Made by a program: the position numbers and the translations under genes
Part shown: piece by piece, positions 1 through 64,000 of the stretch
How positions within the stretch are numbered: position 1 is the first letter of the stretch
Layout of the letters: every line of letters begins with the position of its first letter
Sequence record: LC788711.1
From: Escherichia coli phage NG_S8
DNA: 64,000 bases
Reading direction: 5' to 3' (one strand)
Notes under the pieces: model-generated
Databases searched by the model: none
Told to the model about the DNA's origin: nothing
Seen by the model: only the letters and a program-made list of their open reading frames with translations

Positions 1-1
1 T

Positions 2-35
2 CTAAAAAACTCAGGCAAATATGGGCCTTCGGCCC
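2..35 (-). terminator. possible intrinsic terminator (hairpin gggcc-ttc-ggccc)
   Basis: GC hairpin at 23-35 at end of leftward transcript; U-tract is distal, so weak. Confidence 0.3.
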
Positions 36-624
36 GAAATAATGCTGCTATTTTCAGTGTTCCTAAAAACTTTGGAGACTCCTATCAATGTGCAAATCCG
101 ACCATAAATTTCTAGAAACATAGTGTGCAAATCCGACAGTAAAATCCAGAAATGTGTTTTGGAAAAATGTTGTCTAGAAATAACCGCCCTCCCTATAACC
201 GCCCTGTATAGGAAAACCGGCCTAGGATATGTGACGTTGGAGAGAAACTGCCCTAGAATGCGTGAGAAACAGATTTAAAGTTTAGTGTAAACTCTAGAGT
301 TAGTGCTCAACTATTCCTAGAAACTTAGGAGTCTACTAGAAAGTGTTGGCCGTCCTAGCAGATGAGCGGCAACCGGTGTATCATCTTGAACACAAATATT
401 GCCTTTAAATATTATAAGGTAAATAAAAGTTAATATACCCCCATTTCATGAGAGTTAGCACCTCTAGGCGCGTGCGATTTGATACATCCTCCTGAGTCTC
501 GGGGAGGAAGAACAATTGACGAGAACCTGCAAGCAGAACCGTCATCAAGTATTTTCCTACGAGGAATGATGTAAATCTACGGCCTAGAGGTAAAAACAAG
601 TTGATGTTTTTAATCTATGAGATT

Positions 625-653
625 ATTATAACATGCAGCTCAAATAATGTCAA
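625..653 (-). promoter_or_regulatory. sigma70 consensus promoter, leftward
   Basis: minus-sense TTGACA (648-653) - 17 bp - TATAAT (625-630). Confidence 0.6.
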
Positions 654-670
654 GAAGATTTTGCTAACGT

Positions 671-1396
671 TTATAGATCGTGATTGACTTTGAGTATGAC
701 TCCCTTCGATGCCATGAAAAGGAATGTTGCTAGGTAAGATGACTCGGAATTTAGCGCAGAATAATCTACACTTCCCCTAGATCTAGTTTCTTGTTTAGTG
801 TCAAGAATTGTTTCGATATCAAACTTAACAGATCTTGCAACTTTTCTAGCTTGTTCAGGATCACGTAAGATTTCAAAGTGAGCAGCATCTAGAATATGGT
901 TAGATGATGTTGATTCGTCAACTATACTTAGATGAACCTGCGCAAGTGTAGATACGATTCCTAGCTTTAATTCAGATAGAGAAGAATATGGTGGTTCTAC
1001 TTTCTTTGTAAGTCTAGGGAGATGATCGTATTTACATTGCTTTTGAGGAATCATCAGAATATTAGGATAACATTCTAAACATGACTTTGCATTTCCTTCT
1101 TTAAAATGCGGGAGTTCTTTATCTGCAAAGACGTGGAATGAATCTGCTGAAAATCCTTTAATAGTAGGATCAACAGTTTGAATCAGACGACGTAAACTAA
1201 TATAAGAAGGTGCTAGAGTAACTTCTTCTGCATCTTTATTATATTTAGGTTGCCCACTAGCATTAATATATGCTGGATAAAACTCTGCACAAAATGCTAC
1301 TGCATGAGCTTCTAACTCATTAAGTTCGGAAACATTCTTTCCATTACAAGCTCTAGCTAACTTAATAATCTCTGCTAAATTCTTTTTTATACTCAT
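671..1396 (-). CDS. hypothetical protein (241 aa)
   Basis: ORF track; no motif recognised. Confidence 0.5.
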   Translation of the reverse strand: MSIKKNLAEIIKLARACNGKNVSELNELEAHAVAFCAEFYPAYINASGQPKYNKDAEEVTLAPSYISLRRLIQTVDPTIKGFSADSFHVFADKELPHFKEGNAKSCLECYPNILMIPQKQCKYDHLPRLTKKVEPPYSSLSELKLGIVSTLAQVHLSIVDESTSSNHILDAAHFEILRDPEQARKVARSVKFDIETILDTKQETRSRGSVDYSALNSESSYLATFLFMASKGVILKVNHDL

Positions 1397-1701
1397 ATAT
1401 AATCATCCGGTTTTGGTTTAGTTTTTGTTACTGATTTCACTGAAGGATCTAACTTAATCCACGTAAACCCTAGCTGCTCAGATAAGTGAGATATATTTCT
1501 AGGTGTTATTTTTATATTTGGAGGTAACTTAAATACTAGGTCTTTAAGTAACTTCATATCATCTGAACCAATGAAGAGAATATACTGCATATCTTCTTTT
1601 TGTTCATATTCGTTTTCAGATAATGTACTAACTCCGACTGTATGTTTATTGAGTGTGGCCACCTTACAGCGGCCTACAGTAAACTGAGTAATTATATCCA
1701 T
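1393..1701 (-). CDS. hypothetical protein (102 aa)
   Basis: ORF track; start overlaps upstream stop. Confidence 0.45.
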   Translation of the reverse strand: MDIITQFTVGRCKVATLNKHTVGVSTLSENEYEQKEDMQYILFIGSDDMKLLKDLVFKLPPNIKITPRNISHLSEQLGFTWIKLDPSVKSVTKTKPKPDDYI

Positions 1702-2312
1702 TAACGACCTCTAGCCTTATCTGCATCAATAGCTTCGAATACTTTCGTTAACATTTCTTCAAGCTCACCTTCTTTGCTAGGATTGCTCAAACGAATAGTA
1801 TATGAGTTCCTAGAAACTCCGGAGTCTTCTTGTGCTCCGCGATCTTTTGCAAAGCCCATCATTGCAACGCCAGCTTTATTCCACTCGTCTACGCTAGATG
1901 CTTCCCCAAACTTATATGCTTGCATATTGCTTACCACGCCACCACAAGGAACATTGTGCATATCCGACATTAATCTTTTATCAGAATTATTCAGCATTGC
2001 GATTGGCCCCGACTGCCACGGATCCCGAATAGTCACTGGAGTACTAGGGCGATTCACCTCAGTCTTCACGAGTTTGTACCCAGCATCGATTAGTGCATTA
2101 ATCAGATTATCAGCCGGGATACGAGCCGTGCCAAAGATAGCACGAGCATTCATAAGCTTAGCCTGAAATTCCTTGCAACCTTGAAGATCAGTGTGCAAAA
2201 ACGACAGTTGCATAGATTTAAACTGTACTGTAGCAGTCAGATCTTTAAAGCTGTAATCCCATGTGTCGAGTTCATGATCTGCTACTACTTTAATGGTTTG
2301 TTGTGTAAACAT
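1701..2312 (-). CDS. hypothetical protein (203 aa)
   Basis: ORF track. Confidence 0.5.
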   Translation of the reverse strand: MFTQQTIKVVADHELDTWDYSFKDLTATVQFKSMQLSFLHTDLQGCKEFQAKLMNARAIFGTARIPADNLINALIDAGYKLVKTEVNRPSTPVTIRDPWQSGPIAMLNNSDKRLMSDMHNVPCGGVVSNMQAYKFGEASSVDEWNKAGVAMMGFAKDRGAQEDSGVSRNSYTIRLSNPSKEGELEEMLTKVFEAIDADKARGR

Positions 2313-2497
2313 TATTTATTCTCCAGTTTATCTAACAGCTTACGAGCTGCGATATTGTGTTGTTTAATTTCTCTGTTAAGAATCTCGTTCTCACAGTTTA
2401 ACTCTAGATTCTTAGTATTAAGACGACTGCAAATCAGTATCAAGCCTAGAATAGTTAAGAGTGAACCGCCCAGTAATATAAGAAGTAATGTTTCCAT
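2312..2497 (-). CDS. small membrane protein (61 aa)
   Basis: ORF track; hydrophobic N-terminus. Confidence 0.35.
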   Translation of the reverse strand: METLLLILLGGSLLTILGLILICSRLNTKNLELNCENEILNREIKQHNIAARKLLDKLENK

Positions 2498-2730
2498 TAT
2501 TTGATTCCCATGTAACGTTTAAGATAAACAATGAAGTCTTCCGGTGCGTGCTCTAGGCTACCTTGAGCCACGAATAACTTCAGAGCTTCACGCTGTTGTT
2601 TGAGATTAGTAACTTTGCTACGCAACTTCACGTTATCGTCAATAACCTGATTGGCTTCACGAGTCTTATGCACAGCAGTGTTAATAGCAAATACTAATGC
2701 AATTGCTAAGATAATTAATACATATTCCAT
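2497..2730 (-). CDS. small membrane protein (77 aa)
   Basis: ORF track; N-terminal hydrophobic helix. Confidence 0.35.
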   Translation of the reverse strand: MEYVLIILAIALVFAINTAVHKTREANQVIDDNVKLRSKVTNLKQQREALKLFVAQGSLEHAPEDFIVYLKRYMGIK

Positions 2731-3017
2731 TAGTTACTCCAAATTAACATCCAACTCTTATCAAAGTTAGATGCTCTATTAATTAATTCGCCCATAGAAA
2801 TGTTATTGTTGTCTATGGCTTTTTGTACAAACTCTTTACCGAAATCATCTACTAGGTATCCTGTACCATTTATAATAATCTTGTAGAGAGCTGGAACTAA
2901 AGGATGTTGATGATTAAGAGGACTCTCGTTAACAATTATCTCATTCCTTCCCCACGTCGTCTTGAACAGTTTGTGGGAGAGTAGAGCTAAGGGGTTTGAC
3001 CAGACTACGTACTCCAT
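2730..3017 (-). CDS. hypothetical protein (95 aa)
   Basis: ORF track; overlaps upstream gene by 77 nt. Confidence 0.35.
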   Translation of the reverse strand: MEYVVWSNPLALLSHKLFKTTWGRNEIIVNESPLNHQHPLVPALYKIIINGTGYLVDDFGKEFVQKAIDNNNISMGELINRASNFDKSWMLIWSN

Positions 3018-3483
3018 CTTTCTTTAACTCCTGTTTTAACTTTTGATCTTTATTATACCAAATTATGTGCTCACCGTCAACTACAAATTTGTGGAAAGGT
3101 GCTGGTACGGTGTACACTCCATATTCTGTTAAGCGTGTCACAACTTTATGTGCACATAATCGGCAACCATGCCCTTCTAAGTGAGATCTAGCCGTTTGCC
3201 AGTAATAACCATCGTGATCTGGGCAATAGATCTCAACCTGCTGTTGCATAGTTCTATACTTAACTCTCTCATACCCAAAGAACTTACCATGTGCTTCTAC
3301 AGCTCTCCTAATAAAAATAAGATTAAGTGCGTCTTGCTGGAAGTCTGGATGAAGTTGTTTTAGCTTAGTTCTATTAATAGATCCATCTGATTTAGTGAAT
3401 CTATTTATGGGGAATTGTAATGCTTCCTCATAAAGTAATTCGTTTATTTTATTTCTCATAGTATACATGAAAGGCCAGAACAA
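2941..3483 (-). CDS. hypothetical Cys/His-motif protein (180 aa), possible nuclease-like zinc site
   Basis: ORF track; motif CPDHDGYYW...HLEGHGCRLCAH. Confidence 0.45.
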   Translation of the reverse strand: MFWPFMYTMRNKINELLYEEALQFPINRFTKSDGSINRTKLKQLHPDFQQDALNLIFIRRAVEAHGKFFGYERVKYRTMQQQVEIYCPDHDGYYWQTARSHLEGHGCRLCAHKVVTRLTEYGVYTVPAPFHKFVVDGEHIIWYNKDQKLKQELKKDGVRSLVKPLSSTLPQTVQDDVGKE

Positions 3484-3504
3484 TTAAGTCCTGGCCTCTA
3501 GAAA

Positions 3505-3927
3505 TTAGGTAGCGTCAATGCTCACTAAATCCGTTATAAATTCACCTGATTCCATAGGGATAGCGATCGCAGGGTCACACTCACAGGAGGTTATCCATTC
3601 GTCCCATTTACTATCAAGTAAAGAGATAAAGCTATCAGGACTTCCTCTTTCTTTATACCTAGCTAAATATTCTTCTTTTAGCTCTCGTTCTGGATAAAGC
3701 AAAATAAAATCTATTCCAGCAGCATGAAGAGCATCTCGTACTTCTTTATGACTAGAAACTAAGATCAGTTTACCTTCTTCTATAGCTTGTGAAATGTGCT
3801 CAATATAGTTCGCTGGAAAGTTATCCTTCTGGAACTTAGAAGAATCCGAATCTAGTACACGTGGAAAACACTTAGTGAAGTAAGTCTTACCACACCCTGG
3901 AAAAGCAGATATAACATTAAATTGCAT
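3505..3927 (-). CDS. P-loop NTPase-like protein (140 aa)
   Basis: Walker A FPGCGKTYF near N-terminus. Confidence 0.55.
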   Translation of the reverse strand: MQFNVISAFPGCGKTYFTKCFPRVLDSDSSKFQKDNFPANYIEHISQAIEEGKLILVSSHKEVRDALHAAGIDFILLYPERELKEEYLARYKERGSPDSFISLLDSKWDEWITSCECDPAIAIPMESGEFITDLVSIDAT

Positions 3928-3937
3928 AATTATTTCC

Positions 3938-4321
3938 TTAATGAAGTTGCTTGCCGTTTAAGGCCATATCAGCGGTTTCCAGAAGAGATTCAGTAATCTC
4001 ACGAGAAACTAGATATTCATCAATTGAGTGGCGGCGTTTGCAGGCATAAGCATTAACAATCAGATCTAGAGCACCAAGAACATCATGAATAGTTACTTCT
4101 TCATCCTTGTCTAACTCTTCTTTGGTAATCTCAATTAACTGGCCAACTGCCATTAAAAGCCCAAGAATATCTGCTGTTTCGCCTGCCACCAGCGGATTAG
4201 CACATCCTACTGTAAGATCGAAAGCATGATTGACAATTGACTGCCCATCAACGCTTCCTTCCTCAATCTGCTTCTCCAACTGCTTCATCTGCTCTAGCAC
4301 TGGATTTTTCTTTTGTGTCAT
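3938..4321 (-). CDS. hypothetical protein (127 aa; start moved to ATG 4321)
   Basis: AGGAA RBS 8 nt upstream of ATG at 4319-4321; track ORF 3938-4387. Confidence 0.45.
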   Translation of the reverse strand: MTQKKNPVLEQMKQLEKQIEEGSVDGQSIVNHAFDLTVGCANPLVAGETADILGLLMAVGQLIEITKEELDKDEEVTIHDVLGALDLIVNAYACKRRHSIDEYLVSREITESLLETADMALNGKQLH

Positions 4322-4730
4322 GGTAAAGATTTCCTGTATCAGTTGGAAGGAATGCCGATTGTGCCTTCGGCGGATGTTGTTTAGCAATCCAGTTGAGGAT
4401 CAGTACACGGCTAGGAACGATATCGGTATTATACCAGAAATCATGAACCCAATGTCGTGCATTTTCAAACTTACCGAACTTATACGCTTTCTTGAACAGC
4501 TCAAAACCAAAACAGTCAGGTGCAAAATCTACATCACGATAAGGAATTACCTTAGATCCGGTGAGATCTTGAATCGCTGCGTTAATCTCTGTATGCGAGA
4601 ACTTCGTTTCATGGAAAGTATTAAAGAAGCGGTAATTAAAACGTCCGTTCGTTTCGACAAACAACTGGATGAATAAATCATTAAATTGGCCATCAAACCA
4701 GTAATTCTGTAATCTTTGCAGTGCTGTCAT
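4263..4730 (-). CDS. hypothetical protein (155 aa)
   Basis: ORF track. Confidence 0.45.
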   Translation of the reverse strand: MTALQRLQNYWFDGQFNDLFIQLFVETNGRFNYRFFNTFHETKFSHTEINAAIQDLTGSKVIPYRDVDFAPDCFGFELFKKAYKFGKFENARHWVHDFWYNTDIVPSRVLILNWIAKQHPPKAQSAFLPTDTGNLYHDTKEKSSARADEAVGEAD

Positions 4731-4927
4731 TTACGAACCCCATTTATTGCTGCGATAACGCCTTCATACATGAAAGGAAGAACTTGTGAAATGTGGAAAT
4801 CTTGGACTGTCCAACCAGCTTCTTGATACATAATGTTAATGATTGCACAACTTAACATAAAAGCTGGTAGAATTATAAAGTAATCCCACGTTGCTTTCTG
4901 CAAGTTAGGGTTATAAAAATTAATCAT
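4727..4927 (-). CDS. small membrane protein (66 aa)
   Basis: ORF track; hydrophobic. Confidence 0.35.
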   Translation of the reverse strand: MINFYNPNLQKATWDYFIILPAFMLSCAIINIMYQEAGWTVQDFHISQVLPFMYEGVIAAINGVRK

Positions 4928-5027
4928 CTGTTTTTAAGTCTCCGTATTACTTTGGCCTGCTCAACGATTATGAAAGCGGCAACCACTAAACCGAAGATTA
5001 GGATTGCCGTAACAGTTGTTAAATCAA

Positions 5028-5360
5028 TCAAGGCAGACGCCAAATATAATGGGCTGTCCAAAGTGTTTCTGGTTCATCGTCATGATGCATCACTAGGGAC
5101 TCTGGAGAATAACTATTAGCCAGTTCTTTACGAACCATCTCACGTTCTTCACCAGTTTCAATATTTTTAACAATCACTTTCATATTAAGAGGAGTTAGCT
5201 CAGAAAGTGGTCGCCATAAGTCTTCCAGATCTGTTTTAGTTTTATTCTGGATGGATTGCAAGACTTCTAGTGTCTGAGGATCTACATTAATAAACCCACG
5301 TTCAGTAACAAAACCTAGAAACTCGTCCAGCAGGGTTAATTCACTAAAATTAAGCTTCAT
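5028..5360 (-). CDS. hypothetical protein (110 aa)
   Basis: ORF track. Confidence 0.45.
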   Translation of the reverse strand: MKLNFSELTLLDEFLGFVTERGFINVDPQTLEVLQSIQNKTKTDLEDLWRPLSELTPLNMKVIVKNIETGEEREMVRKELANSYSPESLVMHHDDEPETLWTAHYIWRLP

Positions 5361-5595
5361 CTTTCAGAATATCCTCGATCATGTCAGAAGATTGCTGTAG
5401 TTCGTCTACAATGCGTTTAACGTCAGTTTTTGTCACTTTACCGGCCAACATCGTGAACAGCATTGCAACGATGATGATAGGAACTGGCAGAACAAACAGT
5501 GCTACTTTACCAACGTTCTTCGGGGTCCAGGTATGATACTTAGTAACCAGAACACCAACAATAACCAGATAAAAAGCTAAGATAATTAACATCAT
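5350..5595 (-). CDS. membrane protein (81 aa)
   Basis: two hydrophobic segments. Confidence 0.45.
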   Translation of the reverse strand: MMLIILAFYLVIVGVLVTKYHTWTPKNVGKVALFVLPVPIIIVAMLFTMLAGKVTKTDVKRIVDELQQSSDMIEDILKDEA

Positions 5596-5873
5596 TTCTT
5601 AATCTCCGTGATTACCTGAGCGCGCAGGACTTTAATAGGAAGTTTAGTGTTACCAACAAGAGTTTCAATATTCGTTAGCTTTTCTTTAAGAAGATCTGAG
5701 CGTCTTTGTGCTAATTCGATATCTTCTTCCTGTTCAACGAGACGTTTAACTAGCCCATCATTGGTGAGGCGCATCCTATCCATATTTTTATTAGCATTAA
5801 TAATGCCAATGATTCCGCCAATTGCTGCTAAAGTCGTGAGAACCAGCAATCCAATTAAAATTTCTGTAATCAT
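5592..5873 (-). CDS. membrane protein with coiled coil (93 aa)
   Basis: N-terminal TM segment then charged helix. Confidence 0.45.
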   Translation of the reverse strand: MITEILIGLLVLTTLAAIGGIIGIINANKNMDRMRLTNDGLVKRLVEQEEDIELAQRRSDLLKEKLTNIETLVGNTKLPIKVLRAQVITEIKK

Positions 5874-6268
5874 TTAAATACTCCGTTGCCACATTCAATA
5901 TATGGGCTTATAGTTCTATAAAACGTGATTTTTTCTAAAGATTGGTCAATTGATTTACAAAATCTTTTGGCCTCTTCAATTTGATGCTTTATTTCTTCCA
6001 AGTCTTTCATAACGTGTGCATCTTTTACTTCAGCACCGGAATATTTTGAGAGAGCTATATCAAACTCTGCTTGATTAAGCACAAGGTTTGCTTCTGAGAG
6101 CATTTTATTACGTTTTGCTTGTTCTTTGATTTCCGGGCTAATGTACACTTGTTCAAGAGCTTCTTTCTTCTCATGCTGATTAAGCATGAGGTCACTAACA
6201 CCGAGTGTGATAGCTAGGGAGACTAGGGCATTCAGCCCTAGTACAAGTAAGAATTTTCCATTAGTCAT
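5870..6268 (-). CDS. membrane-anchored protein (132 aa)
   Basis: N-terminal TM segment. Confidence 0.45.
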   Translation of the reverse strand: MTNGKFLLVLGLNALVSLAITLGVSDLMLNQHEKKEALEQVYISPEIKEQAKRNKMLSEANLVLNQAEFDIALSKYSGAEVKDAHVMKDLEEIKHQIEEAKRFCKSIDQSLEKITFYRTISPYIECGNGVFK

Positions 6269-6537
6269 TATTTCTTACCTTTCAGTTGCTTAACTTCACG
6301 CTCAAAAGATGCTGCACGACGTTCGGCAGTTGCCTGATGCTCTTTCGCAAAACGTGCTTCTTGTTTCGCAAGGTTGAATGCCATAGCATTCTTGTTCAGA
6401 GAATCATACATCTTTTTCATTGCCGGAATAGACATCTTCATGAGCTGACCTTCAAAACCCTGCATATCGAGGAGAATTGCCAGAACGTTAGCCATTTCAG
6501 TTTTAGTCATGTTTTCCATTAGAATTTCCTCTCTCAT
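6268..6537 (-). CDS. hypothetical protein (89 aa)
   Basis: ORF track; promoter and GAGAGG RBS directly upstream. Confidence 0.5.
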   Translation of the reverse strand: MREEILMENMTKTEMANVLAILLDMQGFEGQLMKMSIPAMKKMYDSLNKNAMAFNLAKQEARFAKEHQATAERRAASFEREVKQLKGKK

Positions 6538-6551
6538 TAATTTATGAACTT

Positions 6552-6580
6552 ATTATACAGAATTTTAAAGCTAAAAGCAA
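6552..6580 (-). promoter_or_regulatory. T5-type early promoter (TTGCTT-17-TATAAT)
   Basis: plus-strand attata 6552-6557 and aagcaa 6575-6580. Confidence 0.6.
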
Positions 6581-6597
6581 TTGAATTTTTTATTTAC

Positions 6598-7029
6598 TTA
6601 CCAATCGTTAACGAAACCTGAGAACTCAGAAGCAAATACTAACTCAAATTTCTCAGCAATTTCAGGGTGATCTTTACAGATCAGTTCAATGCACTTCTCA
6701 GGTTCCATACCATCTTCTTCAGGATCACCGTAATACTTGTCCCAAAGATCATCAGGAATAACTTGCTCAGCTAGATCTTGGAAGTTCACTAACTGATAGC
6801 GTGGAGTATCCTCATTAATAAAAATCTCATGCAATTCCTCAGATACTTCTCCCTTATAATCGGAAATTAGCAGAGCATTGCAAGCAAAACATTCCCACAT
6901 CATCAAACGCTCAGAAATCGGGTTCGATTTGTCTTGAACATAGGACTGAAAGACTGCCTTAAAAGTAGATTTAACTTGCTCAAACTTATCTGCTGTTGCG
7001 ATTAAAAGTGCTTTATCAATCTTTTGCAT
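6598..7029 (-). CDS. hypothetical protein (143 aa)
   Basis: ORF track. Confidence 0.5.
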   Translation of the reverse strand: MQKIDKALLIATADKFEQVKSTFKAVFQSYVQDKSNPISERLMMWECFACNALLISDYKGEVSEELHEIFINEDTPRYQLVNFQDLAEQVIPDDLWDKYYGDPEEDGMEPEKCIELICKDHPEIAEKFELVFASEFSGFVNDW

Positions 7030-7059
7030 TTTGATTCCTTCTCATCAATTTATAAAGTA

Positions 7060-7088
7060 ATTATACAGAAAACTAAGCATTTTAGCAA
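7060..7088 (-). promoter_or_regulatory. T5-type early promoter
   Basis: attata 7060-7065, tagcaa 7083-7088. Confidence 0.55.
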
Positions 7089-7191
7089 ATGAAGTTTTTA
7101 AAATAAAAGGCCTAAGCCTAGGCCCGTAAAGAAAGAGATAAGAACTACTATCCCTATTGCTATAAATATCTCACGAGCCATGCCATCAAAA

Positions 7192-7782
7192 TCAAACATT
7201 GATATCTCCCCTCAATACCGCTGCCACATCTTCATCGATTTGGAGTACTTCACCAGTAGTGCAGTTAACCACTTTATCATAGCTTGTGAATTTGCCAGAC
7301 ACAATATCCTCTAGAGGAATAGGAGTCTTGCTCATCTCAAAAGAGACGTTGATATAACGTGGGTCACGCACAGAATTAGTGTGCACATGTCCGTGAATGT
7401 TTAGCCTACCACGAAGTTCTGCTTCGTGCAATGGACAATGTGACAGCCAAAACTTCTTGCCACCACCTGTTTGCTTACCTAGAGCCTGAATATCATCATA
7501 AACGTCTACAAGATCTTTAATATGCAGACCCTGACGCTCAGCATCGTGGTTTCCCATAATTAGTTGGTTAGGCACGTTGTGGATAACCGACTTCAACTTG
7601 GCCAACCCTTCTCGCCCCACGGCACTATCTCCTAGCAGCACAAGTTTTGTACGCTTGCCAATGTGCTTGGACAAAGTATCTAGGATATACTCATCGTGCT
7701 CTTTCATGTTCTTAAACCAGGGGCGAAAACGAAGAATCCCTGGGTGGTCTAAGTGGAGTTCACTCCAGAATTTAACTTTCAT
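7192..7782 (-). CDS. calcineurin-like metallophosphoesterase (196 aa)
   Basis: motifs GDSAVGR, GNHD, GHVH. Confidence 0.6.
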   Translation of the reverse strand: MKVKFWSELHLDHPGILRFRPWFKNMKEHDEYILDTLSKHIGKRTKLVLLGDSAVGREGLAKLKSVIHNVPNQLIMGNHDAERQGLHIKDLVDVYDDIQALGKQTGGGKKFWLSHCPLHEAELRGRLNIHGHVHTNSVRDPRYINVSFEMSKTPIPLEDIVSGKFTSYDKVVNCTTGEVLQIDEDVAAVLRGDINV

Positions 7783-7987
7783 TATTATTCCTTACACAGG
7801 TGGATGTAATAGTATAACTATCGTAGAATATACCTTTTGTGAGTCCAATTTGAATACTGGAATAATCTAGCTCACCTCCAGCTACATCACATAAGTGTTT
7901 TGTATCTTCTGCAGTAAATCTCATATTATCGTCGTAGGAATCACATCCAGCTAGTATTAGTACTGATAATAGTAGTAATCTCTTCAT
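7772..7987 (-). CDS. small lipoprotein (71 aa)
   Basis: signal peptide with lipobox LAGC. Confidence 0.5.
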   Translation of the reverse strand: MKRLLLLSVLILAGCDSYDDNMRFTAEDTKHLCDVAGGELDYSSIQIGLTKGIFYDSYTITSTCVRNNNES

Positions 7988-8355
7988 TACAGAACTTCCT
8001 CCGCATATTTATTCCAACCCTGACAATAACTACTAATACCACGAAGTTTGAATATTTCATCATAAACCTCATGGTGCTCTTTCGCTTCTTGGTAGCCTTT
8101 GTCAACCTCTTCCTGTCGTGCTTGTTCAAATTCAACACGATTCTCTAGCATCTTCCAGACTTCTTCGTACTCTGGCCAATTATGCTCTACTACGACTGTT
8201 TTAAGATCCTCTTTACCACGTTGTGCTCGACTATACCATAGTTTGGACAAGATATGCTCCAAAGTAGTAAAGTTACTTTGAGTGATATGCCCTAATTCTA
8301 TGGCTTTCTCAATATCAGATAGCTTTATAACTACATAACGTTCTTCACGTTCCAT
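7987..8355 (-). CDS. hypothetical protein (122 aa)
   Basis: ORF track. Confidence 0.5.
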   Translation of the reverse strand: MEREERYVVIKLSDIEKAIELGHITQSNFTTLEHILSKLWYSRAQRGKEDLKTVVVEHNWPEYEEVWKMLENRVEFEQARQEEVDKGYQEAKEHHEVYDEIFKLRGISSYCQGWNKYAEEVL

Positions 8356-9233
8356 TATAGAATCCTCTGTACACCACAGCTATCATTTTTATCTGTGGTA
8401 AATGTCATGATTTTACCGGCTTCATCATTAAGTTGCGCAACCGTCAACTGCCCGTTGAAAACACCGCCAGTATCGAGATAAACACGGTTCTTGTACAGAA
8501 TTGGGTAAGGAACACCAGTGTGACCATGGAATACGAAATCTACACTTTCAACTTCTGGCACTTCCACAGTCAGTTCATCTTTAAATCCTGCATAACGCTG
8601 GAAATAGGGGTGCTCTGCACCTTGCTTAGACAGATGAAAACCAATTTCCTGAATTACATCACGATCCCATAGATATGGCTCAATGTAATAACTAGGATGA
8701 TCATTAGGATCATTTTCACTTGCAGCGATATGATCAATAATATCGTCCCAATTAGGTGTATGTACATCTAATCCCGCATCTTTATATCTGAATGGTATTC
8801 CACCATGAACAACACCATATTTCTTGCCACGATGGAGTACAGTCATGAATACTGGCATTTTAACTGCCATATCTTCTGCGATACCTTTAATTGTATCGGT
8901 ATCTAGATCATTCATTGCCCACATTCCACCATTATACATCCAGTTGGCGTAGTCACCAGCAATCATAAACTGATCATGGTTGCCACGAACGCTGCGGAAG
9001 CGTGGGTTATATAAGAATTTGGCTAGAACCTGTAAGTTCTGCGGGCCACGGTCAATTAAGTCGCCAACACAGACAACATAGTCACGCTTTTCTTTATATC
9101 CTGCTAGTTTAAGAGCATCTTCCAGCATATCATTACAGCCGTGAATATCTCCTACGAAGAACAGGTTAACATCGTCTGGTACTACTAACATTTCGTGCAG
9201 GTTAAATTCTTTTTTCATTATCGAGTCATCCAA
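8355..9233 (-). CDS. serine/threonine protein phosphatase, PPP family (292 aa)
   Basis: motifs GDIHGC, GDLIDRG, RGNHD. Confidence 0.75.
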   Translation of the reverse strand: MDDSIMKKEFNLHEMLVVPDDVNLFFVGDIHGCNDMLEDALKLAGYKEKRDYVVCVGDLIDRGPQNLQVLAKFLYNPRFRSVRGNHDQFMIAGDYANWMYNGGMWAMNDLDTDTIKGIAEDMAVKMPVFMTVLHRGKKYGVVHGGIPFRYKDAGLDVHTPNWDDIIDHIAASENDPNDHPSYYIEPYLWDRDVIQEIGFHLSKQGAEHPYFQRYAGFKDELTVEVPEVESVDFVFHGHTGVPYPILYKNRVYLDTGGVFNGQLTVAQLNDEAGKIMTFTTDKNDSCGVQRIL

Positions 9234-9598
9234 TTAGTGTGTTTTTCAGCTTCTGTATCATTTGGCTCAAAGACAACGTGACAGTCTACTGCTTCCCAGA
9301 AAGATTGACGGATGATAGCATTTTGTTCTGCAATATCCAATTCTTCCCATTCTTCAAGTGTTTCTAGATCTGTATCAACTTCGGTATCACAGCCCACCAG
9401 CCCCAAAGTAACAACAATAGTAACACGGCCTTCACGTTCTTCGGGATAAGCCTCAGCATATTCCCAAGCAGCCTGTTCAACATAGTATTCTTGCTCCGAT
9501 TTAGACAAAGAGTTATACTTTTCTTCTGTGATTCCCATCTCTACAGCTCGAGTACCACAGACCACGTTGTTATGTATTATAAGATATACGTAATTCAA
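9218..9598 (-). CDS. hypothetical acidic protein (126 aa)
   Basis: ORF track. Confidence 0.5.
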   Translation of the reverse strand: MNYVYLIIHNNVVCGTRAVEMGITEEKYNSLSKSEQEYYVEQAAWEYAEAYPEEREGRVTIVVTLGLVGCDTEVDTDLETLEEWEELDIAEQNAIIRQSFWEAVDCHVVFEPNDTEAEKHTNWMTR

Positions 9599-9629
9599 TG
9601 TGATACTCCTCTTATCAATTTATACATAT

Positions 9630-9658
9630 ATTATATCAAAATTTTTAGCAGAAAGCAA
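9630..9658 (-). promoter_or_regulatory. T5-type early promoter
   Basis: attata 9630-9635, aagcaa 9653-9658. Confidence 0.6.
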
Positions 9659-9660
9659 GT

Positions 9661-9691
9661 AATAAAAAACCCAGATCAGCTAAGATCTGGG
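9661..9691 (-). terminator. intrinsic terminator
   Basis: stem cccagatc/gatctggg with U-tract on minus strand. Confidence 0.55.
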
Positions 9692-9700
9692 TTAGATTTA

Positions 9701-9991
9701 TTAATCTTCTGGATTATCTTCCAGGAAGTTTTTGATTGCGTCATGCATAGTTTCTTTACGAAGTTGACGACCAATCAGAATGTGGTTGGCTTCCACACGA
9801 CCATTAGGGAGACGATCTGCTAGAACTACTACAGGAACCTGACGAACGCCAAATTTCTGCATAAGTTCTGTGTTATCAGTCTCTTTATGAACTTCTAGAC
9901 TGTAGTCCTGTACTACTTTATCGAATACAGGCTCGAACATTTTGCACGGATTGCAGGTAGATCCCTTTAATAGATATACTAATTTACTCAT
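9701..9991 (-). CDS. thioredoxin-fold protein (96 aa)
   Basis: CNPC active-site-like motif. Confidence 0.55.
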   Translation of the reverse strand: MSKLVYLLKGSTCNPCKMFEPVFDKVVQDYSLEVHKETDNTELMQKFGVRQVPVVVLADRLPNGRVEANHILIGRQLRKETMHDAIKNFLEDNPED

Positions 9992-10394
9992 GTTTACTAA
10001 TGGCCTCCAAAAATGCCTTCATCACTTTAACAGTTGCAGTGCTAAGATCTAAGGTAGCACCTAAGCACTCAGATACAGCAGCCTGATAAGGGGCTTTTAG
10101 CCTGCCTTCCGGTACTTGTACTTTCTTATAGGTTTTCTTTTTGACTTTATCCAGCATCGTTTCAAGAACATTGAGAGGCAACTTCTGACCTTCAATATTC
10201 ACGCCAAGCTCTTCCATTAGCATGGTATTTAAGTCAATACGAGTAAGTTTCTTGCCTTTGCTAGACATACGAATTCCCACCTTTTTCTCAAGTTTTGCAC
10301 GCTCTGGTGAATCGAGGTCACGTAATGCGATGTTCAATTCATACGGAGCCATATTGTAATGGTTAGCCATCTGAGTATAGTAACGATCTGACAT
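9984..10394 (-). CDS. hypothetical protein (136 aa)
   Basis: ORF track. Confidence 0.5.
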   Translation of the reverse strand: MSDRYYTQMANHYNMAPYELNIALRDLDSPERAKLEKKVGIRMSSKGKKLTRIDLNTMLMEELGVNIEGQKLPLNVLETMLDKVKKKTYKKVQVPEGRLKAPYQAAVSECLGATLDLSTATVKVMKAFLEAISKHE

Positions 10395-10427
10395 TTGTGA
10401 AACTCCTCTGATTCAATTTATATAAAT

Positions 10428-10456
10428 ATTATATAAAAATTTCAGCGGAAAGTCAA
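10428..10456 (-). promoter_or_regulatory. T5-type early promoter (TTGACT -35)
   Basis: attata 10428-10433, agtcaa 10451-10456. Confidence 0.55.
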
Positions 10457-10469
10457 CTACTTTTTTATA

Positions 10470-10886
10470 TTAGTGTGCTTGATGTGGGAATCTCTTCCTA
10501 ACTAAGTACATAGTTATTGGATATATTGAATACATAAGTATAGGGGAGAAAAGGGTGAAATAAGCCGTGACTCCCCCAGCTAACATTAGTGGTATCAATG
10601 CTAGAGTAAGGGCCATAAGAATCATACCGAATGAGACAGCCAGGGCTACTGTGATGCAGTTCTCTAACTCCATCCAAAGCCAACAATATTTCGTATTCCT
10701 CTGGCAGTTGCATTTGCAAACGCCGAATGTGCCCATAATTATATACTCTAGCCCATGAACGACTTTCTTTAATGTATCATTTTGGGTAACTAGTGCGACA
10801 ACAGTGAGAATTATCATTAAGATGAAAATTACTAGGCTTATTTTCCATATTCCTAGTAATATCATGGTGAATAGTTCTGCAAACAT
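10470..10886 (-). CDS. holin-like membrane protein (138 aa)
   Basis: multiple TM helices, immediately upstream of endolysin. Confidence 0.5.
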   Translation of the reverse strand: MFAELFTMILLGIWKISLVIFILMIILTVVALVTQNDTLKKVVHGLEYIIMGTFGVCKCNCQRNTKYCWLWMELENCITVALAVSFGMILMALTLALIPLMLAGGVTAYFTLFSPILMYSIYPITMYLVRKRFPHQAH

Positions 10887-10961
10887 GGCTTTCTCCTATC
10901 ATTAAGTTTTTAAAGCCCCCTTTGCTTTAAAAGGCGGGAATTACCCCGCCTTGATTTATTA

Positions 10962-11375
10962 TCAGACTAATTCTACGTGACCACCGTCGTAAGTACCACG
11001 ATCGATCTCATCATGATAATCACCAGAACTATTCCAGTCGGCACCAAAACGAAGTTTGACACCAAGTTCCTTACCGGCTTGTTCAAAAGCCTTCTTAACA
11101 GCCCAAAATGCTTCCAGATCTTTCCAATCAATCTTTCCATTAATATATGGTGCAAAATCGATAGCGTCTCCAGTTACATGCTTACTCTTGCTAGGGTCTT
11201 TCAAAAATGAAGTACCATTAGCAATGTTTTGGGCACTTTGTGCTACTGTACGAATACCCTGTACGATTGTGAAATCATATGGAGATAATTCTAAAGCCCT
11301 ACGAGCTACCTTTTGTAGCTCGGGCTTAACAGTTGCTAATTGTTTTTCGCTATTTTTACCAAATTTAAAACTCAT
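10962..11375 (-). CDS. lys: endolysin, L-alanyl-D-glutamate peptidase type (137 aa)
   Basis: size and sequence recalled as EndoT5-like; zinc peptidase His/Asp residues. Confidence 0.7.
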   Translation of the reverse strand: MSFKFGKNSEKQLATVKPELQKVARRALELSPYDFTIVQGIRTVAQSAQNIANGTSFLKDPSKSKHVTGDAIDFAPYINGKIDWKDLEAFWAVKKAFEQAGKELGVKLRFGADWNSSGDYHDEIDRGTYDGGHVELV

Positions 11376-12028
11376 ATAGATCTACCTAATGATCTCCGTT
11401 GTGGGGAACAGAGCTTTGCTAAGTACTCATTAAATTGTTCCGAATCAGCTGTATCTACGGGTTTATCCTTCCATGCAATACCTATGTATCCAGCATAGGT
11501 ATTATTTAGGTTGAAATATGGACAAGTGTAGACGTAATTAAAAGTAATGTTCTTAAATGCTGGTATATTTGACCCAGTATATTTATTTACTTTTACACTT
11601 AAATCCGCAGCGTAGTTAAAGCCTTCCAGGTGACGTCTATAAAGTTCAGACGTCTTATTTACTGCTTTATCGGCCAAGTCAGCCCTATCCAATTGCGCAT
11701 TGCTTTCCCATGCAATAATGTTTGAATAATCATTTATAGCATCTGGTTTATACTTTACTACAAAAACGGCATCCGCACCAGTCTGGGAGAAAAGAACCAT
11801 ACTCTTTTCTCGTGCTACATTAGGAAAGTTATCTATCCTTTGGGTTTGAACATCCTGTAAAACCGAAGACGTGGAGAAAGTCTTTAAAAATGACATCACC
11901 TCGCTAGTGTTACTTACAAACAAGAAAATAATGACAGCAACTAAGATAGTTAGCAGACGTTTTAGTAGCGAAGCTGGATCTTTCGCTTCTTGTAGCAGTA
12001 TCGTTAATAGTTGTATAAACTTTTCCAC
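11372..12028 (-). CDS. membrane-anchored hypothetical protein (218 aa, GTG start)
   Basis: ORF track; GAGGAGG RBS; N-terminal TM. Confidence 0.5.
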   Translation of the reverse strand: MEKFIQLLTILLQEAKDPASLLKRLLTILVAVIIFLFVSNTSEVMSFLKTFSTSSVLQDVQTQRIDNFPNVAREKSMVLFSQTGADAVFVVKYKPDAINDYSNIIAWESNAQLDRADLADKAVNKTSELYRRHLEGFNYAADLSVKVNKYTGSNIPAFKNITFNYVYTCPYFNLNNTYAGYIGIAWKDKPVDTADSEQFNEYLAKLCSPQRRSLGRSI

Positions 12029-12052
12029 TTGTAACCTCCTCTAACCACTACC

Positions 12053-12083
12053 ATTATACTAATTCTAGAGTAAAATTACAATG
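12053..12083 (-). promoter_or_regulatory. possible promoter (TTGTAA-17-TATAAT)
   Basis: minus-sense -10 TATAAT with weaker -35. Confidence 0.4.
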
Positions 12084-12143
12084 TGTTTTTTAAGATCACT
12101 TCTGGAGCACAATTTTTTGTCGTTGTCAAGAAGAATTTTAGGC

Positions 12144-12175
12144 AAAAGAAAAGCCAGAGTCGTTAAACTCTGGCT
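12144..12175 (-). terminator. intrinsic terminator
   Basis: stem agccagag/ctctggct plus U-tract on minus strand. Confidence 0.55.
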
Positions 12176-12184
12176 TAAAACTAC

Positions 12185-12784
12185 TTACACTTCTCCATGT
12201 TCTTCTGGATGCGGGGCTTGAGCTTTACTACACTGCTCTTTACGATAATTCGCCAAAATTTCAATACGCTTATTGATTTCTTTGCTGTTGAGATAGATAT
12301 TCTTATTCTCTTTTACCATGTCCTCGATTTCGTCGACAGAGAAGAACGGAAAGTAAATATCTAGCATCATATCTTCTACAAACTGGTTGTAGGATTCATA
12401 TGCTTTCTTGATTTCTTGACCTTTCTCGCAGAATCCGCCAGAGAACGTATGTCCCATAAGCGTAGCATGTGGATGTACAACCCAACCGTGGCAAGATAGG
12501 AAGATTGTGCAGTAAGCAGAAGCACTAGGACCGAGTAGGTGTCCAATAACAGTTCCACGACAGTTAGCGATTAGGTTAGATAGTTGTGCAGCAGTATCAA
12601 CGTAACCACCCGGCCCATTAATCATCAGATTAATTTCATCATCTTCACCAGCCTGCATCAGTATCATGGATAGGTCACGATACTCATCCGGTGAGCCTAA
12701 TTCTTCATCAAAGAAAAAGGTATATTCGTTAGATTGGCGAACAGTGTGAAACAGGTTAGTCTTTTCTTCTTTCTTATTAGTCAT
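12185..12784 (-). CDS. clpP: ClpP-like serine protease subunit (199 aa)
   Basis: INGPGG..GPSASA..HPHA pattern typical of ClpP. Confidence 0.65.
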   Translation of the reverse strand: MTNKKEEKTNLFHTVRQSNEYTFFFDEELGSPDEYRDLSMILMQAGEDDEINLMINGPGGYVDTAAQLSNLIANCRGTVIGHLLGPSASAYCTIFLSCHGWVVHPHATLMGHTFSGGFCEKGQEIKKAYESYNQFVEDMMLDIYFPFFSVDEIEDMVKENKNIYLNSKEINKRIEILANYRKEQCSKAQAPHPEEHGEV

Positions 12785-12796
12785 AGTGATCCTTAA

Positions 12797-13549
12797 TTAT
12801 CCAACTAGTGGTTCTAGCTCTAAGTCACAGAAGTGGTATACATCAGTACGAAGTGCATCAAGTCCGTTGAAGGTATTCTCAAATTTATGAGAAATGTATT
12901 TTTCAGGAATACCGCTTTCAGACGGATGATCTGTCTCGATGCGATACTTATTAGTAATACCAGATTCAACCTTAATAAGTATGGAATCCATATCTAGAGT
13001 ATTGGTTTCCATGATTAGCTCTCCCTCATTGGGAAAACGCACATCGGTAACGATTGCGACGTCTGGGTCGTCTTTATCGATGGATTGCTCCAGAATTATG
13101 AGCCAAATGCGTTCATGCACCAGCTGCCTTCCTAACTCAGTACCTACAAGCTGTAGCACTTTTCTTGGGGAGATAAATACGCTATACAGCGCATCATCAG
13201 CTTGCTCAATTAACTGCTGAGGATCAAGGTATTTTCCTTCAAAAATCGGCCAAACGTACGAGAAGTCCTCAAACTTATCGATACCATACTTAAACCATAC
13301 GTCTCTAGCTCGCTCCAATTGAGATTGTGTGACCGTAAACCATTGGTCAATCTCTTTTCCCCTGCGCTCTCCCAGAAACTCTGGAGTTACCCCGAGGATT
13401 ACGGATGCAAGTTCGTAAACGGGTTTAGCAAAACTGTAACGACGGGATAAACACGTTGGGAACGTGTCATTACACCAGTCAATCATTAATTCTGCAACGG
13501 TATCTTTTCCCGCACCAGCCTCACCATGTAAACCGACTAATACTGACAT
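12797..13549 (-). CDS. dnk: deoxynucleoside monophosphate kinase (250 aa)
   Basis: P-loop GEAGAGKDT; recalled as T5 dNMP kinase-like. Confidence 0.65.
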   Translation of the reverse strand: MSVLVGLHGEAGAGKDTVAELMIDWCNDTFPTCLSRRYSFAKPVYELASVILGVTPEFLGERRGKEIDQWFTVTQSQLERARDVWFKYGIDKFEDFSYVWPIFEGKYLDPQQLIEQADDALYSVFISPRKVLQLVGTELGRQLVHERIWLIILEQSIDKDDPDVAIVTDVRFPNEGELIMETNTLDMDSILIKVESGITNKYRIETDHPSESGIPEKYISHKFENTFNGLDALRTDVYHFCDLELEPLVG

Positions 13550-13902
13550 TAATCTTTCCTATTTGTAATGGGTGGATAGTAAACTAAGCAACGTTTTTCT
13601 TGTAAATCTTGACGATAGAAGCAAACCATACCGGTCAGTCGTGAAATGTAAGAGTAAACTGCTTCCTCGCATTTTGCTTTTGCATTCCAATCTTTGTAAG
13701 GTACAACAACTACTACGCCATCTTCGCCATTTGTAGCTAATTTCTTTTCGAATTTGAAATCAAAGCTACACGGCTGAAGTCCTTTAGGCCAGTCAACATG
13801 GGCTTGCTTTAACTCATGTGAAGGCTCTGGTTTTATTTCTTCTGCACAGCCTGTGATTGTGATTGCGGCTGCGAGCAGTACTCCAAGTTTCCAGTTAAAC
13901 AT
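13549..13902 (-). CDS. lipoprotein, possible o-spanin (117 aa)
   Basis: signal peptide with lipobox ITGC; overlaps 3-prime end of upstream TM/coiled-coil gene. Confidence 0.45.
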   Translation of the reverse strand: MFNWKLGVLLAAAITITGCAEEIKPEPSHELKQAHVDWPKGLQPCSFDFKFEKKLATNGEDGVVVVVPYKDWNAKAKCEEAVYSYISRLTGMVCFYRQDLQEKRCLVYYPPITNRKD

Positions 13903-14282
13903 GCTAATCTTTCCTCGAACTCCTTACTCTGCTTTTTAGCAATTAATGTAACCAATCCAGGCTTTGCAGATATAATGTCTTGACGACTAAGTGCTTTATC
14001 AAGCTGACTAATTTTCTTGTCTAGATCTGCTTGGGAAACATTATTCATTGTGAAATACTGATTCATACGAGTTTCACGAAGTTCACTCTCAGCTTTCACA
14101 TTATTAAGGGAAGTCTCTAGGGACGTAATCTTTTTAGTAGCTACTGCAAGATCACCTGCTAGAGTCTCAACCTTATTTACTAAGTGATAAGCACCGAATC
14201 CGATGCCTATCGCTAGACCTGCTCCCAGGATATACCACTTACCTTGCCATATTCCTGAAAGAAGTTTTTGTATCAAATCCAT
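13833..14282 (-). CDS. type II membrane coiled-coil protein, possible i-spanin (149 aa)
   Basis: N-terminal TM segment then long coiled coil. Confidence 0.45.
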   Translation of the reverse strand: MDLIQKLLSGIWQGKWYILGAGLAIGIGFGAYHLVNKVETLAGDLAVATKKITSLETSLNNVKAESELRETRMNQYFTMNNVSQADLDKKISQLDKALSRQDIISAKPGLVTLIAKKQSKEFEERLACLTGNLEYCSQPQSQSQAVQKK

Positions 14283-14937
14283 GTGCTGCTAACCTGTCTT
14301 TATCTGATACGGTAATCATATCAGGCTCACCAGTTCCTAGTACACCGAAGATATACTGTTCGAGAACTTGGTGTAAACGGTATAAGTTACTTTCAATTTC
14401 CTGCCACGGAATACCTGACTGGTGGAAACGAATGTTTGTCTGAATTACGAAGTTACGAACATCATCGTTATCGTTCTTCTTAATACCTTTCACATATGCA
14501 ATTGGTACGCGCAGTTCAGATAAGATACGTTCTGCTTTAGGTTTTGCTTCAACCAACATATCTCGCATGGTTTCACGAACATCACCACGATTCTTGTCTA
14601 GTAAGTAAGAACGGGCATGTAATCCCATTTCTTCCATTTTATCAAATACAGCATCGATGTTGAACGTTTTGAAACTGAATGCCGGATGCCAGCAGGACAG
14701 CTCATGTAACCAGTAAACTTCACCTGCAATAAACAGCGGATTTACTGAGTATTCGAAATCACCACGGAAGGATAAGGAACCTTCACGAAACACCTGACGA
14801 TTATGAACAATATTCTTTTCTACATCGTCGGTTACTTTTACTAGCAGCTCTTCAGTTTTACGCTCCCAGACACGATCTGGATCAAATAAACTATTCTGCA
14901 AATCGTATACATCATTGAACTTTGAAATGATTCTCAT
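14239..14937 (-). CDS. hypothetical protein (232 aa)
   Basis: ORF track. Confidence 0.5.
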   Translation of the reverse strand: MRIISKFNDVYDLQNSLFDPDRVWERKTEELLVKVTDDVEKNIVHNRQVFREGSLSFRGDFEYSVNPLFIAGEVYWLHELSCWHPAFSFKTFNIDAVFDKMEEMGLHARSYLLDKNRGDVRETMRDMLVEAKPKAERILSELRVPIAYVKGIKKNDNDDVRNFVIQTNIRFHQSGIPWQEIESNLYRLHQVLEQYIFGVLGTGEPDMITVSDKDRLAAHGFDTKTSFRNMAR

Positions 14938-14968
14938 AAATTATCCTTTTGCCTCAATCTATAAACAT

Positions 14969-14997
14969 ATTATACAATACTTGTGGCATCTGAGCAA
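14969..14997 (-). promoter_or_regulatory. T5-type early promoter
   Basis: attata 14969-14974, gagcaa 14992-14997. Confidence 0.5.
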
Positions 14998-15010
14998 CTG
15001 AAATTTTATT

Positions 15011-15047
15011 ACAAAAATAGCCCAGTCGCAAAATTGCAGGCTGGGCT
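15011..15047 (-). terminator. intrinsic terminator
   Basis: stem agcccag/ctgggct with U-tract on minus strand. Confidence 0.5.
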
Positions 15048-15082
15048 TTGTCATTATTATTCTTGCTAGGAGGTGATTATCA

Positions 15083-15472
15083 TCACTCTTGTTTACTTAA
15101 TTCTCTAGCACGACGTAGCGATCCAGCGGTTCTCCATAGTTTAATGTCGTCAACAACTTCTTTGTAGGGAGCAATAGTAAGACCTAGCGGCCCCGCTACC
15201 AACAGTCCAAAGAAACCAATTACACGCATGTAAAGCAAGCATTCTTTGGGAGTCATTGACTGGACAGCCTGTCTTTCCTCAGCACTGTCGAACTCGTGTT
15301 CTTGATCGTCTAAACGTAGGTACTTAATAAACCATTCAGCAGAATATTCATCCAGATGACGAATAACTGCAATAGCATAGCCTAAACCAATAATAAACCA
15401 TGCTGCTACAATGAATAAAATAAAGCTCATGATATCTCCAGTTAAAGTTGAGGTCAGCGACCAACTCACCAC
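15083..15472 (-). CDS. membrane protein (129 aa)
   Basis: two TM helices. Confidence 0.45.
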   Translation of the reverse strand: MVSWSLTSTLTGDIMSFILFIVAAWFIIGLGYAIAVIRHLDEYSAEWFIKYLRLDDQEHEFDSAEERQAVQSMTPKECLLYMRVIGFFGLLVAGPLGLTIAPYKEVVDDIKLWRTAGSLRRARELSKQE

Positions 15473-15546
15473 TTACCGCACTAAGGGGCACGACTCCCTT
15501 ATCCGTAACAGTTGCAGGTGACGCAACTCGGTCCTACGCGAGTTCT

Positions 15547-15831
15547 TTACTTGCTCTGCATTTCAGCGCGAAACTTTTTCATCTTACGAGTTTTACGGAA
15601 GAAGAAGTAAGTAGCTACTGGCCCGAACAAGGTGTCCATGATAAGCATACCTGACATAATGAATTTGAACATCTTTTCATCGTCAAATTCTGCTAATTCT
15701 GGTGGACGATATTTGTTTATAACATAAAGAATAACATCTTTATTTTTAGAGATATACAGATCATCAATCAGGCTGTAAATCGCGACAACTGCACCAATAA
15801 CAAACCACAAAGCAAATGGAGAGATAATCAT
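15547..15831 (-). CDS. membrane protein (94 aa)
   Basis: TM helices. Confidence 0.45.
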   Translation of the reverse strand: MIISPFALWFVIGAVVAIYSLIDDLYISKNKDVILYVINKYRPPELAEFDDEKMFKFIMSGMLIMDTLFGPVATYFFFRKTRKMKKFRAEMQSK

Positions 15832-16121
15832 TTAAGATCCTTTTCATCAATTAGAATAGTAACAAACAATGGTACACAACCTGGGCACAAATCTTTACCA
15901 AACTTTTCCATCACATCCCAAAGTGGTAAAGTAATCACACCATTCTTAACTCTAGAATCTGTATACTCAGCTATTCGTTTATTTGCAAAATCAGTAGCTA
16001 AATCTGAGTTATGCTCGTAGCTATAATCAGTCCAGAATTTAACATGATCCTTTCTAAGATATTCTAGTACAGCATCAGTTGCTGGAATCTGTACTAGACT
16101 GTTGAGATTTAGCTCTTTCAC
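15828..16121 (-). CDS. hypothetical protein (97 aa)
   Basis: ORF track. Confidence 0.45.
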   Translation of the reverse strand: MKELNLNSLVQIPATDAVLEYLRKDHVKFWTDYSYEHNSDLATDFANKRIAEYTDSRVKNGVITLPLWDVMEKFGKDLCPGCVPLFVTILIDEKDLK

Positions 16122-16572
16122 GTTCTTCTCTCCGACGTTTGCGTTCTTTCATCATGTAAGCTGCTACAACTTCATGGTAGTAGTCGTTAATGTTACCTTC
16201 AGGCAAGAAATGCTTAATCGTTTCTAGCTGGCAGACAACACGGTAAAGATGTTTATTTGGTAAACATAATTTCATGCCCATAACAAATCCAGAGAAGCCT
16301 GGAACACTGAACATGGGTTGGGCTTCTACGTTGCCCTCTGGATTGATACTAAGTTCAATCGAGATGCCCATTTTCATGCTATAAAGCTGACAGCCTTCAC
16401 CATTGCCAAATCTTGACCAAACAGTGAAGTCCTCATCTATCTGATCTTGGATTTCTTCGACTGCATGTTTAATTCTAGGGTCTAAATTACTCATCTTCAC
16501 CTTCAAAGCCGCAGTCATAACGGCAAGTAAAAGAATCAGAACTATTAGTACGTTGAGTAGTGATTTCACCAC
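16075..16572 (-). CDS. hypothetical protein with N-terminal TM (165 aa)
   Basis: ORF track. Confidence 0.45.
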   Translation of the reverse strand: MVKSLLNVLIVLILLLAVMTAALKVKMSNLDPRIKHAVEEIQDQIDEDFTVWSRFGNGEGCQLYSMKMGISIELSINPEGNVEAQPMFSVPGFSGFVMGMKLCLPNKHLYRVVCQLETIKHFLPEGNINDYYHEVVAAYMMKERKRRREERERAKSQQSSTDSSN

Positions 16573-16852
16573 GTTTACTAACAGTAATAGCCGGAGTAGA
16601 GAAGTTTTTATTAGTATAGATTTCTACTTTGCCATTACGTTCTTTAACATCACGTACTTTACCATATTCGGTGGTAATGCCGTTCTGCTGAACTTTAACA
16701 TTACCATTTTTCATAGAAACTTTGGTAGATGCCAGAGAACCGAAACTAACTGCTGAGATTACTAGAGCAATAATAAACTTATTCATCTTCATCGTCCTCT
16801 TTACAGTCACGGCATACATCATAATCATTGAAAGAATATTCGTGAGCTTCAC
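16487..16852 (-). CDS. secreted/periplasmic hypothetical protein (121 aa)
   Basis: signal-peptide-like segment. Confidence 0.4.
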   Translation of the reverse strand: MKLTNILSMIMMYAVTVKRTMKMNKFIIALVISAVSFGSLASTKVSMKNGNVKVQQNGITTEYGKVRDVKERNGKVEIYTNKNFSTPAITVSKRGEITTQRTNSSDSFTCRYDCGFEGEDE

Positions 16853-17060
16853 ACCACCAAGAACAAGAATCGCACAAGAAAATTTCTGTTTTCTCTATTG
16901 CCTGTCCAAGTAGTTCGTCTGCTTCATCTTCTGTAATTTTCAAACTACAAACATCAGCAACACGTTTAACAATCATTTTACCCGCTTCATGATAAGACAT
17001 ACAAGTCCCAACAACATCATGCTCAAGTACGTGAACAGCACAGTCTAGTCGAGTTTTCAT
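16779..17060 (-). CDS. Cys-rich hypothetical protein (93 aa)
   Basis: CDSCSWWC and CRDC motifs. Confidence 0.4.
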   Translation of the reverse strand: MKTRLDCAVHVLEHDVVGTCMSYHEAGKMIVKRVADVCSLKITEDEADELLGQAIEKTEIFLCDSCSWWCEAHEYSFNDYDVCRDCKEDDEDE

Positions 17061-17090
17061 TTCAAAGCCCTCTCATCAATTTATATAAAT

Positions 17091-17119
17091 ATTATATCAA
17101 AAGGAGAGGGTTTTAGCAA
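17091..17119 (-). promoter_or_regulatory. T5-type early promoter
   Basis: attata 17091-17096, tagcaa 17114-17119. Confidence 0.6.
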
Positions 17120-17136
17120 ATGAATTATTTACGAAA

Positions 17137-17532
17137 TTAGTCGTAGCACCACCATAACCCACGCTTACGCAGATCATGATCGCGATTATAGTCGTAATTT
17201 TCTGGATCTTTCATCACACGATGAAGTTCGCGACGGTTTCCCTGCCGAACCATTTTGTTAGAATGCCACTTAACATTCCTACTAACAGAATCCCACCAGT
17301 GCCCATCTTTCTTCTCGTTACGGATGATATTTTCCTGAATCTCCTTCTCAATTTCATCCCAAGTTTTAGCCCATGCTTCATTGGATCGAACTTGATAATA
17401 CTTCCACTGCTTACCATCCCTATCCGTGTAGGTATACGGAATACGGATATTAGTGCTATGAAAATTATAAGTAGAACGATGTGCATCACGCCAGTGACGA
17501 TCACCAGATTGTTTACGATATGTACGGCTCAT
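17137..17532 (-). CDS. hypothetical basic protein (131 aa)
   Basis: ORF track. Confidence 0.45.
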   Translation of the reverse strand: MSRTYRKQSGDRHWRDAHRSTYNFHSTNIRIPYTYTDRDGKQWKYYQVRSNEAWAKTWDEIEKEIQENIIRNEKKDGHWWDSVSRNVKWHSNKMVRQGNRRELHRVMKDPENYDYNRDHDLRKRGLWWCYD

Positions 17533-17590
17533 ATTACCTCCATTAAGTCTTTTAAATTAACTTAATGTGGGCGAACTTCAAAATATAACA

Positions 17591-17776
17591 TCAGTAATCT
17601 CCGTTGTTGTTGTATACTACCCCACTGCTCGGGAGTTCTTCTACTGTCACATCCTCGAATTCTATAGAACTTCTATGGTTTCTAGTCAGTTCGATTGCTT
17701 CTTCTGCAGTTTCTGCAACGACAATAGCTGTACCACCTAACCACAGGCCGCTATAGTTCACTTTAAAAATTTTCAT
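17591..17776 (-). CDS. hypothetical small protein (61 aa)
   Basis: ORF track. Confidence 0.35.
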   Translation of the reverse strand: MKIFKVNYSGLWLGGTAIVVAETAEEAIELTRNHRSSIEFEDVTVEELPSSGVVYNNNGDY

Positions 17777-17794
17777 TTCGAAAATCCTACATAC

Positions 17795-17832
17795 AAGAAA
17801 ACCCCAGACTACCTATTCAATAGCTGGGGTTT
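17795..17832 (-). terminator. intrinsic terminator
   Basis: stem ccccag/ctgggg with U-tract on minus strand. Confidence 0.5.
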
Positions 17833-17840
17833 ATTATTAA

Positions 17841-18140
17841 TTAGATAATTTCGACAATATCCTGAGTTACAAAACCGTCGAATTCATCAGAGATACCACC
17901 TGTAAAGGTGATGCCCATAATCATTGCATCCATCTTTTTAATCTCCGAGATTTTCATGCCTGCTTTACTATTCTTATAGTATTTGCGAGGATTCCCACAC
18001 ATCCAACAAGAACAGATGCAAGGAGTGGTAGTGATAATGCCTAACCGCTTAGGACTTTCTTCATGTGGGAAGACTGTCCAATACTTTTTGCGATTGTTTT
18101 TCACACGTTGCCGGTGATGACGTCTTAATGCTCGATCCAC
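17841..18140 (-). CDS. Cys-rich hypothetical protein (99 aa)
   Basis: CICSCWMC motif. Confidence 0.4.
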   Translation of the reverse strand: MDRALRRHHRQRVKNNRKKYWTVFPHEESPKRLGIITTTPCICSCWMCGNPRKYYKNSKAGMKISEIKKMDAMIMGITFTGGISDEFDGFVTQDIVEII

Positions 18141-18221
18141 ACATTTCTCCTAAAACTTGGGAGATAAATGGAGTTTGCTCGACTACCTTGCGTAGCTGGG
18201 AGAAATCGTATCCAAACCCCA

Positions 18222-18590
18222 TTATATCGCCTGAGTAAATGTACGACTAATAACGTCGTTCTGTTGTTCACGCGTCAATGCGTTAAATCGAACAGCATAG
18301 CCAGAGACACGGATGGTCAACTGAGGATATTTTTCAGGATGTTTCTGTGCATCCAAAAGCTGATCACGGCTTAACACATTGACATTTAGGTGCTGACCAC
18401 CCTCGACTTGAGGAACCACTTCCACATCTACAATGCGAAAGGCCTCAGGGTCAAAGTGAGGTGTGATACCTTCTAGATCTTCGACTAGAACTTTCTGTTT
18501 AAGTTCACCATCTTTAGAATATAGTTGAATGATCTGATTGTTATGAACAATGTTAATTACGCCAGACTTAAGACTTTGATATGCTTTCAT
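18222..18590 (-). CDS. hypothetical protein (122 aa)
   Basis: ORF track. Confidence 0.5.
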
Positions 18591-18962
18591 TAGATCTCCC
18601 TGATGTTAGAATTTGGCTCAGCTTTTTGTTAACCCAGAAGCAAGATAAAAACTGGAAGGCAGGCTTGCTTATTATCTAATCACTAGCTGCTGTTGGGGTG
18701 CTAGCATTCCGGTGAGATTGATGGTCTCGATTAGATAAATAAGCACTGGAACTTTGATTTTAACGTTGCGATCTTCCAGGTCTGTTGCAACTACGTGATT
18801 GCTCACGCTAAGACAATGGCTATCTAAAGTCCTAGCTTCTACATTTATACTCCTGGATAGCATGGAGTTGCAGTCTACTTCCTGCTGTCACGCCCGACCA
18901 TTTATAGAATGTGGACTCTCTTCTCAGCAGGATCTGGTACAATGACCTGATCCTCTGTTTAG

Positions 18963-19035
18963 TAGTTAGTAGTGGATTTGAACCACTGTAGTCACTCCGT
19001 ATGAAGGAGGTGCATAACCGCTCTGCCAACTAACT
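18963..19035 (-). tRNA. tRNA with CAT anticodon (Met/fMet or Ile-lysidine)
   Basis: T-arm agtgg-atttgaa-ccact; acceptor agttagt/actaact; loop TTCATAC. Confidence 0.65.
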
Positions 19036-19041
19036 ATAATT

Positions 19042-19117
19042 TGGTACTCCGACTTGGGATCGAACCAAGATTTGACGATTATCGGTCGCCTGTTCTAACC
19101 GTTTGAACTATCGGAGC
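19042..19117 (-). tRNA. tRNA-Ile (GAT)
   Basis: CCA encoded; T-arm cttgg-gatcgaa-ccaag; loop CCGATAA. Confidence 0.65.
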
Positions 19118-19118
19118 A

Positions 19119-19412
19119 TTACATCATTTCGTCTAAGTAAGAGGTATACTGGTATTTAGCTTCTCCAGTTTTATCTACTTCGACTTCTGTTCTAGGTACT
19201 TTTCGTACCAGACCATGAATCATCTTATAGTTAATAGACTTAGATGGTTCGTGATCTTTTGGAAATACTTGTTTAACCGTTACTACTTTGAAGCCTTCAC
19301 GAGGTGTTAGCACAACAACTTGATCACCTTCTTTTATTTTCCAAGACTCAGGAAATTCGTAAGTGTAGCGTTGACCACCCGTTTGGAACACGACAGAAAG
19401 ATAACGTTTCAT
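19119..19412 (-). CDS. hypothetical protein (97 aa)
   Basis: ORF track; promoter upstream. Confidence 0.5.
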   Translation of the reverse strand: MKRYLSVVFQTGGQRYTYEFPESWKIKEGDQVVVLTPREGFKVVTVKQVFPKDHEPSKSINYKMIHGLVRKVPRTEVEVDKTGEAKYQYTSYLDEMM

Positions 19413-19442
19413 TTGGTTTCCCTCTCATTAATTTATATAAAT

Positions 19443-19471
19443 ATTATAACAAGAAATAAGAGAGAAGGCAA
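19443..19471 (-). promoter_or_regulatory. T5-type early promoter
   Basis: attata 19443-19448, aggcaa 19466-19471. Confidence 0.55.
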
Positions 19472-19486
19472 ATGAATTTTTAAATT

Positions 19487-19561
19487 TGGTGCTCCCACCA
19501 GGAATCGAACCCGGTTCAGATGCTTACAAGGCAACTGCATCGCCAGCAATGCTTTAGGAGC
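19487..19561 (-). tRNA. tRNA-Thr (TGT), tentative
   Basis: CCA encoded; T-arm and acceptor pair; loop CTTGTAA; one anticodon-stem mismatch. Confidence 0.55.
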
Positions 19562-19728
19562 AATAAACCCGTTATTTCAACGGAATTTCTTTTTCAAATA
19601 CAGGAGACTTATCAGACATTACTGTCATAGCCAACTGTTGTAAGAATTCGAAGGAGAGTTTTAAACGTTCTTCACCCAACTCAACCTCAACGCACTACAT
19701 TTGTTTATCTACCTTTAGCTTTAGATTA

Positions 19729-19950
19729 TCAGCCATCTTCGGGTTCTCTTTGCTCAGCTATTGCTAGCCAGTCTGGTAAAAGAAACTTAGTACGAAATTC
19801 CTCATATGTTTCTTCTGGATGAAAACTATAGCCTTGCTTTTCATCATTTAATAAAACCGAACCATCTTCTTGCTCATAAGCTCGATATGTTTCACCAATA
19901 ATTAAAACTCGTCTATTAGGGTTTTTATTACGAAACTCAAAAACGTGCAT
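19729..19950 (-). CDS. hypothetical protein (73 aa)
   Basis: ORF track. Confidence 0.4.
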   Translation of the reverse strand: MHVFEFRNKNPNRRVLIIGETYRAYEQEDGSVLLNDEKQGYSFHPEETYEEFRTKFLLPDWLAIAEQREPEDG

Positions 19951-19966
19951 AACGTTTCCTTATATT

Positions 19967-20041
19967 TGGTGCGGGATACGAGAGTCGAACTCGTGTCTAC
20001 TGGTTGGAAGCCAGTTATTCTAGCCACTGAACTAATCACGC
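19967..20041 (-). tRNA. tRNA-Gly (TCC)
   Basis: CCA encoded; T-arm acgag-agtcgaa-ctcgt; loop CTTCCAA. Confidence 0.65.
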
Positions 20042-20047
20042 ATAAAT

Positions 20048-20123
20048 TGGCTGGAGAAGGAGGAATCGAACCTACCATTAACGGAGTCAAAGGCCGTTGT
20101 GCTAACCGTTACACTACTCTCCA
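20048..20123 (-). tRNA. tRNA-Gln (TTG)
   Basis: CCA encoded; loop CTTTGAC. Confidence 0.65.
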
Positions 20124-20129
20124 AGTATT

Positions 20130-20205
20130 TGGCTGGGATGCCACGGATTGAACGTGGAACCTTCGGAGTCAGAGGCCGACGATCTGCCAATTGATCTACA
20201 TCCCA
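20130..20205 (-). tRNA. tRNA-Gln (CTG)
   Basis: CCA encoded; perfect acceptor tgggatg/catccca; loop CTCTGAC. Confidence 0.7.
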
Positions 20206-20212
20206 ATAATTT

Positions 20213-20413
20213 TTATTCTACAGGAACCGTGGCAATTGGATCTGGTTCTTCTAGACGTTTACCATTATGATCAACACGAATAATACCACAACCTTCACAG
20301 ATTACAACAGCACCATAGCCTTCTTTAACTTCGGCTTCTGTAATCAGACCAGAAAGATCACCAGTATCTTTGCCCCACATATCGATAGAGCATTCTTTGC
20401 AGAAATCAGCCAT
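20213..20413 (-). CDS. small Cys-containing protein (66 aa)
   Basis: CKEC...CEGC motif. Confidence 0.4.
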   Translation of the reverse strand: MADFCKECSIDMWGKDTGDLSGLITEAEVKEGYGAVVICEGCGIIRVDHNGKRLEEPDPIATVPVE

Positions 20414-20437
20414 ATTTTAGTTCCTATATAAGTTAAT

Positions 20438-20512
20438 TGGTGCATCCTCAGGGAATCGAACCCCGATCGTAAAGTTCGTAGCTTTACATTCTTTCCATTG
20501 AAATAAGGACGC
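20438..20512 (-). tRNA. tRNA-Arg (ACG)
   Basis: anticodon arm GTAAAG-CTACGAA-CTTTAC. Confidence 0.65.
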
Positions 20513-20518
20513 AATATT

Positions 20519-20595
20519 TGGGGTGGCTAGTGGAATTCGAATCCACATAGGCCTGATTCACAATCAGGATCATTAACCAATTATGATATAGCCAC
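20519..20595 (-). tRNA. tRNA-His (GTG)
   Basis: perfect acceptor gtggcta/tagccac; loop TTGTGAA. Confidence 0.7.
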
Positions 20596-20807
20596 AATTG
20601 AAAACTCGCAGGGTTAGCGAAACCATCCTCAAATAGCATTTTCTAGAATACTAATCAAGTTATCTTCTATTGCACGAAGCTCAAGACGAGTACGAATTTT
20701 CAATTGTGGCGGCTCTCCGAAACTCATCACACTAACAACTAGTTGATTACACCTGGATTCTCGCCCAGGAAATTCTCTAGAAAGGTGCACCGTTACTCTT
20801 TGAGCCA

Positions 20808-20890
20808 TTGAATATCAAGAAGCAGAAGGACTTGAACCTTCACGAGATAGACCATTTATCTCAGCCTCGTTTTCGGGTATCTTATGAGGA
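20808..20890 (-). ncRNA. tRNA-like element (T-arm only, no acceptor partner found)
   Basis: hairpin gaagg-acttgaa-ccttc at 20815-20831; boundaries approximate. Confidence 0.3.
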
Positions 20891-20961
20891 GTGGATGTTC
20901 CCCTTACGCCCTTTAGGAAGCCCCGTCTACCGATTCCGGCATACTTCAAGAATACTAGTTG

Positions 20962-21297
20962 CTAAACATCTTTAGGTTTCCAAAGTCTAGCAAATTTTAA
21001 AACATTTGGCATATCAACAGAACTCATAGGCATAACTACTAAACAGCTAGGTTCTGCATTACAGATAGTGCGCTCAAAACCTACGTAACACTCTAGGGTA
21101 GATATGATCTTTTTAAATTCTTTTTTATTAACCCTAAGAATTACTTTCTTAAAAGAATTATCAAGCCAATCCCCATACCTAGGGTCATCCTGAAACTTAA
21201 TATGAGCGTTTAAAACAGAGTGAGCAACTAGAGTTGGTACCATATAATCGGGTGCTTCATCTAGTACTGCAATATACATTTTAATATAACTACTCAT
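20962..21297 (-). CDS. hypothetical protein (111 aa)
   Basis: ORF track. Confidence 0.45.
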   Translation of the reverse strand: MSSYIKMYIAVLDEAPDYMVPTLVAHSVLNAHIKFQDDPRYGDWLDNSFKKVILRVNKKEFKKIISTLECYVGFERTICNAEPSCLVVMPMSSVDMPNVLKFARLWKPKDV

Positions 21298-21313
21298 ATT
21301 TTTCCTTATTAGT

Positions 21314-21403
21314 TGGAGGAAGGTAATGGAGTCGAACCATCACCATATCGCTACAGCGGGCAGGTTTTCAAGACCTGTTACATACCACTATGTCCTACCT
21401 TCC
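21314..21403 (-). tRNA. tRNA-Ser (TGA), type II
   Basis: long variable arm; anticodon arm CAGGT-CTTGAAA-ACCTG; acceptor ggaaggt/accttcc. Confidence 0.65.
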
Positions 21404-21410
21404 AGTTGTT

Positions 21411-21502
21411 TGGCGGAAGAAGAGAGATTCGAACTCTCAAGCCTGCTTTAACAAGTCAGCCACTTTCCAAGCGGTTTTCGTCACCTATCGATTTGCTCTT
21501 CC
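21411..21502 (-). ncRNA. type II tRNA-like element, cloverleaf not resolved
   Basis: CCA, T-arm gagag-attcgaa-ctctc and acceptor pair present; no D-stem or anticodon stem could be placed. Confidence 0.4.
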
Positions 21503-21666
21503 GTAGATCTCAGGATTAAATCATAAACTTCATTAGCGGATACTGGAAGTATGAGATTATACATCTTTTGGTCATACCTCTGACCATACTCTATAAACAC
21601 ATACTCTTTAGTTAATGTATTAACAGCTAACCAGATATCAGTTATAGGAGTTTTCATCATGAGTTA

Positions 21667-21747
21667 ATCCAATGTTTGGTAGGGATGGAGGGACTCGAAC
21701 CCACACCCGAAGACTAGAACCTAAATCTAGCGCGTCTGCCAATTTCG
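21667..21747 (-). tRNA. tRNA-Leu (TAG)
   Basis: D-arm GCG-loop-CGC; anticodon arm CTAGA-TTTAGGT-TCTAG. Confidence 0.6.
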
Positions 21748-21764
21748 CCACATCCCCATTTTAT

Positions 21765-21983
21765 TTAGTTAGAAATAAATAATAATCCCGCAACAATGGA
21801 ACCTACGCCACTGAATACCATTATCAGCATAGCTTCTAAGCTGATAAAGCGGACAGTATATGGAGCGCCCCAAGAATAATCAGTAAAGAAAGTTTTCTTT
21901 TCTTTAGCTAAATCTTTAACAGTTCTAAAATAGATAGCTAGTGCTAAAGCTGCAAGAACTACAGAGGCTGCTAAGAATACCAT
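21765..21983 (-). CDS. small membrane protein (72 aa)
   Basis: two hydrophobic helices. Confidence 0.4.
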   Translation of the reverse strand: MVFLAASVVLAALALAIYFRTVKDLAKEKKTFFTDYSWGAPYTVRFISLEAMLIMVFSGVGSIVAGLLFISN

Positions 21984-22002
21984 ATTATTTCCTTAATTTG
22001 TT

Positions 22003-22078
22003 TGGTGGAGTCACTCAGAATTGAACTGAGTTCCACTGCTTGCAAGGCAGTAAGTTTAACCAAATAACCTATGACCCC
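22003..22078 (-). tRNA. tRNA-Ala (TGC)
   Basis: G3-U70 pair; anticodon arm ACTGC-CTTGCAA-GCAGT. Confidence 0.7.
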
Positions 22079-22083
22079 GAATT

Positions 22084-22162
22084 TGGTGGAGAATAAGAGA
22101 TTCGAACTCTTCTGATATCCTCGGTGCAAGCGAGGTGTCCACTCCAAGCAGACCCATTCCCC
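22084..22162 (-). tRNA. divergent tRNA-Ala-like (TGC)
   Basis: G3-U70 pair; anticodon arm CCTCG-CTTGCAC-CGAGG; G at position 8 and 7-nt variable loop. Confidence 0.5.
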
Positions 22163-22171
22163 AAAATTTAT

Positions 22172-22435
22172 TTATTCTCTATACATATCGAGAACAGTTG
22201 CTACAATCTGAGCTTCTAGCCTAGCAATATCTTTATTCACTATATCAGATTCTACTACTAAGTGATTATATATTGCTTCAGTTTTAGCAAGATCTACGTC
22301 AGATAGCTTATTAAGACTATTATAATACTTAGCATTATTGCAACGTTTCTTCATATCGGAAACTCGTTTATGAAGTGTTCTTTGTTGATAACGTTGCGAC
22401 ATTAGTTTCTTAGCCATATCTTTCAGATCAAACAT
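22172..22435 (-). CDS. hypothetical coiled-coil protein (87 aa)
   Basis: ORF track. Confidence 0.4.
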   Translation of the reverse strand: MFDLKDMAKKLMSQRYQQRTLHKRVSDMKKRCNNAKYYNSLNKLSDVDLAKTEAIYNHLVVESDIVNKDIARLEAQIVATVLDMYRE

Positions 22436-22700
22436 AGATATTCCTTCTAGTTTACTAAGGCTATTAGCTCGGTGTGCGTATTACCCTCAGACATTAGCCA
22501 GTAGAGGATAACCGCTCTTCACAAACCCGATACACTATTCAGTTGCCGCTGAATCTAGTGGACTAATCTAGAACTTCTTGCAAAGTATCCCCCGCCATTA
22601 GGGGTCTAATTGCAGTTGTGCTTTTTGGCAGCCAGTCCTAGGTCGAGCTAATACCTTAGTGAACTTTGATGAGGATTTCTCCTCATCAATTTATATAAAT

Positions 22701-22729
22701 ATTATAACAAGAAATTAAGCATCAAGCAA
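22701..22729 (-). promoter_or_regulatory. T5-type early promoter with hairpin-sequestered RBS-like leader
   Basis: attata 22701-22706, aagcaa 22724-22729; leader forms 8-bp hairpin gatgagga/tcctcatc. Confidence 0.55.
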
Positions 22730-23081
22730 GTACATTTTTAGCGATTTCTTGTAGTTCCTTAACGTCGCTAACGAAAAGGTAATCAGAGCTTCCAGAGTGC
22801 ATACTCTGCATAACCACACCATCCTCTGGTGCATCTTCCTTCAAAGTAAGTCCTAACCAGAACTCGGCAAAACTAGGTGTTACCTCACCTTGACTTGCCT
22901 TGAACACATCGCCTTCTGTGATCTCTTGACCAGTGGAGAGTCCCATGTACGGTACGTTCAGATCAATATCTTTGTAGAACTCAGCTAGATCTTGCTCGAA
23001 ATCCCAACCTTTAGAGATAGCGAACTCCACTGTTACATGACCGAAATAGCCTTGAACCTTGCTTGATAATTGCATTTGCAA
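22722..23081 (-). CDS. hypothetical acidic protein (119 aa)
   Basis: ORF track. Confidence 0.5.
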   Translation of the reverse strand: MQMQLSSKVQGYFGHVTVEFAISKGWDFEQDLAEFYKDIDLNVPYMGLSTGQEITEGDVFKASQGEVTPSFAEFWLGLTLKEDAPEDGVVMQSMHSGSSDYLFVSDVKELQEIAKNVLA

Positions 23082-23100
23082 TTCCTTATTTTGAGTTAAT

Positions 23101-23174
23101 TGGTACTCGGTGATAGAATCGAACTATCGCAACCGTCGTGTAAAGACGGGGTTCTCCCATTAAACTAACCGAGC
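23101..23174 (-). tRNA. tRNA-Val (TAC)
   Basis: CCA encoded; anticodon arm CCGTC-TTTACAC-GACGG. Confidence 0.65.
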
Positions 23175-23308
23175 AAAAGACGTCCTATAATATAGGCTTC
23201 AACTACAAATTCACAGAAACCTGCTAAAAACATACCTATTGTAAAATCGGCAGAGAATACATAGGAATCTTTTATTTTCTGCTTCATTAAGTAAAACCAG
23301 ATAGTCAT
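23165..23308 (-). CDS. small hydrophobic peptide (47 aa), below track threshold
   Basis: ATG overlaps upstream stop; GGAGAG RBS; 3-prime end overlaps tRNA-Val. Confidence 0.35.
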   Translation of the reverse strand: MTIWFYLMKQKIKDSYVFSADFTIGMFLAGFCEFVVEAYIIGRLLLG

Positions 23309-23625
23309 TAAAATCTCTCCATTCTAAAGCCAATGAAGTAAGGTGCATTACATGGAACATGCTTAAGATCTTTAAGAGTAATTTTACGTCCTAAGCGTCG
23401 TTCCATACAAGTGAAACATAGAACAATATCTTTGGGCTGCTCTTTTCTTATCTGATCCCAGACCCAATCTTCAACCATACACATTTCATGGTATTGTTCA
23501 CAGTCTCGACAATAATGACACTGATGTTCTGGTACTTTTTGATTTTTAATACACAGTTCAGTAAAGCGTTTTCCGGCTCTGCCAGACATTTCTGATATTG
23601 TTTCTAGAACTTTGTTAATATTCAT
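23308..23625 (-). CDS. Cys-rich zinc-finger-like protein (105 aa)
   Basis: CHYCRDC...C motifs. Confidence 0.5.
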   Translation of the reverse strand: MNINKVLETISEMSGRAGKRFTELCIKNQKVPEHQCHYCRDCEQYHEMCMVEDWVWDQIRKEQPKDIVLCFTCMERRLGRKITLKDLKHVPCNAPYFIGFRMERF

Positions 23626-23642
23626 AACAAATTCCTTTAAAT

Positions 23643-23721
23643 TGGTAGACCGCCTGGGACTCGAACCCAGAACCTTCCGGTTAAAAGCCGGGTGCTGCTA
23701 AACCAATTGAGCTAGCGATCT
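23643..23721 (-). tRNA. tRNA-Lys (TTT), divergent D-arm
   Basis: CCA encoded; anticodon loop CTTTTAA; D-stem poorly paired. Confidence 0.6.
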
Positions 23722-23723
23722 AT

Positions 23724-23888
23724 TTAGTACATATATACTTCTTTAATAGAGTAGACTTTTAAGTAAGGATGATTAATACCAAATTCCGCCATCACTTCGT
23801 TTTCATCTTTACCGTAATGAGCTAGTGGATACTTCTTACGATCTTTGCTAGAACGCAGATCACTTACTTTTAAACGAAATAATTTCAT
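23724..23888 (-). CDS. small basic protein (54 aa), below track threshold
   Basis: ATG with AAGGA RBS 7 nt upstream. Confidence 0.4.
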   Translation of the reverse strand: MKLFRLKVSDLRSSKDRKKYPLAHYGKDENEVMAEFGINHPYLKVYSIKEVYMY

Positions 23889-23909
23889 TTCGAAATCCTT
23901 CTATTAAAT

Positions 23910-23987
23910 TGGAAGCGGGTGTAGGAATCGAACCTACCTCTTTCTAGCTTATGAGACTAGCGATCTCTACCAGAGATCTAACCCGCA
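23910..23987 (-). tRNA. tRNA with CAT anticodon (Met type; U1-U72 unpaired)
   Basis: anticodon arm CTAGT-CTCATAA-GCTAG; position 1-72 mismatch. Confidence 0.6.
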
Positions 23988-23993
23988 ATTGTT

Positions 23994-24071
23994 TGGTCTC
24001 CGTGGGAGGATTTGAACCCCCGACCCTACCGCCCCAAACGGAACGCTCTGGCCAAACTGAGCTACACGGAG
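23994..24071 (-). tRNA. tRNA-Pro (TGG)
   Basis: perfect acceptor ctccgtg/cacggag; loop TTTGGGG. Confidence 0.65.
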
Positions 24072-24103
24072 AATATTCTTTGTTAACTCACTTTATAAGA
24101 TAT

Positions 24104-24132
24104 ATTATACAGAGAATTAAGTGAAATAGCAA
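24104..24132 (-). promoter_or_regulatory. T5-type early promoter driving a tRNA operon
   Basis: attata 24104-24109, tagcaa 24127-24132; no ORF follows, tRNA-Pro starts about 30 nt downstream. Confidence 0.55.
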
Positions 24133-24382
24133 ATGAGTTTTTAATAAATTTACTTATTGTGTAGGCCACCTCACGCTTCAAACGCTCTGCTGACAAAGAA
24201 GTTTGCGAGACTTCTCTTAAATGCCAGAATAGATCCGCCGATCTATCGGAACCTACTCAATAAGTAAACTTTCGTTTACCTACACCTACCTGGTCGGGAG
24301 GATTTTCAGCGACTAGAACCGGCCGGAAACTCATCGCCTTGTTTATCTAGGATCCGTTCTCTAGGAAGCAGAAACCTAAATT

Positions 24383-24456
24383 TGGTGCGGTCGGAGGGAA
24401 TCGAACCCTCAACTTCTGGTTGGCAACCAAAAATTATACCTTTTAACTACGAACGC
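24383..24456 (-). tRNA. tRNA-Gly (GCC)
   Basis: CCA encoded; anticodon arm TTTGG-TTGCCAA-CCAGA. Confidence 0.6.
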
Positions 24457-24465
24457 ATAATAAGT

Positions 24466-24587
24466 CAATCTAGGCAGGACTTGAACCTGCTATCACTTGT
24501 GCGGATTTACGAGAACCATTCTTTCACTCGAATCGAACGAGCTTCTACCCTCGGCAAGCTGGTGTCCCCTCTCCACCACGCTAGAAT
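24466..24587 (-). ncRNA. atypical 122-nt tRNA-like element with two T-arm hairpins
   Basis: T-arms at 24474-24490 and 24526-24542; outer acceptor aatctag/ctagaat pairs 6 of 7. Confidence 0.4.
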
Positions 24588-24654
24588 GTTTGATAAAGAG
24601 TCCGGTGTAGCAATCCGTAAGGGTGCACCTACTGTAGCCTTTACTCTTTAAATT

Positions 24655-24730
24655 TGGTACACCCACTAGGACTTGAACCTAGAACCCTCCGCTTAAGAGG
24701 CGGTAGCTCTAACCATTGAGCTATGGATGT
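24655..24730 (-). tRNA. tRNA-Lys (CTT)
   Basis: D-arm GCTC/GAGC; anticodon loop CTCTTAA. Confidence 0.65.
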
Positions 24731-24736
24731 ATTATT

Positions 24737-24813
24737 TGGCGCGACCGATGGGATTCGAACCCACATTCTCTCCCGTGACAGGGAAGTACCATTACCAAGC
24801 CAGCCCCGATCGC
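24737..24813 (-). tRNA. tRNA-Asp (GTC)
   Basis: anticodon arm CTTCC-CTGTCAC-GGGAG. Confidence 0.6.
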
Positions 24814-24822
24814 ATAATTTGT

Positions 24823-25008
24823 TTACTCAGCTTTGAGTTTTTCGATAGCTTCCTCAACCTCTTTTAGAGCTTCACGACGTGCATTCTGTTGCTGCATATC
24901 TTGAATTAATGTCAGTTTTTGGTTTTCAATTTCTTGATCCCAAACCTTAATATTATTAATCAGACTATCACGATCAGCTTCTAGTCGAGCAATTGCACGA
25001 GTTGTCAT
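24823..25008 (-). CDS. small coiled-coil protein (61 aa)
   Basis: ORF track. Confidence 0.4.
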   Translation of the reverse strand: MTTRAIARLEADRDSLINNIKVWDQEIENQKLTLIQDMQQQNARREALKEVEEAIEKLKAE

Positions 25009-25111
25009 ATCTATTTCCTCAGTTGTTAATGAAAAATGGTATCTGTGACTGAATTCAATATCAGTAATGATAGCTGGTTGGCTACCGGTTTACTTAACTC
25101 TACACAGAATA

Positions 25112-25194
25112 TGGCGGGCCGTGTAGGATTCGAACCTACGTTGTCTTTCGACATGGATTAACAGTCCACCGCCAAACCGCTTGGCTAACGACCC
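25112..25194 (-). tRNA. type II tRNA with GTT (Asn) anticodon and G73
   Basis: Ser-like D-arm GCC-AAGCGGTTT-GGC, variable hairpin GTCGAAAGAC, anticodon arm GTGGA-CTGTTAA-TCCAT. Confidence 0.55.
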
Positions 25195-25201
25195 TAAAAT
25201 T

Positions 25202-25277
25202 TGGACGACCGCATGAGATTCGAACTCACATAAGGAGGTTTTGCAGGCCTCCGCCTAAGCCATTCAGCCAACGGTCG
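25202..25277 (-). tRNA. tRNA-Cys (GCA)
   Basis: anticodon loop CTGCAAA. Confidence 0.6.
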
Positions 25278-25455
25278 ATTTATCTTGCTTTTCGAGATTA
25301 GTAAACTCTAGATCTTTAGAATGTCCTATAGATCTAGCATAATAGCCATCTCCAGCATCATAGCCTGACTTACCACACTCACACATCTTAAACTCTCTAT
25401 AACGAGTGAAAATATGTTCAGAACCACAACACTTAAATTTAACTAACATTTTCAT
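25264..25455 (-). CDS. small zinc-ribbon-like protein (63 aa)
   Basis: CCGSEH...CECGKSG motif. Confidence 0.4.
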   Translation of the reverse strand: MKMLVKFKCCGSEHIFTRYREFKMCECGKSGYDAGDGYYARSIGHSKDLEFTNLEKQDKSTVG

Positions 25456-25694
25456 TTAACACGCTCCGGTAAATCTTCGAGTTTATATTGAGTAGCCACA
25501 TTAGCAGCATCTAGTAACAAACCCATATGTTTAAGAATTCTAGTGATAGCCTCGCCTTCTGCTTCTTCTACAAAGCAACGTAGTTGCATGAAGTCAATAC
25601 CACCATCCATACCAGAGAAAATGTTAAGTAAGCGAAGCATTACCAGCTTACGTTCTTTCAATTCTTGTTCTGTCATGTTGCTTCTCCAGTTCAA
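25452..25694 (-). CDS. hypothetical protein (80 aa)
   Basis: ORF track. Confidence 0.45.
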   Translation of the reverse strand: MNWRSNMTEQELKERKLVMLRLLNIFSGMDGGIDFMQLRCFVEEAEGEAITRILKHMGLLLDAANVATQYKLEDLPERVK

Positions 25695-25705
25695 TTTATG
25701 TAATA

Positions 25706-25734
25706 ATTATACAGAACTTTAAGCGGTTAAGCAA
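25706..25734 (-). promoter_or_regulatory. T5-type early promoter
   Basis: attata 25706-25711, aagcaa 25729-25734. Confidence 0.6.
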
Positions 25735-25999
25735 CTACATTTTTCAGAAATATGATGCCTTTCTTTTTCTTCTTATACTTCCACGTTAACGGATTCTGTC
25801 GATTATGAACGCTTGAGATCTTTGTCTCGTCAAAGTTCTTCAATACCATGTAATCACAAGCCAACTGCTCTAGTGGAATGGTTTCTCCGTCAAAAGCATA
25901 AACATAAGGCTGTTGACTGGCACGATAATGATAGACTTTGTTAATTCTGCGTTTTAATGACTTATCCGCACAATAAATAAAGAAGTTTTCAGGATGCAT
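25727..25999 (-). CDS. hypothetical protein (about 90 aa; ATG 25999 preferred)
   Basis: AAGGAG RBS 6 nt upstream of ATG at 25997-25999; track ORF uses TTG at 26014. Confidence 0.45.
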   Translation of the reverse strand: MHPENFFIYCADKSLKRRINKVYHYRASQQPYVYAFDGETIPLEQLACDYMVLKNFDETKISSVHNRQNPLTWKYKKKKKGIIFLKNVVA

Positions 26000-26016
26000 C
26001 AGCATCTCCTTCAAAT

Positions 26017-26091
26017 TGGTGCACCCCGTTGGTAACGATCCAACCTCTCAAGCTCTTCAGGCAAGCGCTAATCCATCTCAGCTAAAGGTGC
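26017..26091 (-). tRNA. divergent tRNA, possibly Phe (GAA)
   Basis: CCA, acceptor and D-arm pair; T-loop ATCGTTA atypical; loop CTGAAGA with weak stem. Confidence 0.4.
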
Positions 26092-26097
26092 AAATAT

Positions 26098-26176
26098 TGG
26101 CAAACCTACTAGGACTCGAACCTAGACCGTACGGTTTTGGAGACCGACATGCTGTCCAGTAACACTCTAGGAATGC
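26098..26176 (-). tRNA. tRNA-Trp (CCA) candidate with weak acceptor stem
   Basis: CCA encoded; T-arm ctagg-actcgaa-cctag; anticodon arm TCGGT-CTCCAAA-ACCGT. Confidence 0.45.
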
Positions 26177-26182
26177 AGAAAT

Positions 26183-26259
26183 TGGCGTCCTGTGCGGGGA
26201 TCGAACCCGCAAATCCTACCTTGAAAGGGTAGTGACTTTACCAGTTTGTCTAACAGGAC
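26183..26259 (-). tRNA. tRNA-Glu (TTC)
   Basis: perfect acceptor gtcctgt/acaggac; anticodon arm CTACC-CTTTCAA-GGTAG. Confidence 0.7.
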
Positions 26260-26266
26260 TTAAATT

Positions 26267-26357
26267 TGGTGTTGGATGATGGAGTCGAACCACCCGAGAC
26301 CCTTCCGAGTCGGCAGATTTACAGTCTGCTTCGCTACCTCTACGATACTAATCCAAC
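26267..26357 (-). tRNA. tRNA-Tyr (GTA), type II
   Basis: anticodon arm GCAGA-CTGTAAA-TCTGC; long variable arm; perfect acceptor. Confidence 0.7.
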
Positions 26358-26482
26358 ATATTTGAATGAAAAGTAAGTCGGTTAAACTCAAGGTGGAATA
26401 TTTCAGGATTTCCTGACTTTACCCCTAAAAGCAACTCGCTTAGTTACTTCTCATTCAGATATGTTTTCCAAATTAGATAACT

Positions 26483-26511
26483 ATTATATCAAGTTTTGAA
26501 GGACTGAGCAA
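26483..26511 (-). promoter_or_regulatory. T5-type early promoter driving a tRNA operon
   Basis: attata 26483-26488, gagcaa 26506-26511. Confidence 0.55.
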
Positions 26512-26547
26512 GTCAAATTTTAAAGAACTTGCTCAGTGCTATATCAG

Positions 26548-26823
26548 TTACTCGAAGCTAGGAGTGACACTCAGTTTGAATGGAAGCTCGAACACTTCTT
26601 CATAATCATCATTGAGCGTAATTACACGACCTTCTAGCTTAGTCATGGTGATTTCGATATCAGCCTTTGCATCAGGAGCCATACCAGCTTCCACACATTT
26701 AGCTTTGACTTCCGGCAGAAGTTCTACATCGTAGAAATAAAGCCATTCAATCTCACCTTCCCAGCCACCCCAGGATTTACAAACAGCACTTTCAACACCA
26801 GTTGCAGTAACACGTTTTGACAT
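26548..26823 (-). CDS. hypothetical protein (91 aa)
   Basis: ORF track. Confidence 0.45.
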   Translation of the reverse strand: MSKRVTATGVESAVCKSWGGWEGEIEWLYFYDVELLPEVKAKCVEAGMAPDAKADIEITMTKLEGRVITLNDDYEEVFELPFKLSVTPSFE

Positions 26824-26853
26824 TCGTTAACTCCTTCATCAATTTATATAACT

Positions 26854-26884
26854 ATTATAGCAGAAATCTTAAGTAAAAAGCAAG
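26854..26884 (-). promoter_or_regulatory. T5-type early promoter (18-bp spacer)
   Basis: attata 26854-26859, aagcaa 26879-26884. Confidence 0.55.
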
Positions 26885-26913
26885 TACATTTTTAAAATTT
26901 CTGCTTGGAGGAG

Positions 26914-27120
26914 TTAAACTCCTGATTCTTCAGCCAGATCAAGCCCAACCAACGTGATTGCCATAATAGCCGCGCCATGTTCTTTCTCTCCTAGCTCTTT
27001 GGCTTGAGTGAGAATATTGAGGAATTGCTTTTGAAAATCTGCAACTTCTTCTGTCAAGCCTGCTTCAGCAATAATTCCTTTCAGCATAAAGCGTTGTGCC
27101 GTAATTTCAGGATTAGCCAT
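26914..27120 (-). CDS. hypothetical protein (68 aa)
   Basis: ORF track. Confidence 0.4.
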   Translation of the reverse strand: MANPEITAQRFMLKGIIAEAGLTEEVADFQKQFLNILTQAKELGEKEHGAAIMAITLVGLDLAEESGV

Positions 27121-27133
27121 TTATTATCTCCAG

Positions 27134-27256
27134 TTATTTAGAGTGTAAACCAAACTTAGGATCATAGCGATCGTAAGTCGTACCATTAGTTGAAGCCTTG
27201 ATGCTATGAAAACGACAGTACATAAATTTACGCAGTGCTTTCTTAATAGCTTTCAT
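27134..27256 (-). CDS. small basic protein (40 aa), below track threshold
   Basis: ATG with AAGGA RBS 7 nt upstream. Confidence 0.3.
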   Translation of the reverse strand: MKAIKKALRKFMYCRFHSIKASTNGTTYDRYDPKFGLHSK

Positions 27257-27271
27257 TTTATTTCCTTAATT

Positions 27272-27349
27272 TGGTAGGGGTGGTGGGATTCGAACCCACA
27301 AAACCTGAATTTTAAGTCCAGTACCTATGCCAATTCGATTACACCCCCA
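27272..27349 (-). tRNA. tRNA, anticodon read as TAA (Leu), class I-like
   Basis: CCA encoded; T-arm gtggg-attcgaa-cccac; loop CTTAAAA; D-arm unclear. Confidence 0.45.
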
Positions 27350-27356
27350 TGTAATC

Positions 27357-27710
27357 TTAGCGAATCTCTAAACCCTGGAAATATCGAGGGAATGGAGAGC
27401 CAACTTCAAAATTGATGCCCCAATTAAGTTCAACGAGTTCAGATTTATTAAGATCTAGGCCATTACCTTCAAAGATATAGCCGTAAACCGCAGGGAACAT
27501 AGCTGCTAGATCTTCCATATCGGAATGAGCATTGTGTTCTTCACGGAACTGCTCAAACTCTTCAAAGAACTTTTCTAGGAAGAACTCAGGTACGATAAAA
27601 GTTACCACATCAGTAGAATCATCGGTACGATACACCGTAGCTTGGAACAAGCCAACACCTAAAAGGTTTATTGCCGGAGTAGTAAAAATATCCATCTTAG
27701 CCTCTCTCAA
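27357..27710 (-). CDS. hypothetical acidic protein (117 aa)
   Basis: ORF track. Confidence 0.45.
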   Translation of the reverse strand: MREAKMDIFTTPAINLLGVGLFQATVYRTDDSTDVVTFIVPEFFLEKFFEEFEQFREEHNAHSDMEDLAAMFPAVYGYIFEGNGLDLNKSELVELNWGINFEVGSPFPRYFQGLEIR

Positions 27711-27882
27711 TGTCTAGACAAATTGCATATTCAGGGTTGATACCAGTACCTTTACATGTAGGACATTCCCATTCTCTACAGAAAATATCCCCAGGCTCTG
27801 CATCATCCTGCCTACCACCACCATGACAGTCCTTACACCGACATTCTTCTAATGCTTTCTTCATTTCATAGAATCTGGACAT
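27697..27882 (-). CDS. small zinc-finger-like protein (61 aa)
   Basis: CRCKDCHGGG...CPTCKG motifs. Confidence 0.4.
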   Translation of the reverse strand: MSRFYEMKKALEECRCKDCHGGGRQDDAEPGDIFCREWECPTCKGTGINPEYAICLDIERG

Positions 27883-27898
27883 ATAGTCTCCTAGTTAA

Positions 27899-27976
27899 TT
27901 GGTGGCTCCCGGAGGATTCGAACCTACCTACCTTTCGCTTATGAGGCGACGGCTCATACCAAATGAGCTTGAGAAC
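27899..27976 (-). tRNA. tRNA with CAT anticodon (Met/Ile2 type)
   Basis: D-arm GCTC/GAGC; anticodon loop CTCATAA. Confidence 0.6.
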
Positions 27977-27981
27977 CAAAT

Positions 27982-28075
27982 TTGGAGGAAGATGCCAGAC
28001 TCGAACTGGCACACCATGTCTCCACAGCTACTGGCTGTTTAGCAAACAGCTCCCTTACCTTTAGGGTTAATCTTC
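27982..28075 (-). tRNA. tRNA-Ser (GCT), type II
   Basis: perfect acceptor ggaagat/atcttcc; anticodon arm GCTGT-TTGCTAA-ACAGC. Confidence 0.7.
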
Positions 28076-28089
28076 CAAATTTATGAATA

Positions 28090-28118
28090 TATTATACAGA
28101 AAATTTCGGCATTAAGCA
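28090..28118 (-). promoter_or_regulatory. T5-type early promoter driving a tRNA operon
   Basis: attata 28090-28095, aagcaa 28113-28118. Confidence 0.6.
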
Positions 28119-28127
28119 AGTGAAATT

Positions 28128-28424
28128 TTACTGAACATTGCACTGATATACCTGTTTGATACGTGTCACTGACTTCTTAGTTGGGTTGATAGAAGAACCC
28201 TGCCACCAACGTGACTCTGAGCTAAGAACAGCACCAGGAACAGCCTGCTCTTTTGGCAGAACAATATCAAAACACTGTTCACCCATATTATCTTTAATGT
28301 GTGACCAAATATCCAAAGTAAATCGTTCTAACTTATTACAAACCTGAACTTGACAAAGTTCCTGTTGCGGAGCAGCAAATACAGAAGTAGATACTAGAGT
28401 CAATGCAAATACAATGCGTTTCAT
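28128..28424 (-). CDS. secreted hypothetical protein (98 aa; start at signal-peptide Met)
   Basis: GAGAGAGGAA RBS; N-terminus MKRIVFALTLVSTSVFA. Confidence 0.45.
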   Translation of the reverse strand: MKRIVFALTLVSTSVFAAPQQELCQVQVCNKLERFTLDIWSHIKDNMGEQCFDIVLPKEQAVPGAVLSSESRWWQGSSINPTKKSVTRIKQVYQCNVQ

Positions 28425-28454
28425 GTTTGATTCCTCTCTCGAATTTATAAATAT

Positions 28455-28483
28455 ATTATACAGAGAATTTAGCATTCAAGCAA
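28455..28483 (-). promoter_or_regulatory. T5-type early promoter
   Basis: attata 28455-28460, aagcaa 28478-28483. Confidence 0.6.
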
Positions 28484-28626
28484 TTGAATTTTTAAACTTT
28501 TTAGTGGAAAATCGCAGGGCACTTAAGGGTAGCACGTTGTTGCTGCAATAATAGTATATGATTCTAAAGAATTAAATACTAAAGACCTTAGTTGAATAAC
28601 TTATGGGCTTTTCTTTTGCCTTAAAT

Positions 28627-28662
28627 ACAGAAAAGCCCGCGCTCTCGGGGGAAACGCGGGCT
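28627..28662 (-). terminator. intrinsic terminator
   Basis: 8-bp GC stem agcccgcg/cgcgggct with U-tract on minus strand. Confidence 0.6.
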
Positions 28663-28686
28663 TGTTTCGAAGATTACGTGTAACTA

Positions 28687-28854
28687 TTACTTATTACGCA
28701 TATCCATGATCATTTGACCATCGTAGCCAGTACCGACAACAGTCTGTGGTACACCACCTTGGTATTTTTCAGCACGAAGCATTTCAACTTCCAGCTGCTT
28801 CCAACGAATTACTTTTTGATCGGAAGTCAGTTCTTTAGTGTTTTTAGTAAACAT
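28687..28854 (-). CDS. small hypothetical protein (55 aa), below track threshold
   Basis: ATG with AAGGAA RBS. Confidence 0.35.
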   Translation of the reverse strand: MFTKNTKELTSDQKVIRWKQLEVEMLRAEKYQGGVPQTVVGTGYDGQMIMDMRNK

Positions 28855-28865
28855 ATATTTCCTTA

Positions 28866-29066
28866 TTATTTAGAAGAGTTAGCTACTACAGTTACTTTAG
28901 TTGCAGAAATAAACAGGCTAGCATCCACAGCAAATTCAGGAGCTTTGATATCTCCGTTATGAAATATGACTATACCGGAGACTACTTCAAATGCTAGTGC
29001 TGTAACATCGGTGGTATTTACTTGTGAATGTTCACCTACTACTTTTACTATATATCGTGTTTTCAC
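28866..29066 (-). CDS. hypothetical protein (66 aa)
   Basis: ORF track. Confidence 0.4.
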   Translation of the reverse strand: MKTRYIVKVVGEHSQVNTTDVTALAFEVVSGIVIFHNGDIKAPEFAVDASLFISATKVTVVANSSK

Positions 29067-29092
29067 TTTATTTTCCTAGCAGTTAATAAAAT

Positions 29093-29167
29093 TGGCCGAG
29101 GTGACAGGATTCGAACCTGCATAAAGGAATTTAGAAGACTCCTGCCTATCCCTTAGACTACACCCCG
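29093..29167 (-). tRNA. tRNA-Arg (TCT)
   Basis: CCA encoded; anticodon arm GGAGT-CTTCTAA-ATTCC; acceptor pairs with one G-U. Confidence 0.7.
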
Positions 29168-30281
29168 TTTAGGTATTTTTAAGAACTCTTATAAAAGCTC
29201 TTAAAGATACCCGACGATAGGTAGGGTCAGCCCCCTCAGATTAAGCTCTGCAGCCCTTCCGTCAGACAATATCTTCCAGTTTAAGTCAGGGTGACTTTGT
29301 GGTTATGCCCTTCGTATGTGAAAGACTCGGTTAGGCTTAGGTCATGACTCCCAGCCTACTGCTGCTCCTCAACAGGAATTATCGCGTTTACCTGTACTAT
29401 TGTGCACCATTAGTGGCATCTCTCATGCCAGCATTTCCCACTCTCATAGTTACGCGGTCTGTTAGAATCGCACCTCCGATTTTCGATGCGAAGCTGGATG
29501 CCTAGTCTCAGGTTAAACGGGGCACACACTAGGCAGTGATCCCGAGTTCCGAGTTTGGTTGAGGCCGTCAGGTTTCCTCGTGGTTTAGCTGTTTCGCCCT
29601 AAACAATTCCTGCAACATTAAGGATGCAGGGGGATAGGTGGTACTCCAGCAGCGAGTGCTTATCCGGTATAAGCCCGAGTTATCCGATTCTTTCCGACCG
29701 TAGGATTCGAACCTACATCTTCCACCAGTTGCGGCTTGATATTACCGTTTATACTAGGACGGCAGTGTTATCGCATAAGTCAGTTCGACACCCCACATTG
29801 TGACTGGTAAGTCCCCCAATGAAGCCATCAGTCGTTAGACCTCCATCATTCATTAAAAACTTACGCTATTCACTATTCGATGGACAATCGCCGCATTGTG
29901 GTATACATACGTCTTGACTTGCATCCTAGACGGGTCAGCGTTGAAAGTTATATGGATTTCTCAAGCCCAACCTTCAGTCTTCTACCCCTGGGACACGCAC
30001 CGTACTTCACACTATGCCTAGCTCATGTTGAGAACCATCGTTTTGTATAAATTAGAGAAGAGTTTACGAGGTTTCGGGACAGCTCCCGAATTTTACAAGA
30101 CGTCTCGAATCTGACCGCAAAGTCGGCTCATTGGCCGGATATACCGGACTAGGCGTCATAAGTCTCACAGATGATCTTTCTTAACTCACCGACTCTATTC
30201 AGTGGAGTAGCTATCTCGGCATCCGAGAATCACTAAACTCACTCAGCGTAATCGGCTCGCTGTTCTCTAATTTATGAATCT
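29168..30281 (-). ncRNA. candidate large non-coding RNA / long ORF-free transcribed region
   Basis: about 1.1 kb with no ORF of 60 aa or more on either strand; promoter at 30282-30310; several local hairpins; embedded tRNA-like hairpin. Confidence 0.35.
29692..29767 (-). ncRNA. degenerate tRNA-like element (T-arm only)
   Basis: T-arm gtagg-attcgaa-cctac at 29700-29716; no complementary 5-prime acceptor strand. Confidence 0.3.
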
Positions 30282-30310
30282 ATTATACAGAATTTTGAAG
30301 CGTTTAGCAA
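30282..30310 (-). promoter_or_regulatory. T5-type early promoter driving the ORF-free region
   Basis: attata 30282-30287, tagcaa 30305-30310. Confidence 0.6.
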
Positions 30311-30318
30311 ATCAATTT

Positions 30319-30762
30319 TTAATTAAATTCGCCAGCAACCTGAGCAGCGATGCCACCGTCATAACGACCAGGGAATTCTTCCTTAATCGCTTTCATCAGC
30401 ATACCTTTTGTAATCCCAGGGTTCAACTTAACTAATTCTGCAAAGTATTTGCGAATCTCAGAATCAGAAAGCTGAGGAGGCAGATACTGTTGTAACCATT
30501 TGTTCAGTATATATTCATACTGAGCAGACTGCAAGCTATAATTATCAAGGTCTTGACCATGAAGTTTAGCTTTCGTCTGATTAATGCTTTTCAGTTGAGC
30601 TTTTAGATAAGATACAAACTGCTCAGAAGTAATGAAGTCTTTATCAACACGCTGAAGATCTCCGATTATGGTCTGATAGCTTTTAGCTACTTCTTTATCA
30701 GAACCATCAACCTTAGATTCCTGCAAAGCCCTACGCAAAACATCTAGAATATTCTCTTCCAT
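30319..30762 (-). CDS. GatB/YqeY-domain protein (147 aa)
   Basis: C-terminal pattern YLPPQLS...GITKGMLMKAIKEEFPGRYDGG resembles YqeY family. Confidence 0.55.
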   Translation of the reverse strand: MEENILDVLRRALQESKVDGSDKEVAKSYQTIIGDLQRVDKDFITSEQFVSYLKAQLKSINQTKAKLHGQDLDNYSLQSAQYEYILNKWLQQYLPPQLSDSEIRKYFAELVKLNPGITKGMLMKAIKEEFPGRYDGGIAAQVAGEFN

Positions 30763-30932
30763 TATTTAATTCCCAGTGCTTGGTTAAAAGATTGTTCTGT
30801 CATAACTGCCGAGACTTTAGCGAAATCAAACTTCTTAGGGTTTGTAGTAATTTCAGCAACGTTAGTAGTTTTAACTGTTTTCGTAGTACGGATACCACGA
30901 GTATTAACACCAATAATTACAACTGATTTCAT
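30762..30932 (-). CDS. small hypothetical protein (56 aa), below track threshold
   Basis: GAGAGGAAG RBS; stop overlaps downstream ATG (TAATG). Confidence 0.4.
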   Translation of the reverse strand: MKSVVIIGVNTRGIRTTKTVKTTNVAEITTNPKKFDFAKVSAVMTEQSFNQALGIK

Positions 30933-30963
30933 ATTTCGCTTCCTCTCATTAATTTATGAAAGT

Positions 30964-30992
30964 ATTATACAGAAATTTAAGGCTTTAAGCAA
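30964..30992 (-). promoter_or_regulatory. T5-type early promoter
   Basis: attata 30964-30969, aagcaa 30987-30992. Confidence 0.6.
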
Positions 30993-31000
30993 TCGAATTT

Positions 31001-31468
31001 TTAAGTTTTCTTAACCACAGGCTTGTAGAACGTATGGCCTTGAATCTTCGTTGTTTTCTTAAACTTCTTTGTCCAGTACGGTTTATCTTTACCACTATGG
31101 AAGTATAACGCTCCATGTGTTGGATCTTGTGGTAAATCAACGTAGTATATCACTCTAGCTAAATTCTTAGCAACTTGCCAAGCCTCATCGGTTTTATCAA
31201 CTTTTGGTCTCTTGGCCACCCAAGAGAACTGGTTAGACTGATATACTACTTTACAGTAAGAATCAGGAAAAGTACCAGAGTTAACACGGTTTTTAGTAAC
31301 CTGTGCAACTGCGATCATTCCTTTAGTGCCCTCACCTCGTGCTTCGAAGTAGATATTTTTTGCAATGCAATCAATCTGCTTTGAGTCGTAGGTCGCATGA
31401 CTATTGAAGCTATAGGTTAGGGCAGCTATTAAAAGCAAAGCTGCCTTCATTTTATTTACTCCGGCCAA
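31001..31468 (-). CDS. SleB-like cell wall hydrolase with signal peptide (155 aa)
   Basis: motif NIYFEARGE...AVAQVTKNR. Confidence 0.55.
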   Translation of the reverse strand: MAGVNKMKAALLLIAALTYSFNSHATYDSKQIDCIAKNIYFEARGEGTKGMIAVAQVTKNRVNSGTFPDSYCKVVYQSNQFSWVAKRPKVDKTDEAWQVAKNLARVIYYVDLPQDPTHGALYFHSGKDKPYWTKKFKKTTKIQGHTFYKPVVKKT

Positions 31469-31773
31469 TCGTACTCAATACGATTAGGGCTTTCTTGATA
31501 CCCTTCGTCTAAGAGATCATTACGCATGGTCTCTTTAGCTACTGGGTTCGAGGTTACTAGTACCACTTTCTTGGGTCTCTGACCAAATTCTAGGAGTAAA
31601 CGAAGAATTTGATAACCTTCCATACCATCTACAGCCAGATCGTTATCCATATAAACGAAATGACCTGTGGTATCGGTTTTATTCAGAAACTCAACAGCGG
31701 CTTCGGGGGTTCGAATGATAATGTCCATTCCATGAAGGTTACGCACATCATCAATCAGAATATGAAAAATCAT
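31456..31773 (-). CDS. stand-alone receiver-domain-like protein (105 aa), tentative
   Basis: ILIDDV...YMDNDLAVDGMEGYQILRLL resembles a CheY-like acidic pocket. Confidence 0.35.
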   Translation of the reverse strand: MIFHILIDDVRNLHGMDIIIRTPEAAVEFLNKTDTTGHFVYMDNDLAVDGMEGYQILRLLLEFGQRPKKVVLVTSNPVAKETMRNDLLDEGYQESPNRIEYDWPE

Positions 31774-31803
31774 AATAGCCTCGTCTCATCAATTTAAAAA
31801 TAT

Positions 31804-31832
31804 ATTATACAGAAAACTAAACTAATTAGCAA
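31804..31832 (-). promoter_or_regulatory. T5-type early promoter
   Basis: attata 31804-31809, tagcaa 31827-31832. Confidence 0.6.
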
Positions 31833-32216
31833 ATACATTTTTAAATTGAGAGACTAGTAAACCGATAAACAGCCTAGAGGCGCCACAGGCCATATCTTAT
31901 GAGCCATGTACCTTTGATCTAGGGTTTGAATCATCAACGAATACTTTGCATCTTTTAGCTTTAGAAGGTTAGAAGTTTGAGTGCTTTTAACTTTTCAGCT
32001 TTCATACTTGAGCGTTGATCTTTGAAGTTGTGTTGGTACTACCAACGACCTTTTGTTTTTACGTGTCAGATTAAATGTCTGATGTAATAAACATAATCTC
32101 CAATAGATTATACTTTATAGTATGGTCAGCGGTCTTATTTAACCTCGTATTTCAACCGCTGCTGCGAGGTAAGATGCTTGGGCTTTCGTCTACCGATTTA
32201 CTAGTCTTTTAAATTA

Positions 32217-32855
32217 TTACTCTACTTCGATAAAAGTAGAGGCGTTGGACTCAGACAGAACAAAGTCAACGTTGGTTGCAAAGTCCTGGTACTCTTCGTC
32301 GTGTTGCTTGATCAGCTTTTCCAGCTCCAGCGGATCGATCAGGAACGGAGTGTTCTTGAGTTCCAGCAGGTTAAGCTGCATCTTAACTTCATCCTCGGAA
32401 GTCTTCTTGTCACGGGTAGCCATGGTATCCTGCAAACGCTCATACTTGGCATCAAACTGAGCCTTTTGAGTGTTAAACTTAACAGTAGCAGCATGGAACT
32501 GCTTACGCATGTTAGCCAGCAACTGAGCTTTGAGTTCCATAGAACGCTTAGCTTCGATTGCTTCCGCAACAGTCATAGAGCGGGAACCGATCTCTACAAC
32601 AGTTTCAGCATTGCTCTTGATCAGCGCTGCTTTCAGATGATCACGCTGGGTCATCATATCCAGCAGAGACTGGAAATCAGTTTTAATACGAGTAGACAGA
32701 GCATCTACTTCGATTGCAGCACCAACGACAACTTGATTCTTGTCTTTACCTTCACCAACAGCAATCAAAAGCTGTTGTTCAGTAGCTTTACGGATTTTAG
32801 CTTCCAGAGACTTGATAGTTGCCAGAGCACGAGTTTTAGAGATACGAGTAGTCAT
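32217..32855 (-). CDS. hypothetical coiled-coil protein (212 aa)
   Basis: ORF track. Confidence 0.5.
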   Translation of the reverse strand: MTTRISKTRALATIKSLEAKIRKATEQQLLIAVGEGKDKNQVVVGAAIEVDALSTRIKTDFQSLLDMMTQRDHLKAALIKSNAETVVEIGSRSMTVAEAIEAKRSMELKAQLLANMRKQFHAATVKFNTQKAQFDAKYERLQDTMATRDKKTSEDEVKMQLNLLELKNTPFLIDPLELEKLIKQHDEEYQDFATNVDFVLSESNASTFIEVE

Positions 32856-32909
32856 TATTTGCTTCCTTATATGAAGTTTGAGATTTGAATTTGTTTTAAA
32901 AACGGTCTA

Positions 32910-33092
32910 TTACAGACCGATTGCGAGCAGAGTGCGCAGAACAGTATCAGAACTGTTATCAATATTCGGATTGGCGCGATTCAGTACGTTAAAGATTTTC
33001 TGGATGCCGGACTGACGTTCAGCCATACGACGCAGACCCAGGTTACGTTTTGCTACTTTACCATTTTTACGGACGTTTTTAGATACTGGCAT
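32910..33092 (-). CDS. small basic protein (60 aa)
   Basis: ORF track; promoter upstream. Confidence 0.4.
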   Translation of the reverse strand: MPVSKNVRKNGKVAKRNLGLRRMAERQSGIQKIFNVLNRANPNIDNSSDTVLRTLLAIGL

Positions 33093-33132
33093 AATTGTTT
33101 TCCTTTTGTTGTTCTCTCAAATTTATGAATAT

Positions 33133-33161
33133 ATTATACAGAATTTTGGAGCTGAAAGCAA
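33133..33161 (-). promoter_or_regulatory. T5-type early promoter
   Basis: attata 33133-33138, aagcaa 33156-33161. Confidence 0.6.
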
Positions 33162-33162
33162 A

Positions 33163-33864
33163 TCAAATTTTGATTTTTTCGATCATGATGGCTACACAAT
33201 AACTTTCAACTAAAGCATCGAATGCGGGATCATGTTTCACTGGATAGATTCCATAACGAATGGTATCCATCTTTTCCATTTTAGCTTTTGCCCAGCTAGC
33301 ACCTTCGGCTTCTAGATCTTTATAACTATAACCAGCTTGCATCCACTGATTACGGAAAGATCGAACGTTACCTAAGTTCCAGAATTTCCATGGAACTATT
33401 TCTTCATGGGTTCCGGCATGGAATGTATTTGCAGAGTAGATAGTCATATCAAACTCTGGGCCATTGCCGTAGTACAGAGCATTATCTCCTAGAGACAATT
33501 CCATAATGTTCTGAGCCATAGAGAAGGCAGCATAATTAGAGCCTACGTCATTAGTGCAGTGATGCTTACCATCACGGAAGGCAATCAGTTTAGGATTACG
33601 ACCATTTAGAGCCTCCATAATATGGAGCGCAGATGGACTGTTTTTAGCTTGATCCATCCAGAATGCAATAGTAGAGGCAGTTACCTTAGCACCCGCATTA
33701 AGCTGATCTTGAACGTCTAGAGTAACGAATACCAGATCAGGATCTTTATCAATTCCGTGCATCGCTACAAAAGAGAAAGAAGGCATTGCAATATGAGTAG
33801 TACCGCAATTTCCTGGAGTACCTAGAGATTCAATGTCCAGCATACCAAAGGGCTTGAATTTCAT
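33163..33864 (-). CDS. DEDDh-type 3-prime-5-prime exonuclease-like protein (233 aa)
   Basis: LDIESLG (Exo I-like) and HDPAFDALV (Exo III-like) motifs. Confidence 0.5.
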   Translation of the reverse strand: MKFKPFGMLDIESLGTPGNCGTTHIAMPSFSFVAMHGIDKDPDLVFVTLDVQDQLNAGAKVTASTIAFWMDQAKNSPSALHIMEALNGRNPKLIAFRDGKHHCTNDVGSNYAAFSMAQNIMELSLGDNALYYGNGPEFDMTIYSANTFHAGTHEEIVPWKFWNLGNVRSFRNQWMQAGYSYKDLEAEGASWAKAKMEKMDTIRYGIYPVKHDPAFDALVESYCVAIMIEKIKI

Positions 33865-33894
33865 AATTATGTCCTTTATTGTTGTAGAAAACTA

Positions 33895-34107
33895 TTAAAG
33901 AGCTGTCTCTTTAATAGACTCCCACTGTTTGGGGTCTTTCAGAGGAAGTTCCTCTTCTTCAAACAGGTCTGTTCCATTTTCGTTAACATCCCAGTTTTCT
34001 TCCATGATCTCTTCTAGAAGCTCATGTTTAGAAAGACGAGTGTAGTCTCTAGCAGATTTATGAGTGCTAGCACGGTTAAAATCATTCTTTGCAACGAAGT
34101 TACGCAT
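33895..34107 (-). CDS. hypothetical protein (70 aa)
   Basis: ORF track. Confidence 0.4.
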   Translation of the reverse strand: MRNFVAKNDFNRASTHKSARDYTRLSKHELLEEIMEENWDVNENGTDLFEEEELPLKDPKQWESIKETAL

Positions 34108-34114
34108 AGTTTCT

Positions 34115-34140
34115 CCAAATAAGAGGGGCTTTCGCCCCCT
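34115..34140 (-). terminator. possible intrinsic terminator (ggggc-tttc-gcccc)
   Basis: GC hairpin; same hairpin recurs at 34402-34419. Confidence 0.4.
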
Positions 34141-34148
34141 GATTTAAA

Positions 34149-34364
34149 TTACTTGCCCAGCAGTTTAAGGATATTTTCCTTAATAGTTTGAGCAGATTTT
34201 TCACTCTTATTGGTTTCAGCCAGTTTCAGAGCGAGTTCTTCTTGCTGTTTCTGAATATCAGCAGCAGTTTTCTGGTCAGCTTCAATACGAGCTTGAAGTT
34301 CATCAGTAATAGTGGTAAAGGAAGCAACGATTTCAGTAACGGAACGTGGTTTCTTAGAGAACAT
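34149..34364 (-). CDS. hypothetical coiled-coil protein (71 aa)
   Basis: ORF track. Confidence 0.4.
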   Translation of the reverse strand: MFSKKPRSVTEIVASFTTITDELQARIEADQKTAADIQKQQEELALKLAETNKSEKSAQTIKENILKLLGK

Positions 34365-34425
34365 AAAAATATCCTTAATTAGTCAGAGAAAGAGTTAATA
34401 TATGGGGCTTTCGCCCCATCAATCA

Positions 34426-34941
34426 TTACTTCGCTTTACGCTTACGAGCAGGTTTAGCGGATTTACGATCAGAAGCACCAGTAAACTTAATACCGATACC
34501 ATAGCACAGAGCGCGAACGTTGTCACGGCTGTACTCTACACCGAAGATATTCGGTTTAACGGAGCCAAACTGTCCACGCGATTCACGCATTACGTCAGCC
34601 ATTGGCTTACGCTTCTGATTGACTGCTTTTTCGTAGTCTTTCAGAGCCATACCGTTGCGGGCGAACATCTCAGCACCGCCGTTAAAGCTCAGAGTTACCG
34701 GTACAGACTTATGACCTTCACCCTTGATGAACACAACCTGCTTAGCAGTTGCGCGAGTAGAGTTCTTGGCCTTCGGCTTCTGGCGAACCGGAGCCGGAGA
34801 CTTCAGGGCAGTCTGAGCCTGAGCATCAGTAGGATGCTTACGCAGATGACGTTCCAGACGAGCCTTACGATTGGCTTCGGTCTGAGTGAAAGTTTTAACT
34901 GCCGGAGCTGCCTGAGTTTTTGCGTTTTTCTGCTTAGCCAT
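34426..34941 (-). CDS. highly basic protein, possible DNA/RNA-binding (171 aa)
   Basis: Lys/Arg-rich N- and C-termini. Confidence 0.5.
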   Translation of the reverse strand: MAKQKNAKTQAAPAVKTFTQTEANRKARLERHLRKHPTDAQAQTALKSPAPVRQKPKAKNSTRATAKQVVFIKGEGHKSVPVTLSFNGGAEMFARNGMALKDYEKAVNQKRKPMADVMRESRGQFGSVKPNIFGVEYSRDNVRALCYGIGIKFTGASDRKSAKPARKRKAK

Positions 34942-34979
34942 TATTTGTTTTCCTTTTTGTTGATCAATTTATGAGATAT

Positions 34980-35008
34980 ATTATACGAAATTTTGAAGCG
35001 TTTAGCAA
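34980..35008 (-). promoter_or_regulatory. T5-type early promoter
   Basis: attata 34980-34985, tagcaa 35003-35008. Confidence 0.6.
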
Positions 35009-35024
35009 ATGAATTTTTTAAAAA

Positions 35025-35303
35025 TTATCTGCCGATCATCTTAGCTTGTTCCTCACTGGAAACGTACTGATAACCACCCTTGTTATATGCAGGAGCAGTA
35101 CACAGTTTCTTGCGCTCAATTTCTTCTTGAGCTTTGCGTTCCCTTTCGGCTAATTCTTCATCTAGGTAAACTAGACGTTGCTCCGGAGGTGGTGGAAGCC
35201 TAGTTTCTGGCTCACCAATATTTGCCTTTCTGATCTGACGCGGAGATTGTGCGCGTTTTCTCAAAGGTTTAAATCCTAATGAATTTGAGTTGTAAATTCG
35301 CAT
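35025..35303 (-). CDS. hypothetical protein (92 aa)
   Basis: ORF track. Confidence 0.45.
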   Translation of the reverse strand: MRIYNSNSLGFKPLRKRAQSPRQIRKANIGEPETRLPPPPEQRLVYLDEELAERERKAQEEIERKKLCTAPAYNKGGYQYVSSEEQAKMIGR

Positions 35304-35330
35304 AAAGCCCTCCTCACTTTCAATACGAAT

Positions 35331-35359
35331 ATTATACTAAATTCGAGGGCTTTAAGCAA
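35331..35359 (-). promoter_or_regulatory. T5-type early promoter
   Basis: attata 35331-35336, aagcaa 35354-35359. Confidence 0.6.
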
Positions 35360-35379
35360 GTGAATTTTTAAATTATTTA

Positions 35380-35868
35380 TTACATCTCAGCAAGTTCTTG
35401 CTCAGTAATTACAGTATTGCATAGAGCATCAACTTCTTCATTACCACGAATACCTGAGTGACCTTTAACCTTAACAAAGGTTGGATTGGTATCATGGAAG
35501 TTAATATACTGTTGAGTTAGTTTAAATGCTTCTTGCCAGAGTTCTAGATTAAGAGGAGTTTCACCATCTCCCTTCTTCCAGCCTTTCTTCTGCCAAGACC
35601 ACATCCAGCTTTCCATACCATTTTTGCAGTAAGCAGAATCAGTGTAGATAATTACTGGACGATTATCTTTCTTAGTAGACCAACGAAGAACTTCTACAAT
35701 TGCAGTAAGTTCCATTTCGTTATTAGTAGTTTTAGGGCTGAAGCCAGATTTAGAGCCAATACGATCATCATTATCATTATAGACAACGAATCCCCACGCA
35801 CCTAAACCAGGATTGCCTTTACATGCACCATCTGTATATATGTGGAAAACCGACATTATTTGCTCCAA
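35380..35868 (-). CDS. rnh: ribonuclease H (162 aa)
   Basis: YTDGAC...NNEMEL...YTDS motifs of RNase HI. Confidence 0.8.
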   Translation of the reverse strand: MEQIMSVFHIYTDGACKGNPGLGAWGFVVYNDNDDRIGSKSGFSPKTTNNEMELTAIVEVLRWSTKKDNRPVIIYTDSAYCKNGMESWMWSWQKKGWKKGDGETPLNLELWQEAFKLTQQYINFHDTNPTFVKVKGHSGIRGNEEVDALCNTVITEQELAEM

Positions 35869-36125
35869 TCAATTTCAAGCCAAAAACCTTCACGCTGTTC
35901 ATACTTAGCTTCTACAACATAACCTAGTTTGCTAAGTTTTTGCATGACGCTATTTCTAGCGTTTTCTGAGTATTCAGTTAATCCCTGGATGTGACAGTTA
36001 AATTCTTTATCTTTAATAGCTTTGTCAATCTCTACGGCAATAAGTGATTCTAGGTCAATTACTTCCTTTTTAATGCTAGCAATAGTATTTTGTTTTGCTT
36101 CTAAAGCAGATAAAAGAATAGACAT
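35856..36125 (-). CDS. hypothetical protein (89 aa)
   Basis: ORF track. Confidence 0.45.
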   Translation of the reverse strand: MSILLSALEAKQNTIASIKKEVIDLESLIAVEIDKAIKDKEFNCHIQGLTEYSENARNSVMQKLSKLGYVVEAKYEQREGFWLEIDWSK

Positions 36126-36127
36126 AT

Positions 36128-36706
36128 TTATTCTCCAATTACTAAAACATCATGTTGGGAAGATACACCACACATATAATCTGCACAATGCGTAAAAGCC
36201 AGATCAATGATTTCAAATATATCATCTACATCTAAATCTGTGGCTCGACAATCCGCAATAGCTAAACCTGTACGAATACTGGAAAGTACATCTTCTCCTC
36301 CACAGCCTACACCGGCATATTCAACTTCTAGAATAGAAGCATTAGATTGGAAAATAAAGATTCTTCCTTTGTAGAGCATAATAAATTGTCCCAGATTAGG
36401 TTCAGCATATTTTTCATTTTTCTTTTCGCCAAAATCTTTCTGGTTAAACATATCACGTAATTTAGGTACTATTTCCGTATATAAATATTTATCATCGGAA
36501 ATATCTGCTAAACGTGGTGGTACAGTAAAGCTATGCTCTAGTAATTGTCCCATGTAGAAGGAACTAGTGTATCCGAAGTACAAATCATCAGAGATTTTGA
36601 ATACTTTCGGATTTTTAACCAGCAGTTTCGTATAGCCATTAGAACCCATACGATCACCAGCTAAGTATACTTTATCTTTATATTTAAATGCTACTATGGC
36701 TGTCAT
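36128..36706 (-). CDS. HslV/proteasome-beta-like Ntn hydrolase (192 aa)
   Basis: N-terminus MTAIVAFKYKDKVYLAGD aligns gap-free with HslV TTIVSVRRNGHVVIAGD; GVGCGG matches the GSGG region. Confidence 0.5.
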   Translation of the reverse strand: MTAIVAFKYKDKVYLAGDRMGSNGYTKLLVKNPKVFKISDDLYFGYTSSFYMGQLLEHSFTVPPRLADISDDKYLYTEIVPKLRDMFNQKDFGEKKNEKYAEPNLGQFIMLYKGRIFIFQSNASILEVEYAGVGCGGEDVLSSIRTGLAIADCRATDLDVDDIFEIIDLAFTHCADYMCGVSSQHDVLVIGE

Positions 36707-36736
36707 TATTAAATCCTTCTGTCAAATTAGAAGTAT

Positions 36737-36765
36737 ATTATATTTGAATTTCACTCAGTAAGCAA
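36737..36765 (-). promoter_or_regulatory. T5-type early promoter
   Basis: attata 36737-36742, aagcaa 36760-36765. Confidence 0.6.
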
Positions 36766-36804
36766 ATGAAATTTAAATATAATAGCCCCGAAGGGCTATT
36801 TGAA

Positions 36805-37158
36805 TTAGATTATAATCAAGATTATTAGGGCGTATGTCAGATAATGCAGTAACTGATCAAATCCTAAAGCTATCCAAAACTTAGCATCGCTTATAGCGTA
36901 TTTACAGCGTTGTGCTTTCCAATAATCTATAATAAAGTGTAGAATTAATTCCATAATAGCTAAAGCTATAGACATTCCTGGTGATGTGAATAGGATTAGA
37001 ATTGCAAATGTTAATCCAGCATGTACTAGCGAATGGGTTAATAATGGAAGTTTCCACCCTATTTTATGCGTCTTTCTTAGCATATATGGTGTTTGGAGTG
37101 GATAATCGGCCATAAAATGTTTTAGAAAGAATATGACAAATAATAGTATAATTAACAT
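36805..37158 (-). CDS. integral membrane protein (117 aa)
   Basis: three or more TM helices. Confidence 0.45.
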   Translation of the reverse strand: MLIILLFVIFFLKHFMADYPLQTPYMLRKTHKIGWKLPLLTHSLVHAGLTFAILILFTSPGMSIALAIMELILHFIIDYWKAQRCKYAISDAKFWIALGFDQLLHYLTYALIILIII

Positions 37159-37161
37159 ATG

Positions 37162-38016
37162 TTACACCGTAAATGGATATGCAATAGCAGGATGGTGTTC
37201 ATAGCCACGAACAGTAAAATCATCCTTACTTACCCACGTTAATACATCATCCAAAGTTCTAATATTTGGATTGATTTCTAAAGTAGGAGGTGCAAAAGGT
37301 TCACGATCGAATTGCTTGTGCTCCATCAGAACATTATACTGATCTTCATAGATATGAAGATTAATAATCTTTTGACGAGCAATACCTGGCTTAAGACCTG
37401 TAATCTGTGCCATAATAGCTAGAAGTGCATAGCATTGCACCATATTAAATACTTGGCCCAGCAAGAAATCATTAGACCTCTGGAAAGAGTTTAGGTATAG
37501 TGTATCACCTAAAATAGAGAATTGATGGGTATGCATACACGGACGTAGGCATCCTTTACGAAATTCCCCAGGGTTCCAAAAAGTTAAAATTTCTCCACGA
37601 TCGTCAATCCCTCTTTTCAAATTATGATAGACTTTGGCTAACTGATCAAATACCATACCATCAGAATTAGTCCAATGACGTCCTTGAACACCATAGACTC
37701 GTCCCATATCATCCTCGCCTTTACGGAATGGATTACCTAGCCAGGCAATATTTTCATTTGCATTAGCATTCCATGTATTAACACCAATAGCGCGGAATTG
37801 TGCTGCTGAGTCGTACCCACGGAGATATCCGATCATTTCCATTATTGCTTGTTTAGCAAATGCTTTACGAGTAGTTACTAGCGGCAGTTCTCCTGCTCCT
37901 ACGTTAAAGGTAAAGTCTGCATCAATAATGGTTAGGCAACGAACCCCTGTTCTAGGATTCGTTACCCATACACCCTCTTCAAGAATACGTTTTCCAGTTT
38001 CAATATATTGCTTCAT
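37162..38016 (-). CDS. thyA: thymidylate synthase (284 aa)
   Basis: ThyA-like length and conserved blocks including catalytic-Cys region PCMHTHQF. Confidence 0.85.
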
Positions 38017-38543
38017 TTAAATATCACCAATTCTTGTAAGAATGAAAGCGTTTTATCTGCATTCTGTCCTGCCACATAGTCCATTCTAGTTGCCATTGAA
38101 TTAGTTAAAGTAATATGATGATGCAGATGTACATCAGCAGATAATGGTGTGGCTGAAGTAATAGTAGAGATATACGCCATATCTAGATGATTTTTGACAT
38201 ACATTTCAAGAAGCAGAGTTGCTCCCCCTAATACTACAGTTACCTCTTCCTTGAGAAAATCAGGCAGACGGTATCCAATGTTGCTTATGCGTGTAGCTGA
38301 TCTTATAGAGTTCGGTAGTGGTCTATTTGCATAAATAAATAGGTCAGAATCTCCTAGTATTCTTTTTTGCAGAGTCTCAGGGAATGCTAACCAAGTTCCT
38401 GCTCCTACAATAATATTGTCAGGTGCCAGAGAATCCAATGTAGCATAGAAGATATCTAGTTCTTCTTTGAAAGAACCCCAGGGGAGCTTACCATTGAGGC
38501 CGAACTCCCCATTCGGCCCAGTTGCATAGATTGCTGCTATCAT
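38013..38543 (-). CDS. dihydrofolate reductase (176 aa)
   Basis: N-terminus [22 protein letters not shown]; overlapping-stop coupling with thyA. Confidence 0.75.
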
Positions 38544-39688
38544 TAGAACATATCCTCAAATTCGTTGCCAAGATCTTTCAGAGTATCAGCAGAGGTTTCA
38601 GTTACTTGACCTACACGATATGCTGCACCAATCTGAATCTCTTGCGGAGCAGGTTGTAAAGATGTAGTATCCAACCAGTTCATAATCCACGGAATAGGGT
38701 TCTTAGTAATTACAGGTAAGTGGCTTGGCCATTCTACACCAATGTGCATAAATGCGTTACGTCCTACAAAGTAAAGATATTCTTCAAGCAGTTCTGCGTT
38801 CAAACCAATCAGACTACGGCCTTTAAAGATAAAGTGACCCCATTCAATCTCAGTTTTCAGAGTTTTTAGGAGTTGTGCTGGTGCTTTAGCTAATGCTTCA
38901 TCTACCAGATCTTTATCAAACTGCTGAAACATAATCTGGATGATAGCTTTAGACATTTGAGTGTGCAGAGCTTCATCTTTAGCAATTAGTTGCAGGTTCT
39001 TGGCAATACCTTGCAGAATATCGTTCTCTGCTAGAGCAAAGGTACATGCAAAAGATGCGTAGAACTGCATTGCTTCCAGACCGTAGATTGCAAAGTAAGC
39101 ATCTAACAGCTTAGCTTGAGTTTCACGTTTAACTTCAGGGAACTCAGTTTCTGGATAAGTATTATCACCCTGATGATCACGTACTGCAAGGAAATACTGA
39201 CCTAACAGATACAATTCATCAAACAGTTCAACAGAATCTGCGATACGTGCAAATGCTTCTTGGTTTTTAGTTACAGAATCAATAAATTCTGCTGGGTCAG
39301 TCAGAACGTTACGAATAATGTTACTATACGCACGGCTATGTAGATCTTCGAAGTAGCTCCACTGCTTGAGCATACCTTCCAATTCAGGACGGCTTACAAG
39401 TGGCATAATAGCTGCCTCAGGAGCACGACTAATGAAAGAATCTGTTTGAGTTTGCCATGCTAAGTTCAGGAGAGTAATTTCCTGGATATCACGCGGGAGG
39501 TTTGGCCATTGTTTCTTATCAGCTTCCAGACTGATTTCAGTTTCAGTCCAAAATTGAGAACGTTGCAGAAGTGCTAGACGCTCAAGTTCAGGATGTGCTA
39601 CACGAACGTAATCTGCGATACCAAGAGAATCGCCCAGGAAAAGGTCAGCGTTAGTATGATCCCAATTCAGGTTTAGTAAAGTAGTCAT
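38543..39688 (-). CDS. nrdB: ribonucleotide reductase class I beta subunit (381 aa)
   Basis: diiron/tyrosyl radical protein pattern; adjacent to nrdA. Confidence 0.8.
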   Translation of the reverse strand: MTTLLNLNWDHTNADLFLGDSLGIADYVRVAHPELERLALLQRSQFWTETEISLEADKKQWPNLPRDIQEITLLNLAWQTQTDSFISRAPEAAIMPLVSRPELEGMLKQWSYFEDLHSRAYSNIIRNVLTDPAEFIDSVTKNQEAFARIADSVELFDELYLLGQYFLAVRDHQGDNTYPETEFPEVKRETQAKLLDAYFAIYGLEAMQFYASFACTFALAENDILQGIAKNLQLIAKDEALHTQMSKAIIQIMFQQFDKDLVDEALAKAPAQLLKTLKTEIEWGHFIFKGRSLIGLNAELLEEYLYFVGRNAFMHIGVEWPSHLPVITKNPIPWIMNWLDTTSLQPAPQEIQIGAAYRVGQVTETSADTLKDLGNEFEDMF

Positions 39689-39719
39689 TGATTTTCCTCT
39701 TTCTCACTATTTCAGGAAT

Positions 39720-39748
39720 ATTATAGCAAATCTGGTAGCGATTAGCAA
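39720..39748 (-). promoter_or_regulatory. T5-type early promoter
   Basis: attata 39720-39725, tagcaa 39743-39748. Confidence 0.6.
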
Positions 39749-39794
39749 GTAAAATTTCAAAGAAAAAGGAGACCCGAAGATCTCCTTGTTTTTA

Positions 39795-42185
39795 TTACAG
39801 GTTACAACCACCTGATGCACAACCTGCTGCTTCTTCACCAGCTCCACCACCATTTTCAGTGTTGAAGTTAGCGTAGTACCAAGTTTTCCAACCGTACTTA
39901 ACAGCAGTCATGAAATCACGAACTACTACTGGACCAGGAATGATTTCATTCTCAAACTTGGTGTAGTCATAGTACATATTCGTACTGATAGACTGACTGA
40001 AAAATTTCTGCATGGTTGCTACCCATTTGATCCACTCGATACGATCTACATCATAAGCCAGTTTATAGCTCATTAATGTATCCCAATCAGTTGCACCTGG
40101 AGCAATTGCAATTACTTTATTCACTGCACTACCCTTGATAGATACGATCTTACGAGGCGGTTCAATAGAGTTAGTAACACCTAGCAGTACAGAGGAACTT
40201 TCACCTGGCATCTGAGCAGTCAGAACAGAGTTACGCATACCATATTTCAGAATATCTGCACGCAGAGATTCCCAATCCATTTCTAGACCTACAGTTACCA
40301 GTTCATCAACAGTTTTCTTATACGTGTCGATTACCAGAGTTCCTTGTGAAGGCTTAGTACGATTAAACCAGTCACATGCACCCTGTTCTTTGGCCAGACG
40401 TACAGAGGCTTTGTGCAGGAAGTAGGACAGCTTTTCAGCTTCACGGTGAATCCAGTTACGTGCTTCAACACCTTCGTAAGCCAAACCTTCTGCTGCCATT
40501 GCACCTGCTGCGTTCATCAGACCAATACCAACGTTACGACGTTTCTTAGCCGTGTATTCCATAGTTGGGAATGGATAATCCTGAATCTCGATGATTGTAT
40601 CAACGAATTTCAGAAGGATGTAGCAAGTTTTCTCCCATTCAGCCAGAGATTCCATGCGGCCTAGTACAACACCACCTAAGTTACACAGAGATACTTCACC
40701 AATATCTTCTGGACGCATATCGTCTAACTGATCTTGGGTTTTATACAGTTCCGTAATGTGATGGAATGGACGGGTTGGCTGAGTAATTTCAACACAAAGG
40801 TTGGTCATACGAATCGGGTCAAGGAAGTTACCATGACGGTTAGATTCACCAATGTGATGAGCATACATACGCCCCGTTTCCATACGGATACGCAACCAAG
40901 TATCTAGGATTTCTTTTGCAGAGATTCTAGGAGCTGCTGGAATTGTTTTTCCTTCGTGGTCGATCTTTGTAAGAGATGCCACACGTTTCTCCGCTGCCAC
41001 GTAGATTTCTTCAAACTTAGCCTCATCTTCGCCATAAAACGCTTCATGAACTTCTGGTGCGTAGAAATAGGACATTAGCGTAATATCTTCGCTTTTCAGG
41101 TAACGTTTTAACAGAAGGTTGTTAAAGCTCAGAGAGTAATCCATTTTATCGATTTTATTCTCGTCTGTAGCACGTTGTTGTTTAACCTGCATCAACTGAA
41201 TGATTTCAGGATCGAAGTATGGATAAGACACAGTAGCAGAACCGCCACGGGTTTGCTGAGTGTTAGCTTTTACTGAACGGTCAATGTGTCGATAATATGG
41301 CAGTTTTCCGGAATGCGGGAATGCCCCATTTCGCACCGGATCAGCAATTGATCGGCTTTCAAGATGATACCCGATTCCCGCTCTGGCTGCGACCATTTTG
41401 AAGACGATGTGCTCGGCTGTGTCGATTGAATCCAGCGTGTCAGTGGAATCCACGAGGCAACAACTAGCAAATCCACGGTCACTAGAGCGCAGGCCAACCA
41501 GTGGCGGCGTAGGAACGTTGATTTTGTGGAGCGACATTGCATTGTAGAGGTCGATTGCATCTAGAATTGTCCAGTTAGGTTGAGATAACATCGCCATTGC
41601 CATACCCATGTAGGCAAACTGCGGGGTTTCATAAATTTCACCAGTTGCAATATTACGACGAGAATACTTGTCGAAGAACTGTTTCAGTCCACCACTGGTG
41701 AATAAACGATCGCGATCATGATCAATAACTTGGTTCAGAGCGTCAAACTGATCATCGCTAATCCATGCACTCATGTCTTCCCAAGCGCCAACACGAACCA
41801 TATGATCGTGGAAGAAACGCAGAGAAGGTGGTTCGAAGGAATCATATAGGCGTTTACGCATCTGCGCAAGACGTAATTCCTTTGCTGGCACATCGTATGC
41901 TGGATTATCTTTGATAAGACCTTCAGCGGCTTTAATTAACGCATCCATTAGGGTATCGGAATCTACAACACCTTTAGGTAGAGTTTTTTGAGCAGACATA
42001 GTGATGGCTGACCAGCTCACATCAACTGTTTTGCAGCCATATACTGCCCAACCATTGAGTTTTTCAGGAGCAAAGTCTTCTACAGTACCGTCACGTTTAA
42101 TTACTTTTGTAATTCTAAAGTCCATTGCGGTTTCCTTTTTATAGTTCTCAGGATTTAGATAGTATTCTACTTTGTTTTGAGTCAT
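39795..42185 (-). CDS. nrdA: ribonucleotide reductase class I alpha subunit (796 aa)
   Basis: ATP-cone N-terminus, active-site NLCxE block, C-terminal Cys pair. Confidence 0.9.
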   Translation of the reverse strand: MTQNKVEYYLNPENYKKETAMDFRITKVIKRDGTVEDFAPEKLNGWAVYGCKTVDVSWSAITMSAQKTLPKGVVDSDTLMDALIKAAEGLIKDNPAYDVPAKELRLAQMRKRLYDSFEPPSLRFFHDHMVRVGAWEDMSAWISDDQFDALNQVIDHDRDRLFTSGGLKQFFDKYSRRNIATGEIYETPQFAYMGMAMAMLSQPNWTILDAIDLYNAMSLHKINVPTPPLVGLRSSDRGFASCCLVDSTDTLDSIDTAEHIVFKMVAARAGIGYHLESRSIADPVRNGAFPHSGKLPYYRHIDRSVKANTQQTRGGSATVSYPYFDPEIIQLMQVKQQRATDENKIDKMDYSLSFNNLLLKRYLKSEDITLMSYFYAPEVHEAFYGEDEAKFEEIYVAAEKRVASLTKIDHEGKTIPAAPRISAKEILDTWLRIRMETGRMYAHHIGESNRHGNFLDPIRMTNLCVEITQPTRPFHHITELYKTQDQLDDMRPEDIGEVSLCNLGGVVLGRMESLAEWEKTCYILLKFVDTIIEIQDYPFPTMEYTAKKRRNVGIGLMNAAGAMAAEGLAYEGVEARNWIHREAEKLSYFLHKASVRLAKEQGACDWFNRTKPSQGTLVIDTYKKTVDELVTVGLEMDWESLRADILKYGMRNSVLTAQMPGESSSVLLGVTNSIEPPRKIVSIKGSAVNKVIAIAPGATDWDTLMSYKLAYDVDRIEWIKWVATMQKFFSQSISTNMYYDYTKFENEIIPGPVVVRDFMTAVKYGWKTWYYANFNTENGGGAGEEAAGCASGGCNL

Positions 42186-42248
42186 TATGCAAGTACAATT
42201 TTTCAGATAAAAAGAGCCCGGATATTTTCATACCCAGGCTCGTCTGTC

Positions 42249-42491
42249 TTACCATTTAAGTTTATCGGCTTGATCAAGTAATTGCTGTTGTATTTCTTGG
42301 TTAAAGAGAATATCTACAGAAGTACTTAGTTCATTATAATTGAAAGGCCGATTTGGATTAGAGGCTACAATTTTCCACGCTAGGGTAGTCTTAGGACTTT
42401 CTTCCCCTTCCTTACGTGTAATCATATTAGCAGCGCTCAGTGAAGTACGGTGGATCTTAGTTTTGCGGTGCAGATGTACGACGTTTCCCAT
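42249..42491 (-). CDS. hypothetical protein (80 aa)
   Basis: ORF track. Confidence 0.45.
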   Translation of the reverse strand: MGNVVHLHRKTKIHRTSLSAANMITRKEGEESPKTTLAWKIVASNPNRPFNYNELSTSVDILFNQEIQQQLLDQADKLKW

Positions 42492-42492
42492 A

Positions 42493-43254
42493 TTACACCT
42501 TCCCCATATCCTTAAAGATATCGTAGAATGCTTTAGACTCTGGTGAGCGAACGTTGTCGATCAGTTCGATCATAGAGAAAGGAGAGTTTTCGTACTTCTC
42601 ATAGACTTCCATAAGAAGTGCTAGACCTGAATCACCCTTGATGTCTTTCTGAGCTATATCCCCACAGATAATTAAACGACAATCTTGTCCTACACGAGTC
42701 AGGAGACAGATCATTGCTTCAACGGAGATATTCTGAGCTTCATCGACAATAACATAGGAGTTGTTGAAAGTTCGACCACGGGCATGTTCGATAGCCAGGA
42801 ATTTGATTTTCTGACGTTCGACATATCCTTTGTAGGCGTGATCACCGATTGCCCATTTCATGCCATCGGCTATTGGTTCCAACCAAGGCTCTAGCTTTTC
42901 TGCCAGATCACCTGGGAGCATACCAAGAGATTTACCTAGAGGTTCGTTCGGACGCACGAGGATCACTTGCTCAATATCTGAGTGAATGTCTACGAGTTCC
43001 TGAGCTGCAAGAACGGATGGAATAAAGGTTTTACCAGTACCTGGTTCACCAATACCCACAGTCACTGTATTGTTCTTGATCATATTGATATATGATTTTT
43101 GCTCACGGTTTTTACCAACTAGGGATTTAGCAACTGGATTGGCGTAATCACCAGAGAAATCTGCTTGAATTACGTTACTCTCATACTTGTTGCCACGCTT
43201 TCTTGAACCATTGCGGTTCTCTCTTTTTTGACGTGCTTTTCCCATAAATAACAC
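42493..43254 (-). CDS. phoH: PhoH-like ATPase (253 aa)
   Basis: Walker A GEPGTGKTF; PhoH-like blocks. Confidence 0.85.
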   Translation of the reverse strand: MLFMGKARQKRENRNGSRKRGNKYESNVIQADFSGDYANPVAKSLVGKNREQKSYINMIKNNTVTVGIGEPGTGKTFIPSVLAAQELVDIHSDIEQVILVRPNEPLGKSLGMLPGDLAEKLEPWLEPIADGMKWAIGDHAYKGYVERQKIKFLAIEHARGRTFNNSYVIVDEAQNISVEAMICLLTRVGQDCRLIICGDIAQKDIKGDSGLALLMEVYEKYENSPFSMIELIDNVRSPESKAFYDIFKDMGKV

Positions 43255-43318
43255 TCCTATAGTGTACTTCGCTAACAGAGGATCAACAAAAAGATCTTGT
43301 TTATCAACTTACAAATAT

Positions 43319-43347
43319 ATTATACCAATATATACGGGAGAAAGCAA
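43319..43347 (-). promoter_or_regulatory. T5-type early promoter for phoH (divergent region)
   Basis: attata 43319-43324, aagcaa 43342-43347. Confidence 0.6.
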
Positions 43348-43539
43348 CTACAATTTTAAATAAGCCTATGATATTGCATTTAAATAAAAAATTTGCTTGC
43401 TTTTATTGGGAGATGTATGGTACTAGATAATCATTTTATATCGCGTACACGGGTGCGTGATTATACTATTTTTAGTAGAGGTTGGCAAATAAAATTTTTT
43501 GACTCAGATCATGTTACAGAACTTTATAGTAAAATATTG

Positions 43540-43568
43540 TTGACATCCGCCTTCGAATGAGTTATAAT
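43540..43568 (+). promoter_or_regulatory. sigma70 consensus promoter for nrdD
   Basis: TTGACA 43540-43545, 17-bp spacer, TATAAT 43563-43568; possible second promoter about 40 bp upstream. Confidence 0.65.
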
Positions 43569-43597
43569 AGTAGTCTTAGTTAGAGAAGGAGGGTATA

Positions 43598-45472
43598 ATG
43601 AATCGCAATGAAGAACTAAAGTATAAAGGAATGCAGTCCTTGATTCGAAACTGCAAAGAAATTATCGAAGGTTCAGCAGATGAAGAGCTGCTGTTTAATA
43701 ATGCCAATAAGCCCTCAGAACGTTTCCCTACACAAAGGGATATGCTTGCAGGGGAATTGAGTAAATATCTGATTCTGGAAGAAATGCCAATCCAGATTCG
43801 AAATGCTCACATGATTGGTGATATTCACTTCCATGATGCTGATTACGCTGCGTTAGGTATGACTAACTGTTGCCTGGTTGCTTTGGAAGATATGTTGAAG
43901 AATGGTATGAAGGTTGGTAATGCTGAAATCAGTACACCAAACTCTATTACTACTGCGGCTGCTATCACAGCTCAGATTATCACTCAGGTTAGTTCACATC
44001 AATATGGGGGTACTTCTGTAGACCGATTAGATGAAGTATTGGCTCCTTATGTTCGTAAGTCTTATGATAAGAATCATGCGTTTGCAAAGCGTTGGACTAA
44101 GGATGAAGCTAAAGCATCTGTAATGGCTACGGAAATGACTGAGAAAGAAGTTTACGATGCCTGTCAGGGCCTGGAGTATGAAATCAATACGATGTTCAAC
44201 TCTAATGGTCAAAGTCCGTTTATTACCTTTGGTTTTGGTCTAGGAACTTCTTTGGAAGCACGTCTTGTACAGAAAGCAATACTAGAAGTACGTATGGATG
44301 GTTTGGGTATCAATAAACGTACAGCTATCTTCCCTAAACTGGTATTTGTTTTGCGTGAGGGCGTAAACATGAAACCTGGTGATGTTAACTATGATATCAA
44401 GAAGTTAGCTATGAAATGTACTGCTGAACGTATGTATCCTGACTACATCAGTTATGATAAGGTTGTAGAAGTTACGGGGGACTACAAAGTCTCTATGGGC
44501 TGTCGTTCGTTCCTGGCTGCTGCGGAAGATGGTGAAACTTCTGGTCGTAACAACTTAGGCGTTGTTTCCGTAAACCTTCCTCGAATCGCTATCGAAGCGG
44601 AAGGAAATATTGATCTATTCTTCGATCTGCTTGAGCTGCGTGTGGATACCGCGTTAAAAGCATTGGAGTGGAGGGTTGATCGCTTAAAATACATTCAAGC
44701 TAAAGCTGCGCCCATCCTCTATATGTCAGGAGCCTTTGGATTACGTCTGGGGCCAGATGAATATGTATTTGATCATTTCTACAAGCGTGCTTCTGTATCT
44801 CTAGGGTATATTGGTTGCCACGAAATGTTGCAGCTCATGTTTGGTAAAGATGTAGATACAATGTCTGAGTCTTGTATCAAGTTCGTTCAACGTGTGCTAC
44901 AATACATGCGTGATCGTGCTGATCAGAAGAAGGAAGAGACTCAATTAGGGTATAGTCTGTATGCTACACCATCTGAATCTCTATGTGACCGCTTCTGTCG
45001 CCTAGACCGTGAGTATTTCCCAGAGCATGAAGATATTCTGGCTAAAGGATATTACACTAATTCCCATCACCTTGATGTAGAACGTAAGGTTGCTCCAAAT
45101 GTGAAGTTTGATTATGAGTCTAACTTTACTCCTATTGCTTCTGGTGGGTGCATTTCCTATGTGGAATTACCGGATATGAAACGATTCCCTGATGCACTGG
45201 AATGGGTTATTAACTATGCTGCAAGTAAAGTTCATTACTTCGGTATTAATACTCCAGTAGACTCTTGTGGGGAATGTGGGTTCTTGGGTGAAACTATAGC
45301 TTCTGAGGATGGTTTCAAATGCCCAATTTGTGGCAATCATGATCCTGAGACTCTTGAGGTAACTCGTCGAGTTTGTGGATATCTTGGAAATCCAGGTGCT
45401 CGTCCGTTTAACCCAGGTAAACAACATGAGGTTATGGGTCGAGTGAAACATCAAGACATTCGCGCTAAATAA
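43598..45472 (+). CDS. nrdD: anaerobic ribonucleotide reductase, class III (624 aa)
   Basis: C-terminal glycyl-radical motif RVCGYLG and Cys zinc site. Confidence 0.9.
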   Translation: MNRNEELKYKGMQSLIRNCKEIIEGSADEELLFNNANKPSERFPTQRDMLAGELSKYLILEEMPIQIRNAHMIGDIHFHDADYAALGMTNCCLVALEDMLKNGMKVGNAEISTPNSITTAAAITAQIITQVSSHQYGGTSVDRLDEVLAPYVRKSYDKNHAFAKRWTKDEAKASVMATEMTEKEVYDACQGLEYEINTMFNSNGQSPFITFGFGLGTSLEARLVQKAILEVRMDGLGINKRTAIFPKLVFVLREGVNMKPGDVNYDIKKLAMKCTAERMYPDYISYDKVVEVTGDYKVSMGCRSFLAAAEDGETSGRNNLGVVSVNLPRIAIEAEGNIDLFFDLLELRVDTALKALEWRVDRLKYIQAKAAPILYMSGAFGLRLGPDEYVFDHFYKRASVSLGYIGCHEMLQLMFGKDVDTMSESCIKFVQRVLQYMRDRADQKKEETQLGYSLYATPSESLCDRFCRLDREYFPEHEDILAKGYYTNSHHLDVERKVAPNVKFDYESNFTPIASGGCISYVELPDMKRFPDALEWVINYAASKVHYFGINTPVDSCGECGFLGETIASEDGFKCPICGNHDPETLEVTRRVCGYLGNPGARPFNPGKQHEVMGRVKHQDIRAK

Positions 45473-45480
45473 TGAATCAG

Positions 45481-45516
45481 CCAGGTTGCTAGTCGACCTG
45501 GCTTTTATTTTATTTG
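45481..45516 (+). terminator. intrinsic terminator after nrdD
   Basis: hairpin ccaggttgctagtcgacctgg followed by T-run. Confidence 0.65.
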
Positions 45517-45542
45517 CTTTCGAGCTAAAACTTATGTATAAT
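45514..45542 (+). promoter_or_regulatory. T5-type early promoter
   Basis: TTGCTT 45514-45519, TATAAT 45537-45542, conserved leader. Confidence 0.65.
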
Positions 45543-45570
45543 TGATTTATAAATTTGAGAGGAGAAAGCT

Positions 45571-45852
45571 ATGAGCGAATTGCTTCCGAAAGTAGATGTT
45601 TCCCATCTTGGAGAGCCTAGTGAAGAACGTAAGGCTCTAGATTGGTTGGGCGGATTTGATTATCGTCGTGTTGTTGCAACATGGAATGATAAGAAAGTTA
45701 AGAAGTTTCGGGTACATTATGTAGGTAAAGACAAGTGGCTCTGGATTGATTATGAAGAATCGAAGGGGTCTACTAAGGCTGTGAAAATTTATCGTATGTA
45801 TGGGTATTATTATGCTCACTGTGATAAGAATGAATTTACAGTACAGAACTAA
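45571..45852 (+). CDS. hypothetical protein (93 aa)
   Basis: ORF track; GAGAGGAG RBS. Confidence 0.5.
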   Translation: MSELLPKVDVSHLGEPSEERKALDWLGGFDYRRVVATWNDKKVKKFRVHYVGKDKWLWIDYEESKGSTKAVKIYRMYGYYYAHCDKNEFTVQN

Positions 45853-45861
45853 GGAATAAGA

Positions 45862-46065
45862 ATGAAAAACGTAAAACATCTTAAATATCGCTTAATTTAC
45901 AACGGACGTATGGAAACAGAAGATCTAGCTCAGCTAGCGATCAATTCAGATGAAGTTACAGTTCGTGCTTTGTCCATCGAGAAGCTGCGTGCTTCTTATG
46001 AAAATCGTATTATGGAATTGGAGGAAAAACTTTATGGACTTCTTGAATCAGAATCTAAAAAGTAA
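45862..46065 (+). CDS. hypothetical protein (67 aa)
   Basis: ORF track. Confidence 0.45.
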   Translation: MKNVKHLKYRLIYNGRMETEDLAQLAINSDEVTVRALSIEKLRASYENRIMELEEKLYGLLESESKK

Positions 46066-46228
46066 TTTAGAAAATATGCTTATGGAGCAGTGGAATGCTG
46101 GGTATAATGCTGGAGTAGCTACCTGTATTGCTGGTTTGGATATGCTTATTAAGCAAGAGAAGGTTCGCCCAGAAGAAGCAATTCTGCTCCAAAATATCAT
46201 CGAAGGATTCAAGCAAGGAATCATATAA
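46034..46228 (+). CDS. hypothetical protein (64 aa; start moved to ATG 46034)
   Basis: in frame with track ORF 45950-46228. Confidence 0.4.
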   Translation: MDFLNQNLKSNLENMLMEQWNAGYNAGVATCIAGLDMLIKQEKVRPEEAILLQNIIEGFKQGII

Positions 46229-47079
46229 TGCGTAGACTAATCGTTGTTAGTGGTGCAGGTTTGAGTGTAGATAGTGGTGTTCGTGCTTTCCGTACTGATA
46301 CTGCTAGTGGGAAATCCTTGTGGGATGAGTACGATCTAGAGGAAGTATGTAGCTTGCCTAACTTTGAAGCTGGCTTCCGTCGCTTCTGTGGTGAAGATGA
46401 TCCTAACTACTTCAGTGCTCGTTTCCCTGGCATTGATAAAGATGGTAACGATCTGTATCTCAAGACTCATGAGTTCTACAACATGCGTCGTCAGGAATTA
46501 CAGACTGTTGAGCCTAACATTGCCCATCTGCGAATTGCAGAATGGTTCCAGCGTTATGGTGCGGATAGCGTGAAGAACTTCACTACTAACGTTGATGACC
46601 TTCTGGAACGTGCTGGTATCCCTCGTGATGAAATCATTCACGCTCACGGGTACTTGAAAGAGGTGATCTATCGTCAGGGTCGCAACCAAATCATCGAAGA
46701 TGTTGGGTATACTGCGATTGCCCCTGAGGATTACGAATGGGTAAAACCAAACGTAACATTCTTTGGTGAGACGGCTCCGTGGTATATGGGTCAGATTAAC
46801 CTGTTTGATACACTTACTAGCAATGATATGGTTATTGTAGTAGGTTGTAGCAACCAAGTAATCGACTTCAACTGGGAGCTATTTCCTGCTGTATGTCGTG
46901 GAACTAAGATGATGGTTGTTAACCCACAAGTTCGTTATGACGAACAGCTTGAGTATGAGAAACGTGGTGTTACTGTATGGCGTGCTGGAGCTGCCGAAGT
47001 TTTTGGTAATAAACACTTTATTGATCAAGTTGAAGCTTTTATGGAGGGAAATATTTATGTCCCAGAAAAGCATGTGTGA
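46228..47079 (+). CDS. Sir2-family NAD-dependent protein (283 aa)
   Basis: N-terminal GAGLSVDSGVRAFR matches the Sir2 NAD-binding signature. Confidence 0.7.
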   Translation: MRRLIVVSGAGLSVDSGVRAFRTDTASGKSLWDEYDLEEVCSLPNFEAGFRRFCGEDDPNYFSARFPGIDKDGNDLYLKTHEFYNMRRQELQTVEPNIAHLRIAEWFQRYGADSVKNFTTNVDDLLERAGIPRDEIIHAHGYLKEVIYRQGRNQIIEDVGYTAIAPEDYEWVKPNVTFFGETAPWYMGQINLFDTLTSNDMVIVVGCSNQVIDFNWELFPAVCRGTKMMVVNPQVRYDEQLEYEKRGVTVWRAGAAEVFGNKHFIDQVEAFMEGNIYVPEKHV

Positions 47080-47239
47080 TCTTTTAGTATGGCCAGACGG
47101 TAGTTGGTGCTACCGTTTCGAATTTGCTACTGATGACTTCTCATGGAAGAGTGATGATTTCTGCGTTATCTATGAGGATACAGCAGAATGGAAAGAGTTC
47201 CTTATTAAGGAGGGAGAATATGGTGAAGAAGATTTTTAA
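47072..47239 (+). CDS. small acidic protein (55 aa)
   Basis: ATG overlaps Sir2 stop. Confidence 0.35.
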   Translation: MCDLLVWPDGSWCYRFEFATDDFSWKSDDFCVIYEDTAEWKEFLIKEGEYGEEDF

Positions 47240-47405
47240 GGGTATCTGGAAAGGTCTAGTATGGTTTGTCAACCTAATCGGTATGATTACCATTTATTCT
47301 CTGTTCCTATCTGTTATGTGGGGTAAAGGTGAATTGAAGGTTCCAGTTCCTTTTACTGATGAAGTTAAAGTCTGGACGTGGGATGCTACTGGTGGAAATA
47401 AGTAA
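47220..47405 (+). CDS. small membrane protein (61 aa)
   Basis: AAGGAGGG RBS; hydrophobic helix. Confidence 0.4.
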   Translation: MVKKIFKGIWKGLVWFVNLIGMITIYSLFLSVMWGKGELKVPVPFTDEVKVWTWDATGGNK

Positions 47406-47899
47406 TACTCCTGTGATTTTCCTGGATATTGATGGGGTGCTCAATTCGAGCATCTCTCACCATCATGCTCCAGATAGTGAGAAGCTATTCTTTGGGGGTG
47501 ATTGGGTTTACAAGCCATTACTCCAGGCTTTTCAGAACTTTCTTGAGCCATCCCCAATAATGATTGTTGGGGTATCTTCATGGTTTTCTGTACGAAATGA
47601 AATGGAGAACGTTCAGATTATGACCGGACTCGGTTTGATCGATCGTTTTCTTGGTACAACAGATTTTACTGGAGGTGGTTTATCTCGGGGGTAATTCTGT
47701 TTTACGTTTTGTCGAAAAATATAAGCTCAAGCATTGGTGTGTCCTAGATGATGCTGGTGCTATGATGTATCAATTTCCTACTGTTATTGTAAACGGCAGG
47801 ACTGGAATAAACCTTCAAGATTTAAACGCTATCAGCTATATGCTGGAGTTTAGTCCAGATCTTGAAATGTGTAAGGCTCTTCAGAAACTTAAGGTATAA
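47383..47899 (+). pseudogene. HAD-superfamily phosphatase-like gene interrupted by a +1 frameshift at a G5 run
   Basis: N-part carries VIFLDIDGVLN; C-part in +1 frame carries HWCVLDDAG; frames meet at ggggg 47687-47691. Confidence 0.5.
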
Positions 47900-47901
47900 G
47901 C

Positions 47902-48330
47902 ATGTTCAATAATATTTTCATGAAAGAGGTAAATCCTATGCTTCTCAACTTCTGGCGCTCTCTCCCTAATGGTATGTATAATGAAACCATCAATCTCCTT
48001 AAGATTTGGTGTGAGAATAACGATATCTTCCTGTCTTTTAAAGGCCCGCTAGAGGAAGCTCCGTGTATTGGAGTTAGTGTGGATTTAGGCGAGGGAGTAG
48101 AAGAGATTGTAGACTGGAAAGAACTTGATGAAATGGGTCTGGTTTTTGCCTTGAACCATAAGCTGTTTATGCCTGCAAATCACCGTCTTATTGTAAATTA
48201 TCGCACTGGTGAAGCTCCTGCTTTCCAGGTAAATGAACGTGAGGGCTGGTCATACTCGCCCGGGGAAGTAAATGAGGGGATTCAGAAACTTCGTCGTTTC
48301 GGGTATATGATCCCAGGTTTAACTGCTTAA
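47902..48330 (+). CDS. hypothetical protein, paralog A (142 aa)
   Basis: shares DW.EL..MGL..ALN...F.P and PGL pattern with next ORF. Confidence 0.5.
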   Translation: MFNNIFMKEVNPMLLNFWRSLPNGMYNETINLLKIWCENNDIFLSFKGPLEEAPCIGVSVDLGEGVEEIVDWKELDEMGLVFALNHKLFMPANHRLIVNYRTGEAPAFQVNEREGWSYSPGEVNEGIQKLRRFGYMIPGLTA

Positions 48331-48339
48331 GGAGGCAGA

Positions 48340-48735
48340 ATGGAACAAGTATTTTGGCGTCAGATAGATCCTAGTTTGGTAGAGCGTGCTGAGGGGCTCC
48401 TTGCACGTTGGTTGGGGGTTGACAAGGTTAGTGTAACATTTCCGTTTACTTCTGTAACAGACCCTAGTGTAGGAGTCTTTGTGGATGAAGATGAAGATGA
48501 TGGTTGGGAAGCTGACTGGAATGAATTGTCCAGCATGGGCTTGATTGTTGCCCTCAACTTCTCTATATTCCATCCACGTGGCTTAGCCATTACACGTGAC
48601 CCCGAAACTGGTGAATCCCCTTATCTTTTGCAAGTAGAAGATGATATTTGGGAGTACACCGAAGATATTCTCGAAGAAGCTAAAGGTCACTTAAATCGCA
48701 TTGGGATCTATGTCCCAGGCCTAAATGATGATTGA
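48340..48735 (+). CDS. hypothetical protein, paralog B (131 aa)
   Basis: tandem paralog of 47902-48330. Confidence 0.5.
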   Translation: MEQVFWRQIDPSLVERAEGLLARWLGVDKVSVTFPFTSVTDPSVGVFVDEDEDDGWEADWNELSSMGLIVALNFSIFHPRGLAITRDPETGESPYLLQVEDDIWEYTEDILEEAKGHLNRIGIYVPGLNDD

Positions 48736-48826
48736 TTTTCATTAGCCCAATCCTGATTACCGAGTCATTTTGGCTCGGTTTTCTCTGTGCTCAAAGACAC
48801 TGATAGCACCTTCGGAAAAATTTTAC

Positions 48827-48855
48827 TTGCAGGATGCTCAAAATCTTGATATAAT
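48827..48855 (+). promoter_or_regulatory. T5-type early promoter with long leader
   Basis: TTGCAG 48827-48832, TATAAT 48850-48855; no start codon for about 500 nt. Confidence 0.55.
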
Positions 48856-49351
48856 ATTTATATTGAATTGAGAGACATTAGTAAAAATTGATTTTGCTAA
48901 TTTTTCTTGTTTACAATCCGCAATACGGAACAGTTAGGCTGCCCCATTAAGGGTTGTTTTAACTATTACTAGTGTTTATACTGCATTAGTTAATTATCAA
49001 TTAAGTGATCTGCGTACCCTGAATTCGGAAAGGTAAATCCAAACCGTGCATATTTAGCTCGTTATATAGGCAGAGCTTTATATGGGGGTGCGAACGAAAA
49101 GAGCAGCGAATGGTGACACGTCCAGTAGCCACCTACCAATAGGATAGTGAGGGCAATCAGAATCGGCTTAGCGGCCAATGACCTAGGTTCTGATCTGGAT
49201 AAGAGTTAAGAGAGCGCAGCACTGAGGTATGATAACTTATTCATACTGCTTGATGGTGATTAATGTTTGTGTAAATGGTAGTAATAGTTGTTCTATTCTT
49301 TTGAATAGTCCTAAAGAAAGATATCCGAATAACCAACATAGGAGTATTGTT

Positions 49352-52141
49352 GTGTTCTCAATCCTACAAGGTCACGCAGGATTTTCCAGAGATAAAGCCA
49401 CTGGCATCTGGAAAGAGATCAAAGTGGAAGATTACACCTTTGCAAAGCGATTCTCTAAAGAGCATCCAGAAGGTAAACCAGCTTCCATGCCCTTCAAATT
49501 TGATGTACTTGAAGAACTTGACCCGCAAAACCTTGCTGAAATGTTACCTATCATGCGTCGTCTTACCAAAGACCCGCATATTGTAGCTATTCGGGGTAAG
49601 TGTCTAGCTCCAAAAGATAATGTGCGTCGTACCAGAGGAAACTTTAACGTATCCAATCCTAGTCATATTATTGCTATGGACGTGGATGGTATTGTAGATA
49701 CTGGTGGCTATGACAAGTTTAATCTTGTTGGCATGGCACGTCATATTATTAAGATGTTGAATAGTATTAGTGAGGATATGTTTCCTCTTGATGCAGGGTT
49801 TATTGCCCATGCATCGTCTTCGGCTGGATTAAAACCAGGTATCCGAATGCACTTAATGCTAGAATCTAATGTCAAGGTAACGCAGGGACAGTTAAAGTTC
49901 TTATTTACATCTATCAATGATAGTAGTAAGCAAAAGTACGGCTTTGATATTGCTGACTTAGCTTATTATTCTTCTGTTCAGCTTCACTATTTCGCAGATC
50001 CCTTATTTGATGATGGTATAGTCGATCCGTTTAAAGCGGAGAATAAACCACGTCTTGTGTATGTTAAGGGTTCGAAGGTGAATCTACCTAATAACCTAGT
50101 TGACTTTGAAACAACTAGAGGTGAGTTTAAAGAAGAATTCTACTCCTTACTTGACCAAATTAAAGGCAAGAAGGCTGCATCTGATAAAGTGGAAGAAACC
50201 ATCAGCGAACTAGAAGAAGCTGAGGATGGGGTGTACCTGCGTATTATTCCAAAACTTTACCACAGAGCGTTAGAAGATGGTGTTGACTTTACATGGTTAG
50301 AACGTGAGATTAAACCAGCTTTATCTGAATATATTGCAACTAAAGATAATAGTCGTAATATTCAAGATTACTTTAATAACGGTCGTAAGCAGGCTCTCAA
50401 AGCCTTTGTAAATAACTCCAAACGTGAGATTCCACCAAACTTAAAAGGTGTACCATTAAAACGTCTAGACACAGATTCTCCACCAGAAGTTCCATACCTG
50501 AAAATTAACATTGTACCACCAAAAGGACATTTAACATTTGTTAAGGCAAGTCTTGGTACGGGTAAAACTACAGCAGTAACTAAGTGGCTAGATGCAGGTG
50601 TTCTTCCAGGAAACTTTATTGCAATCACAAATACTAGGGCACTTGTATCTTCTAACGCGAAGAAATTCGGTGCTGGTCAGTATGATAAGTCAGTTGATAT
50701 GCTGAACTTCAAACGTGGTGCCATTGATCGTATGTCTTCAACTATTCACTCTATCCATAAGTTCAAGAGCTTTGTGGGTCAGATTGATACGATCTTTATT
50801 GATGAATGTGACGCAGTAATGAATGATCTGTTATTCGCTCCGGTTGTTAAAAACCGTCGTGAATGTATTCAGGTTCTTCGTGATATCCTTATTACTGCTA
50901 AAACTGTTATCTTATCCGATGGTGATATCAGTGCAGAAACGATTGAAGCCTATGGTTCTTTGATTGATTTTGATAAACCAGTCGCATTTTATAATCACCA
51001 CCGTAAAATGCTGGCGAAAGCTCATGCTTATGAATTCCCTGATGAATCCAGTATTTGGGTTGCACTTCAAACATCTTTAGAGATGGGGGAGAAATCAATC
51101 CTAGTATCTGACTGTGGCCCGGATGAACTGAATGAGAAGGGAATGGCATTACGTCGTAATACTGGTGCGTTAGTTAAAGAAATTCACTCAAACTCTACGT
51201 CTGATGTAGATATCCGACGTATTCTGGATTATACAACTAATGAGCTAATTGATCAACAGATTGATTGTTTATTATGTAGTCCATCTGTAACGAGTGGTGT
51301 TGACTTTAACTATTTTGATAACGTATTCGTAATCACTAGAACCTCAAACCAAGCGCCAAACATGCGTTTTCAAGCAATCAGGCGCGACCGTGGTGCTCAG
51401 AACATTTATTATTTTATTGATAAATCTACGAGTGGATTTTCTGCGGGTTCCGAGCAATATAATATTGACGAAGGTTGGATTGAGTTAGCCCAACAACTGT
51501 ACGCACGTCGTCGTGAGCTGGAATCTAGAAACTATACTAGTACTTTGCGTTATTATCTGCTTGATCAGGGTGCAACTATCGATATTTTCAGCGAAAGCTG
51601 GGGAACTATCGAAGGTGCAGGCAAAGAGTATACAGAAGAGCGAATCAAAGCTATTTTGCACTCAACTCCTGAATATTGTGCACCACGTCATGCAGATGCC
51701 TATGAAGCCAAGTTACTTCTGGTTCGCTATTATCATCTGGATTCTATTAAAGATGTAACAGTGGAACACGTTGAACAGTATATCAAGGATAAACCAAACG
51801 ATAGAGCTGCATTCTTCCATAAGATGCACGACATGTTCTGGGAAGATATTAAAAAGTGTTCAAACGTAACAATCAAACCGTTTATCGAAGCTCTTAAGAA
51901 TAAGAAGAAGGATTTCTTCCTTAAGACAGGTCAGAGCGCTAACCCAAAATATGCTCGTATGTATCTTGGCATGATGGGTATCGGTAAAGATCTGGATACG
52001 GAAAAGATTGTGGACTGGTACAGAACTTACTGTAAGATCGAATGTATGCCGATTCCAGTTAAGTTTATGACAGATGAAGAACGTCAGATGCATGAGGAAG
52101 CTCTTGCTGAATTGGGGGCTAGAAATGACAGCGAAGAATAA
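49352..52141 (+). CDS. SF2 helicase-like replication origin-binding-type protein (about 929 aa, GTG start)
   Basis: Walker A SLGTGKTT, Walker B IFIDECDAV; AGGAG RBS before GTG 49352; track ORF extends to 49229. Confidence 0.7.
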   Translation: MFSILQGHAGFSRDKATGIWKEIKVEDYTFAKRFSKEHPEGKPASMPFKFDVLEELDPQNLAEMLPIMRRLTKDPHIVAIRGKCLAPKDNVRRTRGNFNVSNPSHIIAMDVDGIVDTGGYDKFNLVGMARHIIKMLNSISEDMFPLDAGFIAHASSSAGLKPGIRMHLMLESNVKVTQGQLKFLFTSINDSSKQKYGFDIADLAYYSSVQLHYFADPLFDDGIVDPFKAENKPRLVYVKGSKVNLPNNLVDFETTRGEFKEEFYSLLDQIKGKKAASDKVEETISELEEAEDGVYLRIIPKLYHRALEDGVDFTWLEREIKPALSEYIATKDNSRNIQDYFNNGRKQALKAFVNNSKREIPPNLKGVPLKRLDTDSPPEVPYLKINIVPPKGHLTFVKASLGTGKTTAVTKWLDAGVLPGNFIAITNTRALVSSNAKKFGAGQYDKSVDMLNFKRGAIDRMSSTIHSIHKFKSFVGQIDTIFIDECDAVMNDLLFAPVVKNRRECIQVLRDILITAKTVILSDGDISAETIEAYGSLIDFDKPVAFYNHHRKMLAKAHAYEFPDESSIWVALQTSLEMGEKSILVSDCGPDELNEKGMALRRNTGALVKEIHSNSTSDVDIRRILDYTTNELIDQQIDCLLCSPSVTSGVDFNYFDNVFVITRTSNQAPNMRFQAIRRDRGAQNIYYFIDKSTSGFSAGSEQYNIDEGWIELAQQLYARRRELESRNYTSTLRYYLLDQGATIDIFSESWGTIEGAGKEYTEERIKAILHSTPEYCAPRHADAYEAKLLLVRYYHLDSIKDVTVEHVEQYIKDKPNDRAAFFHKMHDMFWEDIKKCSNVTIKPFIEALKNKKKDFFLKTGQSANPKYARMYLGMMGIGKDLDTEKIVDWYRTYCKIECMPIPVKFMTDEERQMHEEALAELGARNDSEE

Positions 52142-52358
52142 AAAGTGGGAAACAAGGAAGTTTTCCGTAAAAGAACGGAAAACTTCTGTTTACGATACTG
52201 CGGAGAAACTATGTAGGGTTGTACCACCTCGTCTCGCTGGCATCCCTAACGTCTCCATATGGTTACTTAAACAACGGAAGACTCGTGTGTCTCTTCGCAT
52301 TGGCTTTGAGTTAGATAAAGTCTATGCTGAACTTGCTTCTTTGCTCAAAGAATCGTAA
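52125..52358 (+). CDS. hypothetical basic protein (77 aa)
   Basis: ATG overlaps end of upstream gene. Confidence 0.35.
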   Translation: MTAKNKKWETRKFSVKERKTSVYDTAEKLCRVVPPRLAGIPNVSIWLLKQRKTRVSLRIGFELDKVYAELASLLKES

Positions 52359-52366
52359 AAATTTAT

Positions 52367-52395
52367 TTGCTTTTAGGAAAATTTTTCTGTATAAT
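52367..52395 (+). promoter_or_regulatory. PN25-like strong early promoter
   Basis: TTGCTT 52367-52372, TATAAT 52390-52395; sequence nearly identical to the T5 PN25 promoter as recalled. Confidence 0.8.
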
Positions 52396-52426
52396 AGATT
52401 CATAAATTTGAGAGAGGAGTTTAAAT

Positions 52427-53131
52427 ATGGCTGGTTCTCGTAGAAAGAAACTTATCCATGAAATCCCTGATGAAACCTTTAAAAAGGTTATTGAACATCT
52501 GGAGAATGGTGGTACTAAGAAAGCAGCATGTGAAATGCTCGGTGTTTCTTCTAACCCAACTATGGAACGAATGATCGAAGAATGGAGAGATCGTCAGGTT
52601 CAAGTTGCGGAAATGAAAAAGAAGAAGCGTGGAACACTGATTGAGGGTGTTGAGCTTGCAAACGTAATTGAACAGTATCTTTCTGGTGATTCTTTTGAAG
52701 AAATTGCTGATCGTAACTATCGTTCTGTAGCGATGATTAAATCTGTTCTGGAACGTTATGGTGCTCTGCTTCGTTTAAACGATATTGTTGATCCATTGAA
52801 TCCTCCGTTGATTCCTGATGATGCAATGGCAGAAGAATTTGAAGTTGGTGAACTTGTTTGGGTTCCTGGCTATCAGTGTATTGGTGAAATCAAGAAAGCA
52901 ATGACTAACCCAGTTGGCTGCTACCGTGTTTGGTTGTTATCAGAAGGTAAACAACAGAACGTTCACTATATGCACTACGAATTAGCTTCTGTTAAACATC
53001 TGGAAAAGCTGGGTGTTGATGTTAAGGCTCTGGGCTTTAAGTGGAGTCGTGAAGAAGTTATCACGTTGGTTAATGAAGCTGTTAAAGCTGCCCTGAAACT
53101 AGATAAAGAGAAAGGAAAACGTCGTGAGTAA
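52427..53131 (+). CDS. HTH-containing protein, possible regulator (234 aa)
   Basis: N-terminal helix-turn-helix-like GTKKAACEMLGVSSNPTMERMI. Confidence 0.55.
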   Translation: MAGSRRKKLIHEIPDETFKKVIEHLENGGTKKAACEMLGVSSNPTMERMIEEWRDRQVQVAEMKKKKRGTLIEGVELANVIEQYLSGDSFEEIADRNYRSVAMIKSVLERYGALLRLNDIVDPLNPPLIPDDAMAEEFEVGELVWVPGYQCIGEIKKAMTNPVGCYRVWLLSEGKQQNVHYMHYELASVKHLEKLGVDVKALGFKWSREEVITLVNEAVKAALKLDKEKGKRRE

Positions 53132-53360
53132 ACTAACTGATCTGTTAAAAGCTGGAGACGTAAAATATCTCCAGCGAACTAGTTGGGAAAATAATAAAGA
53201 TTACACAGTAATCCTGAAATTCTTTGTAGATAGCAATACCGTACGCCAGTACGTGTGGATGCCTTTTGATACATCATTATTCCCAAGTGATGAAGTGTGT
53301 GAACTAACCCTAGAAGAAGCCCTGGCCGACGATTGGGAGATCGTTGAACTAGATGTGTAG
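53124..53360 (+). CDS. hypothetical protein (78 aa)
   Basis: ORF track; overlaps upstream stop. Confidence 0.5.
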   Translation: MSKLTDLLKAGDVKYLQRTSWENNKDYTVILKFFVDSNTVRQYVWMPFDTSLFPSDEVCELTLEEALADDWEIVELDV

Positions 53361-53380
53361 CAGTTACTGAAAAATTTCAG

Positions 53381-53409
53381 TTGCTTAATCCTGTAATTCT
53401 TGATATAAT
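53381..53409 (+). promoter_or_regulatory. T5-type early promoter
   Basis: TTGCTT 53381-53386, TATAAT 53404-53409. Confidence 0.65.
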
Positions 53410-53467
53410 ATTCTCATAGTTTGAAAGAACTATTCTGTTTAATTCTTAATTAAGGAAATCGAAAAAT

Positions 53468-53878
53468 ATGACTACTCCAACTCAGTGGACTGATGAACTG
53501 TTCGAAAAAATGTCTTCCGACTACGTTGCTCGTATGGAGCAATTCCCAGAAGATGAGCGTCCGGGCGTTAGCATGGAAATTGTTAGCGAAATTGCTCAGG
53601 AAAATGGTGTAACTCCGAACGGTTTCCGTATGAAGCTGACCAAAGCAGGTCTGTATATCAAGAAAGCTGCTGGCTCTACTTCTAAATCAAGCGCATCTAC
53701 TGGAGAAAAAGCTTCTGGTGGTTCTCGTACTTCCAAAGCTCAGGCTCACTCCGATCTTCGCTCCGCATTCTCTGATGCTGGCTTAGCCCCGGACTTCCTG
53801 GACGACGCAATCATCGACAAGCTGACCGGTAAAGCAGCTGCTCATCTGGCAGAAGCTATCCGAGCTATCACTAAGTAA
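53468..53878 (+). CDS. hypothetical protein with D5-like repeat unit (136 aa)
   Basis: segment TPNGFRMKLTKAGLYIKK resembles repeats of the 56795 protein. Confidence 0.5.
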   Translation: MTTPTQWTDELFEKMSSDYVARMEQFPEDERPGVSMEIVSEIAQENGVTPNGFRMKLTKAGLYIKKAAGSTSKSSASTGEKASGGSRTSKAQAHSDLRSAFSDAGLAPDFLDDAIIDKLTGKAAAHLAEAIRAITK

Positions 53879-53914
53879 TTCTTAGATAAATCCACCAACA
53901 CAAGGAATACAGTT

Positions 53915-54211
53915 ATGAATAAAGCTGAAATTATTGCTCAATGCGAAAAATTTGGTGAGTTTTATCTTCATTACGAAAAACTTCGTCAGAAAGGAACCAC
54001 GTACCTTCAGGGTACGATGGAATTTGATCCAGCTCAGGATAAATACCTGGCTGAGCGTATTAAACGTGAGCGCATCCGTAAGCCGAAAGAAGATGAAATC
54101 CTCGTTTTCTCTCGTACTAACGATAGCTTCCGTTTCATTCCTGTTGCGAAAGTTCGCCGTGTGACGAGCCTCCAGTCAGAGTTAGATCGTGCTTCTCCAG
54201 TAGGCCGATAA
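53915..54211 (+). CDS. hypothetical protein (98 aa)
   Basis: ORF track. Confidence 0.5.
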   Translation: MNKAEIIAQCEKFGEFYLHYEKLRQKGTTYLQGTMEFDPAQDKYLAERIKRERIRKPKEDEILVFSRTNDSFRFIPVAKVRRVTSLQSELDRASPVGR

Positions 54212-54221
54212 GAAACCAATT

Positions 54222-54243
54222 AGCCCCTATATGGGGCTTTTTG
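54222..54243 (+). terminator. intrinsic terminator
   Basis: hairpin agcccc-tatat-ggggct followed by ttttt. Confidence 0.6.
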
Positions 54244-54261
54244 TGTATTTGGGATATGTAA

Positions 54262-54570
54262 ATGAGCGATCAGGTAAATCAAAACTATGAAGGACACGTT
54301 GACGACCAGTCCATCATGCTTTGGGAGAAGGAGGGGGAACAAGTAAGACTAACCGTATCTGAATTTCGTGGGAATCTATACATGGGAATTCGTTACTGGC
54401 TCCAAGATATTACTGGAGAGTGGTTTCCAACGAAATCCGGCTTCTCTTTTCCTTATACCCTAGAAACTACATCACAGCTATTCTACGCTTTTACGCAAAT
54501 CCTCAGTGAATCCGAGGTCTTGCATGAAGTACAGAAACGAGCTGAAGAACTCAAAGCCAAGAATGCCTAG
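54262..54570 (+). CDS. hypothetical protein (102 aa)
   Basis: ORF track. Confidence 0.5.
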   Translation: MSDQVNQNYEGHVDDQSIMLWEKEGEQVRLTVSEFRGNLYMGIRYWLQDITGEWFPTKSGFSFPYTLETTSQLFYAFTQILSESEVLHEVQKRAEELKAKNA

Positions 54571-54588
54571 TTCTTGGCTTTTTCTTTA
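54555..54588 (+). terminator. intrinsic terminator
   Basis: hairpin agccaagaa/ttcttggct followed by T-run. Confidence 0.6.
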
Positions 54589-54597
54589 TAAATGTAC

Positions 54598-54626
54598 TTG
54601 CTTTCGACTCAGTTTTCATATATAAT
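54598..54626 (+). promoter_or_regulatory. T5-type early promoter
   Basis: TTGCTT 54598-54603, TATAAT 54621-54626. Confidence 0.65.
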
Positions 54627-54637
54627 ATTTATATAAA

Positions 54638-54856
54638 TTGATGAGAGGATCAATTATGGCAATGACAATAACACTTCCAAAGATTCAAGCAAAACTTAAT
54701 TTGCTCTCCATAGCAAGAATCAATTACCAGGATAGTATCGGCACTCCAAACCAGAAAGCGTACAAAGATGCGTGGTTGAAAGAAGCTGCTGATTTAGCTG
54801 GTATGGCTGCTCAGTATAATAAAGAACTCAAAATGGAAATCGCAGACGATGAATAA
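54638..54856 (+). CDS. hypothetical protein (72 aa)
   Basis: ORF track. Confidence 0.45.
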   Translation: MMRGSIMAMTITLPKIQAKLNLLSIARINYQDSIGTPNQKAYKDAWLKEAADLAGMAAQYNKELKMEIADDE

Positions 54857-55820
54857 TGTAAAAGACTTTATCAAACGTTGTCAAGAAGCGTACTACCAGG
54901 GAATGAGTCTTATTTCCGATGAAGAATATGATCGTCTGATTAAAAGATTCCCACTAGAGGAAGAAATCGGACCGAAAGGTGATATCCCTCATTTGTATCG
55001 TATGTATTCTTTACAGAAAGTCTATTACGATCGTGGTGATAAAGCTCCATTTAACCCATTAGGTCAGGTTGAAACTGATAAGTTAGATGGTTGTGCGATT
55101 TCTCTATTATATATTAATGGTGAATTTGTTCAAGCGTTAACTCGTGGTAACGGTATTCTAGGGAATGATGTAACGCATAATGTTAAAATGCTGAACATTC
55201 CCAAAACTATTTCCCAAAAAGTACCAACTCAAATCACTGGTGAAGTTCTCATTACTAAAGAAGTAGAGAACAAACGTAACTACGCTTCGGGTGCTATTAA
55301 CCTGAAAGATAGTGATGATTTCATGCAACGTATTGGTGAAGGTGGTTTAATCTTCGTTGCATATGGTATCCAGTGTTCAGCGGAAACAGTCGGTATTACA
55401 GAAGCCTATTTAAAAGATATGCTTTGGCTAGAGAATGAGAACTTCTTGACAGTTATTAATGTTCGTTCCTTCTTTAAATGGATTCCGACAGATGGTAAAG
55501 TTGTTCGCATTAACGACAACAATAAATTCTTCCGTGAAGGTTGGACTAATAAATTTCCTCGTGGTGCATTTGCTATTAAAGAGGATGAAGAAGGCGAAAT
55601 TACCACACTTGTTAAAGTTGAATGGCAAGTAGGGGCTTCTGGTAAAGTAACTCCAGTTGGTTATTTCGAACCGGTGATTATTGATGATGCCACAATCGTT
55701 AAAGCAACTCTTAATAACGTTGATTATATTAACGCTCTCGATTTAGAGATCGGTTGCCAGATTCGAGTGATTCGTGCTGGTGGTGTAATCCCTTGTATAG
55801 TAGAGCGAGTATACGACTAA
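54849..55820 (+). CDS. ligA: NAD-dependent DNA ligase, N-terminal adenylation/OB part (323 aa)
   Basis: adenylation motif KLDG (TDKLDGCAISLLY); ends before Zn-finger/HhH/BRCT regions. Confidence 0.75.
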   Translation: MNNVKDFIKRCQEAYYQGMSLISDEEYDRLIKRFPLEEEIGPKGDIPHLYRMYSLQKVYYDRGDKAPFNPLGQVETDKLDGCAISLLYINGEFVQALTRGNGILGNDVTHNVKMLNIPKTISQKVPTQITGEVLITKEVENKRNYASGAINLKDSDDFMQRIGEGGLIFVAYGIQCSAETVGITEAYLKDMLWLENENFLTVINVRSFFKWIPTDGKVVRINDNNKFFREGWTNKFPRGAFAIKEDEEGEITTLVKVEWQVGASGKVTPVGYFEPVIIDDATIVKATLNNVDYINALDLEIGCQIRVIRAGGVIPCIVERVYD

Positions 55821-55963
55821 TTCGTAACCCTTTGCTACCCGTTTACCATGTCGGAATTATAAAGTGGTTATTGACATTTTCGCCGCTTAGGTATATACTA
55901 TTATCATTCAGTTGAGGGATAGAAAGTTATGGCGAGGGTAAGCAAAGTTAGTTAAAATTGTAG

Positions 55964-55992
55964 TTGCTAAATGCTTAAATACTTGCTATAAT
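55964..55992 (+). promoter_or_regulatory. T5-type promoter between the two ligase parts
   Basis: TTGCTA 55964-55969, TATAAT 55987-55992. Confidence 0.6.
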
Positions 55993-56019
55993 ATTTATAT
56001 AAATTGATAAGGAAGAAAT

Positions 56020-56802
56020 TTGATGAAAATCGAAATTCCAACACAATGTCCCTCTTGTGGTTCTAAGCTAGATCTTGTCAACGGGCAATTATTCTGTAGG
56101 AATAAGTCCAACTGTCCAGCGCAATCAAGTAAGTTAATCGAGAACTTCTGCACAAAAATGAAGTTAAAGGGCTTTGGCCCGAAAACTATTGAGAAGCTGG
56201 AGCTGACTAAGATCTCAGAACTGTTTTACCTGACCGAAGAAGATTTGGTCGGAGCTGTGGGTAGCAAGGTTGCCGCTAAATTGATTAGCGAGTTAAATAC
56301 TAAGGTTCGCGGAGACATTAACTTTGGTTCAGTTCTCGGTTCTTTAGGAATTCCTCTTATTGGAGAGGTTGCAGCAAAGAAACTGTCCCAAAATTGCACT
56401 AGCTTCCACGATGTGAAGGCTGACGGCAAGGCTGGAGAAAATTACAAAACCTGGCTAAATTCCCCACAAGGCAAGGATGTTATTGAATTACCGTGGAAAT
56501 TCTCAACGGGTATTCGAGGTGCTAAAGCGGATATCATCATTACAGATGATTTAGTTGCCCAGCCAAATGGAATCACGGTCTGTATTACCGGATCTTTGCA
56601 AGATTTTGCAAATCGAACGGATGCAACAAACTATTTAGAAAGTCTAGGATATACGGTTAAGAAGTCCGTTACCAAAGACGTCAAATACCTAATCTGTGAG
56701 GATGAATCAAAACGTTCTTCCTCATCTTATAAGAAAGCCGAAACGAATGGGATAGAAATCCTGTCGATTAAAGAACTATTGGAGAAAAATAATAATGTCT
56801 AA
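56020..56802 (+). CDS. ligB: NAD-dependent DNA ligase, C-terminal Zn-finger/HhH/BRCT part (260 aa)
   Basis: Cys4 zinc finger CPSCGSKL...CRNKSNCPAQ, HhH-like GFGPKT, BRCT-like C-terminus. Confidence 0.75.
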   Translation: MMKIEIPTQCPSCGSKLDLVNGQLFCRNKSNCPAQSSKLIENFCTKMKLKGFGPKTIEKLELTKISELFYLTEEDLVGAVGSKVAAKLISELNTKVRGDINFGSVLGSLGIPLIGEVAAKKLSQNCTSFHDVKADGKAGENYKTWLNSPQGKDVIELPWKFSTGIRGAKADIIITDDLVAQPNGITVCITGSLQDFANRTDATNYLESLGYTVKKSVTKDVKYLICEDESKRSSSSYKKAETNGIEILSIKELLEKNNNV

Positions 56803-57562
56803 ACTGAACTGGAACGTAGAAGGTGTAACCGAGTCTCTGAAAGCAAAAGCCACTGCTCTGGGTGTTGCTGTAATCTCTCAAGAACAAGTAGCTGCTATCG
56901 CTGCTGAACTGGCTACCGAGACTGGTAAAGACGTTACCGCTCGCTCTGTTGGCTCTAAGCTGCGTAAAGAAGGTTTCGAAGTACAGAAAGCAAACGAAGT
57001 ACAGAAATCCCCGTGGACTCCTGAGCAGGAAGCTGAACTGGTTGATTTCCTGAACGCTCATGCTGGTCAGTATACTTACGCTGAAATCGCTGCTGCTGTA
57101 GCTGGTGGTCAGTTCGGTGCTAAGCAGGTACAAGGTAAGATCCTGAGTCTGGAAATGACTGCTTCTGTTAAGCCAACCGAAAAAGCTGCTGCTGTTCGTT
57201 CCTTTACTCCTGACGAAGAAACTGATTTCGTTAATCAGGTTGTTGCTGGTGCTACTATTGAAGCTATCGCTGCTCACTTCGGTCGCAATATTAAGCAGAT
57301 CCGTGGTAAAGCTCTGAGTCTGCTTCGTGAAGGTCGTATCGCTGCTATGCCGGTACAGGAAACTTCAAGTGCTAAAACTCGTGAAGATCTGTTAGAAGGT
57401 CTGGATCTGGCTAACATGACTGTTGCTGAGATCGCTGAGAAAACTGGTAAGTCTGAGCGCGGTGTTAAATCTATGCTGTCTCGTCGTGGTCTGGTTGCTA
57501 AGGACTATGATGGTGCCGCTAAGCGTGCTAAACTGGATGCAAAAGCTGCGGCTGCTGAATAA
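56795..57562 (+). CDS. repeat-built DNA-binding protein, T5 D5-like (255 aa)
   Basis: four internal repeats of about 60 aa; Ala/Lys-rich with highly biased codons. Confidence 0.55.
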   Translation: MSKLNWNVEGVTESLKAKATALGVAVISQEQVAAIAAELATETGKDVTARSVGSKLRKEGFEVQKANEVQKSPWTPEQEAELVDFLNAHAGQYTYAEIAAAVAGGQFGAKQVQGKILSLEMTASVKPTEKAAAVRSFTPDEETDFVNQVVAGATIEAIAAHFGRNIKQIRGKALSLLREGRIAAMPVQETSSAKTREDLLEGLDLANMTVAEIAEKTGKSERGVKSMLSRRGLVAKDYDGAAKRAKLDAKAAAAE

Positions 57563-57580
57563 TCTGGTAAATTAAACCTA

Positions 57581-57612
57581 AGGGGAGGGGGCTATGCTCC
57601 TTCCCCTTTTTG
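57581..57612 (+). terminator. intrinsic terminator
   Basis: 10-bp GC-rich hairpin followed by ttttt. Confidence 0.65.
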
Positions 57613-57644
57613 CATTTAGAAGGCACGAAAGCGTGCAAAGGAGA

Positions 57645-59117
57645 ATGACCTTGTTTAACGTGCAAGCTGTAGTGTTGAAGATGCTTCTCGCTTCTGGACA
57701 GAAGCAAATAGCATTGGAAACATTCTCAAAACTGCATAAAGATCATTTTAATGACGCTTTCTCCTCAATTTACCAAGCCGTCCAGAATTATTATAAGAAA
57801 TATAACGCAATGCCGTCCATTGACGCACTGATGCTTGAGGCCAATAGGAACGCCCGCCTTTCTCAAGCTCTTGTCGTCTTAGCTAACACTCAAATTCCAG
57901 AAGTGAGCATGGAACAGGCGCTTGAAGTCCTAGAAGCCGAATATACACAGGATCTATTCCTGAAACTTCTAGAAACAGACGTGCTTCAAGATTTAACAAT
58001 GCTGGATCAGGGAGAAATTCTCAACCGAGTTGCCTCCCTTCACTTAAAATTAGAAGAGAAAGTAACGAATACTGGAAAGGTATTCAACGCAGACACAATG
58101 CGTATTTTCCAGAGAGAAGAAGATACCAAACTGAACTTGATCGCTCTTGGTATTTGTAATGAGTTCGACGCTCAAATTGGTTTAGCTCGCACAGAAACGT
58201 TACTGCTTGGTGGTTGGCGTGGTACTGGTAAATCCATTATCTGTTCAAACATACAGGTTCAGCAATATTTGAATGGAGACATTGCTCCATATTTCTCAAT
58301 TGAGATGAAAGAGCACGAAGTGTTTAGACGTAATCTGGCTATGTTAGCTGGAGTATCTGCATTAGCAATGCGTAACAACACTCTTGAAGGTGCTGCTCTG
58401 TTGAGATTAGCCAGAACTAGGGCTAGGATGTTTAATGGTGGTGAAGAGCTTTTCGATAACTTCGTTAAGCAATACACTATGGCTAAAATGAGTGACTTCT
58501 ATGATATGGAAAGTAAACTCCTTGAAGGCTATGAGCTTCACACTCCTATGATCATCGTTTACGATCCTGAACTGTCTATTACGACGGTTGACGTAGAATT
58601 AAATAAACTAGTTGCTAAGTATGGTGATAAGGTTACTGTAGCTCTTCTAGACTATATTAACCAAACAAGACTTCCAGATTCAAAGACCATTGATATGTAT
58701 GACTGGAAAGAACAGATGGTTGTTAGTTCATCTTTCAAATCTATCTGCCAGAAACATAACGTGGCTGGTGTTGCCCCTTACCAGATTGACCAAGATGGTA
58801 GAACGCGTATGTCTAAAGGGATTCTTGATTCCGCAGATATGGCTGCTAATCTTAATGCTGCAAAAGCTGATAACGGTCAAGGTGCTATTATGTTTGACTT
58901 CGTTAAGACTCGTTCCTCTGATAGTGTGAAGTTTATGCCTAAGATGAACTGGGAAACTCTACGAATGGATAACACTACCAACCTAGCAATGGAAGATATT
59001 GCGCAAATGGAAGCTGAGTTCGTTATTCCTATTGAAAAGGATAAACCAGCTCAACCTAAACGTGCTAAGAAAGACAAAGCTGAAAATTCAACAGGTGAAC
59101 AGGCCAGCGATATATGA
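57645..59117 (+). CDS. replicative helicase-like ATPase (about 490 aa)
   Basis: Walker A GGWRGTGKS; AAGGAG RBS before ATG 57645; track ORF starts at 57594. Confidence 0.65.
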   Translation: MTLFNVQAVVLKMLLASGQKQIALETFSKLHKDHFNDAFSSIYQAVQNYYKKYNAMPSIDALMLEANRNARLSQALVVLANTQIPEVSMEQALEVLEAEYTQDLFLKLLETDVLQDLTMLDQGEILNRVASLHLKLEEKVTNTGKVFNADTMRIFQREEDTKLNLIALGICNEFDAQIGLARTETLLLGGWRGTGKSIICSNIQVQQYLNGDIAPYFSIEMKEHEVFRRNLAMLAGVSALAMRNNTLEGAALLRLARTRARMFNGGEELFDNFVKQYTMAKMSDFYDMESKLLEGYELHTPMIIVYDPELSITTVDVELNKLVAKYGDKVTVALLDYINQTRLPDSKTIDMYDWKEQMVVSSSFKSICQKHNVAGVAPYQIDQDGRTRMSKGILDSADMAANLNAAKADNGQGAIMFDFVKTRSSDSVKFMPKMNWETLRMDNTTNLAMEDIAQMEAEFVIPIEKDKPAQPKRAKKDKAENSTGEQASDI

Positions 59118-60004
59118 GTAGAATAACAGAACTACTTGATCTGAAAGGCATTGAATACAAAGACACAGGTGGGGACATCCTCATCTGTTGTCTCAATCCA
59201 GATCATGATGATAAACACCCAAGCTTGCGTATTGACCCTGAATCAGGTATTATGCATTGCTTGAGCTGTGGCTTCGGTAGAGGAATACCGAGCATTTACC
59301 ATTATTTTAATGAGACTCAGTACAGACAGTCACCAAGATTGTCACAAGTACGTAAAAAGATTTCAGAGATTAGGAATGGATCTACGAATCTTGCAATTCC
59401 TGAATCTGCTTACCTTTTCGAAGGTGATTTCCGAGGTATCAGTTCTAAGACCTTGAAGAAATATTTTGCTTTCCAACATCAAGCAGACTGGGAAGGCAGA
59501 ATTGTATTCCCAATAACAGATGCTGTTGGACGCAATATCCTATTTCTGGGACGTTCTATAAACAGTTCTGCCCCTCCTAAATACTTAGTAAAACCAAAAC
59601 AAGTTTCACCACCGATTTTCCCTGTACGATATAATACACCAGTTCTTGTTCTAGTTGAAGGTATCTTTGATATGTTAAATCTAGAAGATAACGGTGTGGA
59701 TTATGCTTCTTGCTGCTTTGGTACACATCAGTTTACATCTGATAACATTGCTGATAAGTTCAGTCCTTACATTATTGCTGGGGTAAGAGTAGTAGTTATC
59801 CTATTAGATAATGATGCCTCTGGTAATAAAGCTGCTCAAGCACTAGCGAAGCTAATTCGTACAAAAACACGTTTAACACCTGTAGTTGGTAACTTCCTTC
59901 TTCCAGAAGGCAAAGACCCAGGTGATTTAAATAAAGAAGAGATCGATATGTTGGCTCAACGTATTGAAATTTTAGTTGCCGAATCGCTCAAAGATTTGGT
60001 ATAA
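59114..60004 (+). CDS. DNA primase, zinc-ribbon plus Toprim (296 aa)
   Basis: CCLNPDHDDKHPSLRI...CLSCGFG zinc ribbon; Toprim-like LVEGIFDM and LLDND. Confidence 0.75.
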   Translation: MSRITELLDLKGIEYKDTGGDILICCLNPDHDDKHPSLRIDPESGIMHCLSCGFGRGIPSIYHYFNETQYRQSPRLSQVRKKISEIRNGSTNLAIPESAYLFEGDFRGISSKTLKKYFAFQHQADWEGRIVFPITDAVGRNILFLGRSINSSAPPKYLVKPKQVSPPIFPVRYNTPVLVLVEGIFDMLNLEDNGVDYASCCFGTHQFTSDNIADKFSPYIIAGVRVVVILLDNDASGNKAAQALAKLIRTKTRLTPVVGNFLLPEGKDPGDLNKEEIDMLAQRIEILVAESLKDLV

Positions 60005-60066
60005 TATATTGGTAAGTTAGAGAAGAAACACTGAAGTTATACTTACTTACCAAAAGGAGACTAAAT

Positions 60067-62634
60067 TTGAAAATTGCAGTAGTTGATAAAGCTCTAAATA
60101 ACACTCGTTATGATAAACACTTCCAGCTTTACGGTGAGGAAGTTGATGTATTCCATATGTGTAACGAGAAGTTATCTGGCCGTTTGCTGAAAAAGCATAT
60201 TACAATCGGAACTCCAGATAACCCGTTCGATCCGAACGATTACGATTTTGTTGTACTAGTTGGTGCTGAACCTTTCCTGTATTTCGCAGGTAAGAAAGGT
60301 ATCGGTGATTATACTGGTAAACGTGTAGAGCATGGCGGCTATGCCAATTGGATTGCAAGTATTAGTCCAGCTCAGTTACACTTTAAACCTGAAATGAAAC
60401 CAGTTTTCGATGCAACTGTAGAAAGTATTCACGATATTATTAATGGTCGTGAGAAGATTGCAAAAGCTGGTGATTATCGTCCTATTACTGATCCAGATGA
60501 AGCTGAAGAATACATCAAGATGGTGTATAACATGGTTATCGGTCCTATCGCATTCGACTCCGAAACCTCAGCTTTGTACGCTCGTGATGGTTATCTGCTT
60601 GGTGTTTCTATATCTCACCAAGAGTACCAGGGTGTTTATATTGACTCTGACAGCATAACCGAAGTAGCTGTACATTATCTCCAGAAAATTCTGGATAGCA
60701 AGAATCATCAGATCGTTTTTCATAACTTGAAGTTCGATATGCACTTTTATTCCTATCACTTAGGACTTTCCTTTGAGAAAGCACATAAAGAGCGTAGACT
60801 TCATGATACCATGTTACAACACTATGTTCTCGATGAACGTCGTGGTACTCACGGCTTGAAATCTCTGGCTATGAAGTATACTGACATGGGCGATTACGAC
60901 TTTGAACTGGATAAGTTCAAGGATGATTATTGCAAAGCACATAAAATCAAGAAAGAAGATTTCAGCTATGATCTGATTCCATTTGATATTATGTGGCCTT
61001 ATGCTGCAAAAGATACCGATGCTACTCTGCGTCTGCATAACTTCTTCTTACCGAAAATTGAGAAGAATGAAAAACTTTGCAGTCTATACTATGATGTTCT
61101 GATGCCTGGTTGCGTATTCCTGCAACGTGTTGAAGATCGTGGTGTACCAATTTCTGTTGATCGCTTGAAAGAAGCTCAGTATCAGTTAACTCACAACCTG
61201 AGCAAGGCTCGTGAAAAGCTGTATACTTATCCAGAAGTCGTTCAGCTAGAGAAAGATCAGAACGAAGCGTTTAACCCGAACTCTGTTAAGCAACTTCGTG
61301 TTCTTCTGTTTGATTATGTTGGTCTGACTCCAACGGGTAAATTGACGGATACAGGTGCAGATTCTACAAACGCAGAAGCTCTGAATGAATTGGCTACTCA
61401 GCACCCGATTGCGAAAACTCTGCTAGAGATTCGTAAGCTGACTAAGCTGATCTCTACTTATGTTGAGAAGATTCTTCTGAGCATCGATGCAGATGGTTAC
61501 ATTCGTACTGGTTTCCACGAACACATGACTACTTCTGGTCGTCTGAGTTCTTCTGGTAAGCTAAACCTGCAACAGTTACCGCGTGATGAATCTATTATCA
61601 AGGGTTGTGTAGTAGCTCCCCCTGGATATCGTGTAATCGCATGGGACTTAACAACTGCGGAAGTTTATTACGCTGCTGTACTGTCTGGTGACAGAAACAT
61701 GCAACAAGTATTTATCAACATGAAGAATGAGCCTGATAAATACCCTGACTTCCACTCAAACATCGCACACATGGTATTTAAACTGACCTGTGAACCACGT
61801 GATGTTAAGAAGCTGTTCCCAGCTCTGCGTCAGGCTGCTAAGGCAATTACCTTCGGTATTCTGTATGGTTCTGGCCCAGCTAAAGTAGCTCATTCTGTTA
61901 ACGAAGCTCTTCTGGAACAGGCTGCTAAGACAGGCGAACCGTTTGTTGAATGTACCGTTGCAGATGCGAAGGACTATATCGAAACTTACTTCGGTCAGTT
62001 CCCTCAGCTTAAGCGTTGGATTGATAAGTGCCACGATCAGATCAAGAACTTTGGATTCATCTATAGTCACTTTGGTCGTAAGCGTCGTCTGCACAACATC
62101 CATTCCGAAGATCGTGGTGTTCAGGGTGAAGAAATCCGTTCTGGATTTAACGCAATCATTCAGTCTGCATCTTCTGATAGCCTGCTGTTAGGTGCTATTG
62201 ATGCTGATGAAGAAATCCTATCCCTGGGTCTAGGAAAAGAGATGAAGATCGTCATGTTGGTTCACGACTCCGTGGTTGCTATTGTACGTGAAGATCTGAT
62301 TGATCAATATAACGAGATTCTGATTCGTAACATCCAGAAGGATCGTGGTATTAGTATCCCTGGCTGCCCAATCGGTATTGATTCTGATTCTGAGAAAGGT
62401 GGTTCTCGTGACTACTCTTGTGGTAAGATGAAGAAACAGCACCCATCAATCGCTTGTATTGATGATGATGAGTATACTCGTTATGTTAAGGGTGTATTAC
62501 TCGATGCAGATTTCGAGTATAAGAAGTTAGCTGCAATGGATAAAGAGCATCCAGACCACAGCAAGTACAAGGATGATAAGTTTATTGCTGTATGTAAAGA
62601 TCTGGATAATGTGAAAAGGATTTTAGGTGCTTGA
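60067..62634 (+). CDS. family A DNA polymerase with 3-prime-5-prime exonuclease domain (855 aa, TTG start)
   Basis: N-terminus recalled as T5 DNA polymerase; exo motif FDSETS; Pol A motifs DYSQIELR-like and KAITFGILYG. Confidence 0.9.
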   Translation: MKIAVVDKALNNTRYDKHFQLYGEEVDVFHMCNEKLSGRLLKKHITIGTPDNPFDPNDYDFVVLVGAEPFLYFAGKKGIGDYTGKRVEHGGYANWIASISPAQLHFKPEMKPVFDATVESIHDIINGREKIAKAGDYRPITDPDEAEEYIKMVYNMVIGPIAFDSETSALYARDGYLLGVSISHQEYQGVYIDSDSITEVAVHYLQKILDSKNHQIVFHNLKFDMHFYSYHLGLSFEKAHKERRLHDTMLQHYVLDERRGTHGLKSLAMKYTDMGDYDFELDKFKDDYCKAHKIKKEDFSYDLIPFDIMWPYAAKDTDATLRLHNFFLPKIEKNEKLCSLYYDVLMPGCVFLQRVEDRGVPISVDRLKEAQYQLTHNLSKAREKLYTYPEVVQLEKDQNEAFNPNSVKQLRVLLFDYVGLTPTGKLTDTGADSTNAEALNELATQHPIAKTLLEIRKLTKLISTYVEKILLSIDADGYIRTGFHEHMTTSGRLSSSGKLNLQQLPRDESIIKGCVVAPPGYRVIAWDLTTAEVYYAAVLSGDRNMQQVFINMKNEPDKYPDFHSNIAHMVFKLTCEPRDVKKLFPALRQAAKAITFGILYGSGPAKVAHSVNEALLEQAAKTGEPFVECTVADAKDYIETYFGQFPQLKRWIDKCHDQIKNFGFIYSHFGRKRRLHNIHSEDRGVQGEEIRSGFNAIIQSASSDSLLLGAIDADEEILSLGLGKEMKIVMLVHDSVVAIVREDLIDQYNEILIRNIQKDRGISIPGCPIGIDSDSEKGGSRDYSCGKMKKQHPSIACIDDDEYTRYVKGVLLDADFEYKKLAAMDKEHPDHSKYKDDKFIAVCKDLDNVKRILGA

Positions 62635-63124
62635 TTTCAAATTGCCCGTATATGCTTTACGGGCGTTTGTATCAATTGAGCAGGAAGGTGATTATTCCGT
62701 AATTACAACAAGATATAATAAATATGTGCTAGATAACAGGGAGTTGCCTGGCACATTCTCTCAACGTAGGTTAGCCTTATTTGAGAAGCGGAAAGAATTA
62801 CCTTATAAGCTCTATCCTATTCGTGGTAGAATATCAATGTTGTCCCAATTAGTTGGGTCAAAGCGTAGCCAGTTCATAGATTCTGATGGAAATCTCATTA
62901 ACTGGAAGAAAACTACGTTCTATGATGTTATCACGTCTAAAGTTCTGCATTCTGCAAGAATTTATAATGGAAAGTATCAATGCTATGTGGCTAAAGTCCC
63001 GTATCCATTCGTGCTATCCTATGTTCCAGCTTATATAAGCTATATTCTGGTAAATAATAGCCCTGTTATTTATCAAGTCCATCAAGAGGAGCCTGAAATT
63101 CCTAGACTTAGAATAAAATTATGA
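62627..63124 (+). CDS. hypothetical protein (165 aa)
   Basis: ORF track. Confidence 0.45.
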   Translation: MLDFKLPVYALRAFVSIEQEGDYSVITTRYNKYVLDNRELPGTFSQRRLALFEKRKELPYKLYPIRGRISMLSQLVGSKRSQFIDSDGNLINWKKTTFYDVITSKVLHSARIYNGKYQCYVAKVPYPFVLSYVPAYISYILVNNSPVIYQVHQEEPEIPRLRIKL

Positions 63125-64000
63125 AGGTTGTTATATCTAATAAAGCCTATTTCAAGCCCGATGATGAACTCTGGGATTATTGTAGTAAGCAAACCACTTA
63201 TCACATCGAGACAATGACTAGTAAATACCCTATTATGTATAAGAATAGTGGTGTTGTTGCTAAAGAGATTAAGTGGATTCCCATTACGCGCCTGGATTTA
63301 CTAGATGCTAAGGGAGTAAAATACGAATTAGTTGATAAACGCACATTAGCTCCGGTAGAAATACCAGAACCTCAGTTCAAGCTACGTGAAGAAGATCAGC
63401 TTCCTATATATGAAGAGTGCGATGATACCTGTATTATTAATGGTAAGCCTGGATTTGGTAAAACTATCCTAGCTCTAGCTCTTGCATATAAGTTTGGCCA
63501 GAAAACTCTGGTAATCTGCACTAACACATCCATTCGTGAAATGTGGGCTGCAGAAGTTCGTAAATGGTTTGGATTCGAGCCGGGTATTATAGGTTCTGGA
63601 AAGTATAACATTGATCCACCAATCGTGGTCAGTAATATACAAACAGTGAACAAACATGCGAATAATCTTTCTAAGGTATTCGGTACTGTTATAGTTGATG
63701 AAGTTCACCACTGTGTAGCTACAACTTTCACTAATTTCCTAGAGATCTCATGTGCTCGCTACAAGATCGGTCTATCAGGTACATTAAAACGTAAAGATGG
63801 GCTACAAGTTATGTTCAAAGATTTCTTTGGATATAAGATCTTTAGTCCCCCTGTTAATAACACTGTTCCACCCACAATCCATAGGTACTCCGTACCTGTC
63901 GAGTTATCAGGAAACCAGAACGTACCATGGGCACTACGTGCTAATGATGTATATAATCATCCTGAATATCGGGAAACTATTATAAACCTAGCACATTTAT
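63121..64000 (+). CDS. SF2 DEAH-box helicase, 5-prime partial (runs off window)
   Basis: Walker A GKPGFGKT and DEVHH box; ATG 63121 overlaps upstream stop. Confidence 0.6.
   Translation, partial: MKVVISNKAYFKPDDELWDYCSKQTTYHIETMTSKYPIMYKNSGVVAKEIKWIPITRLDLLDAKGVKYELVDKRTLAPVEIPEPQFKLREEDQLPIYEECDDTCIINGKPGFGKTILALALAYKFGQKTLVICTNTSIREMWAAEVRKWFGFEPGIIGSGKYNIDPPIVVSNIQTVNKHANNLSKVFGTVIVDEVHHCVATTFTNFLEISCARYKIGLSGTLKRKDGLQVMFKDFFGYKIFSPPVNNTVPPTIHRYSVPVELSGNQNVPWALRANDVYNHPEYRETIINLAHL

What the first reader, a model, noticed from the sequence alone, without database searches (positions are those of the whole stretch)
54849..56802. NAD-dependent DNA ligase encoded as two separate genes with a promoter in between
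ORF 54849-55820 carries the adenylation lysine motif KLDG and stops with TAA. After a 199-bp non-coding spacer that contains a full promoter (55964-55992) and RBS, ORF 56020-56802 supplies the Cys4 zinc finger, HhH-like and BRCT-like regions. The enzyme would therefore assemble from two polypeptides. I recall T5 ligase being annotated as two subunits, but cannot verify that.
Basis: partly seen in the sequence, partly recalled or inferred. Interest (0 to 1): 0.5.

Follow-up and report, generated by a model that had tools for sequence, protein, structure and literature searches.

The report
Two-subunit NAD-dependent ligase of T5-like phage
This T5-like Salmonella phage encodes its NAD-dependent DNA ligase as two adjacent genes (a catalytic half and a DNA-clamping half) separated by a promoter-bearing spacer; the arrangement is real but has been known since the 2005 T5 genome and was solved as a heterodimer on nicked DNA in 2026.

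Summary
The window is Salmonella phage fuchur (T5-like, Demerecviridae). ORF A (54849-55820, 323 aa) carries domain Ia, the adenylation domain (KLDG, K78) and the OB fold. ORF B (true start ATG 56023, ends 56802, 259 aa) carries the Cys4 zinc finger, HhH and BRCT domains. The break lies in the OB/zinc-finger linker (E. coli LigA about 393/400).

The 202-nt spacer has 5-7 stops in every frame, no RNA-family match, and two conserved sigma-70 promoters, not one.

The split is not an artefact. It is present in over 400 phage genomes and down to about 50% identity (Vibrio phages).

It is already known. T5 records annotate dnlj1/dnlj2 with promoters T5P36/T5P37, the literature calls it the "split NAD+-dependent DNA ligase of T5", and PDB 9hu3/9i5i are the [quoted passage not shown] (55% identical to ORF A).

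New context found here:
- Single-chain compact relatives (555-586 aa) exist.
- The A-B gap varies between phages. Some relatives carry cargo genes there, including an endonuclease gene.
- The ORF B promoter is one of nine copies of a dispersed early-promoter cassette.

Verdict: ordinary member of a known kind; low interest.

The parts
54553..54581 (+). Terminator-like hairpin that closes the upstream transcription unit
   Evidence: 12-bp stem followed by a T run. The T5 record annotates a rho-independent terminator at the equivalent place.
54598..54626 (+). T5-type early promoter (TTGCTT-17-TATAAT) in front of the small ORF and ligase A operon; equivalent of T5P35
   Evidence: Read from the sequence. 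Its -10 and downstream 22-mer is identical to the one before ORF B. T5 annotates promoter T5P35 here. It falls below the threshold of the consensus scan because the -35 matches only 3 of 6.
54656..54856 (+). Small upstream ORF (66 aa as annotated, fuchur_58), function unknown, overlapping the ORF A start by 8 nt (ATGAATAA)
   Evidence: No Pfam hit. The overlap suggests translational coupling (inference).
54849..55820 (+). Ligase subunit A (323 aa): domain Ia, nucleotidyltransferase (adenylation) domain and OB fold; the catalytic half
   Evidence: Pfam DNA_ligase_aden 1.4e-23 and DNA_ligase_OB 9.4e-22. phrog_3359 3.5e-176. PDB 9hu3_A 1.4e-106. AF2 model pLDDT 88.8, TM 0.87 to 9hu3_A.
54849..54953 (+). 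Domain Ia (about aa 1-35): two helices carrying the NMN/NAD-recognition residues Y15/Y16, D24, Y27, D28
   Evidence: Alignment to E. coli LigA Y22/H23, D32, Y35, D36. Helices 2-16 and 24-33 in the model. Y15 and Y27 are invariant in 61 homologs. The role of these residues comes from established knowledge of E. coli LigA.
55080..55091 (+). Motif I KLDG; K78 is the predicted adenylated lysine
   Evidence: Aligns with E. coli K115-L-D117-G118. K78, D80 and G81 are invariant in 61 homologs.
55596..55817 (+). OB-fold domain (aa 250-323); the last residue aligns with E. coli LigA about 393
   Evidence: Pfam OB 252-321. Aligned to 2owo 284-390. Junction mapping.
55821..56022 (+). 202-nt non-coding spacer; 32% GC; 5-7 stop codons in each frame; no RNA family or stable structure
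   Evidence: stops, GC; no Rfam match in the spacer; fold z = -0.5; no remnant of the endonuclease found in relatives.
55871..55899 (+). Promoter 1 in the spacer (TTGACA-17-TATACT, 11/12); equivalent of T5P36
   Evidence: Hexamers invariant in fuchur, T5, TrudiGerster, Klebsiella P5010 and Providencia PR1. Annotated as a putative early promoter in T5 and as a promoter in PR1.
55964..55992 (+).
   Evidence: Conserved across the five phages. Part of a cassette present 9 times in the window against 0.01 expected. T5 annotation T5P37 / 'repeat b copy 5'.
56009..56015 (+). Shine-Dalgarno-like AAGGAAG, 7 nt before the ATG of subunit B
   Evidence: Read from the sequence.
56023..56802 (+). Ligase subunit B (259 aa): Cys4 zinc finger, HhH domain and BRCT; the DNA-binding half
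   Evidence: phrog_3498 8.1e-137. PDB 9hu3_B 2.2e-79 and E. coli LigA 402-529 and 585-666. Pfam BRCT 1.1e-8. Annotated start.
56023..56121 (+). Zinc finger (about aa 1-33) with C9, C12, C25, C31
   Evidence: Aligned to E. coli C408, C411, C426, C432. All four are conserved in 7 phages (the third Cys is shifted by one column in the MAFFT output).
56122..56517 (+). Helix-hairpin-helix domain (about aa 34-165), shortened by 12 residues relative to E. coli
   Evidence: Alignment to 2owo 433-529. The glycines equivalent to G455, G489 and G521 are conserved. Pfam HHH_2 is only sub-threshold. The boundaries are approximate.
56554..56799 (+). BRCT domain (about aa 178-259)
   Evidence: Pfam BRCT 183-255, 35.6 bits against a cut-off of 21.3. 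Aligned to E. coli 585-666.
56795..57562 (+). D5 protein gene; its ATG overlaps the end of subunit B by 8 nt, so it lies in the same transcription unit as B
   Evidence: The same B-then-D5 order is seen in T5, PR1, Proteus, Vibrio and Klebsiella phages.
57580..57608 (+). Strong terminator-like hairpin that closes the ligB-D5 unit
   Evidence: 13-bp stem with 8 GC pairs followed by a T run.

Best explanation
This is the T5-type heterodimeric NAD+-dependent DNA ligase, carried here by Salmonella phage fuchur.

Origin (inferred). A compact phage LigA gene has been split at the flexible linker between the OB fold and the zinc finger.

Subunit A (Ia, NTase, OB) holds all the chemistry. Domain Ia and the NTase pocket bind NAD+, K78 is adenylated, and AMP is passed to the 5' phosphate of the nick.

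Subunit B (Zn finger, HhH, BRCT) supplies the DNA-binding half of the clamp. Without it, A-like fragments of other LigAs adenylate themselves but do not seal DNA. The two chains associate non-covalently around nicked DNA, as shown for the PR1 homolog.

Expression (inferred).
- A is made from an upstream early promoter, together with a small overlapping ORF.
- No terminator-like site follows A. B therefore receives read-through transcripts plus transcripts from two conserved promoters in the spacer.
- B is translationally linked to the D5 DNA-binding protein gene that overlaps its end.

Shown here: the ORFs, domains, catalytic residues, split point, promoter conservation and family-wide distribution.
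Shown elsewhere: heterodimer on nicked DNA for PR1 (PDB titles).
Inferred: activity and assembly of the fuchur proteins, transcript structure, and an excess of B over A.
For: - Identity of the locus: 100% match to phage fuchur, annotated as subunits A and B. T5 annotates dnlj1/dnlj2 with promoters T5P36/T5P37.
- Domains: Pfam. In PHROGs, A matches positions 9-381 and B positions 388-654 of the fused profile phrog_3869.
- Split point: it maps to E. coli LigA about 393/394-402 in 7 phages.
- Catalytic and structural residues: K78, D80, G81, R99, E132, R143, D215, K244, R309 and Cys4 are conserved.
- Solved homolog: PDB 9hu3/9i5i 'PR1 phage heterodimeric DNA ligase in complex with 21-mer nicked DNA'. 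Chains match at 1.4e-106 and 2.2e-79, and the model of A has TM 0.87.
- Distribution: the 120 best homologs of A are all 310-340 aa. Those of B are 247-263 aa apart from two truncated entries.
- Need for B: an A-like LigN fragment is adenylated but inactive in ligation (PMC1684257).
- Promoters: both spacer promoters are invariant across genera.
- No recoding route: stops in all frames, no intron or other RNA family.
Against: - Nothing here tests the fuchur proteins biochemically.
- Three residues reported as important in E. coli LigA differ: R208 to N, K290 to R, R333 to A. The same changes occur in PR1, whose complex with nicked DNA was solved.
- The HhH and zinc-finger Pfam matches are below their cut-offs.
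- The promoters are consensus and conservation calls only; no transcription start sites were mapped.
- No publication for 9hu3 could be read, so only the entry titles are available.
Confidence: 0.93

Rival explanations
1. The two ORFs are the decaying remains of a disrupted ligase gene (a pseudogene), and the phage relies on the host LigA.
For: A stop codon and a non-coding spacer interrupt what is a single gene in bacteria.
Against: - Both halves stay intact, with invariant catalytic residues, across hundreds of genomes and down to about 50% identity.
- Each half has its own RBS, and promoters precede it.
- The PR1 homolog was solved as a heterodimer bound to nicked DNA.
Confidence: 0.01
2. 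A single fused polypeptide is made after all, through a sequencing error, read-through, frameshifting, an intron or protein splicing.
For: Fused compact relatives of 555-586 aa exist.
Against: - 428 independent records hold the same arrangement.
- The spacer is 202 nt with 5-7 stops in every frame, and A and B are in different frames.
- There is no Rfam intron or ribozyme, and the fold is not unusually stable.
- A ends and B begins exactly at the linker, with no intein-like extra sequence.
- The PDB entries have separate chains of 339 and 248 aa.
Confidence: 0.01
3. A and B work independently. A is a self-sufficient minimal ligase. B is a separate DNA-binding or BRCT scaffold protein whose real partner is D5 or the replisome.
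For: - B has its own promoters and is translationally linked to D5 rather than to A.
- In other genera, unrelated genes sit between A and B.
Against: - The PDB entry titles describe a heterodimeric ligase on nicked DNA.
- A-like truncations of LigN are ligation-dead (PMC1684257).
- A and B stay adjacent, in the same order and on the same strand, in every genome examined.
- A further role for B beyond the ligase is not excluded.
Confidence: 0.05
4. On origin rather than function: the fission was caused by insertion of a mobile gene (a free-standing homing-type endonuclease or a promoter-bearing cassette) into the OB/Zn linker. The bare spacer in fuchur is what is left after the cargo was lost.
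For: - The gap varies between phages. Klebsiella phage vB_Kpn24-P3 has a 232-aa treble-clef and T5orf172 endonuclease (phrog_681 3e-45) exactly at the 3' end of A, while its close relative P5010 has none.
- Vibrio phages carry a DprA-like gene and small ORFs in the gap.
- The promoter before B is a copy of a dispersed cassette.
- Fused compact relatives exist.
Against: - No remnant of any such gene is detectable in the fuchur spacer.
- The endonuclease insertion is clearly secondary: the promoters and the split are already present in its relatives.
- The tree is unresolved, so the ancestral state and the number of fission events are unknown.
Confidence: 0.2

Closest known systems
Providencia phage vB_PreS_PR1 heterodimeric DNA ligase (PDB 9hu3, 9i5i; released January and February 2026)
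   Same: Two chains with the same domain split: A carries Ia, NTase and OB, and B carries Zn, HhH and BRCT. E-values are 1.4e-106 and 2.2e-79, with 56.5% identity over A plus B. The genes are adjacent and B is followed by the D5-like gene. Both spacer promoters are conserved.
   Different: It belongs to a different genus (Priunavirus). PR1 A is 333 aa and B is 248 aa. The PR1 record annotates a terminator just after A that has no terminator-like counterpart in fuchur.
Bacteriophage T5 ligase subunits (dnlj1/dnlj2 in AY587007; ligA AAU05253 and ligB AAU05254)
   Same: 95.2% identity over A plus B, the same 202-nt spacer, and two annotated putative early promoters, T5P36 and T5P37. The literature describes it as a split NAD+-dependent ligase (PMC1684257, PMC3632103).
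   Different: Only point differences. T5 is a Tequintavirus and fuchur is an Epseptimavirus.
E. coli LigA (PDB 2OWO, bound to nicked DNA-adenylate) and other bacterial NAD+ ligases
   Same: The same six modules in the same order. Motif I lysine, E173, R200, D285, K314, R379 and the Cys4 finger are conserved.
   Different: - LigA is a single 671-aa chain, against 323 plus 259 aa here.
- Identity is 29.6%.
- Fuchur lacks five segments in A (E. coli 15-22, 49-66, 91-99, 180-195, 269-284) and one in the HhH domain (538-549).
- R208 is N, K290 is R and R333 is A.
Compact single-chain phage-type LigAs (P0275 557 aa, P0276 566 aa, P0292, P0294, P0302, P0303; PHROG phrog_3869)
   Same: The same compact architecture, with total length close to A plus B. 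They are 41-46% identical to A, and B-like motifs (QLFC, KGFG, BRCT) continue in the same chain.
   Different: They are fused, with a short linker (for example NVLSSGTGRIIAP) running across the point where fuchur has a stop codon, spacer and start codon. Their genomic source could not be found.
LigN-deltaC of Haloferax volcanii (artificial Ia, NTase and OB fragment)
   Same: It was cut at the equivalent place and made explicitly to mimic the T5 split. It is adenylated normally but is inactive in ligation (PMC1684257).
   Different: It is an engineered truncation of a single-chain archaeal enzyme. Its C-terminal half could not be expressed, so activity was not reconstituted.

Membership tests
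NAD+-dependent DNA ligase (LigA family) | Nucleotidyltransferase domain with the motif I lysine (KxDG) and motifs III, IV and V | tested here: met
   Pfam PF01653 84.2 bits against a cut-off of 27. K78-L-D80-G81, E132, D215 and K244 align with E. coli K115, D117, G118, E173, D285 and K314. K290 is replaced by R in all seven T5-like phages compared and is invariant R220 in 61 homologs.
NAD+-dependent DNA ligase (LigA family) | N-terminal domain Ia that confers NAD+ (NMN) specificity | tested here: met
   The sequence YYQGMSLISDEEYD aligns with the E. coli Y22/H23...D32..Y35-D36 region. There are two N-terminal helices in the model. The domain is shortened. NAD+ use itself was not tested.
NAD+-dependent DNA ligase (LigA family) | OB-fold domain after the NTase domain | tested here: met
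   Pfam PF03120 77.1 bits against a cut-off of 32.9. R309, V313 and I314 correspond to E. coli R379, V383 and I384.
NAD+-dependent DNA ligase (LigA family) | Cys4 zinc finger, HhH domain and BRCT domain | tested here: met
   Four cysteines are conserved. B 3-122 aligns with 2owo 402-529, and B 169-253 with 585-666. BRCT is above its cut-off. The HHH_2 and ZBD Pfam matches are below theirs.
NAD+-dependent DNA ligase (LigA family) | All modules on one polypeptide (the canonical bacterial form) | tested here: not met
   A stop codon, a 202-nt spacer with stops in all frames, and a separate start codon. This is the feature that defines the split sub-type.
NAD+-dependent DNA ligase (LigA family) | NAD+-dependent nick sealing | not testable with these tools
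   This needs a biochemical assay. It is inferred from the conserved residues and from the PR1 complex with nicked DNA.
T5-type heterodimeric (split) NAD+ ligase of Demerecviridae (phrog_3359 plus phrog_3498; PDB 9hu3) | Subunit A of about 310-340 aa that ends at the OB fold | tested here: met
   phrog_3359 3.5e-176 over its full length. 9hu3_A 1.4e-106. Junction mapping.
T5-type heterodimeric (split) NAD+ ligase of Demerecviridae (phrog_3359 plus phrog_3498; PDB 9hu3) | Subunit B of about 247-263 aa that starts at the zinc finger | tested here: met
   phrog_3498 8.1e-137 over its full length. 9hu3_B 2.2e-79, residues 1-255 against 1-244.
T5-type heterodimeric (split) NAD+ ligase of Demerecviridae (phrog_3359 plus phrog_3498; PDB 9hu3) | A then B on the same strand within the early replication gene block, with B followed by the D5 gene | tested here: met
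T5-type heterodimeric (split) NAD+ ligase of Demerecviridae (phrog_3359 plus phrog_3498; PDB 9hu3) | A and B form a heterodimer on nicked DNA | not testable with these tools
   Shown for the PR1 homolog according to the PDB entry titles. For fuchur it is inferred from 56.5% identity.

The most novel reading that the evidence does not exclude
The split is not a neutral fission but a regulatory device. B has two promoters of its own and is co-expressed with the D5 DNA-binding protein, while A is made from a different promoter. The phage could therefore vary the A:B ratio during infection, or use B for a second job. One consequence could be that ligase activity is limited at certain times, so that the site-specific nicks typical of T5-type genomes survive into packaged DNA. 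Fissions or re-fusions within the compact phage LigA clade may also have happened more than once.
Probability: 0.1. Interest if true: 0.45.

Novelty: already known. Interest (0 to 1): 0.12.

Why it matters
There is little new here. The split T5 ligase has been on record since the 2005 T5 genome, is routinely annotated, and a homologous heterodimer has been solved on nicked DNA.

The locus remains a neat natural example of a multidomain DNA-repair enzyme cut at a domain linker and reassembled non-covalently. That is useful for teaching and for ligase engineering.

The side observations give material for an evolutionary study of gene fission in phages, but they do not change the picture. These are the fused compact relatives, the A-B gap that accepts cargo genes including an endonuclease, and the promoter cassette duplicated in front of B.

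Tried and rejected
- **Intron, ribozyme or structured RNA in the spacer.** There is no Rfam match in the spacer; the only hit in 54500-57000 is a far sub-threshold Ysr251 match inside ORF A. The spacer fold is no better than shuffles, z = -0.5.
- **Read-through or frameshift fusion.** Rejected: 5-7 stops in each frame.
- **Remnant of a mobile element in the fuchur spacer.** tblastn with the Kpn24-P3 endonuclease and the Kamaji gap protein found nothing meaningful in the spacer or anywhere in the window.
- **Homing endonuclease as the general content of the gap.** Most gap ORFs in Proteus and Vibrio phages have no Pfam or PHROG match, and one is DprA-like.
- **Independent split in Serratia jumbo phage 2050HW.** Its ligase is fragmented near the N-terminus (65, 59 and 535 aa). 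That is a different situation, perhaps frameshifts, and was not pursued.
- **Genomic context of the fused compact relative P0275.** The viral-contig scan returned no locus. In isolated phages its best matches are the split T5-like genes.
- **Phylogeny to count fission events.** The NJ tree is star-like and unresolved.
- **Publication behind 9hu3/9i5i.** It was not in the held library. Searching for the promoter sequence in papers also found nothing.
Full report
**Source and observation**

The window region 54600-57000 is 100% identical to Salmonella phage fuchur (MT074458; Demerecviridae, Epseptimavirus). It is 99% or more identical to dozens of other T5-like phages. In all, 456 phage records match, and 428 of them hold at least 80% of the query.

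The mechanical ORF list confirms ORF A at 54849-55820 (323 aa) and ORF B ending at 56802. [quoted passage not shown] The non-coding gap is therefore 202 nt.

**Domain content**

| ORF | Evidence |
|---|---|
| A | Pfam DNA_ligase_aden 1.4e-23; DNA_ligase_OB 9.4e-22 |
| B | Pfam BRCT 1.1e-8 (above cut-off); HhH and zinc-finger models below cut-off |
| A | matches positions 9-381 of the fused phage-ligase profile phrog_3869 |
| B | matches positions 388-654 of the same profile |
| A, B | each also has a dedicated split-form family: phrog_3359 (A), phrog_3498 (B) |

I aligned A plus B from seven T5-like phages to E. coli LigA. A ends at E. coli residue 391-393 and B starts at 394-402. This is the linker between the OB fold and the zinc finger, and only about six linker residues are missing.

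These residues are conserved:
- the domain Ia residues Y15/Y16, D24, Y27, D28;
- the motif I lysine K78 (KLDG), plus D80, G81, R99, E132, R143, D215 and K244;
- the OB residues R309, V313, I314;
- the four zinc-finger cysteines of B (C9, C12, C25, C31).

The enzyme is a compact LigA. It lacks E. coli segments 15-22, 49-66, 91-99, 180-195, 269-284 and 538-549. It also differs at R208 (N), K290 (R) and R333 (A).

**The spacer**

All three frames contain 5-7 stop codons, and A and B are in different frames, so read-through or frameshifting cannot fuse them. Rfam gives no match in the spacer. The predicted fold is no more stable than shuffled sequence.

It also finds a second, better match at 55871-55899 (TTGACA-17-TATACT). 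The T5 record annotates two putative early promoters, T5P36 and T5P37, at the same places. The PR1 record annotates a promoter and a terminator there.

I aligned the spacers of fuchur, T5, TrudiGerster, Klebsiella P5010 and Providencia PR1. The hexamers of both promoters are invariant while much of the rest has diverged.

The -10 and downstream 22-mer of the second promoter (TATAATATTTATATAAATTGAT) occurs nine times in the 64-kb window with up to three mismatches, against 0.01 expected. One exact copy lies at 54621, in front of the small ORF and ligase A operon. So a promoter between the two genes is normal for the promoter-dense early region of T5-like phages.

Two gene overlaps of 8 nt each shape the operons: the ORF A start overlaps the end of a small upstream ORF, and the end of B overlaps the start of the D5 gene. 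Terminator-like hairpins lie at 54553-54581 and 57580-57608, and none follows A. From this I infer two nested transcription units, with B and D5 receiving extra transcription.

**Distribution and evolution**

The split is kept throughout the Demerecviridae: T5, Epseptimavirus, Klebsiella phages, Proteus phages, Providencia PR1, and Vibrio phages at about 50% identity. In the 5.8-billion-protein search, the 120 best homologs of A are all 310-340 aa. Those of B are 247-263 aa apart from two truncated entries.

The exhaustive representative search adds single-chain relatives of 555-586 aa that are 41-46% identical to A (P0275, P0276, P0292, P0294, P0302, P0303). In these the B-like part continues in the same chain across a short linker.

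A neighbour-joining tree places these fused compact forms at the base of the split forms and among them. It is star-like, so it cannot say whether fission happened once.

The gap itself varies:

| Phage | Content of the A-B gap |
|---|---|
| T5, fuchur, P5010 | bare spacer of about 200 bp |
| Proteus phage 2 | a 55-aa ORF |
| Vibrio D239, D254 | one to three small ORFs |
| Vibrio AG74 | a 113-aa ORF and a DprA-like gene (phrog_768, 5e-49) |
| Serratia Kamaji | a 204-aa ORF of unknown function |
| Klebsiella vB_Kpn24-P3 | a 232-aa treble-clef zinc-finger and T5orf172 endonuclease (phrog_681, 3e-45) |

The Kpn24-P3 endonuclease gene replaces 45 bp at the 3' end of the A gene relative to P5010 and leaves both promoters intact. 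The fuchur spacer holds no remnant of such a gene.

**What is already known**

[quoted passage not shown] It reports that an equivalent Ia, NTase and OB fragment of Haloferax LigN is adenylated normally but is inactive in ligation.
- PMC3632103 lists T5 ligA and ligB.
- PMC4319617 mentions the A and B subunits in phage Stitch.
- The PDB holds 9hu3 and 9i5i. Chain A (339 aa) matches ORF A at 1.4e-106, and chain B (248 aa) matches ORF B at 2.2e-79. The chain B sequence is 100% that of Providencia phage vB_PreS_PR1.
- An AlphaFold model of ORF A (pLDDT 88.8) retrieves 9hu3_A with TM 0.87 and 55% identity. The entries are titled 'PR1 phage heterodimeric DNA ligase in complex with 21-mer nicked DNA containing phage nick sequence' (released 2026-01-14) and '...(random sequence)' (released 2026-02-18).
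- I could not find the accompanying paper in the held library.

**Mechanism**

- Subunit A carries out NAD+ binding, self-adenylation at K78 and AMP transfer. This follows from the conserved residues and from established LigA enzymology.
- Subunit B provides the zinc-finger, HhH and BRCT DNA-binding half that LigA needs for the steps after adenylation. This rests on the LigN truncation result.
- The two chains assemble around nicked DNA. This is shown for PR1 by the PDB titles and inferred for fuchur from 56.5% identity.

The rival readings are contradicted, or at best weakly supported, by the evidence above. These are a pseudogene, recoding to a single chain, and independent functions for A and B. 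An origin of the fission by insertion of a mobile or promoter-bearing cassette is plausible but unproven.

**Verdict**

The feature is already known, so interest is low.

Noticed in passing
It is conserved out to Providencia PR1 and corresponds to T5P36. Why two tandem promoters precede ligB-D5 is unexplained; D5 may be needed in large amounts.
   Followed up: partly
window 55912-55956: A conserved TTGAGGGA element and a mini-ORF (ATG GCG AGG GTA AGC AAA GTT AGT TAA, 8 codons, 55930-55956) lie between the two spacer promoters. PR1 has a 9-codon counterpart, but P5010 has TTG in place of the ATG. It may be just the initial transcribed region of promoter 1.
   Followed up: no
window 9614, 10412, 17075, 19427, 22685, 26838, 31788 (- strand); 54621, 55987 (+ strand): Nine copies of the 22-mer TATAATATTTATATAAATTGAT (-10 hexamer plus initial transcribed region) with up to 3 mismatches, against 0.01 expected. 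This is a dispersed T5-type early-promoter cassette ('repeat b' in the T5 record). The strand switches between the two halves of the window.
   Followed up: partly
window 53371-53424: Another T5-type promoter (AAAATTTCAGTTGCTTAATCCTGTAATTCTTGATATAAT...) lies upstream of the D3 gene. It is 76% identical to the ligB promoter region. From memory it resembles the classic strong T5 promoter PD/E20, which I did not verify.
   Followed up: no
L011 (Klebsiella phage vB_Kpn24-P3) 1759-2457: A 232-aa treble-clef zinc-finger and T5orf172 endonuclease gene sits between ligase A and B. It replaces 45 bp at the 3' end of ligA relative to phage P5010 (96.9% and 94.0% identical flanks). This looks like a presence/absence polymorphism of a free-standing homing-type endonuclease.
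   Followed up: partly
L004 (Vibrio phage AG74) 3804-4364: A DprA-like recombination-mediator gene (phrog_768, 5e-49) and a 113-aa ORF of unknown function lie between the two ligase genes. Other Vibrio, Proteus and Serratia relatives carry different small ORFs of unknown function there (L003 3492-3659, L005 3457-3753, L012 1870-2484, L013 1811-2575).
   Followed up: partly
L010 (Serratia jumbo phage 2050HW) 3106-5090: Its NAD-dependent ligase is annotated as three consecutive pieces (65, 59 and 535 aa), broken near the N-terminus. This break point differs from the T5-type split and may reflect frameshifts or sequencing errors.
   Followed up: no
proteins P0275, P0276, P0292, P0294, P0302, P0303: These are single-chain compact LigAs of 555-586 aa, 41-46% identical to subunit A, with a B-like C-terminal half. 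They are interleaved with split forms in a poorly resolved tree. Their genomes of origin were not found.
   Followed up: partly
window 54849-54856 and 56795-56802: Both ligase genes take part in 8-nt start/stop overlaps: ATGAATAA with the upstream 66-aa ORF, and ATGTCTAA with the D5 gene. This suggests translational coupling of A to the small ORF and of D5 to B.
   Followed up: no
one search hit list (MG065642 'Campylobacter phage A148'; Listeria entries): Some T5-like sequences 99% identical to this region are deposited under implausible host or organism names (Campylobacter or Listeria phage; proteins labelled Enterococcus faecalis or Brucella melitensis). These are probably contamination or mislabelling in public records.
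   Followed up: no
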